Shown piece by piece: positions 1 to 64,000 of a DNA stretch of 64,000 nt (the stretch's first letter is position 1; each line of letters opens with the position of its first letter). Origin of the DNA: an uncultured Acidobacteriota bacterium. GTDB lineage: Bacteria > Acidobacteriota > Vicinamibacteria > Vicinamibacterales > 2-12-FULL-66-21. Both the position numbers and the translations under genes were made by a program. Where the stretch lies: the NCBI GenBank assembly GCA_963750915.1, contig CAVVSF010000007.1, positions 1,179,984 through 1,243,983 on the forward strand, read 5' to 3'. Under the pieces are notes generated by a model. That model worked only from the letters and a program-made list of their open reading frames with translations. It did not search any database and was not told where the DNA came from.

Positions 1-14942: not shown

Positions 14943-15573
14943 CTATCTCGAGGGGGACGCCGGCACGAAGCGCCGGCCCTGCAGCGTCCAGCCGCCGTCG
15001 AGCAGCGTCCGCACCGCTTCGGGGTAGAGGCGGTGCTCCTCGATGAGGATGCGCGCGGACAGCGTCTCCGGGCGTATCGTCGGCCCGGACCGGGACCGGC
15101 GCCTGCAGCACGATCGGACCGTTGTCGAGCTCCCGGGTCACGAGGTGAACCGTCGCGCCGCTGATCTTTACGCCATGCTCGAGCGCCTGTCCCTGCGCGT
15201 TGACACCGGGGAAGCACGGCAGGAGCGAAGGATGGATGTTGAGGACGGCGTTCGGGAAGGCATCGAGCAGCGTTGCGCCGACCAGGCGCATGAAGCCGGC
15301 CAGGCAGACGAGGCGCACGCCGGCGGCCCGCAGCTCGTCGACGACCGCGGCTTCGAACGCCTCCCGGCTCGGGAAGCCGCGGTGTTCGACGACAACGGCG
15401 CGAATGCCAGACGCCCGCGCCCGTTCGAGACCGGCGGCGTCAGCGCGATTCGCGATCACGACGCCAATCGTCGCCCGCAGCCGGCCTTCGGCAATGGCGT
15501 CGATGAGCGCCTGCAGGTTGCTGCCCCGCCCCGAGATGAGGACGCCCAGCGTCCGCGCCTCTGTCGCATTCAC
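14943..15573 (-). CDS. purN: Phosphoribosylglycinamide formyltransferase; 1-nt frameshift near 15071
   Basis: LISGRGSNLQA, LAGFMR, NIHPSLLP, LD.GPI; removing one C restores ETLSARILIEEHRLYPEAV to the TAG at 14943. Confidence 0.93.
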
Positions 15574-15599
15574 GTCTGTAACTCCCGTCCCTGCCGACG

Positions 15600-15623
15600 G
15601 GGGTCAGACCCAGATCTGACCCC
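15600..15623. repeat. GGGGTCAGA REP-like palindrome
   Basis: GGGGTCAGAcccagaTCTGACCCC; related copies at 58207 and 61453. Confidence 0.75.
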
Positions 15624-15625
15624 GG

Positions 15626-16648
15626 TCACACATAACTGACGCCGGCGCCAGGCTCGATCCGGCCGATCCGCACGGCGCCTGGCTCGCCGGCCGACGCGAG
15701 CAGCGTCAGCAGGCGCGCGGCGTCACGCTCCGCGCACGCCACGATCAGGCCGATGCCCATGTTGAACGTCCGCAGCATGTCGGAGTCAGGGACGCCGCCG
15801 GTCTTTTGCAGCCACTTGAAAAGCGCCGGCACCTGCCACGCGGCGCGATCGATGACGGCGCCGGTGCCGCTCGGCAGGATCCGCGGCAGGTTGTCGGTGA
15901 TGCCGCCGCCGGTGATGTGCGCCATCCCCTTGATCAGGCGCTCGCCCAGCAGCGGCCGGACCATCGGCAGATAGGATCGATGCGGTGCGAGGAGCGCGGC
16001 GCCGATCGACTCGCCGAGCTCGCCGACGCGATCGCCCGGCGCCAGCCCGGCCTGCTCGAACGCGATCTTCCGCGCCAGCGAGTAGCCATTTGTGTGCAGC
16101 CCCGACGACGGCAGGCCAATGAGCACGTCCCCGGCCACAATGCCCTTGCCATCGATCAGCGCGTCGCGCGCGACGACGCCGACGATGAAGCCGGCGACAT
16201 CGTACTCGCCGTCGGCGTAGAACCCTGGCATCTCCGCCGTCTCGCCGCCGAGCAGGGCGCAGCCGTTGTCGCGGCAGGCCGCGGCGAGTCCCTGTACGAT
16301 CTGCACGGCGACGTCGGGGTCCAGCCGCCCGGTCGCAAGATAGTCGAGAAAGAACAGCGGCTGCGCCCCCTGGACGAGGATGTCGTTGACGCAGTGGTTG
16401 ACGAGATCGACGCCAATCGTCGTGTGCACGCCGGTCATGAACGCGACCCGCAGCTTGGTGCCGACGCCGTCAGCGCTCGCCACCAGCACGGGATCCGTCA
16501 CCCCGGCCTGACCGAGCTGGAACAGCCCGCCAAACGAGCCGATCTCCGACAGCACGCCCGGCGTGAACGTGCCGCGCGCCAGCGTCCGGATTCTGCGCAC
16601 CACTTCGTTGCCGGCGTCGATGTTGACGCCCGACTGCTTGTAGTCCAT
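15626..16648 (-). CDS. purM: AIR synthase
   Basis: Y..SGVNIDAG, DGVGTKL, GGETAEMPG, SSGLHTNGYSL, AHITGGG, TFNMGIG. Confidence 0.98.
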   Translation of the reverse strand: MDYKQSGVNIDAGNEVVRRIRTLARGTFTPGVLSEIGSFGGLFQLGQAGVTDPVLVASADGVGTKLRVAFMTGVHTTIGVDLVNHCVNDILVQGAQPLFFLDYLATGRLDPDVAVQIVQGLAAACRDNGCALLGGETAEMPGFYADGEYDVAGFIVGVVARDALIDGKGIVAGDVLIGLPSSGLHTNGYSLARKIAFEQAGLAPGDRVGELGESIGAALLAPHRSYLPMVRPLLGERLIKGMAHITGGGITDNLPRILPSGTGAVIDRAAWQVPALFKWLQKTGGVPDSDMLRTFNMGIGLIVACAERDAARLLTLLASAGEPGAVRIGRIEPGAGVSYV

Positions 16649-16659
16649 GCCTCGGTCTG

Positions 16660-16701
16660 TCGCTAGAAGATGTTCGCTAGAAGGTGCTCGCCAGAAGATG
16701 C
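16660..16701. repeat. Three tandem 14-bp direct repeats upstream of purM
   Basis: TCGCTAGAAGATGT TCGCTAGAAGGTGC TCGCCAGAAGATGC. Confidence 0.8.
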
Positions 16702-16737
16702 CCGGTGGTCGATGCCCGCATCCGGCGCGTCGGGTTC

Positions 16738-17991
16738 CTAGAACTCGAGCTTCCGGATGAGCGTATCGGCGACGGTGCGCTCCGGCGATCCGGCAGCCGA
16801 CTGCCAGTAGGTCCGCCGCACGGTCGCGAAGAAACGTTCCTCTTCGAAATCCTCTTCGAGCATGTCGAACGCCTCGCGCAGCAGCTCGACGCCCGGCTCA
16901 CGCAGCACGTCCTGCGCCAGCATCTTCATCAGCAGCGGCGTGTTGCGCAGCGCCAGTGTCCCAATCGACAGCGCGATCGGCGCCCGCACCGGGTCCTGCG
17001 TCGGACCGCCGAGGGCGATGAGCTCCGTCGCCGCGTCTTCGCGACCGGCGACGGCGAGCACGCTCAAACCGGATGCGGCCGAACGAACCAGCGACTGGAA
17101 GCCGATGTTCGCGATCGAGAAGCGCAGCGAGTCGACGATATAGGGCTGATGCGAGGCGCAGTTGACGCCAAGGAGGCAGATCGCGGCGGCGATGCCCGGC
17201 TGCGATTCGCGCGGCGCCGTGCGCTGCAATCCGGCCAGAACCGGCAACGCGGTCTTGTCGCCAATCTTGCCGAGAGCCAGCGCCGCGTCGTCCTGCAGCG
17301 GGCCGTCGACCTTGGCAACCTCGAGCAGCGGCTTGAGCGCGTAGGTGGCACGGTGATCGCCCAGCGCTTCGATGACGACGCTGCGGAAGAAGGCCTGGCC
17401 CTGCATGACCAGCTTCTCCATCGTCTGGCGAACCTTGGGATCGTCGGCGTGTGCCGCCAGCGCGCGGGTCAGCGCCGGCCGGACAAACTCCGATTCCTCG
17501 CTGTTCAGCGCTTCGAGAAGCCGGGGGACGACCGTCTTGTCGGGGTTGCCCTCGAAATAGGCGTAGGCGACGGTGCGGAGGCGGTCGTTCTTGTCGGCGA
17601 TCGCCGAGACCATCAGGTCGCGCGTGCGCGGGTCGTTGAACCCGGACAGGATGACGAGCGCGCGATAACGAACGTACTGATCGGCGTGGGCCTTGACCGC
17701 CTGCGTCAGCGCCGGGATCGCCGTCGCCGGCTCGGCGCGTCGCACGATGCGCGCGGCCGGAGAGCGCACGGCATAGTCGATCGAGCTCAGGTTGTTGATC
17801 GCGGTGCGAAGCTGCTCCGCCGTGACCGGCCCCTGCGCTTCAGGCGCGGCCGCTTTCGGGGCAGCGACCGGCGGGGCAACGGGCGGCTTGACCGGCGGTT
17901 TCGCCTGGCTCGCCGGCGGCTGCGGCGAGCGCGCGAGCCCGGTCGAGGCGACGGCGAGGGCGAGAAGGGCGGAGACAGCGAGTTGGCGCAT
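16738..17991 (-). CDS. Exported HEAT-repeat protein
   Basis: Signal peptide, Pro/Ala linker, repeated VR..A..AL / ALGKIGDKTALPVL units. Confidence 0.85.
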   Translation of the reverse strand: MRQLAVSALLALAVASTGLARSPQPPASQAKPPVKPPVAPPVAAPKAAAPEAQGPVTAEQLRTAINNLSSIDYAVRSPAARIVRRAEPATAIPALTQAVKAHADQYVRYRALVILSGFNDPRTRDLMVSAIADKNDRLRTVAYAYFEGNPDKTVVPRLLEALNSEESEFVRPALTRALAAHADDPKVRQTMEKLVMQGQAFFRSVVIEALGDHRATYALKPLLEVAKVDGPLQDDAALALGKIGDKTALPVLAGLQRTAPRESQPGIAAAICLLGVNCASHQPYIVDSLRFSIANIGFQSLVRSAASGLSVLAVAGREDAATELIALGGPTQDPVRAPIALSIGTLALRNTPLLMKMLAQDVLREPGVELLREAFDMLEEDFEEERFFATVRRTYWQSAAGSPERTVADTLIRKLEF

Positions 17992-17999
17992 GCGAATCG

Positions 18000-19400
18000 T
18001 CAGTCGACGTTCTTGAGCGCGAGCTGAAGGTATGCCTGCTCGTTGCGCGGGAAGGCGACAGGATAGACGCCGGTGTAGCACGACGTGCAGTACGAACCCT
18101 GCTGGGTGCCGACGGCCTGGCGCAGGCCATCGAGGCTCAGGTAGGCGAGGCTGTCGGCCTCGACGTACTTGCGAATCTCCTCGGCAGTGTGCGTCGCGGC
18201 AATCAGCTCGGACCGGCTCGGGGTATCGACGCCGTAGAAGCAGGGGGACACCGTTGGCGGGCAGCTGATGCGCAGGTGCACCTCGCGCGCGCCGGCGGCC
18301 TTCACCATCTTGACGATCTTGCGGCTCGTCGTGCCGCGCACGATCGAGTCGTCGAGCAGGATCACCCGCCTGCCTTCGAGGATGCTGCGGACCGGATTGA
18401 GCTTGACGCGAACGTTGAAGTGGCGGATCGACTGCTGCGGCTGGATGAACGTCCGGCCGACGTAGTGGTTGCGGATCAGCCCCATCTTCATCGGCAGGCC
18501 CGCTTCCTCGGCAAAGCCGATGGCAGCGCAGACGCCGGAGTCCGGGATCGGCACGACGACATCCGCAGGCGCCGGCGCCTCGCGGGCGAGGATGCGTCCG
18601 AGTTCGGTGCGCACCTCGTTGACGCTGCGGCCGAAGACGTAGCTGTCGGGCCGCGAGAAGTAGACGTGCTCGAAGACGCAGTGCGAGAGCGGCTGGGCCG
18701 GAAACGGCTTGATCGATCGCACGCCGCTGTCGCTGATGACGAGAAGCTCTCCCGGCTCGACGTCGCGTATGTACTGCGCGCCGATGAGGTCGAGGGCGCA
18801 GGTCTCGGAGCAGACGATCCAGGCATCACCGAGACGGCCGAGCGCGAGCGGACGGAACCCGTTCGGATCGCGGGCGGCAATCAACCGGTTCTTCGTCAGG
18901 AGCGCGAGCGAGTAGGCACCGCGTACCTGCGCGATGGACTCGACCAGCGCCTCTTCCACCGAGGCCGCCTTCGAGCGGGCGTAGAGATGCAGGATCACCT
19001 CGGTGTCGCTGCCGCTCTGGAAGATCGAGCCGTTGCGAACGAGCTCGTCGCGCAGCTCGCGCGCGTTGACGAGGTTGCCGTTGTGCGCGACCGCGATCTG
19101 GCCGTGGGCGCAATCGATGAGGAAAGGTTGCGCGTTCTCCAGCTTGCTCTCGCCGGCTGTCGAATAGCGGGTGTGGCCGATCGCGATGTGCCCGGGAAGG
19201 CGCTCCAGGCTGTTCTCGTTGAAGGCATCGGCGACCTGGCCCATGGCGCGCGAGACGCGCAGCTTCTCGCCGTCCGCCGTCGCGATGCCGGCGCTCTCCT
19301 GCCCGCGATGCTGCAGCGCGTAGAGGCCGAGATACGTGAGGTTGGCGGCCTCGGGATTGCCGAAGATGCCGAAGACTCCGCACTCGTCTTTAAATGGCAT
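18000..19400 (-). CDS. purF: Amidophosphoribosyltransferase
   Basis: Propeptide [35 protein letters not shown], Fe-S cysteines (CTSC); GGAGG SD. Confidence 0.98.
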
Positions 19401-19569
19401 TCGCTCGCGCCTCCGGCGGACGTTGCTGGTGAGCTGCCGAGCGCCGAAGGCGCGCGGCGTCCTTGCCACCCCTGGTACAGCTTGCGGCACGCCTGTAGCC
19501 CCTGCGGCACGCCCAGGCATCCCTGCCTGCCGTCCCTGGAGCAAATGACTCGCGGTGTCGGTCTCCATT

Positions 19570-21808
<2,239 letters not shown>

Positions 21809-21814
21809 GTCGGT

Positions 21815-22528
21815 CTACGCACTCCTCAACGCACCCTGCCTCGACAGGGCGTTGACCACCGATTCGAACAGCACCAGGCCGTCAGCGCTGCCGAGCACGC
21901 GCTCGCAGGCCCGCTCCGGGTGCGGCATCAGGCCGACCACATTGCGTCCCTCGCTGCAGATCCCGGCGATGTTGCGGACCGAGCCGTTCGGATTGGCGGC
22001 ATCGCTCGTCCCGCCCTGCGCGTCGCAGTAGCGGAAGACGATGCGGCCGCTCGACTCCAGCGCGTCGATCACCTCGGGGCCGGCGAAGTAGTTGCCTTCG
22101 CCGTGAGCGATCGGCAGCTGCAGCACCTGGCCGGGCGACGCCGCCTGCGTGAACGGCGTGTCCGTGCGCTCGACCTTGACGCCGACCATCTCGCAGTGGA
22201 ACTTGAGGTCGCGATTGCGCAGCATCGCTCCGGGCAGCAGCCCCGCTTCGAGCAGGATCTGGAAGCCGTTGCAGATGCCGAGCACCGGTCCGCCCTGGCG
22301 CGCGAACTCGGCGACGCTGCCCATCACCGGCGAGAAGCGGGCGATGGCGCCGGTCCGCAGGTAGTCGCCGTGCGAGAAGCCGCCCGGCAGGACGACGACG
22401 TCGGCGCCGGCGAGGCTGGTGTCCTTGTGCCAGACGAACGCGGCTTCCTGGCCGAGGACGTGCTTGGCGGCGTGGTACGCGTCGTGGTCGCAGTTCGAAC
22501 CGGGAAAGACGACGATGGCGAATTTCAT
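21815..22528 (-). CDS. purQ: FGAM synthase glutaminase subunit
   Basis: [30 protein letters not shown]. Confidence 0.98.
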
Positions 22529-22531
22529 GGT

Positions 22532-22603
22532 CAGTTTCCAGCTGCCAGGTCGCAGTGTCCAGCCGCGCCGGCGCCAGTGGTCCACTGGTCACCCGCGGCT
22601 GGC
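22532..22603. repeat. Period-7 CAGnnnn array with a partial inverted arm
   Basis: CAGTTTC CAGCTGC CAGGTCG CAGTGTC CAGCCGC ... GCGGCTGG. Confidence 0.6.
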
Positions 22604-22613
22604 GACGGGATGA

Positions 22614-22859
22614 CTACGGTTCAACCTCCACCCGATAGCTTTCGATCACCGGATTCGCGAGCAGCTTGTCGGCGACTTCGGCGGCGAGCGTTTTGGCGTG
22701 CTCAGGCGACGTCGAGTCGAGCTCGAGCTCGAAGTACTTGCCCTGGCGGACGTCGCCGACGCCGGCGTAGCCCATCGAGTGCAGGGCCTCGGCAATCGTG
22801 CGCCCCTGCGGATCGAAGACCGATTGCTTGAGGGTGACGAACACTCTGGCTTTCATCAT
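22614..22859 (-). CDS. purS: FGAM synthase subunit PurS
   Basis: VTLK.SV.DPQG, VRQGKYFEL, LLANPVIESY. Confidence 0.97.
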   Translation of the reverse strand: MMKARVFVTLKQSVFDPQGRTIAEALHSMGYAGVGDVRQGKYFELELDSTSPEHAKTLAAEVADKLLANPVIESYRVEVEP

Positions 22860-22887
22860 TCGCAGTTCACGCTGAAAGAGACAGGGT

Positions 22888-24204
22888 TCACGCGCTGACG
22901 CCGACCGGCGTCGGCGTGAAGACGCGGGCAAAGATGGCGTCGACGTTGCGCAGCTGGTCGTCGAGATCGAACGCCTTCTCGATCTCTTCCCGGCTCAGGA
23001 CCTTGCCGAGGTCGGTGTCCTCGAGCAGCAGCCCCTTGAAGTCCCGCTGCTCGTGGAACGCGCGCATGGCGTTGCGCTGCACCCACTCGTAGGCCTGCTC
23101 GCGCGAGATGCCGCGCCGGGCGAGCTCGAGCAGCACGGTGCCGGAGAAGACGACGCCGCGCGACCGCCCGAGGTTCTCGCGCATCCGCTCAGGGTAGACG
23201 ACCATGCCGCGGACGATGCGGGTGAACCGCCGCAGCATGTGATCGAGGGCGATGAAGCTGTCGGGGAGGATGACGCGCTCGACCGACGAGTGCGAGATGT
23301 CGCGCTCGTGCCAGAGCGCGATGTTCTCGAGCGCGGCCATGGCGTTGGCGCGGATCAGCCGGGCCAGGCCCGTGATCTGCTCGCAGCCGATCGGGTTGCG
23401 CTTGTGCGGCATCGCCGACGAGCCCTTCTGCCCCTTGCCGAACGGCTCCTCGACCTCGCCGATCTCGGTTTTTTGCAGGCCGCGGATCTCGAGCGCGAAC
23501 TTCTCCAGCGATGCCGCGGTGATCGCCAGCGCGGTCATGAGCTCGGCATGCCGATCGCGCTGGATTACCTGCGAGGCGACCGGCGCCGGCTCGAGGCCGA
23601 GCCGCTCGCAGACCCGCGCCTCGATCGACGGATCGAGGTGGGCGAAGGTACCGACCGCACCCGACAGCTTGCCGACCGAGACGACGTCGCGGGCGCGCAG
23701 GACGCGGTCGAGATCGCGCTGCAGCTCGGCGTACCACAGCGCCAGCTTGACGCCGAGCGTCATCGGCTCGGCGTGGACGCCGTGCGTCCGGCCGATCATC
23801 GGCGTGCGCTTGTGCTCCTCGGCGCGCTCGCGCACCGCCTCCATCAAGGCGGCGATGCCCTTGACGATCAGCGCCGCGGCCTCGCGCATCTGCAGCGCCT
23901 GCGCCGTATCGATGACGTCCGACGAGGTCAGGCCGAAGTGCAGCCAGCGCGCCGACGGCCCCGCCTTCTCGGCGACGGCAGTGGTGAAGGCGATGACGTC
24001 GTGCTGCGTGACCTGCTCGATCTCGGCGATGCGGGCGACGTCGAATGCGGCCCCGGCGCGGAGCTCGCGCGCGGCATCGGCCGGCACCAGGCCCGCCTCC
24101 GCCATGGCGTCGGTGGCCGCGAGCTCGACTTCGAGCCAGGTCTGGTAGCGGCGCGCATCGCTCCAGATCGCGCCCATCTCGGGGTTGGTGTATCGCTCAA
24201 TCAA
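22888..24204 (-). CDS. purB: Adenylosuccinate lyase (TTG start)
   Basis: MIERY, HFGLTSSD, GRTHGVHAEP, GSSAMPHKRNP. Confidence 0.98.
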   Translation of the reverse strand: MIERYTNPEMGAIWSDARRYQTWLEVELAATDAMAEAGLVPADAARELRAGAAFDVARIAEIEQVTQHDVIAFTTAVAEKAGPSARWLHFGLTSSDVIDTAQALQMREAAALIVKGIAALMEAVRERAEEHKRTPMIGRTHGVHAEPMTLGVKLALWYAELQRDLDRVLRARDVVSVGKLSGAVGTFAHLDPSIEARVCERLGLEPAPVASQVIQRDRHAELMTALAITAASLEKFALEIRGLQKTEIGEVEEPFGKGQKGSSAMPHKRNPIGCEQITGLARLIRANAMAALENIALWHERDISHSSVERVILPDSFIALDHMLRRFTRIVRGMVVYPERMRENLGRSRGVVFSGTVLLELARRGISREQAYEWVQRNAMRAFHEQRDFKGLLLEDTDLGKVLSREEIEKAFDLDDQLRNVDAIFARVFTPTPVGVSA

Positions 24205-25474
24205 GGTTCAGACGTGCCTTCGTGAGGTCGGGCGCCTTCGGCCCGAGAACCGTCGCCGCGAGCGAGCCGTTGGCGAAGAGATCGCAGGCGACGCGCTGGA
24301 TGTCCCGCGCCGTCACCCGCTGCACGCCGGCCAGCGTTTCGTCGAGGCCGAAGTGTCGATCGAAGTAGATCTCCTGCCGCGCCAGGTGCGACATCCGGCT
24401 GGCGGTGTTCTCGAGGCTCAGCATCAGGCTGCCCTTGAGATGATCCTTGGCCCGCGTCAGCTCGGCGTCCGGCACCAGCGACCGCTTCAGGCCGCGCAGC
24501 TCCTCGACGCAGAGGTCGATCACTTCCTCGACGTTGTCGGCGGCGCAACCGGCATAGATCGTGATGTTGCCGGCATCGCGATACGCGCTGAGGCCGCTGA
24601 AGACCGAATAGGCGAGGCCGCGCTTCTCGCGGACGTTCTGGAACAGCCGCGAGCTCATCGAGCCGCCGAGCAGCGAGTTCAGGATGTAGCTGACGTAGCG
24701 ATCGTCGTGGCGCTGCGGATAGCTGTTGGTGCCGAGGCAGAGGTGGCTCTGTTCGAGCTCCTTCGTCCGGGTGATGACGTTCGGATGAACCACCGGCGCG
24801 TCCTGGACGAACGGCGCCGCACGATGCGGCAGCGCCGCGAACGCCTTTTCCACCAGCTCGCGCACCTGGGCGTGCTCGAGATTGCCCGCGGCCGAGACGA
24901 TCATGTTCGGCGCCGCGTACGCCCCGGTGAAGTACTCGCGCAGCGTCCCGCTCGTGAAGCTCTCGACGCTTTCCTTCGACCCCAGGATCGGCCGGCCGAG
25001 CGGATGCGCGTCCCAGAAGTGCTGGGTGAAGAGCTCGTGCACGAGATCGTCGGGCGTGTCCTCGACCATCTTGATCTCTTCGAGGATGACCTTCTTCTCG
25101 CGCCCGATCTCTTCCGCGACGAACGCCGGCCGCATCACGATGTCCGACAGCAGGTCCACCGCCAGCGGCAGGTGCTCGTCGAGCACTTTGATGTAGTAGC
25201 TGGCGTACTCCTTCGCCGTGAACGCGTCGAGCTGGCCGCCGATCGAGTCGATCGCCTGCGCGATGTCCTCCGCCGAGCGCGTGTCAGTGCCCTTGAAGAG
25301 CATGTGCTCGACGAAGTGCGCGATGCCGCCCTCATCGTCGGCCTCGTGGCGCGAGCCGCGCATCAGCCACACGCCAATCGTCACCGACCGCACCTGCGGC
25401 ATGGTCTCGGTGATGAGCCGCAGACCGGTATCGAGGACGTCCCGGGTCACCAGAGGGGTCGTTGAAGTACTCAC
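24197..25474 (-). CDS. M16 (pitrilysin-like) peptidase
   Basis: GIAHFVEHMLFKGT (HXXEH), SSRLFQNVREKRGLAYSV. Confidence 0.95.
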   Translation of the reverse strand: MSTSTTPLVTRDVLDTGLRLITETMPQVRSVTIGVWLMRGSRHEADDEGGIAHFVEHMLFKGTDTRSAEDIAQAIDSIGGQLDAFTAKEYASYYIKVLDEHLPLAVDLLSDIVMRPAFVAEEIGREKKVILEEIKMVEDTPDDLVHELFTQHFWDAHPLGRPILGSKESVESFTSGTLREYFTGAYAAPNMIVSAAGNLEHAQVRELVEKAFAALPHRAAPFVQDAPVVHPNVITRTKELEQSHLCLGTNSYPQRHDDRYVSYILNSLLGGSMSSRLFQNVREKRGLAYSVFSGLSAYRDAGNITIYAGCAADNVEEVIDLCVEELRGLKRSLVPDAELTRAKDHLKGSLMLSLENTASRMSHLARQEIYFDRHFGLDETLAGVQRVTARDIQRVACDLFANGSLAATVLGPKAPDLTKARLNLD

Positions 25475-25563
25475 CTATCTCTCAGTCCGCCACGCGACTG
25501 GACGCGGCGTCGACAGCATCGTTGGCCTCGGTGCGGCGCGGTTCGCGTTCCGCGTCCGCGGCG

Positions 25564-25576
25564 CAAGTACTTGATT
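25564..25576 (-). promoter_or_regulatory. IHF consensus-like site in the divergent M16/rlmN intergenic region
   Basis: AATCAAGTACTTG matches WATCAANNNNTTR. Confidence 0.45.
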
Positions 25577-25727
25577 CGGAAGGGTTTAGCTAAGACTGCC
25601 GAAAAGGGGATGATACCACGGCCGGAGACGTCAGTTCAAGGCTCAATTCCCGCGCCGACGGCCTCGAAGCGGGAGCAACAGCGGCTGTACAATGGAAGGT
25701 CGGACTGGATCCGACACTCTTCAAGCC

Positions 25728-26843
<1,116 letters not shown>

Positions 26844-28065
26844 CGGCGGACGTCACCCGCACCATCACGCGCGAATTCCGCGCCACTCCGGGCTCAATCC
26901 TCAACTTCAGGAAGTTGTCGGTGACGACGACGGTGCCGTCATCGATCGTCAGCGCCGGCCGTGTCGTGCCGATCTGACGGTCATGAAAGCGGCGCGACAG
27001 CTCGGCCCCAATCGATCGCAACCGCGCTGCCCTTTCCCGGATCACCGGCGCCGCCACCCTGGCGGACATCGCCGCGGCTTCCGTGCCCGGCCGGTCGGAG
27101 TAGGGGAAGACGTGGACGTGCGACAGCGGTGATGCCGCCAGGAACCGGGCGTTCATCGCGAAGTCGTCGTCATCCTCTCCCGGGAATCCGACGATGACAT
27201 CGCTGCCGATTGAGGCGTGCGGCAGACGTTCGACGATCCGATCGGTGAGCGCGCGGTAGCAGCCGGCCGAGTACGGACGGCGCATCCGCGCGAGCAGGCG
27301 ATCGCTCGCGTGCTGCAGCGGCAGGTGGAAATGCGGAGCGAACCTGCCGCCGCTCGCGGCGACGAGGTCGACGATGTCCGGCGTGCAGTCCATCGGCTCG
27401 AGCGAGCTGATGCGGAACGTGATGTCGAGGGCGGCAGACTCGAGCCGCTGCAACAGGTCGCACAGCGACGTCACCGGCGTCAGGTCGCGGCCGTACGACC
27501 CGAGATGGACGCCGGTGAGGGCAATCTCCTTGTAACCGGACGCCGCAGCCCGGGCGGCGTCGCGAACGACGGCGTCCGGCGGCAGGCTGCGCCCGGCACC
27601 GCGGGTCGACGGGATGATGCAGTAGCTGCATCGCTGGTCGCAGCCCGTCTGCACCCGCAGCGTGAACGCCGTGCGACCGGCGACGCCGGGTCCGAGCGGG
27701 GCGCCGCACGGCCCGTCGCCGAAACCGAAGCGCTCGGCGGTGGTCGCGACGAGCGTGTCCTTGTCGTCATTCCTGACGACGCGAACGACGTTCGGCAGCG
27801 CCGCGAGCTCGTCCGGGCGACGCGTCGCGTAGCAGCCGGTGACGACGATCGCGGCCGCGGGATTGTCGCGGGCGATGCGGCGGATCGTCTGCCGCGCTCC
27901 CTGATCGGCGCTGGCCGTGACCGAGCAGGTGTTGACGACGACGAGCTCGGCGTCGGCGGCGGACGCCGCGGCACCGCCGCGGCCGCGCAGCTGCGCTTCG
28001 ATGCGCAGCGAGTCGGCCTGGTTGACGCGGCAGCCGAAAGTGACGATGGCGTACTTCATTCTTTT

Positions 28066-28163
28066 CCGAGGGGCTTCGCCCCTCGGACTCCCCTACACGC
28101 TCTCTCGCGCGCCGCTTCGTCGGCGCGCTCCGGTCGCGTGGCTCGCTCGCTTCGCTCGCTCGC
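28066..28163 (-). repeat. 98-bp multi-hairpin MITE/REP-like element, copy 2
   Basis: Reverse complement of 14832..14929. Confidence 0.85.
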
Positions 28164-28188
28164 TTCAGCCCGCCGTCGCGCTACGTAC

Positions 28189-28212
28189 GTAGGGCGGAAC
28201 TTCAGTTCCGCC
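28189..28212 (+). repeat. GTAG-family REP
   Basis: GTAG-GGCGGAAC-TTCA-GTTCCGCC hairpin. Confidence 0.75.
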
Positions 28213-28225
28213 GAACGGTCTGGCG

Positions 28226-28720
28226 CTACTTTGCGGCCAGCCGCGCCGCCGCCTGTTCGACTTTCTCGGCCAGCGTCGTCTTGTAGCGGTCCAGCCGGGC
28301 CGCGATTGCCGGATCCCCGAGGGCGAGGATCTGGGCCGCGAGGACGCCGGCATTGGTCGCGCCGGGTTTGCCGATCGACACCGTCGCCACCGGCACGCCG
28401 GGCGGCATCTGCACGGTCGACAGCAACGCGTCGAGTCCCTTCAGCGCCGAGGAATCGATCGGCACGCCAATGACCGGCGCGGTGGTGTGCGCGGCGACGA
28501 CGCCGGCGAGATGCGCCGCGGCGCCGGCGCCGACGATGTACACCTTCACGCCCCGGCCCGGCGCCTCACGCACGAGCCGCATCACCCGTTCCGGCGAACG
28601 ATGCGCCGAGGCGACGGTCATGTCGCAGGTGATCTCGAGATCGCGCAGCACGTCGACCGCCGCCTGCATCACCGGCGCGTCGGAATCAGACCCCATCAGA
28701 ATCAGTACTTGAACGGCCAT
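28226..28720 (-). CDS. purE: N5-CAIR mutase
   Basis: MGSDSD, SAHRSP, GAGAAAHL, QMPPGVPVATV. Confidence 0.97.
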   Translation of the reverse strand: MAVQVLILMGSDSDAPVMQAAVDVLRDLEITCDMTVASAHRSPERVMRLVREAPGRGVKVYIVGAGAAAHLAGVVAAHTTAPVIGVPIDSSALKGLDALLSTVQMPPGVPVATVSIGKPGATNAGVLAAQILALGDPAIAARLDRYKTTLAEKVEQAAARLAAK

Positions 28721-28763
28721 GTCCTGTGTCTCACCCGTTGTGAATCTCGTCAAACAGAAGCGG

Positions 28764-30068
28764 TCAGGAGGTAACGCGGGCGGCGGCGGCAAGCGCCTTG
28801 CGGCCGATATCGCGGCGGTACTGCATGCCGTCGAACGAAATTCGCCCGACGCCTTCGTAGGCGCGCGCGATCGCGACGTCGAACGAGGGGCCTCGGCCGA
28901 CCACTGTCAGGACCCGGCCGCCCGACGTCACGAGCCGACCGTCTCGGAAAGCGGTCGCGGCGTGCAGCACTTCGACGCCCGGCACGGCGCTCGCGTCGTC
29001 GACGCCGGCAATCGGCAGGCCGGTCGCGACCGACCCGGGGTAACCGGCCGAGGCCAGGACGACGCCGACGGTGACATCGCCGTCGAGCCCGTCGACGGCA
29101 TCGCCGACTGCGCCGAGATCGCCGCGGGCGGCGGCGATGAGCAGGTCGATCAACTGCGGGCCGAGGCGCGGCAGCACGACCTGCGCCTCAGGATCGCCGA
29201 AGCGTACGTTGAACTCGATCACCTTCGGTCCGTCGCAGGTCAGCATCAGGCCGACATAGAGGAACCCGCGATACTCGTGCCCCTCGGCGCGCATGCCGCG
29301 GACGACGGGCTCGACGATATCGCGCATGACCCTGATGCCGAGCTCGTCGTCTTCGAGCGGGCTCGGCGCGAACGCTCCCATGCCCCCGGTATTCGGGCCG
29401 CGGTCGTCGTCGAAGATCCGCTTGTGGTCCTGCGCCGTGCCGATGGCGACGCCTCGGCGCCCGTCGCACAGGACGAAGTACGACACTTCCGGTCCGCTCA
29501 GCGCCTCCTCGATGACGACGCAGGCGCCGGCGGCGCCGAACTGGCGATCCTCCATCGCGGCGCGAATGGCGGCGTCGGCCTCTTCACGAGTCGCCGCGAC
29601 GACGACGCCCTTGCCGGCGGCGAGGCCGTCGGCCTTGATGACGATCGGCAGGCCGAGGTCGCCGCGCGCGATCACGGCATGCGCGTCGGCCGCGGTGTGG
29701 CAGTTGCGATACCGCGCCGTGGCAACGCCGTGGCGGGTCATGAAATCCTTCGCGAACGACTTGCTGCACTCGAGCTGAGCGGCGGCGCTCGAGGGCCCGA
29801 GGATCGGCAGCCCCTCAGCCTGGAAGCGATCGACGATGCCGAGTGACAGCGGCAGCTCCGGCCCGACGACGGTGAGGTCGAATCGCTCGCGCCGGGCGAG
29901 CTCCAGGAGGCCGTCGACATCGCTCGCCTCGATCGGCACGAGGGTGGCGTCGCGGCCGATGCCGGCGTTGCCTGGCGCGCAAACGAGACTGATGCCGGGG
30001 GCGGTGCGGGCGAGGGCCCGGACGAGGGCGTGCTCACGGCCGCCGGAGCCGATAACGAGGAGCTTCAT
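28764..30068 (-). CDS. purD: GAR synthetase
   Basis: GSGGREHAL, KADGLAAGKGV, QDHKR, GPNTGGMG, EFNVRFGDPE. Confidence 0.98.
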   Translation of the reverse strand: MKLLVIGSGGREHALVRALARTAPGISLVCAPGNAGIGRDATLVPIEASDVDGLLELARRERFDLTVVGPELPLSLGIVDRFQAEGLPILGPSSAAAQLECSKSFAKDFMTRHGVATARYRNCHTAADAHAVIARGDLGLPIVIKADGLAAGKGVVVAATREEADAAIRAAMEDRQFGAAGACVVIEEALSGPEVSYFVLCDGRRGVAIGTAQDHKRIFDDDRGPNTGGMGAFAPSPLEDDELGIRVMRDIVEPVVRGMRAEGHEYRGFLYVGLMLTCDGPKVIEFNVRFGDPEAQVVLPRLGPQLIDLLIAAARGDLGAVGDAVDGLDGDVTVGVVLASAGYPGSVATGLPIAGVDDASAVPGVEVLHAATAFRDGRLVTSGGRVLTVVGRGPSFDVAIARAYEGVGRISFDGMQYRRDIGRKALAAAARVTS

Positions 30069-30369
30069 CGCGCGGTAAGAGTCCTAAAATGAGACACTTG
30101 CGGTCGAACTGATGAGTGGTAGATTTTTACCAACCCGGATGAGCTTTACTGCCTAAAATGACGGGCTCTTGTGATAGCCTAACGCATTCCGTCGAACTCT
30201 AAGGGCCTTACAGGGGGACACTAGGGCGCGAGACCTTGGGAGAGGCTGATCGCCGCCAGAGAGCCGGAGCAGGAACCGGCGCTCACGTGTCCGGGAATCG
30301 ACGCGCAAGCGTTGGTGCCGGCGCTCACATTGTGAGCCAGTGAGGATGGTGAAGGGGGTGTAATCAAGA

Positions 30370-30567
30370 TTGGCTGAAGTCAAGATTCAGGAAGGCGAGT
30401 CGATCGAAAGCGCGCTTCGTCGCTTCAAGCGGAAAGTGCAGCAGGAAGATATCATCAAGGATATCAAGAAGCATTCGTTCTATTTGAAGCCAGGCGACCG
30501 TCGCCGCGCAAAGCAGGCGCTGGCGCGCAAGCGAACTCGCAAGAAGCAGCGCCGCGAGTCGGACTAG
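30370..30567 (+). CDS. rpsU: 30S ribosomal protein S21 (TTG start)
   Basis: GESIESALRRFKRKV...FYLKP; GGGGGTG SD. Confidence 0.96.
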   Translation: MAEVKIQEGESIESALRRFKRKVQQEDIIKDIKKHSFYLKPGDRRRAKQALARKRTRKKQRRESD

Positions 30568-30719
30568 CCCGCATCGGCGGGCCCTGTCTATCGCGGCTGC
30601 TGGGCTGATCAAGCGGTCCACTCGGAGCCGGGCCAAGGGGCTCGAGCACGAGTGGGCCGTTCCGTCACGGTACCCTGTTCCGTGAGCGGAAGGGCTCGAG
30701 TTGGTGAGAGGTAGGACCG

Positions 30720-31025
30720 ATGGAGTTCCAGGACAAGTCGCTGACATGTGTGGACTGCGGGGCGGAGTTCACGTGGACGTCGGGTGAGCAACTGTTCTTC
30801 GCAGACAAGAATTTCAAGAACGAACCCAAACGGTGCAAGAGCTGTAAGGCCAAACGCGCGTCGCGTCCCGCGGCCGGCGTCTCGCAGCCAAGAGAACGCG
30901 TCGAAACCACCACCAACTGCTCGGCCTGCGGCAAGGAAACCACGGTCCCGTTTCGCCCCACGCAGGGACGCCCGGTCTTCTGCCGGGAATGCTTTCAGCA
31001 GCGGAAGTTCGCTGCCGGCGCCTGA
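30720..31025 (+). CDS. Zinc-ribbon protein with a CxxC-x17-CxxC domain
   Basis: DKSLTCVDCG.EF..T.GEQ.F...K.F.NEPKRC..C, then CSACG...VPFRP..GRPVFCREC. Confidence 0.9.
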   Translation: MEFQDKSLTCVDCGAEFTWTSGEQLFFADKNFKNEPKRCKSCKAKRASRPAAGVSQPRERVETTTNCSACGKETTVPFRPTQGRPVFCRECFQQRKFAAGA

Positions 31026-31057
31026 CGGTTTCTCCCGCAGGATCAAATAGAATGTGA

Positions 31058-31085
31058 GGCCACGCTTCGGCGTGGCCTTTTTTTT
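31058..31085 (+). terminator. Rho-independent terminator
   Basis: AGGCCACGC-TTCG-GCGTGGCCT followed by a T-run. Confidence 0.92.
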
Positions 31086-31177
31086 CACGCGCCCACTATG
31101 CTCGAGCTTGGGCGCACCGCGTCCGTGTCTGCCGCCGGATCCGTACTCCAGCCTCGAGCGTCGAAGATAGATTCCCC

Positions 31178-32272
31178 ATGGCATCGCAGAACCTGTCAGT
31201 TCCACGAGCCGGCGCCGCGCTGGCGCTGGCCGCGCTGTCGACCATCATCGCCTGCCGCGGCAACGCGCCGGGGCAGGCCCAGGCTCCGCCGCCGACCGCG
31301 GTCCAGACGCTCACGCTCAAGGCGGCACCGGTCGAAGACGCGTCCGAGTTCATCGCGACGGTTCGCTCGCTGAGGTCGACGACGGTTCAGCCGGACGTCG
31401 ACGGCATCGTGACGCGCATTCTTGTGGTCTCGGGGCAGCGGGTCAACGTCGGCACGCCGCTGGCGCAAATCAACCCGGAACGCCAGGAAGCGGCGGTGTC
31501 GAGCACCGAAGCCAACCGCAGCGGCCTCGAAGCGGACGTGCAGTACTGGCGGCTGCAGGTGAAGCGCCTCGCGTCGCTGCTCGAAACCGGCGCGGTCAGC
31601 AAGGCCGAGTACGACCAGGCGGCGTCGACGCTGCAGACGGCCGAGTCGCGGCTGACGGCGCTCAACGCTCAGGTGCGGCAGGGCCGCGTCGAGCTGCAGT
31701 TCTATCGCGTCACGGCGCCGCAGGCGGGCGTCGTCGGCGACATTCCAGTGCGCCAGGGCGACCGGGTCACGACCTCGACGATGCTCACGACGATCGACGA
31801 CACGCAGGCGCTCGAGGCCTACGTCCAGGTGCCGCTCGACCGCGCGCCGCAGCTGCGGACCGGGCTGTCGCTGCAGCTGCTCGACGCCGATCGCAAGGTG
31901 CTGGCGACCAATCCCATCACCTTCGTCTCGCCGCGGGTCGACGATCAGACGCAGACCGTGCTCGCAAAGAGCCTGCTCAAGGAGAAGCCGGAGGCGGTGC
32001 GGGTGCTGCAGTTCGTGCGCTCGCGGATCGTCTGGCGCAGCGTTCCCGGCCTGACGGTGCCGATCACGGCGGTCGTCCGCATCAGCGGCCAGTACTTCTG
32101 CTTCGTCGCCGAAGACGGGCAGGGCGGCACCGTTGCCAGGCAGAAGCCGATCGTGGTCGGGGAGGTTCTCGGCAACGACTACGTCGTCACCAAAGGCCTG
32201 AAAGAGGGTGAGCGCTTGATCGTGTCCGGCATCCAGAAGATCGGCGACGGCGCACCGGTGAAGGCCGAGTAG
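31178..32272 (+). CDS. RND efflux periplasmic adaptor (lipoprotein)
   Basis: Lipobox IIAC, lipoyl/hairpin motifs, V.AP..G.VG, GLKEGERLIVSG. Confidence 0.93.
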   Translation: MASQNLSVPRAGAALALAALSTIIACRGNAPGQAQAPPPTAVQTLTLKAAPVEDASEFIATVRSLRSTTVQPDVDGIVTRILVVSGQRVNVGTPLAQINPERQEAAVSSTEANRSGLEADVQYWRLQVKRLASLLETGAVSKAEYDQAASTLQTAESRLTALNAQVRQGRVELQFYRVTAPQAGVVGDIPVRQGDRVTTSTMLTTIDDTQALEAYVQVPLDRAPQLRTGLSLQLLDADRKVLATNPITFVSPRVDDQTQTVLAKSLLKEKPEAVRVLQFVRSRIVWRSVPGLTVPITAVVRISGQYFCFVAEDGQGGTVARQKPIVVGEVLGNDYVVTKGLKEGERLIVSGIQKIGDGAPVKAE

Positions 32273-32283
32273 GCGGGCATCGC

Positions 32284-35200
32284 ATGTTCGTCGACACGTT
32301 CATTCGTCGCCCGATCCTCGCGTCGGTCTGCTCGCTGGTCCTGATTCTTGCCGGCGCGGTCGCGATTCCGACCATGCCGGTGGCGCAGTACCCGAACCTG
32401 GCGTCGCCACAGGTCAGCGTCACCGCGATTTATACCGGCGCCAACGCGCAGGAAGTCGAGACCGCGGTCACGACGCCGCTCGAGCAGGCGATCAACGGCG
32501 TCGAGGGCATGCTCTACATGTCCTCGTCGAGCACCAACAGCGGCATCTCGACGATCACGATCACGTTCGACATCACCCGCAACCAGGACGTCGCCGCGGT
32601 CGACGTCCAGAACCGCGTCAATCAGACGCTCGGCCGCATGCCGGCCGAAGTCCGCACCACCGGCATCACGGTGCAGAAGCAGTCGACCGGCTTCATCATG
32701 GCGGTCGGTGTCTTCTCCGAGAAGGGCGAGTACGACGCGCTCTTCATGAGCAACTACCTCGACATCTACATCAAGGACGCTGTCAAGCGCGTGCCCGGTG
32801 TCGCCGATGTCGTCGTCTTCGGCGAACGCAAGTATTCGATGCGGTTGTGGCTCGATCCCGACCGGCTGGCGGCGCGCGGCCTGACCGCCGGCGACGTCAC
32901 CAGCGCGCTGCGCGAACAGAACGTCCAGGTCGCCGCCGGCAGCCTCGGTCAGGCGCCGGCGCCGGCCGGGCAGATGTTCACGATCAGCGTCCGTGCCGTC
33001 GGCCGCCTTACGGAACCGTCCGAGTTCAACAACATCATCCTCAAGAGCGGCAAAGACGGCTCGCTCGTGCGGCTGGCGGACGTCGGCCGGGCCGAGCTCG
33101 GGGCCGAGACCTACGCCGCCGACCTGCGCTTCCAGGGCGTCGAGGCGGTCGGATTCGGCGTGACCCAGCTGCCGACCGCGAACTCGCTCGAAGTCGAGCG
33201 CGCCGTCAGCACCGAGCTCGATCGCCTGGCGGAGTCGTTTCCGCCCGGCATGCGCTATCTGGTGTCGTTCAATACCACCGACGTCGTCGAAGCATCGATC
33301 AAGGAGGTCTTGCAGACGCTGGTCGAGGCCATCATCCTGGTCGTTCTCGTCATCTTCGTCTTCCTGCAGTCGTGGCGCAGCACGCTGATTCCGGCGATCA
33401 CGATTCCGGTGTCGCTGATCGGCGCCTTCGCGTTCGTGAAGGTGATGGGCTTCTCGATCAATACGCTGACGCTGTTCGGCATCATCCTCGCCACCGGCAT
33501 CGTCGTCGACGACGCGATTGTCGTGATCGAGAACATCGAGCGGCACATCCAGGAGTACAAGGTGTCGGCGCGCAAGGCGGCGTCGGACGCGATGAAGGAG
33601 GTGCTCGGCGCCGTCATCGCCACCGGCCTGGTCCTGATCGCCGTCTTCGTCCCGGTCGCGTTCTTCCCCGGCACCACGGGCCGTCTCTACGCGCAGTTCT
33701 CGATCACGATCGCGTTCGCGGTGGCGCTGTCGGTATTCAACGCCATCACGCTGACGCCGGCGCTGTCAGCGCTGCTGCTGAAGCCGCAGGCGCACCAGAA
33801 GGGACGATTCTTCGGCTTCTTCGAGCGGATCATCGACGCCGGGACGCGGGGATACGTTCGCGGCCTCGGCGCGGCGCTGCGCTGGCGCTGGGCGGTGGTG
33901 CTGGTGTTCGCGCTGTCGCTCGGGCTCACCTACTGGGTGTACCGGACGGTGCCGCAGGCGCTGATTCCGGAAGAGGATCCGGGCTACTTCATCATCCAGG
34001 TCCAGGGCCCGGCGGGTGCGTCGCTCGAGTACACGGGCAACATCGCGCGCCAGGCCGAGGCGATCATCCTCAAGGATCCGGACGTGCTGGCGCTGTTCTC
34101 GGTCATGGGCTTCAGCTTCAGCGGCGCGGCCCCGAACCAGGGGCTGATGTTCGCGCGTCTCAAGCCGTTCGACGACCGGCCTGGTGACGCGCACTCGGTG
34201 CAGGCCGTGCTGGGACGACTCAGCGGGCCGCTGTTCGCGCTTCCGGGCGCGATCGTCGTCGGCTTCGCGCCGCCGGCGATCCAGGGCCTGAGCCGGTTCG
34301 GCGGCTTCGAGTTCCAGGTTCTCGATCAGTCGGGCGGCGACATCAACCGGCTCGCCCAGGCGACGCAGGCGGTCGCCGGGGCTGGCAACGCCTCGCCGCT
34401 GCTGCGGCCACCGCTCTTCAGCACCTTCACCGCCAACGACCCGCAGCTGCAGGTGACGATCGACCGCCAGCGGGCGCTGGCGCTGGGCCTGCCGCTCAGC
34501 GAGATCACGAGCGCGCTCCAGATCTTCCTCGGCTCGCAGTACGTCAACGATTTCGAGTTCAACAACCGCGCCTATCGCGTCTACGTCCAGGCCGATCAGA
34601 GCTTCCGCACCAACCCGCAGGCGCTGCGCGAGCTCTACGGCCGGACGCAGGACGGCCGCATGGTCCCGCTCGAGCAGGTCGTGACGATGAAGGAGACGAC
34701 CGCGCCGCAGGTCATCAGCCACTTCAACCTGTTCCGATCGGCGAGCCTGAACGGTTCCGCGGCACAGGGCGTCAGCTCCGGCACCGCGCTAGCGGAAATG
34801 GAACGCATCGCCGGCGAGACGCTGCCAGCCGGCATGGGCTACGCCTGGTCCGGCATCTCGCTGGAAGAGACGAAGGCGGGACGGCAGGCCTACCTGATCT
34901 TCGGGCTGGCGCTGCTGCTCGTCTACCTGACGCTCGCGGCGCAGTACCAAAGCCTCGTCCTGCCGTTCATCGTGCTGCTGGGCGTACCGATCGCGGTACT
35001 GGGAGCGCTGCTGTCGCAGTGGGCGCGCGGCCACGCCAACGACATCTACTGCCAGGTCGGCCTGGTCATGCTGATCGGCCTGTCGGCCAAGAACGCGATC
35101 CTGATCGTCGAGTTCGCCGAACAGCTGCGCGATCGCGGCATGTCGGTGATCGAGGCGGCGATCGAGGCATCACGAATCCGGCTGCGGCCGATCCTGATGA

Positions 35201-35427
35201 CGTCCCTGGCCTTCATCCTCGGCGTGCTGCCGCTCGTCTTCGCCTCTGGCGCCGGCCAGGTCGCCCGAAGGTCGGTCGGAACCACCGTCGCCGGCGGCAT
35301 GTTCCTGTCGACATTCCTGAACCTGCTCTTCATCCCGATCCTCTACGTCGTCGTCCAGGGTCTGCGGGCACGGTTCGGCGCCGGCGGGGCCAGGCACGCG
35401 GAAGAGACCCGGGAACCGGCGCACTGA
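32284..35427 (+). CDS. RND efflux permease (HAE1/AcrB family)
   Basis: FI.RPI.A.V, GIVVDDAIVVIENIER, KNAILIVEFA, RLRPILMTS. Confidence 0.97.
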   Translation: MFVDTFIRRPILASVCSLVLILAGAVAIPTMPVAQYPNLASPQVSVTAIYTGANAQEVETAVTTPLEQAINGVEGMLYMSSSSTNSGISTITITFDITRNQDVAAVDVQNRVNQTLGRMPAEVRTTGITVQKQSTGFIMAVGVFSEKGEYDALFMSNYLDIYIKDAVKRVPGVADVVVFGERKYSMRLWLDPDRLAARGLTAGDVTSALREQNVQVAAGSLGQAPAPAGQMFTISVRAVGRLTEPSEFNNIILKSGKDGSLVRLADVGRAELGAETYAADLRFQGVEAVGFGVTQLPTANSLEVERAVSTELDRLAESFPPGMRYLVSFNTTDVVEASIKEVLQTLVEAIILVVLVIFVFLQSWRSTLIPAITIPVSLIGAFAFVKVMGFSINTLTLFGIILATGIVVDDAIVVIENIERHIQEYKVSARKAASDAMKEVLGAVIATGLVLIAVFVPVAFFPGTTGRLYAQFSITIAFAVALSVFNAITLTPALSALLLKPQAHQKGRFFGFFERIIDAGTRGYVRGLGAALRWRWAVVLVFALSLGLTYWVYRTVPQALIPEEDPGYFIIQVQGPAGASLEYTGNIARQAEAIILKDPDVLALFSVMGFSFSGAAPNQGLMFARLKPFDDRPGDAHSVQAVLGRLSGPLFALPGAIVVGFAPPAIQGLSRFGGFEFQVLDQSGGDINRLAQATQAVAGAGNASPLLRPPLFSTFTANDPQLQVTIDRQRALALGLPLSEITSALQIFLGSQYVNDFEFNNRAYRVYVQADQSFRTNPQALRELYGRTQDGRMVPLEQVVTMKETTAPQVISHFNLFRSASLNGSAAQGVSSGTALAEMERIAGETLPAGMGYAWSGISLEETKAGRQAYLIFGLALLLVYLTLAAQYQSLVLPFIVLLGVPIAVLGALLSQWARGHANDIYCQVGLVMLIGLSAKNAILIVEFAEQLRDRGMSVIEAAIEASRIRLRPILMTSLAFILGVLPLVFASGAGQVARRSVGTTVAGGMFLSTFLNLLFIPILYVVVQGLRARFGAGGARHAEETREPAH

Positions 35428-35444
35428 GCCCTTTGGGGGGCGGT

Positions 35445-35472
35445 GGAACCGGCCGGGGATTCGCGTGTCCAA
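35445..35472 (+). promoter_or_regulatory. ECF (sigmaE-type) promoter-like motif
   Basis: GGAACC-16nt-GTCCAA. Confidence 0.5.
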
Positions 35473-35509
35473 CCTGGCGGCGCCGGTGTGCGCTTTTGGT
35501 GCCGAATTC

Positions 35510-35539
35510 TTGACAGTATTTGAACCCACGTAGTACGCT
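35510..35539 (+). promoter_or_regulatory. sigma70 promoter-like motif
   Basis: TTGACA-18nt-TACGCT. Confidence 0.55.
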
Positions 35540-35621
35540 GGCCGGTCTTTTTCGGCTCGACGGTTCGACGCGGGGTGTTGCACGGCGGGCTGCGTATAAC
35601 GCGTTTGGAGGGGGGCGGGCG

Positions 35622-35963
35622 ATGCAGATCGAGGAACGAGTCGTCGACGGGGTGACGATTCTCGACCTGAAAGGGAAAATGACGCTCGGCGAGGGCGACG
35701 AGTTGCTCAAGGACAAGATCAACTCGCTGATCCAGCAGGATCGCAAGAAGCTCCTGCTCAACCTCGAAGGCGTGCCGTATATCGACAGCGCGGGCCTGGG
35801 TGAGATCGTGCGCACCTACACGACGGTGAGCCGTCAGGGCGGCAAGCTCAAGCTGCTGAACCTGACGAAGCGCATTCAGGACCTGCTTGCCATCACCAAG
35901 CTGCTGACCGTTTTCGAGACCTACGAGTCCGAGCCGGACGCGGTCAAGAGCTTCGCGTCCTAG
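35622..35963 (+). CDS. STAS anti-sigma factor antagonist (SpoIIAA/RsbV-like)
   Basis: LNLEGVPYIDSAGLG with the phospho-acceptor Ser; GGAGG SD. Confidence 0.93.
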   Translation: MQIEERVVDGVTILDLKGKMTLGEGDELLKDKINSLIQQDRKKLLLNLEGVPYIDSAGLGEIVRTYTTVSRQGGKLKLLNLTKRIQDLLAITKLLTVFETYESEPDAVKSFAS

Positions 35964-36084
35964 CCGAATTCGTCAGGCACGATCCCGGCTGACGCCGGGG
36001 TCGTGCCGGCGAACCCGCGCTGCCGACTCACCCGCGGGCGCCGGATGACGCCGCCGACGGTCAGTCGTACATTCCGCGCTCAGG

Positions 36085-37041
36085 ATGGCGCGCCACACAG
36101 CTCCCGACGTCATCGAGAGAGTCGAACCGCAGCCGGTGTCCTCCTCACGACCGCTGCTCGTCAGCCTAGCCCTGTCCCTGCGTCCCTCGCAGTGGACGAA
36201 AAACCTGTTCGTCTTCGCGGCGCTGATGTTCGGCCAGCGGCTGTTCGAGCCGACGGCGGTCGCGCAGGCGGTTGCCGCCTTCGTCATCTTCTGCGCGCTG
36301 TCGGGCGTCGTCTATCTGATCAACGACGTCGCGGATCGCGAAGCGGACCGCCGCCACCCGGTGAAGATGCATCGGCCGGTCGCCTCCGGCGCGGTGTCGG
36401 TTCCCCTCGCGATCGGAACGGCGGCGATCATCGCGGCGCTGGCGCTGCTGGCGGCGTTCTGGCTGCGGCCGCAGTTCGGGCTGGTGGCGGTGTCCTATCT
36501 GGCGCTGCTGACCCTGTATTCGTGGCTCCTGAAGCATGCCGTCATCATCGACGTGCTGACGATCGCGATTGGCTTCGTGCTTCGCGTTGCCGGGGGCGCG
36601 GTCGCGATCGGCGTCCACGCCAGCCACTGGATGTACATTCTGATGATGCTGCTGGCGCTGTTCCTGGCGCTGAGCAAGCGGCGGCACGAACTGGTGCTGC
36701 TTGCCGACGGCGCCACCGGGCACCGCAAGATCCTCGAGGAGTACAGCCCGTACCTGCTCGACCAGATGATCGGGGTGGTGACGGCGTCGACGATCGTCGC
36801 GTATGCGTTCTATTCCGTCAGCCCGGAAACGGTCGAGAAGTTCAAGACCGAACTGCTCGGCTTGACGCTGCCATTTCCGCTCTACGGCATCTTCCGGTAC
36901 CTTTACTTGGTGCACCAGAAGGAAGGGGGCGGCAGCCCGTCGGACATGCTGCTGACCGACCGTCCCTTGCTCGTCTGCGTGGGCCTCTGGGCGGCGACGG
37001 TCGCCTTCATCATTTATAGTCCCGCGCTGCGCGGGTCCTAG
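36085..37041 (+). CDS. UbiA-family decaprenyl-phosphate phosphoribosyltransferase-like protein
   Basis: RPSQWTKNLFVF, INDVAD, HPVK..RPVASG, SKRRHEL, multiple TMs. Confidence 0.88.
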   Translation: MARHTAPDVIERVEPQPVSSSRPLLVSLALSLRPSQWTKNLFVFAALMFGQRLFEPTAVAQAVAAFVIFCALSGVVYLINDVADREADRRHPVKMHRPVASGAVSVPLAIGTAAIIAALALLAAFWLRPQFGLVAVSYLALLTLYSWLLKHAVIIDVLTIAIGFVLRVAGGAVAIGVHASHWMYILMMLLALFLALSKRRHELVLLADGATGHRKILEEYSPYLLDQMIGVVTASTIVAYAFYSVSPETVEKFKTELLGLTLPFPLYGIFRYLYLVHQKEGGGSPSDMLLTDRPLLVCVGLWAATVAFIIYSPALRGS

Positions 37042-37091
37042 CTCGGCCGGCCGCAGATATCTGGCCGTAAGTAGTAGTCACAAAGCGTTTT

Positions 37092-38369
37092 ATGCCGAAG
37101 TCCAAAGTCGCGATCCTGCGCACCTCGCCGGCTACGGTCCTGCGGGACTATCACGACCTGATGAACCTTGCCGGCTATCAGGACGTCATCGCCCGGGACG
37201 CCGATACGGCGCTCAAGGTCAACATCTCCTGGCACTTCTTCTTCCCGGCCACCTCGACGACCCCATGGCAGCTCGAGGGCGTGATCCGGGCGATGAAGCA
37301 GGACGGCTACGACCCCTCGCTGATCCACGCGTGCCACAACCGCACCGTCGTGATCGACGCCCACCTCGGCGAGCGTGAGAACAAGCAGGTCAACGTCGTC
37401 GACGCCCACAAGCTGCGCAACATCCACATCTACGAGACCGAAGAGTGGATCAACATCCGTGACGCCGTCGGCGACCTGACGCAGAAGTTCACCTGCCTGA
37501 ACGAGGTCTACCCGAAGGGCTTCATGATCCCGAAGCGCTTCATCGGCGAGAACATCATTCACCTGCCGACCGTGAAGACGCACGTCTTCACGACCACGAC
37601 CGGGGCGATGAAGAACGCGTTCGGGGGCCTGCTCAACGAGCATCGGCACTGGACGCATCCGGTGATCCACGAGACGCTCGTCGATCTGCTGATGATCCAG
37701 AAGAAGATTCACCGCGGCGTGTTCGCGGTGATGGACGGGACCTTCGCCGGCGACGGGCCCGGGCCGCGGTGCATGACGCCGCACGTCAAGAACGTGATTC
37801 TGGCGAGCGCCGACCAGGTCGCGATCGACGCTGTCGCCGCCAAGCTGATGGGCATCGACCCGCTCTCGATCAAGTTCATCCGCATGGCGCACGAGATGGG
37901 CCTCGGCTGCGGCGATCCGCGCGACATCGAGATCGTCGGCGATCCGTCTGCGGCGGCGGAGAACTGGCACTTCAACGGGCCGTTCAAGAAGATGACCTTC
38001 GCCTCGCGGATGCAGCACAAGATCTACTGGGGACCGATGAAGAAGCCGGTCGAATGGTCGCTCAAGACGGTACTCGCGCCCTGGGCCTACATCGCCAGCG
38101 TCCTCTACCACGACAGCTTCTGGTATCCGGTCAACGCGAAGAAGGCGATGCAGGAGGTCCTCGAGAGCCCCTGGGGCCGCCTGTTCAGGAACTGGGAGAC
38201 CGTAGCACCGGACGCGGCCGGCCTCGGCTATCCGGACGTCGGCGGCAACACCGCCACGATTGAGAAGACCGGCGCCAAGGCACTCGTCGAGTCGTTCGGC
38301 ATCCTCGGCACGTGCATCAAGGAAGCGCCGGAGTTCGCCGGCCGCCGCCGGCACCATAAGAAAGTGTGA
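37092..38369 (+). CDS. DUF362 domain protein (putative Fe-S)
   Basis: LKVN, TTP, HLPTVKTH...TTGAMKNAFG, MDG..GDGP, SADQVAIDAVAA..MG. Confidence 0.85.
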   Translation: MPKSKVAILRTSPATVLRDYHDLMNLAGYQDVIARDADTALKVNISWHFFFPATSTTPWQLEGVIRAMKQDGYDPSLIHACHNRTVVIDAHLGERENKQVNVVDAHKLRNIHIYETEEWINIRDAVGDLTQKFTCLNEVYPKGFMIPKRFIGENIIHLPTVKTHVFTTTTGAMKNAFGGLLNEHRHWTHPVIHETLVDLLMIQKKIHRGVFAVMDGTFAGDGPGPRCMTPHVKNVILASADQVAIDAVAAKLMGIDPLSIKFIRMAHEMGLGCGDPRDIEIVGDPSAAAENWHFNGPFKKMTFASRMQHKIYWGPMKKPVEWSLKTVLAPWAYIASVLYHDSFWYPVNAKKAMQEVLESPWGRLFRNWETVAPDAAGLGYPDVGGNTATIEKTGAKALVESFGILGTCIKEAPEFAGRRRHHKKV

Positions 38370-38429
38370 AGTTCGAAGGTCGAAGTTCGAAGGCAAGTTC
38401 GAACTTCGAATCTCGAACTTCGAAGTTGA
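38362..38429. repeat. Period-7 AAGTTCG array folded back on itself
   Basis: AAGTGTG AAGTTCG AAGGTCG AAGTTCG..AAGTTCG AACTTCG AATCTCG AACTTCG AAGTTGA. Confidence 0.85.
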
Positions 38430-38441
38430 GCCAAAGTCCAA

Positions 38442-39228
38442 ATGACTGATTTCAGCATCAAGAGCGACGCCGTCGACGTCGAGGAGATCATGCGACAGGT
38501 CCGGTCGCGGATCCGCGAGAAGCGCGGCGTCGACTACACCGAGGATGAGATTCGCGAGCTGGCGAGCGTCAAGCTGGAGCGGTTCCTCGATCCCAAGGGC
38601 GTTCGCTCGGATCTCCTCGATCAGTACCGCAAGCGCAAGGAGAGCTCGACGACGCCGAGGAACTATGCCTTCGAGGACACGACGCTCTACGACTCGAGCC
38701 GGCCGCTGCTGCGGTTCATCCGCAAGCTGCTCAATCCGATCCTCAAGCTGTTCTTCAACCCGGCGCCGATGGTCGAGGCGCTGCACATTCAGTCGCGGCT
38801 GAACGAGAACTACAACCAGGCCGAGGCGCTCTACTACGAGCTGATTCACAACCTGGTGCTCGAGACGACGCGGCTCAGCATCGAGGTCAAGAACCTGAAG
38901 ATGCGGGTCGAATCGATGTCGAGCCGGCTCGACTTCGACGAACGGCGGGCGCGGGCGCTCGAGGGCGTGGTTCAGGTACCGCCCCGGCGCCGTCGCGCCG
39001 TTGCCGCCGCCGGTCGGCGACCGTGAGCGGGAGCGGCCGGCGGGAACGAGCGCGATGGCGGGTTCCGAGGCGGAGCGACGCAACCGCCGGCGGCGCCGGC
39101 GTGGCCGCCGCCGTCCGGGCAACGGTGAACGGCAGGGAGCCGGCGACGCCGACAGCGGCGGCGGGCCCGAACACGACGGGCCGGATTCGTCCGGCGCTCC
39201 CGATTCGAACGGCCCATCGGAGTCGTGA
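38442..39228 (+). CDS. Coiled-coil hypothetical protein with an Arg-rich tail; 1-nt frameshift near 38976
   Basis: VDVEEIMRQVR..., amphipathic RFIRKLLNPILKLF. Removing one G joins ORF 39001..39228, whose TGA overlaps the next GTG. Confidence 0.75.
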
Positions 39229-40589
39229 AGCTCGCGGTCGTCGTTCAGCGTTACGGCGCCGACATCAACGGCGGCGCGGAGCAGCACGCCCGTTACATCG
39301 CCGAACGGCTGGCCCGGCACGCGACCGTCGAAGTCCTGACGACCTGCGCCCGCGACTACGTGACCTGGCGCAACGAGCTGCCGCCGGGCAGCGAGTCGAT
39401 CAACGGCATCACCGTCCGGCGCTTTCCGGTCTCGCGCGAACGCCAGCCGGCCGACTTCGGCCGGCGCTCGCACCGGGTGTTCGAGCACGCGCATTCGATC
39501 GAGGACGAGATCGCGTGGCTCGACAGCGAGGGCCCGACGAGCCCGGCACTGATCGCACACCTGCGGCAGGCGGGCAGCAGCTACGACTACGTCTTCCTTT
39601 TCAGCTATCGCTATTACCACGCCTGGCATGGCGCGCGGCTGCTGCCGGGCAAGGCGATCCTGGTGCCGACGGCGGAGCGGGACCCGGCCGTGGGTCTGTC
39701 GATCTTCGGGCCGACGTTCCGTGGCGTCCGCGGAATCATGTACAACTCGCACGAGGAGCGGGCGATGATTCAGGCGGCGGCGCGCAACCAGGCGGTCCCT
39801 GGCGTCGTCGTCGGCGTCGGCTCCGAGGTGCCCGGACGCACCGACCCCGAACGCTTTCGCCGCAAGCACAACCTCCGCCGGCCGTTCGCGATTTACATCG
39901 GCCGGATCGACACCAACAAGGGCTGCGGCGAGCTCTTCGACTACTTCCAGCGCTACGCCGTGTCGTTTCCGCGCGGGCTCGATCTCGTGCTGATCGGCAA
40001 GGCGATCATCCCGGTCCCGTCGAGCCATCGCATTCACCACCTCGGCTTTCTCAACGACCAGGACAAGTTCGACGCGCTGGCGGCGGCCGACGTGCTGATC
40101 ATGCCGTCGTATTTCGAGAGCCTGTCGATGGTCGCGCTCGAGGCATGGGCGCTCGGCCGGCCGGTGCTCGCCAACGGCCGCTGCGACGTGCTCAAGGGGC
40201 AGTGTATCCGCAGCGGCGCCGGCCTCTACTACGAGAGCTATCCGGAGTTTGCCGAGACGCTCTACTCGCTCGAGTCGAACGGCCCGCTGCACGCGCGGCT
40301 CGGCCGCAACGGCTCCGAGTACTTTGCCCGGCACTACGCCTGGCCGGTGATCGAGGGCAAGTATCTCGACATGCTGCGCCGGCTCGAGCGCGAACCGGCG
40401 CCGGCGCCGGTCGAGCCGCTGCCGGGCTGGCTGGCGCGGCGGCGCCGCGACGTCCCCGCCGCCAGCGCGGTGCTGGCCGGCATCCCGTCCGGCGCCGTGA
40501 TCACCGCTGACCCCGTCCCCGCTGCCGCGCGCCGCGAGACCCCGGCACCGGCGGTCGCGGTCCCGAACGGCAGAGGCCGCCGCCGATGA
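39225..40589 (+). CDS. GT4 glycosyltransferase (type A)
   Basis: QRYG...GGAE, YIGRID.NKG, ESLSMVALE (EX7E). Confidence 0.92.
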   Translation: MKLAVVVQRYGADINGGAEQHARYIAERLARHATVEVLTTCARDYVTWRNELPPGSESINGITVRRFPVSRERQPADFGRRSHRVFEHAHSIEDEIAWLDSEGPTSPALIAHLRQAGSSYDYVFLFSYRYYHAWHGARLLPGKAILVPTAERDPAVGLSIFGPTFRGVRGIMYNSHEERAMIQAAARNQAVPGVVVGVGSEVPGRTDPERFRRKHNLRRPFAIYIGRIDTNKGCGELFDYFQRYAVSFPRGLDLVLIGKAIIPVPSSHRIHHLGFLNDQDKFDALAAADVLIMPSYFESLSMVALEAWALGRPVLANGRCDVLKGQCIRSGAGLYYESYPEFAETLYSLESNGPLHARLGRNGSEYFARHYAWPVIEGKYLDMLRRLEREPAPAPVEPLPGWLARRRRDVPAASAVLAGIPSGAVITADPVPAAARRETPAPAVAVPNGRGRRR

Positions 40590-41874
40590 CGGCGAGCGCG
40601 TCGCGCCGCGGCCGCATCCACCAGGTCCTGGCCACGCTCGGCTACGGCGATGCCATCGGCCACGAAGTCCTCGGCATCCAACGCGTGCTGCGCGGCGCCG
40701 GCTTCGCCTCCGAGATCTTCGTCGAGACCGCAGATCCGCGCCTCGAGGACCTGACCATCGACTATCGGGAGATGGTCGGCCAGATCGGGCCGGAAGACAT
40801 CCTCATTCACCACTTCTCGATCGGCTCGCGCGCGTCGCGCGTCGCCTACGCGCTGCCGGGCCGCATGGCCCTCGTCTATCACAACATCACGCCGCCGGAA
40901 TACTTCGTCGGGGTGCATCGCGACCTGGTCAAACTGTGCTTTCGCGGCCGCCGCGAGCTCACGGCCTACGTCGACCGCTGCGATCTCGCGCTCGGCGACT
41001 CGGAGTACAACCGCGAAGAGCTCGCCGGGCTCGGCTTCGAGCCGACGGGCGTCCTGCCCGTGGTCCCCGACTTCACCCACCTGAACCTCGAGCCGAACCG
41101 CATTCTCGCCGCCGGCTTCGACGACGGCTGGACCAACATCATGTTCGTCGGCCGGGTGATCCCGAACAAGAAGTTCGAGACCATCGTCCGCGCCTTCCAC
41201 GTCTACCGGACGCGCCACAACCCGCGGTCGCGGCTGCTGCTCGTCGGCTCCTACAGCGGCTTCGAACGCTACCTGACGATGCTGCACGGGCTGATCGCGA
41301 GGCTCGGGACGCCGGACGTCCACTTCCTCGGCCACGTCTCGAACGAGGAGCTGACGGCGCTCTACGACGTCGCCGACCTGTTCCTCTGCGCCAGCGCCCA
41401 CGAAGGCTTCTGCGTGCCGATCATCGAAGCCTTCTACAAGCGCATCCCGGTGCTCGCCTACGCCTCGACCGCCGTGCCGGCGACGATGGACGGCGGCGGA
41501 GTCCTCTACGACAGCACCGATCCGCAGGAGATCGCGCGGCTGATGGCGGCCGTGCTCGACGCACCGGAGATCGAGGACGCCGTCCTGCAGTCGCAGGACG
41601 CGGCGCTCGAGCGCTTGCTGACGCGCAACTTCGCCGGCACGCTTCTCGGTTTCGTCGACGCGTTGCAGCAGCAGCCGCCGCGGCCGGCGCCCGACGTCGC
41701 GTGGGACTTCTGGGCCCAGTTCGACCAGTTCGAGCGCCTCGAGGAGCTGCGCCAGTTCAGGCCGGCAGTGTTCCAGGCACTGCCGTCGAGTCAGAGCCAG
41801 GGCTCGGGGTCGGGGCTCGGGGCTCGACCCGGCGCCGAACCGGGGACCCCGAGCCCCGAGCCCCGCCGCAGTGA
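40586..41874 (+). CDS. GT4 glycosyltransferase (type B); 1-nt frameshift in the 3' heptamer array
   Basis: HQ...GDAIG, YHNITP, VGRVIPNK, EGFCVPIIE; adding 1 nt near 41810 puts the TGA at 41872-74 in frame. Confidence 0.88.
41801..41865. repeat. Period-7 GGCTCGG array plus inverted CCCCGAG arm, inside a CDS 3' end
   Basis: GGCTCGG GGTCGG GGCTCGG GGCTCGA ... CCCCGAG CCCCGAG CCCCG. Confidence 0.8.
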
Positions 41875-42942
41875 TCATCAACCAGTGGGTCCCGGCCGCG
41901 CATCGCGGCGACGCGATCGGCGACAGCGCCAGGCGGGTGCGCGACGTCCTCCGCCGCCAGGGGCACACCTCCGACGTCTTCGCCCTGACGATCGACGATG
42001 ACCTTCGCGGCGACGTCCTGCCGTTCGCCGAGCCGGCGGCGCGGCGCGGCGACGTGACGATCTTCCACTTCGCGCTGCCCTCGCCGATGACTGAGGCCTT
42101 TGCCACGCTCGACGGCGCCCGCGTCCTCCAGTACCACAACATCACCCCGGCCTCGTTCTTCGCACCGTACGCGCCGGGGCTGTTTCGCCTCGCGGCGGTG
42201 GGTCGGCAGGAGCTGGCCGTCACTCCGCGGCAGGGTCGATCTCGCGCTCGGCGACTCGGAGTTCAACCGGCAGGAGCTCGAGGCCCTCGGGTTTGGCGCA
42301 ACCGGGGTGATGCCGATCGCGGTCAACACCGAACGCATTACCAGCGGCCCGCCGCGGCCGGCACTCGAAAAGATCCTCGGCGACGGCCTGATGAACATTC
42401 TGTTCGTCGGCCGGATCGTGCCGAACAAGAAGATCGAGGACCACATCCGCCTCGCCGAGATCTACAAGCGCTACGTCGACAGCCACTACCGCTTCATCTT
42501 CGTCGGCCGGACCGACGGGGTGCCGGCCTACTACGCCCAGGTCCGCGCCCTGGTCGCGGAACTGCGCATGCTGCCCGACCGTTTCTGGTTCACGGGCCCG
42601 GTGCCGGACGAGGATCTGGCCGCCTTCTACCGCTGGGCCGACGTCTACGTCTCGCTGAGCGAGCACGAAGGCTTCTGCGTCCCGCTGGTCGAGGCGATGG
42701 CGGCCGACGTGCCCGTCCTCGCCTACGCCGCCGGCGCGGTCCCCGAGACGCTCGGCGGCGCCGGCCTGCTCTTTTCGCCAAAGGATCTCGAAGTCGCCGC
42801 CGAGATGCTCGGCATGCTCGTATACGATCGTCCCCTGCGTCAGCGCATCCTCGCCGGCCAGCGTCGCCGGCTGGAGGATTTCGCGCCGGCGCGCCTGGAA
42901 GCGCGTTTGAGCGAAACGCTCGCCACATTGAGGCTCTCTTGA
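41871..42942 (+). CDS. GT4 glycosyltransferase (type B'); 1-nt frameshift near 42218
   Basis: IINQW...GDAIG and YHNITP in one frame; VGRIVPNK and EGFCVPLVE in ORF 42100..42942. Confidence 0.88.
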
Positions 42943-44204
42943 AGATCGCATTCATTGTCCAGCGCTACGGCGCCGAGATCCTGGGCGGCTCCGAGTATCA
43001 CTGCCGCCTGATCGCGGAGCGCCTCGCGCCCAGGCACCAGGTCGAGGTCCTGACGACCTGCGCCGCCGACTACATCTCGTGGAAGAACGACTACCCGGAA
43101 GGCACCGATCGCATCCGCGGCGTCACCGTGCGGCGCTTCGCCAACAGCCGGACGCGCGACATCCATGCCTTCAACCGCTATTCGGAGTGGATCTTCACCC
43201 ACGAGCACAGCCGCGAGGACGAGAGCGAGTGGCTGCGGCAGCAGGGACCGTGGTGCCCGGGGCTAATCGAGTACCTCGAGCGCAACCAGCACCAGTACGA
43301 CGTCCTGATCTTCTTCACCTATCTCTACGCGCCGACGGTGCTCGGCATGCGCATCGCGCCCCACAAGAGCATCCTCGTGCCGACGGCGCACGACGAGCCG
43401 GCGATCCATCTCGGGCTCTACAAGGAGTTCTTTTCCCTGCCGGCCGGCATCGCCTATAACACCGAGGTCGAGCGCCGCTTCATCACGACGCACTTCTCGA
43501 TCCGCGCCGTCGAGGAGCAGACGGTCGGCTGCGGCGTCGACCTGCCGTCGCCGCAACCGGCGCGCAAGGAGGGCGACGCGGCCGAGGACGATCACGACGA
43601 GAACGCCGCCGCGGCCGACGATTCCCCCAGCTTCCGGCCGCATCTCGCGCGCCGCGGCGCGATGTTCCGCCGCCGGCACCGCCTGCACGGACCGATCGCG
43701 CTCTACGGCGGCCGCATCGACCCCGGCAAGGGCTGCGAAGAGCTGGTGGAGTACTTCAGCACCTACGTCCAGGACGGCGGTGACGCGTCGCTCGTGCTGA
43801 TGGGGGTCAAGCTGATGCCGCTGCCGGAGGAGCCGTTCATCCGCTTCGCCGGCCGGTTGTCAGACCAGGAGCGGCTGCAGGCGCTGGAAGCCGCAACGGT
43901 CGTGATCGTGCCGTCGCCGTACGAAAGCCTGTCGCTGCTGGCGCTCGAATCGTTCGCCGTCGGCACGCCGGTCCTCGCCAACGCCCGCAGCGAGGTCCTC
44001 GTCGATCACTGCCACAAGAGCAACGCCGGCCTCTACTACGCCGACCGCGACGAGTTCACCGAATGCCTGCGGCTGCTGCTCGCCGACACCCACCTGCGCG
44101 AGCACATGGGCCGGAACGGCCGGCGCTACGTGCAGCAGAACTATCGCTGGGACGTGATTCTGCAGAAGTACGAGCAGATGTTTACGAGCGTGAGGAAGAA
44201 GTAA
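42939..44204 (+). CDS. GT4 glycosyltransferase (type A'), TTG start
   Basis: KIAFIVQRYG...GGSE, YGGRIDPGKG, ESLSLLALE; TTGA overlap with the previous gene. Confidence 0.9.
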   Translation: MKIAFIVQRYGAEILGGSEYHCRLIAERLAPRHQVEVLTTCAADYISWKNDYPEGTDRIRGVTVRRFANSRTRDIHAFNRYSEWIFTHEHSREDESEWLRQQGPWCPGLIEYLERNQHQYDVLIFFTYLYAPTVLGMRIAPHKSILVPTAHDEPAIHLGLYKEFFSLPAGIAYNTEVERRFITTHFSIRAVEEQTVGCGVDLPSPQPARKEGDAAEDDHDENAAAADDSPSFRPHLARRGAMFRRRHRLHGPIALYGGRIDPGKGCEELVEYFSTYVQDGGDASLVLMGVKLMPLPEEPFIRFAGRLSDQERLQALEAATVVIVPSPYESLSLLALESFAVGTPVLANARSEVLVDHCHKSNAGLYYADRDEFTECLRLLLADTHLREHMGRNGRRYVQQNYRWDVILQKYEQMFTSVRKK

Positions 44205-44210
44205 ACCCTA

Positions 44211-44398
44211 TTGCAGATTGAAGATTGAAGACTGCAGATTTGGCATTGTCGATTGAAGATTGAAGATTGACGATTGACGATTCCGAGCACTGACTCGGCG
44301 CCTGCCTATGCAGCCGAATTAACCCGAACCAAAAAATCGACAATCCGAAATCCCACAATTCCAATCTGCAATCTTCAGTATCTTCAATCTTCAATCTT

Positions 44399-44412
<14 letters not shown>
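44211..44412. repeat. Period-7 TTGAAGA array and inverted AATCTTC array
   Basis: About 10 units at 44211-44282 and a reverse-complement array at 44335-44412. Confidence 0.9.
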
Positions 44413-45823
<1,411 letters not shown>

Positions 45824-45836
45824 GCTCGGGGGACTG

Positions 45837-48761
45837 CTACGCCTGGCGGTTGGCGGCGGTCAGGGCGGCGGAGCGCGAGCTCACCAGCGGCAGCGTCAGC
45901 CTGAAGCGCGTGCCGTGGCCGATGGCGCTGTCGCAGGTGATCGTGCCGCCGTGCTCCTGGACGATGCCGTAGGTGATCGAGAGGCCCAGGCCGGTACCCT
46001 TGCCGATGTCCTTGGTGGTGAAGAACGGGTCGTAGATGCGTGACAGCTGGTCGGCGGGGATGCCCGAGCCGGTGTCGGCGACTTCGATCGTCGCCGAGTC
46101 GCCTGTCGCCCGGGTCGCAATCGTCAGCCAGCCGCCTTTCGGCATCGCGTCGCGCGCGTTCATGAACAGGTTCAGGAACACCTGCTGCAGCTTGTACTCG
46201 ATGCCCATCACCGCCGGCACCGAAGCCGTCAGCTCCTTGCGCACCTGGATGCGGCCGGTGCGGAACTGGTGCTCGAGCAGCGACAGGACGTCGTTGATCA
46301 CCGCGTTGACGTCGACCGGGCCGCTGTCCACCTGCGCCGGGCGGGCCAGGTTGAGCAGGCCGTTGACGATCTTCGCGGCCCGGAACGTCTGGCGCTCGAT
46401 CTTCTCGAGCACCTGCGCCCGCGGATCGTCGGCGTCGGTGTTCTGCATCAGCATCTGGACGAAGCTGGAGATGCCGGTCAGCGGCGTGTTGACCTCGTGC
46501 GCGACGCCGGCGGCGAGCAGGCCGATTGAGGCCATCTTCTCGGAAATCTGCAACTGCTCCTCGAGCTGCACCCTGGCCGAAATGTCCTCGACGACGACGA
46601 TGGTGCCGGTGATGGCGCCGGACATGTCGCGCAGCGGCGTTGTCGCGACGTTGACGAGCAGCCGCCGCGGCGCCTCGTGCTTCGACGAGATCGGGGCGCG
46701 GTAGATCGCCGCACCCTCCGGCGAGTCGTTGCGGCTGGAGCGCAGCACCTCGTAGAAACCGGGGTCGAGCACCTGTTCGAGGCGGCGCCCGACCGCGGCC
46801 TCGTGGCGAATGCCGTAGAGCTCTTCCAGCCGCCGGTTCCAGCGCACGACGCGGTCGTCGCGGTCGACGACCGCCAGGCCGTCGTTCAGCGACTCCAGGA
46901 TGTTCTCGCTGAACTCGCGCATGCGATCGAGCTCGTTGGCCTTGACCGTCAGCTGGCGGTAGAGCCGGCCGTTCTCGAGCGCGGTCGCCGCCTGCGCCGC
47001 AACCGCCGCGAGCAGCGCCATGTCCTCGCTGCTCAGCGGTTCGGCGCTCGACTTGCGCCCCAGCGCCATCACCGCAATCGTCCCTTCCTTCGAGACGCAC
47101 GGCACGAAGTAATGGATCCCGTTCTCCCGCCAGAACTCGATGTCGGTCGAGTCGAGGCGCCGCTGCGACAGCGGATCGTCCAGCGTCAGCGTGTGACCGG
47201 AAATCAGCCGCGTCGCGACCTCCGAGGACTTCGTCAACACCGGCGGCTCGCCGCCGAAACCGGAGTGGGCGACGGTCACGAACGGCGAATCGAAGCCCTC
47301 CGGCGCCATGCCGGTCGGCGCCAGCATCAGCGCCATGCGATCGACCAGCAGCGTCTCGGTGACGCGGCGCACGAGACGTTCGCTGAGGCGGTAGAGGTCG
47401 AGATCGCTGTTGAGGTCGCGCGCGAATCCGACGAGGGCGCGGCGGTAGTCGTAGCGATCGCGGTAGTAAACGCGGTCGAGGCCGGTCTGGATCGCGTTCT
47501 TCACCGGCCGCGCCAGCAGCACCAGCACCAGCGTCGCCAGGAACGCGACGATGGTATTCGGACCACTGCCCTGCGCGTCGGTCGGGTAGAACTGCTCGGC
47601 GAGCTGCAGCAGGACGGCGTAGAACGCGGCAATCGCGGCAATCGCCGCGGCGTAGACCAGCCCGCGCTTGATGATGACCTCGACGTCCATCAGGCGGTAG
47701 CGGATGATCGCCGAGGCAAAGGCGAGCGGCACGAGGCCGAGCAGCACCGCCGTCAGCTCGAAGCCAGGCTGCGGCGTGAAGCCCATCGTGAACGGCAGCG
47801 CGTAGCCGAGCACGAACGGCACCGCGCCGAGGCCGGTGCCCCACACGATCCAGCGCAGCTGCCGGCGCGCCGTCACCGAGCGCACGCGGTAGAGCGCGCG
47901 CGTCATGATGATGAAGCCGCCGACGAGGCACAGCCCGAGGTAGAGGAACTCGGCGCGGTCGACGAACTGCAGCACGCTCGTCAGCACGTCGCCATTGCGA
48001 TCGCCGCGCATGATCATCGCGACTTTGAGCGCCCCGAGCAGCAGGCCGGGCAGGTAGACCAGCGGCAGCAGGTTGCGGCCCGTGTCGCTCCTGGCCCAGC
48101 TGTCGGGCCGTTCCGGGAACACCAGCGCGAAGTGGACGAAAAGCGGCGGCAGCAGCAGCATCGCCACGACGTCGGCCCAGTAGAACACCCAGTCGAGCCG
48201 ATCGAGACGGCCGCTGTAGGAGAACGTCAGGACGCCGAAGAACGCGATCGACAGCCAGAAGAAGTGGAGCGTCGCCTGGTTCTCGGGGCGGCGCAGCCGC
48301 ACGCCGGTGCCGACGAGCAGCGAGAACAGGCCGACCCCGGCGAGCGCGAAGTAGAGCCAGTGGGCCTCGTTCGGCAGGCCCGAGACGGCGACGTGGAGCA
48401 TGTCCCCGCCGCCGGCGTCGCCGTTGCGAATGACGACGTAGCGCAGGACGTCGGATTCACGCGCGCCGTGGAGCACCTCGTGGACGTCCTTCGGCGACGA
48501 GACCAGGCGCTCCCCGACCCGCACGACCGAGTCGCCCGGGCGAATGCCGGCGCGCGCCGCCGGCGACCCTTCCGTCACCACGCTGGCAATGACGTCGTTG
48601 CCGTTACTCTCCCACAGCACACCATCGTCCTGCTCGGTCCAGCCGCGGGACGAGATATTGAGCGCCGCAAGGACCACGAGGACGGCCACCAGCGCGAGCT
48701 GGAGCAGTACCCGGATCAGGGCGCGCCGGGCGACGCCCGGCTGTGAAGTAACGATTGACAC
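45837..48761 (-). CDS. Membrane sensor histidine kinase (PDZ, multi-TM, GAF, PAS, HisKA, HATPase)
   Basis: GSPAARAGIRPGD, TM bundle, GAF, PAS, AHEVNTPL, QVFLNLF.NA, PFFTTK..GKGTGLGL; start uncertain (GTG 48761). Confidence 0.92.
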   Translation of the reverse strand: MSIVTSQPGVARRALIRVLLQLALVAVLVVLAALNISSRGWTEQDDGVLWESNGNDVIASVVTEGSPAARAGIRPGDSVVRVGERLVSSPKDVHEVLHGARESDVLRYVVIRNGDAGGGDMLHVAVSGLPNEAHWLYFALAGVGLFSLLVGTGVRLRRPENQATLHFFWLSIAFFGVLTFSYSGRLDRLDWVFYWADVVAMLLLPPLFVHFALVFPERPDSWARSDTGRNLLPLVYLPGLLLGALKVAMIMRGDRNGDVLTSVLQFVDRAEFLYLGLCLVGGFIIMTRALYRVRSVTARRQLRWIVWGTGLGAVPFVLGYALPFTMGFTPQPGFELTAVLLGLVPLAFASAIIRYRLMDVEVIIKRGLVYAAAIAAIAAFYAVLLQLAEQFYPTDAQGSGPNTIVAFLATLVLVLLARPVKNAIQTGLDRVYYRDRYDYRRALVGFARDLNSDLDLYRLSERLVRRVTETLLVDRMALMLAPTGMAPEGFDSPFVTVAHSGFGGEPPVLTKSSEVATRLISGHTLTLDDPLSQRRLDSTDIEFWRENGIHYFVPCVSKEGTIAVMALGRKSSAEPLSSEDMALLAAVAAQAATALENGRLYRQLTVKANELDRMREFSENILESLNDGLAVVDRDDRVVRWNRRLEELYGIRHEAAVGRRLEQVLDPGFYEVLRSSRNDSPEGAAIYRAPISSKHEAPRRLLVNVATTPLRDMSGAITGTIVVVEDISARVQLEEQLQISEKMASIGLLAAGVAHEVNTPLTGISSFVQMLMQNTDADDPRAQVLEKIERQTFRAAKIVNGLLNLARPAQVDSGPVDVNAVINDVLSLLEHQFRTGRIQVRKELTASVPAVMGIEYKLQQVFLNLFMNARDAMPKGGWLTIATRATGDSATIEVADTGSGIPADQLSRIYDPFFTTKDIGKGTGLGLSITYGIVQEHGGTITCDSAIGHGTRFRLTLPLVSSRSAALTAANRQA

Positions 48762-48782
48762 GGAGAGGTCCGGTGGCTGCGA

Positions 48783-48799
48783 AGCAAAGGACGTTCCCT
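48783..48799 (-). promoter_or_regulatory. sigma54 (-24/-12) promoter-like site
   Basis: GG-AACGTCCTTT-GC (GG-N10-GC, TTGC); IHF-like TATCAAtaacTTC at 48835-48847. Confidence 0.6.
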
Positions 48800-49002
48800 G
48801 CTCTCCCACCGAAAAGTCTCTATAACCCATTGCGTATCAATAACTTCAATGGGCCAATTGACGATCTTTTCCAACCATCTGGAAGGTGGATCCAAAGATT
48901 CGGAGAGCACGCGGACGTCGCGACGTGACTCGGACACGCGGGAACGACCGGCGAGGACGCGATCAGGTCCATACCGAACGTAAAGACTTGACCCTTTGCC
49001 GG

Positions 49003-50931
49003 CTAGAAGCGGACCAGGAAGCCGCCGACCACACGCTTCGGCGGCTTGACGACCAGGAGCTCGTCGTAGACCGAGGCCGGATCGTTGGGATCGCGGAACA
49101 GGTTCCGCAGCCCGACGAGCACCTCCCACTTCGTGCCCTTGATGTCGAACGGCAGCGCCTGGTTGACCTGCACGTCGAAGCGGGCGTCGAGGCCGGGATG
49201 CGCGAGCGCGGTGTCGGACTTCGTGTAGCCGGTGTTGACCTTGTAGAACACGAAGACGCGCGTCGCGGTCTCGGGAATCTCGGTCTGCAGCGACGTCGTG
49301 ACGTCGTGGAGATCCTCGTTCTCCGGGCGAATCGCCGCCGGTGCGAGGCTGCCGATGTCGCCGGTCTGACCGCGCGACAGCCAGCGCGCGCGTGTGAGGC
49401 TGTAATCGACCGATCCGCTGAAACGCTTGCCCGCGGCGCTGCTCAGGCGCACGGCCCAGCCGTCCGCGCCAAGCGAGCCGGCGTTGGCGACGTAGTAATG
49501 GCCGTTCGAGTGCGGCCCGTCCGGCAGGTTCATGCCGAAGAGCGTCACCAGCTGGTTGTCGACGTCCTGGTAGAAGCGGCGCACGCCGATGGCGACCGGC
49601 GCGTCGAATTCGTGCTCGACCATCAAGTCGACGAAGCGCGCGCGCTCGACGCTGAACGGGTTCGCCGACGCCAGTCCGCCGAGCGGCGCGAACGTCCGCT
49701 CCGGCGGCAGCCACGGCCCGGGCGTCTCGCTGGCCACGAACTCCTCAGCGCCCGGCGCGACCATGCGCTGGGCCACGACCGCGGATACGCGGGTGTTGCG
49801 GAACGGCTCGACCGACAGGCCGAGACGCGGGCTGACAAGACCCCGGCCTTCGAGATAGTCGTACTTGCCGTAGCGGGTGCCGTATTCGAGCACGATGCCG
49901 GGGATTACCGTCCAGTTGTCGAAAGCGTAGAGCTCGCCGACATTGCGGCTCCCCTCGGTTGCGGCGGCGAGCGCCGAGGGATTGCCGCCGAGGTATTCCT
50001 GTTTGCTGTACGAAAGCCCGAACCGGTAACTGTGCGTTACGTTCGCGCGGGTCTCGTAACCGCCGGCGAGGATCCACGACGTCAGATCGCTCTGGCTCAT
50101 CGCCGCGCGCACCGACCACTGGCCGGCGCCGGCTGGGGCCCCGATCGCCATGTAGGCGACGCCGCGCGGCATGAAGTCGCCGGCGAACAGGCCGTCCGAT
50201 CCGACGGCACTCGTCGTCAGCACGTTGACTTCGCCGGTGAAGGGCAACTCGGTGAAGAAGGTCGTCGCCAGGCTCGTCGCCGAGCCCATCGCGCGGCCGA
50301 ATGACGGGCTCGCCGGAATCTCCTCGTCCTGCTCGACGAGCGTCGCCACCGGCGAGGCGTCCTTGAGAATGCTGCGCTTGATGTGGCGAAGCCGCCACGA
50401 GGTTTCGTTGTGCGGATGCTCGTCGCGCGCCGCGGTTTCTGAGGACTTCTCCGCGTCGGGCTGATCCGCGAGGGTGCCCTGCGGCAGGCCGATTCCGGCC
50501 GCCATGATCGGACGCGTCGCCACCGGCGAGGTGCCGGTGGTCGCGACCGCGCTTTCGAGGCGGCGCAGCTGCAGGCGCTGCGAGCCGCCGCTGACGCCGT
50601 TGACGCGGACGGTGGCGCGGGCGGACCCGGCGAAGCCGGTGCGATGCGCCTGAATGGTGTAGTCGCCGAGGGGCAGCGCGTCGAACGAGAACCAGCCGGA
50701 CGCGTCCGTCGTCGCCTTTGCCGCGGTCGTCATGCCGAGGGCCGACACCAGCGCGCCCGCGATCGGGCCGCCGCTGTCGTCGCTGACGACGCCGCTGATG
50801 CTGCCGCGGACGGCGCGGACGGATTGGTACTGCGCGGTCTGAGCCAGCGCGTTCGTCGCGCCACTCGATCCGAGCATGCCGATGCCACACGCCGCTATCG
50901 ACGCCGTGAGCACCCGGTTGAGGCGTTCCAT
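49003..50931 (-). CDS. Exported carboxypeptidase-regulatory-like domain plus putative outer-membrane beta-barrel
   Basis: Signal peptide, GSISGVV.D..GGPI.GA.V...GDYTI.A..TGF, alternating beta-strands, C-terminal ...FLVRF. Confidence 0.75.
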   Translation of the reverse strand: MERLNRVLTASIAACGIGMLGSSGATNALAQTAQYQSVRAVRGSISGVVSDDSGGPIAGALVSALGMTTAAKATTDASGWFSFDALPLGDYTIQAHRTGFAGSARATVRVNGVSGGSQRLQLRRLESAVATTGTSPVATRPIMAAGIGLPQGTLADQPDAEKSSETAARDEHPHNETSWRLRHIKRSILKDASPVATLVEQDEEIPASPSFGRAMGSATSLATTFFTELPFTGEVNVLTTSAVGSDGLFAGDFMPRGVAYMAIGAPAGAGQWSVRAAMSQSDLTSWILAGGYETRANVTHSYRFGLSYSKQEYLGGNPSALAAATEGSRNVGELYAFDNWTVIPGIVLEYGTRYGKYDYLEGRGLVSPRLGLSVEPFRNTRVSAVVAQRMVAPGAEEFVASETPGPWLPPERTFAPLGGLASANPFSVERARFVDLMVEHEFDAPVAIGVRRFYQDVDNQLVTLFGMNLPDGPHSNGHYYVANAGSLGADGWAVRLSSAAGKRFSGSVDYSLTRARWLSRGQTGDIGSLAPAAIRPENEDLHDVTTSLQTEIPETATRVFVFYKVNTGYTKSDTALAHPGLDARFDVQVNQALPFDIKGTKWEVLVGLRNLFRDPNDPASVYDELLVVKPPKRVVGGFLVRF

Positions 50932-50972
50932 TGCCTTCCTCCGTTTCGGCCTGATACCAATCCCCGATCGAG

Positions 50973-52106
50973 CTAGGGCTGCACCGTGAACAGGACGTCG
51001 CGCGAGAGCGATTTTCCCGAGAGCAGATCGAGCACCTGCAGCTCGAGCCGATACTCGCCTTCCTCGAAGCCGCCGAGCGGAACCACCTGTCCCGCGAGCA
51101 CAGGCTCACCGCCGGCCGGATCGAACGCCGCGCCCATCAGCGCCGGGTTGAAGCGCTGCGGCTCGGTGTGATTGAAATACCGCTCTCCCGCCCGCGCCAC
51201 GGAATGCGCCGGCCCCCCTCCAGCGGGCTCACCCCTGGCCTTCCCGTCCTTCCGGAAAAAATGGTACTCCACTTTCACGTCGAACTGGCGCTCCGTCGTG
51301 ACCATTGGGTTGTAGACCAGGAACACGACAATGAGCTCTTCACTCCGCCGGAACACCCGGTCTGCCGCCGGCGTGATCTCGTTGCGGCCGACGACGTAGG
51401 GCCGCTCCGGCAGCTGGTCCGAGGGCACCGGTTCCGACAGGGTCGTCAGCCGGTCCGCGACCATGATGCTGCTGGTCGTGAACTCGCTGGCCCAGAAATC
51501 CGGGACGTTCAGCGCCCTCTGCAAAACCGAAGCTTTCGGGCGGGATTTCGTCCCTTCCGGGTCGACCCGCTCCCGCAGCACCACGAAAACGTCGTACTCG
51601 CCGGGCGTCACCGCAAAACCGCGGCTCACCCGGGCCGTCCGCCCCTGGCTCCGGTCGAGCTCTACCGGAAAGATCGCGTCAACCGGATAGGACGCGTCCC
51701 CGGGCGACTCGGTCTCCTGCTCCTTGCGATCCCGCCGCCGGGCGTCCCGCGAGCGTTCCGGACGCCGCCGCGCCCTGACGTAAACCAGCGCCGCCGGCCG
51801 ACTCAGCGCGGTGACGTCGATCGTCAAGGTGAAGGGCACGAAGGTGCCGCGCTGCGCCTTGACGAAGTCGTTCTGCCACTGCACGTCGAAGTCCGCGGGC
51901 ACCGACTTCCCGGCCATCGCGCTGTCCGCCAGCGCCAGGATGGCCTCGCCCTCCTCGCGGTGGGTGCGTTCGACGGCCCGCTTGTCGGTCTCGGTCTCCC
52001 CGGGACGAAGCGTCTGGGCTGCCAGAACGCCCGGGCACGCCACCAGCATCAGCACCCCGGCGACCTGTCCGAGGAAACCCGATACCTGCGCCATTGCCAC
52101 GAGCAT
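50973..52106 (-). CDS. Exported hypothetical protein with Ig-like beta-sandwich domains
   Basis: Signal peptide, PGEY.V.V and GEY.LEL.V.D motifs, SSIMVA. Confidence 0.65.
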   Translation of the reverse strand: MLVAMAQVSGFLGQVAGVLMLVACPGVLAAQTLRPGETETDKRAVERTHREEGEAILALADSAMAGKSVPADFDVQWQNDFVKAQRGTFVPFTLTIDVTALSRPAALVYVRARRRPERSRDARRRDRKEQETESPGDASYPVDAIFPVELDRSQGRTARVSRGFAVTPGEYDVFVVLRERVDPEGTKSRPKASVLQRALNVPDFWASEFTTSSIMVADRLTTLSEPVPSDQLPERPYVVGRNEITPAADRVFRRSEELIVVFLVYNPMVTTERQFDVKVEYHFFRKDGKARGEPAGGGPAHSVARAGERYFNHTEPQRFNPALMGAAFDPAGGEPVLAGQVVPLGGFEEGEYRLELQVLDLLSGKSLSRDVLFTVQP

Positions 52107-52128
52107 TCAGCCCTGACCAACCCCGTCG

Positions 52129-52158
52129 ATCATAGTTGAGGGAGTCGTCCCAAGTCAA
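52129..52158 (-). promoter_or_regulatory. sigma70 promoter-like motif
   Basis: TTGACT-18nt-TATGAT. Confidence 0.6.
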
Positions 52159-52339
52159 AGAAGGGACGAGGATTACGGTCACGGGCCGGAGACTCGCCGG
52201 GCCCGCCGGACCAATCCGCGCCCGGGCAGCGCGCGTCACCGGGAATGATCAGCAAATCAGCTATGATTCCCCGATCGATGACGTTGGCGCGGCCGGTCGA
52301 GCTGCGACGTCCCGATTCAGCGAGGGCGAGGGGCCGCAC

Positions 52340-53608
52340 ATGCAGGACGATGTCGTCGTGATGGTGCTGGCCGGCGGAGCCGGCGAGCGCCTGTATCCAT
52401 TGACGAAGGAACGGGCGAAGCCGGCTGTGTACTTCGGCGGACCGTACCGCATCATCGACTTCACGCTGAGCAACTGCATCAACTCGGGCCTGCGCAAGGT
52501 TTTCATCGCCCTGCAGTACAAGTCGCTCTCGCTCGGCCGCCACATCCGAATGGGCTGGAGCGTCGTCGCCGACGAGCTCGGCGAGTTCATCGAGATTCTC
52601 AGCCCGCAGAAACGCGTCGGCGAGCACTGGTATCTCGGCACCGCCGACGCGGTCTACCAGAATCTCTACTCGATCGTGCGCGAGGATCCGCGGCACCTGC
52701 TCGTCCTTTCGGGCGATCACGTCTACAAGATGGACTACTCGCGGATGCTCAAAGTGCACCGCGATCGCGGCGCCGCCGCGACGATCGGCGTGATCGAGAT
52801 CCCGACGGAGGAGGCGCATCGCTTCGGCGTCATGCAGGTGGATGCCGAGGATCGCCTGGTCGGCTTCCTCGAGAAACCGAAAAACCTCGAACCGGGCGGC
52901 ACGGTCCTGGCGTCGATGGGCATCTACGCCTTCGACATGTCGTACCTGAAGCCGGCGCTCGAAGCCGACGCCCGGCGCTCGACGACGCACGACTTCGGCA
53001 AGGACATCATCCCGGAGCTGGTGTCGCGCGGGTCGGTGGTCGCGTATCGCTTCACCGACGAGAACAAGAAAGAGTCGAAGTACTGGCGCGACATCGGCAC
53101 GCTCGACGCCTACTACGCCGCCAACATGGACCTCTGCCAGGTCAACCCGGAGTTCAATCTCTACGACCCGGAGTGGCCGCTGCGCACGCAGCAGATCCAG
53201 GCACCGCCGGCGAAGTTCGTGTTCGCCGACGAGGGCCGCCGCTGCGGCCAGGCGCTCGATTCGATCATCTCGGCGGGATGCATCATCTCGGGCAGCCGCA
53301 TCGCCGGCAGCATTCTCTGTCCGAACGTGCGCGTCCACAGCTTCTGCTCGGTCGAGCAGAGCATTCTCATGCCGGGCGTCCGCGTCGGGCGCCATGCGAA
53401 GATCCGCCGCGCCATCATCGACCGCGACGTCTTCATCCCCCGCGGCGCGGTGATCGGCTACCACCCCGAGGAAGATCGCGAGCGCCACACCGTCACCGAG
53501 AGCGGCATCGTCGTCGTCACCACCGACGACGAGCCGTACGTCAGCAAGATCGAGGCGGCGGCGCTCGCCAACGAGCAGGAATTCGATCGCAGGGGCACCA
53601 GCATTTAG
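52340..53608 (+). CDS. glgC: Glucose-1-phosphate adenylyltransferase
   Basis: LAGG.G.RL.PLT..RAKPAV.FGG.YRIIDF, WY.GTADAV, GDHVYKMDY, DFGKDIIP. Confidence 0.97.
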   Translation: MQDDVVVMVLAGGAGERLYPLTKERAKPAVYFGGPYRIIDFTLSNCINSGLRKVFIALQYKSLSLGRHIRMGWSVVADELGEFIEILSPQKRVGEHWYLGTADAVYQNLYSIVREDPRHLLVLSGDHVYKMDYSRMLKVHRDRGAAATIGVIEIPTEEAHRFGVMQVDAEDRLVGFLEKPKNLEPGGTVLASMGIYAFDMSYLKPALEADARRSTTHDFGKDIIPELVSRGSVVAYRFTDENKKESKYWRDIGTLDAYYAANMDLCQVNPEFNLYDPEWPLRTQQIQAPPAKFVFADEGRRCGQALDSIISAGCIISGSRIAGSILCPNVRVHSFCSVEQSILMPGVRVGRHAKIRRAIIDRDVFIPRGAVIGYHPEEDRERHTVTESGIVVVTTDDEPYVSKIEAAALANEQEFDRRGTSI

Positions 53609-53612
53609 ACGG

Positions 53613-53855
53613 GCTTCGTGCGCGGTGCCTGGTGCCTGGTGCTCGAGTGCGAAGTGCGAGGGTGCGAAGTGCGAGGGTGCCGGGTGCGAGGGTGCTGCGT
53701 GCGGGGTGCGAGGTGCTGTGGTGCGAGGCAGCAGCCTCGCACCACCGCACCATCGCACCCCGCACCCTCGCACCCTCGCACCCTCGCACCCTCGCACCCA
53801 GGCACCCTCGCACCTCGCACATCGAGCACCAGGCACCAGGCACTACGCACGAAGC
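53613..53855. repeat. ~240-bp hairpin built from GTGC-core 7/8-mer units
   Basis: Left arm (GGTGCCT, GGTGCGAG)n; centre GTGGTGCGAGGC-AGCA-GCCTCGCACCAC; right arm (CTCGCACC, AGGCACC)n. Confidence 0.92.
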
Positions 53856-53911
53856 ACCTGAGAGCCGGTAGAATAGCGGTGTATCCCCCGCGACAACGTC
53901 ACGGCTCCTGA

Positions 53912-55225
<1,314 letters not shown>

Positions 55226-55227
55226 GC

Positions 55228-56778
55228 ATGCCGCAGGCGCCTCTCGTCCTCCTCGTGCTCGACGGCTGGGGTATCCGCGCCGAACGCGAGCACAACGCCA
55301 TCAAGCTGGCGCGGACGCCGGTCTACGACGAGCTCGTCGGGCGCTACCCGACGGCGCAGCTGCGCGCCTCGGGCGAGTCGGTCGGCCTGCCCGCCGGGCA
55401 GATGGGCAACTCCGAGGTCGGCCACATGAACATGGGCGCCGGCCGCGTCGTCTACCAGGACCTGACGCGCATCGACAAGAGCGTCAGCGACGGTGATTTC
55501 TTCACCAACCCGTCGCTGGTCGCCGCGCTCGACCGCGCCGCCGACGGCCGGCACGCGCTGCAGATCGTCGGCCTCGTCTCCGACGGCGGCGTCCACAGCC
55601 ATCAGCGGCACCTGCACGCGCTGCTCGAGATGGCGGCGCGGCGGCACGTGCCCGAGGTGTTCATCCACGCGATCACCGACGGCCGCGACACGTCGCCGAC
55701 GGGCGGCGTCCGCTACCTCGCCGACCTCGACACCGCGATCAACCGGCTCGACGGCGACATCCGCGTCCGGGTCGCGACCCTGTCCGGCCGCTACTACGCC
55801 ATGGATCGCGACAAGCGGTGGGAGCGGACCAGGCTCGCCTACGACGCGATGGTCCACGGCGTCGCCGAGACGACGGCGCGGTCGCCGATCGGCGCGACTC
55901 AGCGGTCGTACGAGGCCGGCGTCACCGACGAATTCATCAAGCCGATCGTCATCGTCGACGAGAACAACGCGCCGGTCGGCACGATTCGCGACGGCGACCC
56001 CGTCGTCGTGTTCAACTTCCGCGCCGATCGGGCGCGGCAGATCACCCGGGCGCTGGCGCTCGACGAGTTCGACGGCTTCGAGCGGCGGTCGCGGCCGGCG
56101 GTTCACGCAACGACGATGACGGTGTACGACCGGACCTACAACCTGCCGGTCGCCTTCACGCCGCAGACCTTCAGCAACAACCTCGCCGACGTGCTCGCCG
56201 CGCACGGCCGCACCAACCTCCGCCTGGCCGAGACGGAGAAGTACGCGCACGTCACCTACTTCTTCAACTGCGGCCGCGAGGAGCCCTACACCGGCGAGGA
56301 TCGGATCCTCGTGCCGTCGCAGAAGGTGCCGACCTACGACCTGATGCCGGAGATGAGCGCCCCCGGCATCGCCGACGCGCTGGTCGCCGACATCAATGGC
56401 GGCCGGCACCAGGTCGTCATCTGCAATTTCGCCAACGCCGACATGGTCGGCCACACCGGGCGGCTCGACGCGACGATTGCCGCCGTCGAGACCCTCGACG
56501 TCTGCCTCGGCCGGATCATGAAGGCGCTGCACGCGATCGGCGGCACCGCGATCGTGACGGCCGATCACGGCAACGCCGAGCAGATGTGGGACGGCACGCT
56601 CGAAGCGCCGCATACGGCGCACACCTCGAACCCGGTGCCGATCGTCCTCTGCGGCGACGCGTATCGCGAGCGCCGGCTCGCCGACGGCGCGCTCTGCGAC
56701 GTCGCGCCGACGATCCTCGATCTTCTTGGTATCCCGAAGGCGGCAGAGATGACGGGGCAGACGCTGCTCGAACCGTAG
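55228..56778 (+). CDS. gpmI: 2,3-BPG-independent phosphoglycerate mutase
   Basis: LDGWG, GQMGNSEVGH, SDGGVHSH, AETEKYAHVT, TADHGNAE. Confidence 0.98.
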   Translation: MPQAPLVLLVLDGWGIRAEREHNAIKLARTPVYDELVGRYPTAQLRASGESVGLPAGQMGNSEVGHMNMGAGRVVYQDLTRIDKSVSDGDFFTNPSLVAALDRAADGRHALQIVGLVSDGGVHSHQRHLHALLEMAARRHVPEVFIHAITDGRDTSPTGGVRYLADLDTAINRLDGDIRVRVATLSGRYYAMDRDKRWERTRLAYDAMVHGVAETTARSPIGATQRSYEAGVTDEFIKPIVIVDENNAPVGTIRDGDPVVVFNFRADRARQITRALALDEFDGFERRSRPAVHATTMTVYDRTYNLPVAFTPQTFSNNLADVLAAHGRTNLRLAETEKYAHVTYFFNCGREEPYTGEDRILVPSQKVPTYDLMPEMSAPGIADALVADINGGRHQVVICNFANADMVGHTGRLDATIAAVETLDVCLGRIMKALHAIGGTAIVTADHGNAEQMWDGTLEAPHTAHTSNPVPIVLCGDAYRERRLADGALCDVAPTILDLLGIPKAAEMTGQTLLEP

Positions 56779-56803
56779 GCCCGAGGCTTTCACCCTCGAC
56801 GTC

Positions 56804-58075
56804 ATGAGCGACCCGCATATACCCGCGCTCTTCTTCCTCCAGGTCGGCATCATCCTGCTGGTGTGCCGGCTCGTCGGCTGGATCGCCGGCCGTTTCGGTC
56901 AGCCGCAGGTCGTCGCGGAGATGGTCGCCGGCTTCCTCATCGGACCATCCTTCTTCGGCTGGGTCGCGCCGGACCTGCAGGCCGGACTCTTTCCGCCGGC
57001 GACGCGAGGTGTTCTCTTCGTCGTCAGTCAGGTCGGCCTGGTGCTCTACATGTTCTGCGTCGGGCTCGAGTTCCGCACCGACCTGATGGCCAGGCACGCG
57101 CGGCGTGCGGCCGCGGTCTCGATTGCCGGCATCGTCGCGCCGTTCGTCCTCGGCGGCGCGCTGGCGCTGTGGCTGCTGCCGGCCGGCGGCTTCTTTGCCG
57201 AGAACGTCCGCGCCTATCAGGCGGTGCTGTTTGTCGGCGCCGCGATGTCGATCACGGCCTTTCCGATGCTGGCGCGGATCATCTACGAGCGCGGCATGGC
57301 GGGCACGGCGATCGGTTCGCTCGCCCTGGCCGCCGGCGCCATCGACGACGCGTGCGCCTGGGTCATCCTCGCCATCGTCCTCGGCACGTTCACCGGCAGC
57401 AACGCCACGGCGTTGGTCGCCGCCGGCGGCGGGCTGATTTACGTCGCCGCCGCGATTCTCTGGGCGCGGCCGTTCTTCGCCCGCGTCAACGCCGCGGCCG
57501 AGAGCGGCGGCGCCGTCGAACCGTGGATGATGTCTGCGGTGCTGATAATGCTCGCCGCCGCGGCGTGGTTCACCGACCTGACCGGCATCCACGCGGTGTT
57601 CGGCGCCTTCACGCTCGGCGCCGTGATGCCGCGCGGCATCGTGTCGCGCGAGCTCCAGCGGCGCATCGAACCGCTGACGAGCGCGCTGCTCGTGCCGCTC
57701 TTCTTCGTCTACTCGGGGCTCAACACCAGCGTCGGGCTGGTCAATACGGGCTGGCTCTGGCTCGTCGCCGGGCTCGTCTTCCTCGCCGCGTGCGCCGGCA
57801 AGGCGCTCGCCTGCTGGGTCGCGGCGCGGCTGACCGGCGCGAACAACCGCGAAGCCCTCGGCGTCGCCACGCTGATGAACGCGCGCGGCATGATGGAGCT
57901 GATGCTCCTCAACATCGGCCTGGAGCGCGGCCTGATCACGCCGACGCTCTTCACCATCCTCGTCATGATGGCGATCGCGACGACGTTGATGGCGAGCCCG
58001 CTGTTCTCGTACGTCTACGGCCGCGAGCGCCCCGCCTCCGATCGTCCTTCACCGCTCGCTGCCGACACGCCCTAG
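56804..58075 (+). CDS. Cation:proton antiporter (CPA2)
   Basis: QPQVVAEM.AG..IGPS, SITAFP.LARI, AAGAIDD, LMNARG..EL. Confidence 0.92.
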   Translation: MSDPHIPALFFLQVGIILLVCRLVGWIAGRFGQPQVVAEMVAGFLIGPSFFGWVAPDLQAGLFPPATRGVLFVVSQVGLVLYMFCVGLEFRTDLMARHARRAAAVSIAGIVAPFVLGGALALWLLPAGGFFAENVRAYQAVLFVGAAMSITAFPMLARIIYERGMAGTAIGSLALAAGAIDDACAWVILAIVLGTFTGSNATALVAAGGGLIYVAAAILWARPFFARVNAAAESGGAVEPWMMSAVLIMLAAAAWFTDLTGIHAVFGAFTLGAVMPRGIVSRELQRRIEPLTSALLVPLFFVYSGLNTSVGLVNTGWLWLVAGLVFLAACAGKALACWVAARLTGANNREALGVATLMNARGMMELMLLNIGLERGLITPTLFTILVMMAIATTLMASPLFSYVYGRERPASDRPSPLAADTP

Positions 58076-58206
58076 CCGCTCGAGCCATCCCGTCGAACGG
58101 TCAGAACGCGCAGCCGCTGTTCGTTTGAGTCTTTTCGAGGGGGAGGCAAGCTCATCAAGCGGAAGTCGCCAAAGCCGCCGCCGGACGACATGGCTCCGCT
58201 GTGAAC

Positions 58207-58242
58207 TCAAGTGGGGTCAGACCATGGTCTGACCCCACTTGA
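58207..58242. repeat. Perfect palindrome of the GGGGTCAGA REP-like family
   Basis: TCAAGTGGGGTCAGACC-AT-GGTCTGACCCCACTTGA. Confidence 0.85.
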
Positions 58243-58256
58243 CTTTCATTCGCTTT

Positions 58257-58571
58257 TTATTCGACTTCTTTTTCTTTTTCCTGCGCCTCGTCCGCGGCAA
58301 TCCGCAGCGATCGCAGGAAACGGCGGTCGTTCGCGCTCATCTCGACGCTTCGACGTTCTCCGCGCAGAGCTTTCTGCGGCGCGCCGACCTTCGCGAGCGC
58401 CCCAGGGGTGGTCCGGTTGACGAACCCGATAACCGCCTCGAGCGAGACTTTCATCTCGTAACCCGCCGCTCGCACTCGCTCCCGGCAGGCTTCGACGCGG
58501 GGATCTTCTGCTACGGCAGCAGCGATGGCGTCGGACAGCTCACGGGCCATCCGATTCATGACGTCATCCAT
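58257..58571 (-). CDS. Small hypothetical protein
   Basis: GGAGGG SD, typical codon usage, C-terminal DRRFLRSLRIA. Confidence 0.8.
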   Translation of the reverse strand: MDDVMNRMARELSDAIAAAVAEDPRVEACRERVRAAGYEMKVSLEAVIGFVNRTTPGALAKVGAPQKALRGERRSVEMSANDRRFLRSLRIAADEAQEKEKEVE

Positions 58572-58744
58572 TCTGGTCCCTCCTCACCGCCGCCGGAACT
58601 GGGAACCCGGGGCGTCTCCCGATCCTGTGGAACTCCAGTGAGATGGACCTCACCGGAGCCGAGACTGTCGCCCGGGGGGAGCGCCAGGGATCGGCCGACA
58701 AATTTGTTCATAATGAAGGATTTGCAGCGTGGGAACGCTGTCTC

Positions 58745-58773
58745 ATTGTAGGCATGCCCCTATCGAGTGTCAA
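58745..58773 (-). promoter_or_regulatory. sigma70 promoter
   Basis: TTGACA-17nt-TACAAT. Confidence 0.8.
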
Positions 58774-58856
58774 TGGCGCGGCCGCAATATCTAGTGGTCG
58801 AATTTCCCGGCGGCGGATCCGGGGTTGATAGAATGCAGGCCGGCCGACCGCTGCTG

Positions 58857-60406
<1,550 letters not shown>

Positions 60407-60407
<1 letters not shown>

Positions 60408-61483
60408 TGACGGCGGACGCCCAGTCGGATTTGACCGCAGCCGCCACCGGCGCCGCGCCGCTGCTGGCAGTGAGCCACCTCACCTCCGGCTTCGAGCAGC
60501 AGGACCGCTTCGTGCCGGCCGTCATCGACGTCAGCTTTCACATCGACGCCGGCGAGACCCTGTGCCTTGTGGGCGAGTCCGGCAGCGGCAAGTCGCTGAC
60601 GGCGCTGTCGATCATGCGGCTGATCGAGCGGCCGGGGCGGATCGACGCCGGCCGCATAATATTGCGCACGGCCGCCGGAACGCGCGACCTGCTGAGGCTG
60701 TCCGAGCGGGAACTGCAGCGCGTGCGCGGCGCCGAGATCGGCCTCGTGTTCCAGGAGCCGATGACGGCGCTCAACCCGGTCTTCACGATCGGCAACCAGA
60801 TCGAAGAGACGCTGCGGATACACGGCCGCGCGACGCGCCGCGACGCACGCGAGAAGGCCATCGCCCTCCTCAAGTCGGTGAGCGTGCCCGAGCCCGAGCG
60901 CCGGGTGCGGGAGTATCCGCATCAGCTCTCGGGCGGCCTGCGTCAGCGCGCGCTGATCGCGCTGGCCCTCGCCTGCGGCCCGTCCCTGCTCATCGCCGAC
61001 GAGCCGACGACCGCGCTCGACGTCACCATCCAAGCGCAGATCCTCGACCTGCTGCGCGATCTGCAGCGCCGCATGGGACTGGCGCTGCTGCTCATCACCC
61101 ACGACCTCGGCGTCGTTGCCGAGATGGCGGACCGCGTCGCCGTCATGTATGCCGGGCGCATCGTCGAGGAGGCACCCGTGCGTCGGCTGTTCGAGGAGCC
61201 GACGCATCCCTACACGCGAGGGCTGATGGCGTCGATGCCCGGGCACGAGCCCGGGGCGCGGCTCAAGGCGATTCAGGGCACGGTTCCGGCGCTCGGCCAG
61301 CTGCCGCGCGGCTGCGCGTTCGCGCCGCGCTGCCCCGATCGCTTCGCCCCGTGCGAGATCGCGCCGCCGGCGACGACGGAGCTCCCCGCCGGTCGCAGCG
61401 TGAAGTGTTATCTCCACGGTCCGGCGTCAGAGCCGGCGGCGAATTCTGCGAACTCCGGGGTCAGACCCCGGAGAGAGGTGTAG
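60407..61483 (+). CDS. Oligopeptide/dipeptide ABC ATPase (OppD/DppD-like)
   Basis: [34 protein letters not shown]. Confidence 0.93.
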
Positions 61484-61488
61484 GCAGA

Positions 61489-62367
61489 GTGGCGCTGCTG
61501 GAGGTTCGCCATCTCGTCAAGGAGTTCGGCCGGAGCGGCGGCCTGCTGCGCAAAGGGTCGGTCGTGCGCGCCGTCGACGACGTGTCGTTCTCGATCGATG
61601 AAGGCGAGACCTTCGGCCTCGTCGGCGAGTCGGGCAGCGGCAAGACCACCACTGGCCGCTGCATCCTGCGGTTGATCGAGCCGACCTCAGGCGAGGTGAC
61701 GTTCCGCGGCGAGGACGTCCTGCGCTTCTCGCGGACGCGGCTGCGCGAGGCGCGCCGCGACATGCAGATCGTGTTTCAGGATCCCTACTCGTCGCTCAAC
61801 CCGCGGATGCGGGTTGGCGCAATCGTCGAAGAGCCGCTCATCATCCACAAGATCGGATCGAAGGCGGAGCGGCGGGCGCGCGTCCGGCAGCTGTTCGAGA
61901 TGGTCGGCCTCGACGCCGGCCAGATGCTGCGCTATCCGCATCAGTTCAGCGGCGGCCAGCGTCAGCGCATCGGCCTGGCGCGGGCGCTGGCGCTCAATCC
62001 GTCGCTCGTCATCGCCGACGAACCGGTCTCGGCGCTCGATGTGTCGGTGCAGGCGCAGGTCGTGAACCTGCTGATGGATCTCCAGCAGCAGCTGAAGCTG
62101 ACCTATCTCTTCATCGCCCACGACCTGCGGCTGGTGCGGCACATCTGCAGCCGCGTTGCGGTGATGTACCTGGGGCGGATCGTCGAGATGGGTCCGACCG
62201 AACGTCTGTTCGAGGCGCCGGCCCACCCCTACACGCGCGCGCTGCTGTCGGCGATCCCGGTTCCGGATCCGACAGCGACGAGGCAGCGCATCATCCTCGA
62301 TCCGTCGACGTTCAATCGCGAGGCGGCGCTGCGCGAAGTCAGCGCCGGGCACTGGGCGTCGATCTGA
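61489..62367 (+). CDS. Oligopeptide/dipeptide ABC ATPase (OppF/DppF-like)
   Basis: [41 protein letters not shown]. Confidence 0.93.
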
Positions 62368-62370
62368 TCT

Positions 62371-62443
62371 CGCGAAGCTGATTTCGCGGAGCTGAAGCGC
62401 CGCGCTACGAAGAAGGGGCGTCGGGCGGAGCTTTAGCTCCGCC
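62371..62443. repeat. Inverted pair of GTAG-type REPs with a preceding small hairpin
   Basis: CGCGGAGCTGAAGCGCCGCGCTAC ... GTCGGGCGGAGCTTTAGCTCCGCC. Confidence 0.65.
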
Positions 62444-62459
62444 AGGACACGCTCCTGGA

Positions 62460-63146
62460 TTACGCGGCGCGGCGGACGTCTTTCTCGACCTGTCCGTCGC
62501 GGATGTGAATCGCGCGGTGGGCGAACGCGGCGATGTCCTGCTCGTGCGTGACGAGGACGATGGTGTTGCCGTTGGCGTGCAGCCTGTCGAAGACGCCCAT
62601 GATCTCGGTGCCGGTCTTCGAATCGAGGTTTCCGGTCGGCTCGTCAGCGAGCAGAATCGACGGATTGTTGACCAGGGCGCGCGCGATCGCGACGCGCTGC
62701 CGCTGACCGCCGGAGAGCTCGTTCGGCCGGTGCGACGCGCGTTCTGTCAGCTCGACCTTGGCGAGCGCTTCCCGCGCCCGCTCCTGCCGCACCTTGCCCG
62801 AGACCCCGGCGTAGACCAGCGGCAGTTCGACGTTGTGCAGCGCCGTCGCGCGCGGCAGCAGGTTGAAGGTCTGGAAGACGAAACCGATCTCCTCGTTGCG
62901 GATCCGCGCCAGCTCGTCGTCGTTCATCGAGGCGACCTCCTTGTCGTTCAGGAGGTAGCTCCCCTTGCTGGGCGTGTCGAGGCAGCCGATCAGGTTCATC
63001 AGCGTCGACTTGCCCGATCCCGACGGGCCCATGATCGCAACGTACTCGCCACGATGGATCTCGATCGAGAGGCCGCGCAGCGCGTGGATCTCCTCGTCGC
63101 CCATCACATAAGTCTTCCAGAGGTCTCGTGTCTCGATTAGAGCCAT
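62460..63146 (-). CDS. MacB/LolD-family ABC ATP-binding protein
   Basis: [36 protein letters not shown]. Confidence 0.95.
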
Positions 63147-63207
63147 AGGTTGTCGCTTCCCGCGCTCCGTATTCTGTCGTCCGTCCCTAGAGACGTATCT
63201 TACGTCG

Positions 63208-64000
63208 TTACGGTTGGGGCTTGATGGGGGTTCCGGCCGGGCCCGGTTTTCGCGCTCTGATCGCCACCCGGACCTCGCGGCCCGACGGCTCGCGCAGGAC
63301 GACGCCGTTGCGGTCGATGGCGCTCACCAATCGGCCAGCCAGCAAATCGCCCGGCGCGACCACGATTCCGTCGAGTATTGCCAGCCGACGTTCGCCCGAG
63401 ATCATGATGCCGTCGACGTTCGGCAGACGCGCGGTTACGGCCCCGGTGGCTCGCTCCCGTCGCGGCGCTGCCGTCCCGACGATGGACGGCGCCGCCTCCT
63501 CTGCGGGCCGGGCCGCTGGCAACGCACCGACGCGGCCCATGGTCGCCTCAGGCTGCCAGGGCTCAACCACCGGCGGTTCCCGGAGTTGGTCGGCGAGTAT
63601 CGCCGCGGCCGGAGACGGGAAGGGCGTCGCGGGCGAGGAGCCGGACAGTTGCAACGACGACCATAGGACGGCGAGCAGAACGGCGCTCAGCGTCGCGATC
63701 GGCCGTGATGCTGACCGCTCCGGCGCGTTCCGTGCCGGGGCCTCGACGTGCTCCTGCCGTGTCTCGACGCGTGGAAGCGACGCCGCGGCCGCGAGCTGGA
63801 ACGCCGCGGCGCCGCCGAGGGCTTCCGGATACGTTGGGCCGAGGCGGTCGTCGGAGTCGAGCGTTTCGACGTCGAGATCGAGCTCCTCGATCAAAAGCAT
63901 CGAGAGCGATCGCAGCTCGCCGGTGGTGCCGCACATGTAAATCGACGTGGTATCGACGCCGTAGACCGGACGCGCCAGCTCGATGAAATGCTTCAGCATC
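63208..64000 (-). CDS. Partial hypothetical protein (PilM-like tail, TM helix, GspB/MshK-like C-terminus); 5' end off the window
   Basis: IYMCG...L..L...L.EEL.L.VE.LD, a TM helix, then V.GI..SG.RR.AI.DG..V..GD...V.AI....V.L. Confidence 0.5.

Follow-up and report, generated by a model that had tools for sequence, protein, structure and literature searches.

Gene-less hairpin between glgC and eno belongs to one of about ten dispersed heptamer fold-back families in a soil Vicinamibacterales bacterium

Cyanobacterial STRRs are heptamer repeats. REP and BIME elements are dispersed intergenic palindromes at the 3' ends of genes, and a REP family brackets a single-copy RAYT gene. MITEs are short, non-autonomous copies with terminal inverted repeats that come from a transposase-bearing parent, and in the Foldback elements of Drosophila, which are eukaryotic, the arms are tandem arrays of variable length. 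Proteins of the family PF05635 are four-helix bundles named "23S rRNA intervening-sequence protein" (IVP, S23p, Avd-like). To our knowledge, no catalytic activity has been assigned to IVP, a small helical protein. Avd is a pentameric helper of templated DNA synthesis that binds nucleic acids and polymerase.

An excess of heptamers has been described in Nostoc (GGGGA(T/C)T) and other bacteria, and inverted GGGAATC arrays in Xanthomonas amount to 70 pairs in convergent orientation in Xcc and 75 in Xac, according to the cited parts of Rehm et al. (2015, PMC4692102). There the Xanthomonas and Nostoc arrays are characterized as non-coding, near the ends of ORFs, rare between divergent genes and of unknown function; they occur at the same gene pairs in related species, where their length and sequence vary. 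In the published tables of that paper, the start codon of XCC0516 lies within a GGGAATC array, and a GGGGATT array of 129 nt is found 55 nt upstream of Nostoc alr0549, a four-helix-bundle protein gene. The Coxiella 23S rRNA intervening sequence (IVS), in the account of Warrier et al. (2016, PMC4990558) as cited here, carries an S23p ORF, strain-variable GACAGAT heptamers and a terminal stem of 28 bp, and is excised by RNase III. Those authors see the IVS as a selfish element and consider the Coxiella S23p to be decaying and probably not made. Avd, a relative of PF05635 named in PMC10053308, is the accessory protein of diversity-generating retroelements.

The hairpin that separates glgC from eno belongs, as a copy without a gene, to a GTGC-core family, one of about ten major dispersed fold-back families in the genome of a soil Vicinamibacterales bacterium (Acidobacteriota).

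The hairpin between glgC and eno

The window, the whole stretch of 64,000 nucleotides that was analysed, contains a glgC-like gene at 52340..53608 (+ strand; Pfam NTP_transferase and LbH_GLGC), the start of which is uncertain, the longest ORF beginning at 52136. Its TAG stop codon (53606-53608) lies 4 nt upstream of the hairpin, and eno (enolase; 53921..55225, + strand; Pfam Enolase_N/C) starts 64 nt 3' of it. In a minimum-free-energy fold, the single strand from 53600-53870 forms one near-perfect hairpin of -245.6 kcal/mol (z -23.8); 200 dinucleotide shuffles had a mean of -126.5 and a standard deviation of 5.0, and none folded as well. The hairpin's length of 243 bases (53613-53855/53856) is that of the assembly, since no short-read contig crosses it.

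The G/T-rich 5' arm occupies 53613..53729, the loop AGCA of the minimum-free-energy structure 53730..53733, and the C/A-rich 3' arm 53734..53856, all without strand assignment. The outer part of the 5' arm is the conserved GTGC-core family terminus GCTTCGTGCGcGGTGCCTGGTGCCTGGTGCTCGA and the inner part consists of GTGC-core 7/8-mers; TRF reports GGTGCCT x2.7 at 53624-53642 and mixed 7/8-mers GTGCGA(G)G at 53646-53728. The 3' arm holds GCACCCTC x11.5 (TRF 53731-53820, score 124), followed by GCACCAG x4.7 (TRF 53826-53858) and the terminus ...TCGAGCACCAGGCACCAGGCAC..GCACGAAGC. A first-pass annotation had proposed a large GTGC-core hairpin between glgC and eno, and the fold, the TRF arrays and the Pfam matches on both genes bear it out. 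This copy has the stem and no ORF; the ORF-bearing copy of the family lies on contig C12 of the genome (G000 C12:287763-288589).

At gathering score, Rfam covariance models matched only rRNAs and tRNAs in the whole window and nothing at the hairpin, and a promoter and terminator scan predicted neither an intrinsic terminator nor a promoter at the locus. A TAGAAT hexamer can be seen by eye at 53869-53874, below the promoter standard of the scan. Insertion into 23S rRNA (helix 25/45) was rejected on position, the hairpin lying between glgC and eno and the window's 23S gene at 6571-9562.

Contigs from three soil DNA runs and one metatranscriptome cover the flanks of the locus at 99-100% identity, and none of them spans the hairpin; those of the metatranscriptome have no informative end at the locus. 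Contigs of two independent soil runs extend beyond the flanking genes and enter the outer arms (X5 to 53632; X1 covers 53811-54090). The high depth of contig mapping at 53755-53828 reflects similar repeats from other loci.

Four sister loci in the window had also been proposed, three of which were recovered as TRF arrays that fold back; none of these features has a strand assignment. A GAAGTTC x8.9 fold-back of the GAAGTTC family at 38368..38427 (z -7.0) overlaps the stop codon at the end (38369) of one gene and stops 14 nt short of a start at 38442. The GGGCTCG / CCCCGAG fold-back of the CGGGGCT family at 41800..41865 (z -3.5) lies where ORFs 40936-41874 and 41871-44204 meet or, in an alternative gene model, within ORF 40586-42001. 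An ATTGAAG x10.4 / CAATCTT x6.6 fold-back at 44210..44410 (z -7.4) separates the convergent genes 42939-44204 (+) and 44399-45823 (-). The fourth, at 22532..22600, is a weak, degenerate CCAGnnn region (z -2.1) in which TRF finds no tandem array. The glgC-eno hairpin is the largest member within the window, as had been stated, but at least seven other GTGC-core hairpins of ~250 nt occur in the genome.

Genome-wide arrays, families and turnover

Among tandem periods other than triplets, 7 is the most frequent in the genome as judged by TRF: arrays of at least four copies number 570 at period 7, against 210 at period 6, 98 at period 8 and 72 at period 9. An inverted partner was found for 362 of 713 heptamer arrays, compared with 18 of 713 in a reversed-sequence control, and neighbouring array pairs had reverse-complement units (at most one mismatch) in 141 of 212 cases, compared with ~9% of 20000 random pairs. 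The first-pass view of a system of period-7/8 fold-back arrays at stop/start junctions holds for the whole genome, and none of the three conditions named there as refuting it (period 7/8 not enriched, inverted partners at chance level, assembly artefacts) was borne out. Arrays begin a median of 6 nt after stop codons (142 of 185 within -10..+15), and their median distance to the next start codon is 17 nt; the genes were called by a simple ORF picker and their starts are approximate.

In the typical element, 7-8-nt units form a G/purine-rich tandem array, which is followed by a centre that is short or unique and by a reverse-complement array, so that a transcript of either strand can form a long, near-perfect hairpin. 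There are ~194 such loci, 20 of them inside called genes. They occupy 54 of 393 intergenic gaps where the genes converge, 107 of 1748 where they run in tandem and 13 of 667 where they diverge; 316 of the 362 paired arrays are <10% coding. The two arms differ in length by a median of 8 nt. The G-rich arm comes first at 145 of 160 loci, a strand-symmetric property that carries no information on orientation relative to the gene. Across 89 loci in tandem context, folding energy was more stable in the sense strand 43 times, in the antisense strand 45 times and equal once (Wilcoxon p 0.85), and hence gives no sign of RNA-level over DNA-level selection. Classical intrinsic terminators were rejected as an explanation: TTTT occurs within 12 nt 3' of the hairpin in 12 of 160 cases and, as noted above, none is predicted at the glgC-eno locus. 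The arrays share the class features of heptameric simple-sequence repeats (STRR / long SSR), namely head-to-tail 7-nt units, a mostly intergenic location and an over-represented period, and those of the Xanthomonas type, with G-first convergent arrays close together, near ORF ends and scarce in divergent gaps.

The sequence of the units, which had been taken to be free, is confined to a limited set of families with conserved termini. There are 116 canonical units in total, the top four of which account for 329 of the 713 arrays, and about ten major fold-back families, with arms of up to ~120 nt. The GTGC-core family has at least eight copies of ~250 nt, the glgC-eno hairpin included, with common termini. 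Conservation of the termini extends over ~45-60 nt among family members and is accompanied by inner motifs; the terminus at glgC-eno has 79% mean column identity to that of the IVP-bearing copy on contig C12 and matches seven other copies. Other families have inner stems or flanks in common. By inspection, many families (GATTGAAG, GAAGTTC, CCAGTTG) contain no GGG run; a G-quadruplex takes four or more such runs with short loops.

At a given junction, congeneric species have a different family or nothing. The glgC-eno gap is 26-28 nt long and without a hairpin in the two nearest congeners, while a fold-back of the CACGATG type occupies it in seven other species of the genus, of which five show it clearly and G004 and G007 in weaker or degraded form; in G002 and G011 the gap is neither empty nor occupied by a fold-back of that type. 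A comparison of G012 with G000 identified 25 G012 fold-back sites with synteny in G000, one of which corresponds to a G000 segment (3135 nt) that is not comparable. The other 24, read by eye, are empty in G000 (0-20 nt) in about six cases, occupied by another family in about nine and by the same superfamily in about five, and non-array in four. Orthologous junctions exist in filled, empty and other-family states. Some of the empty G000 sites retain a single unit-like motif, for example AGCTGA. G003 and G007 have almost the same arms around their orthologous IVP genes. The idea that arms are rewritten around a conserved orthologous core was provisionally rejected: the centres of 13 orthologous G012/G000 hairpin pairs were no more similar (mean 9.7) than those of non-orthologous pairs (8.5; permutation p 0.14).

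PF05635 genes in fold-back loops

Every one of the genome's eight PF05635 genes is found in a fold-back loop, each with a different unit family, for which the chance probability of eight different families is 0.039. It had been suggested that genes inside the arrays be sought, and PF05635 is what they proved to be. The IVP-bearing members are longer than the others, at 501-827 nt. At an equal score threshold (36, set from the weakest IVP case of G000 itself), 13 of 1142 other genes of 80-200 aa score, and all 13 lack tandem-array arms. The same architecture occurs at 23 of 29 IVP loci in the order; the count is 17 of 28 for the phylum and 9 of 20 for other phyla, and relatives are not independent samples in these counts. 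In Bacteroidota 2 of 11 IVP loci score, and in a Polyangiaceae genome the polarity of the arms is reversed.

The units that flank IVP genes are also those of abundant gene-less families, which is the case for six of the seven largest in G000, for AGCTKCC in G012 and for AAGGCGT in G031; the CGGGGCT family has no IVP-bearing member in G000. A comparison of seven genomes in 400-kb samples gave one period-7 array and one paired array in each of the two genomes without PF05635, and 8-59 period-7 arrays and 2-66 paired arrays in the five genomes with it. G025, which is 100% complete, has no PF05635 match, yet it has GTGC-like arrays. The IVP of the GTGC family matches PDB 2gsc (XCC0516) at E 6e-11, as well as TIGR02436 and PF05635.

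As judged from sequence, the architecture of the IVP-bearing fold-backs is that of the 23S rRNA IVS. Derivation of gene-less copies from IVP-bearing ones by internal deletion gains no support: their loops match IVP regions in 25 of 110 cases, against 64 of 330 control intergenic regions, which is no enrichment. Retro-mobility was rejected, there being no match to the PF00078 reverse transcriptase in the genome (95.6% complete).

Origin of the fold-backs and relation to known systems

We consider it probable that the glgC-eno locus holds a selfish fold-back element of the IVS-like kind, lacking a gene, and that its RNA folds into a hairpin behind glgC, a reading in which we infer both the function and the spread. 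Selfish IVS-like repeats would be copied to new sites after stop codons and turn over quickly. Their arms would grow and shrink by slippage, while selection or template switching would preserve the complementarity of the two arms, and gene-less copies would be non-autonomous partners of IVP-bearing ones. As RNA, the hairpin may act as a double-stranded processing structure or one that protects 3' ends between glgC and eno; candidate roles are an RNase III substrate, an exonuclease barrier or a U-less terminator, as opposed to a classical intrinsic one. Against this reading weigh the balanced folding energies of the two strands, the lack of excess similarity between gene-less loops and IVP regions, the absence of a known catalytic activity of IVP and the probable decay of the Coxiella S23p, the arrays of G025, the CGGGGCT family with no IVP-bearing member, the low count in Bacteroidota and the reversed arms in the Polyangiaceae genome.

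Pure simple-sequence-repeat dynamics would require neither dispersal nor a dedicated protein: arrays would slip in place, hairpins would be kept because they are useful behind stop codons, and IVP genes would merely tolerate such flanks. The heptamer excess of many bacteria has been ascribed to slippage (cited in PMC4679880 and PMC4692102), and a published proposal behind this view, as cited there, equates 7 nt with the footprint of the polymerase. The difference in arm length (median 8 nt), the degeneracy of the arrays inside and the lone motif at some empty G000 sites are what such a process would leave. It does not predict non-repetitive termini conserved over 45-60 nt at eight loci and in the IVP-bearing copy, the concentration of most loci in a few unit families, the presence or absence of whole elements at orthologous gaps (0-28 nt), or fold-backs around 8 of 8 IVP genes and 0 of 1142 other small genes, and we regard it as decidedly unlikely. 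More than in-situ slippage was claimed at first pass, and the shared termini, the swap or absence of families at the same junction and the embedded PF05635 gene agree with that claim. A host-serving role as bidirectional terminators or insulators is unlikely. The elements would then primarily be functional hairpins of the U-less "I-shaped" kind described for high-G+C bacteria; their sequence would not matter, and any repeat abundant in the genome could provide it. The ranking of frequencies (convergent > tandem > divergent), the start of arrays directly after stop codons and the different families at the same junctions in G012 and G000, as if the site needed a hairpin, all fit such a role. However, in half of the tandem cases the hairpin lies within 17 nt of the next start, where a strong terminator would be expected to shut off the gene that follows; a U-tract is lacking; the sister species has nothing at about six orthologous sites, and two congeners have a glgC-eno gap of 26-28 nt; and the IVP genes are left unexplained.

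Mobilisation of REP/BIME-type elements by a REP-associated tyrosine (Y1, IS200/IS605-like) transposase is very improbable. The fold-backs resemble such elements as intergenic palindromic repeats at gene 3' ends, and two PF01797 genes are present in the genome, but arrays flank neither of the Y1 genes (the nearest fold-back to one is 2 kb away across another gene, and the other has no array within 5 kb), the elements are tandem arrays of 60-250 nt as opposed to single palindromes of 20-40 nt, and the eight families that have a gene-bearing copy bracket an IVP gene and not Y1. We give almost no credence to an artefact of assembly or polishing of long-read data in repetitive DNA. In its favour is the failure of any short-read contig to cross the glgC-eno hairpin; against it stand the occurrence of the architecture in dozens of independently assembled genomes (>40), the near identity of the arms at orthologous IVP genes of G003 and G007, and the contigs of two independent soil runs that enter the outer arms.

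Within the reading of the fold-backs as selfish IVS-like elements, we tentatively raise the possibility, by analogy with RAYT and REP, that PF05635 proteins are the cognate trans-acting factor of heptamer fold-backs. The IVP gene would reside in a master copy, the arm unit of which sets the family, and its protein would recognise the periodic arms of its family as DNA or RNA hairpin. It would then help gene-less copies behind stop codons to be copied, to build their arrays or to be maintained. It may do so by recruiting a host polymerase or nuclease, much as Avd works with a reverse transcriptase. The "structure-reading protein" or dedicated mechanism of the first-pass annotation, the interpretation of which is partly supported overall, thereby gains a concrete candidate. 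If this is true, cyanobacterial STRRs, the Xanthomonas GGGAATC arrays, rRNA IVS and the Acidobacteriota hairpins would form one class of mobile element.

Two puzzles, both decades old, are the excess of heptamers in bacteria and the function of the widespread S23p/IVS proteins. The coincidence of IVP genes with heptamers is highly specific within one genome, and it recurs in Acidobacteriota, Verrucomicrobia, Myxococcota and part of Bacteroidota and, by the published tables, in Xanthomonas and Nostoc. It may explain both puzzles at once and reduces them to a single testable hypothesis, that the protein binds, builds, moves or processes the fold-backs. With ~194 hairpins of 60-250 nt per genome, effects on operon expression and mRNA ends would be expected. 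Fold-backs also disrupt short-read assemblies, and they evolve fast enough for use as strain markers.

The first-pass annotation saw here its best candidate for an undescribed system, but inverted heptamer arrays in Xanthomonas and heptamers in the stem of an S23p-bearing IVS were already published (PMC4692102, PMC4990558, in the parts cited). This kind of repeat is partly known already, from the Xanthomonas inverted arrays, STRRs and the 23S rRNA IVS. For the presence of PF05635/S23p genes in the loops of dispersed heptamer fold-backs, and for any tie between the two, we found no earlier report in the open-access literature.

The Xanthomonas arrays, as described in the cited parts, are like the fold-backs in their tandem heptamers, non-coding location and G-first convergent pairs. 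They and the Nostoc arrays are represented there by one unit type per organism, read as a G-quadruplex motif, whereas ten or more families occur here, many of them with apparently non-G4 units, and the conserved termini and arms of up to ~120 nt also depart from that description. The cited parts of PMC4692102 draw no link to S23p/IVP, although the tables list arrays at XCC0516 and alr0549. The 23S IVS of Coxiella, Leptospira and others, in the published descriptions cited, resembles the IVP-bearing fold-backs in having a PF05635 ORF in the loop, an inverted-repeat stem and tandem heptamers. It is located in helix 45 or 25 of 23S rRNA in one or a few copies, whereas ~194 copies lie between protein genes here, mostly without an ORF and with much longer arrays; excision by RNase III is known for the IVS.

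Avd and IVP belong to one protein family, but the template and variable repeats of retroelements, and a PF00078 gene, are absent here. MITEs and Foldback elements include short, non-autonomous copies with terminal inverted repeats, and conserved inverted termini are present in the fold-backs. The parent of a MITE bears a transposase, while the parent-like copies here carry IVP and no transposase, and the loops of gene-less copies show no excess similarity to the interior of an IVP-bearing parent. REPIN-RAYT systems share with the fold-backs a single-copy protein gene bracketed by the dispersed repeat family; the bracketed gene encodes a Y1 HUH transposase in REP/RAYT and a four-helix-bundle protein here, where the repeats are tandem arrays.

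Heptamer fold-backs in the window and its genome

The GTGC-core hairpin at 53613-53856 begins 4 nt past the TAG stop of a glgC-like gene and leaves 64 nt to the ATG of eno; both gene identities are backed by Pfam. TRF resolves an outer array of GGTGCCT units and an inner array of mixed GTGC-core 7- and 8-mers, mirrored past a 4-nt loop (AGCA) by a 3' arm of 11.5 copies of GCACCCTC and then 4.7 copies of GCACCAG. The strand folds into one single hairpin of -245.6 kcal/mol, compared with a mean of -126.5 (sd 5.0) for shuffled sequences (z = -23.8; 0 of 200 shuffles folded as well), and the sequence matches the near-symmetric glgC-eno hairpin described in the first-pass annotation, its exact length resting on the assembly, with no bridging reads. 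The locus has no Rfam match, and scans predicted neither a sigma-70-like promoter nor a U-tract terminator there. A TAGAAT hexamer at 53869-53874, 13 nt past the hairpin and 47 nt upstream of the eno start codon, resembles a -10 box on visual inspection, but the consensus scan did not call it as a promoter. Repeats of the GCACCCTC type at 53755-53828 have very high summed contig depth in four soil or rhizosphere sequencing runs (X1, X2, X5 and X15, including a metatranscriptome), so such repeats seem abundant in soil communities; this depth is no evidence of expression at the window locus.

Four further loci had been assigned the same plan. Three are clear fold-back heptamer arrays, at 38368-38427, 41800-41865 and 44210-44410 (z = -3.5 to -7.4), and the fourth, at 22532, is weak (no array by TRF, z = -2.1). 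The fold-back at 41800-41865 lies either at an overlapping stop/start (ORFs 40936-41874 and 41871-44204), where its translation would give the upstream protein an array-encoded C-terminal tail, or within a longer ORF (40586-42001). The window also carries an rRNA operon on the minus strand at 6231-11882 (16S, two tRNAs, 23S, 5S); its 23S match is 2992 nt long for a model of 2925 positions, which leaves room for small insertions.

The 6.15-Mb assembly that holds the window (G000; 12 contigs, 67.5% G+C) is rich in such arrays. The relatives of its enolase place this genome in the Acidobacteriota, order Vicinamibacterales. Among arrays of at least four copies, the commonest non-triplet period is by far 7, with 570 arrays; periods 6, 8 and 9 have 210, 98 and 72. 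Merging arrays of at least three copies gives 713 period-7 arrays with 116 canonical units. Local alignment finds an inverted partner at most 400 bp away for 362 of the 713, versus 18 of 713 in a reversed-sequence control, and reverse-complement units (at most one mismatch) occur in 141 of the 212 array pairs lying at most 400 bp apart, versus about 9% of 20000 random pairs. The first-pass annotation had proposed the period spectrum and the frequency of inverted partners as checks on its reading, and neither refutes it. Fold-back loci total 194, and at 160 of these TRF called at least two arms; the median span is 113 nt and the median folding energy -78 kcal/mol.

Fold-backs lie just past stop codons. 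Gene context, taken from a home-made codon-usage ORF picker with approximate starts (4711 genes, 84% coding), places them in 54 of 393 convergent, 107 of 1748 tandem and 13 of 667 divergent gaps, with 20 loci inside called genes. The median distance from the upstream stop codon to the array is 6 nt (142 of 185 distances within -10 to +15), and from array end to next start codon in tandem contexts 17 nt, in agreement with the stop/start placement originally claimed. The arm rich in G or purines is 5' in 145 of the 160 loci; by family, 20 are G-first and 7 C-first. Because a G-first fold-back reads identically from either strand, this polarity is a handedness of the element itself and does not reflect how the element is oriented to the gene. 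If the C-rich arm were instead the first to emerge, a Rho loading site might be exposed.

Unit families and their turnover

The unit sequence is not free, as had been supposed: arrays fall into families with conserved termini or inner parts, and four units account for 329 of the 713. Seven other places in G000 align with the window hairpin over about 250 nt (75-80% identity). All eight GTGC-core copies have a terminus of about 45-60 nt in common (left end cGTGCttcGTGCggGGTGCCTGGTGCCTGGTGCTCGAnGTGCGA..., right end ...TCGCACnTCGAGCACCAGGCACCAGGCACC..GCACgAAGCACg), and the interior is variable, retaining GTGC every 7-8 nt. The GGCTCAG family has a conserved inner stem (CAGGCAAGAGC/GCTCTTGCCTG), the AAGGCAG family a flanking hairpin (CAGGCTGCTGAAG...GCAGCCTGC), and the GATTGMA family regular outer and degenerate inner units. 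The conserved non-array parts indicate that members of a family are related by descent, and were thus copied to new sites and not grown independently from random seeds. Some elements of different unit families, in both G000 and its congener G012, have a module of about 45 nt in common at their centre, approximately AAGAGCATTCAGATCnCAGtCG-nnn-GACTgnGATCTGAATGCTCTT (for example in the loops of G000 C7:825301-825420 and of G012 sample 48812-48933). GCGACT is found in 12 of 110 fold-back loops versus 7 of 330 control segments, and AAGAGC in 18 of 110 versus 12 of 330.

The adjacency of glgC and eno holds throughout the order, and the contents of the gap differ between species. In the two nearest congeners, G006 and G012, the genes are 26-28 nt apart, with no hairpin between them. 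In seven other congeners a fold-back with another unit (CACGATG type, about 9 nt) fills the gap; G003, G005, G008, G009 and G010 have a clear version, G004 and G007 a weaker or degraded one. The gaps of G002 (79 nt) and G011 (110 nt) are neither of this type nor empty. Among the species of the genus compared, only G000 has the GTGC-core element here. A syntenic 400-kb block of G012 contains 34 fold-back loci, 25 of which were assigned a position in G000. Leaving aside one whose G000 segment (3135 nt) was not comparable, the other 24 were classed by eye from sequence as empty (about 6; 0-20 nt), filled by a different family (about 9), filled by the same superfamily (about 5; e.g. GGGTTCA vs GGGCTCA) or occupied by non-array sequence (4). 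At the 13 sites filled in both genomes, hairpin centres did not resemble each other more closely than in non-orthologous pairs (p = 0.14). The picture is one of fast turnover, in which the same gaps behind stop codons are filled again and again and each genome has its own repertoire of families; congeners have other families or empty gaps at the same junctions.

IVP genes inside fold-backs

Genes enriched inside arrays, another proposed check, were sought between inverted arrays 150-4000 bp apart. Most such pairs are separate hairpins at both ends of ordinary genes, and many ordinary genes of G000 carry separate fold-backs of the same family at their two ends. Two short ORFs, each within a single fold-back, resembled four-helix-bundle proteins. 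A scan of the whole genome with PF05635 (23S_rRNA_IVP, the intervening-sequence protein or S23p; here IVP) gave 9 matches at 8 loci, all 8 bracketed by inverted tandem arrays with the G-rich arm to the left (alignment scores 36-99, versus 17-23 in the reversed control). Score thresholds were picked after the data were seen, and the cutoff comes from the weakest G000 IVP case, so that 8 of 8 holds by construction. Among 1142 control genes of 80-200 aa, 13 reached the same threshold, none with tandem-array arms (they were G+C-rich coding matches or one simple palindrome), and this contrast of 0 of 1142 is not produced by the choice of threshold. Embedding in arrays is therefore exclusive to IVP genes among the small genes compared.

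The eight loci belong to eight different unit families: GGTTGTGC, GGCTCAG, GTGC-core, a 14-mer, CCAGTTY, GAAGTTC/GAAGGGC, AAGGCAG and ATTGAAG. Eight fold-backs drawn at random would all differ in family with a probability of 0.039. With each IVP locus in its own family, an IVP gene is carried by exactly one member in each of six of the seven largest gene-less families, and by no G000 member of the CGGGGCT family. IVP-bearing elements measure 501-827 nt and fill the intergenic gap as gene-less ones do (flanks of -1 to 23 nt in 7 of 8). The GTGC-core member shares its terminus with the window hairpin (79% column identity) and encodes a 162-aa ORF that matches PF05635 (2e-18), TIGR02436 ("four helix bundle protein") and PDB 2gsc, XCC0516 of Xanthomonas campestris (E = 6e-11). 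This element (C12:287763-288589) and a gene-less GTGC-core hairpin (C12:285723-285980) flank one ordinary gene (286073-287761). In the CCAGTTY fold-back, the PF05635 gene at C7:464564-464882 matches as two overlapping model pieces (positions 1-62 and 51-106) and may be frameshifted, i.e. a decaying copy.

The association extends to other genomes. In the order, inverted arrays flank the best IVP locus in 23 of 29 other genomes, mostly with period 7 or 14 and many different units (control scores at most 28). Other classes of the phylum (G+C 29-70%) have them at 17 of 28 loci, flanks being too short for scoring at two; about 7 further loci have scores of 30-35 and arms that are plainly heptameric. 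In other phyla, five genomes gave 9 of 20 loci: Verrucomicrobia 3 of 3, Polyangiaceae 4 of 6, Cyclobacteriaceae 2 of 8, Chryseolinea 0 of 2 and Cytophagales 0 of 1 (borderline). Polarity is reversed in the one Polyangiaceae genome sampled, the arms around its IVP genes standing in opposite order.

IVP genes and arrays also tend to co-occur in a small, phylogenetically confounded sample of seven genomes of the order, in which relatives are not independent. PF05635 matches (loci in G000), period-7 arrays of at least four copies and inverted partners in 400-kb samples number 0, 1 and 1 in both G034 and G039; 5, 8 and 2 in G035; 3, 28 and 6 in G031; 6, 34 and 35 in G019; 4, 59 and 66 in G012; and 8, 46 and 35 in G000. 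GTGC-like arrays are present in G025 despite the lack of a PF05635 match. Closely related IVPs have the same or one-step-different units, as in an AGCTKCC clade (G002, G003, G007, G012) and a GGCTCAG clade (G000, G001, G010). AGCTKCC brackets the best G012 IVP and is the unit of the second commonest gene-less family of that genome (12 + 5 arrays); it is absent from the same-sized G000 sample and does not rank among the 40 commonest units of G000 as a whole.

Possible roles and relation to known systems

Fold-back elements may be selfish and IVS-like, the window copy being a non-autonomous, gene-less member with an IVP-bearing relative on contig C12. Transcription of glgC would then allow the element to form a stem of about 120 bp. 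Three observations speak against a classical terminator: half of the tandem cases leave no room for a promoter between hairpin and next gene, U-tracts are missing (TTTT follows 12 of 160 hairpins), and sister species lack the element. This evidence favours a role in RNA processing or stability, perhaps as an RNase III substrate, a 3'-exonuclease barrier or a partial terminator, by analogy with rRNA IVS excision and with REP elements.

No transposase or reverse transcriptase was found associated with the fold-backs, nor were IVP gene remnants found in the loops of gene-less copies. The boldest reading is that the IVP may serve the arrays as their cognate factor, a partnership like that of REP and RAYT. 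Consistent with this are the pattern of one IVP per family, the matching of units inside a genome and the joint occurrence of IVP genes and arrays from genome to genome. Four points weigh against it: the IVP lacks any catalytic motif, the S23p of Coxiella is decaying, G025 has GTGC-like arrays but no PF05635 match, and the signal in Bacteroidota is weak.

Published data independent of our pipeline contain similar arrangements. In a supplementary table of Rehm et al. (PMC4692102), a GGGAATC x4 array overlaps the start codon annotated for XCC0516, the S23p homologue that has been crystallised, and a 129-nt GGGGATT array lies 55 nt upstream of Nostoc alr0549, annotated as a four-helix-bundle protein in a table of another paper. 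In the Coxiella 23S IVS, as Warrier et al. (PMC4990558) describe it, the S23p ORF lies inside a 28-bp terminal stem with 2-3 GACAGAT heptamers, variable among strains, and an RNase III site at the first repeat.

The first-pass annotation's suggestion of an undescribed system needs qualification. PMC4692102 already describes fold-back heptamer arrays near gene ends in Xanthomonas, heptamer excess is reported for many bacteria (as cited in PMC4679880 and PMC4692102), and the S23p-bearing stem with heptamers is known from an rRNA IVS (PMC4990558). In the open-access literature searched, we found no paper tying families of heptamer fold-backs to IVP genes. There is a substantial chance that a new class of repeat elements associated with a protein comes to light here. 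The window element has the defining features of the Xanthomonas arrays and, unlike a 23S rRNA IVS, lies outside that gene. What sets the present elements apart from both is that many families with conserved termini reside together, that arms reach about 120 nt, that there are about 194 copies per genome, and that the families are systematically paired with IVP genes.
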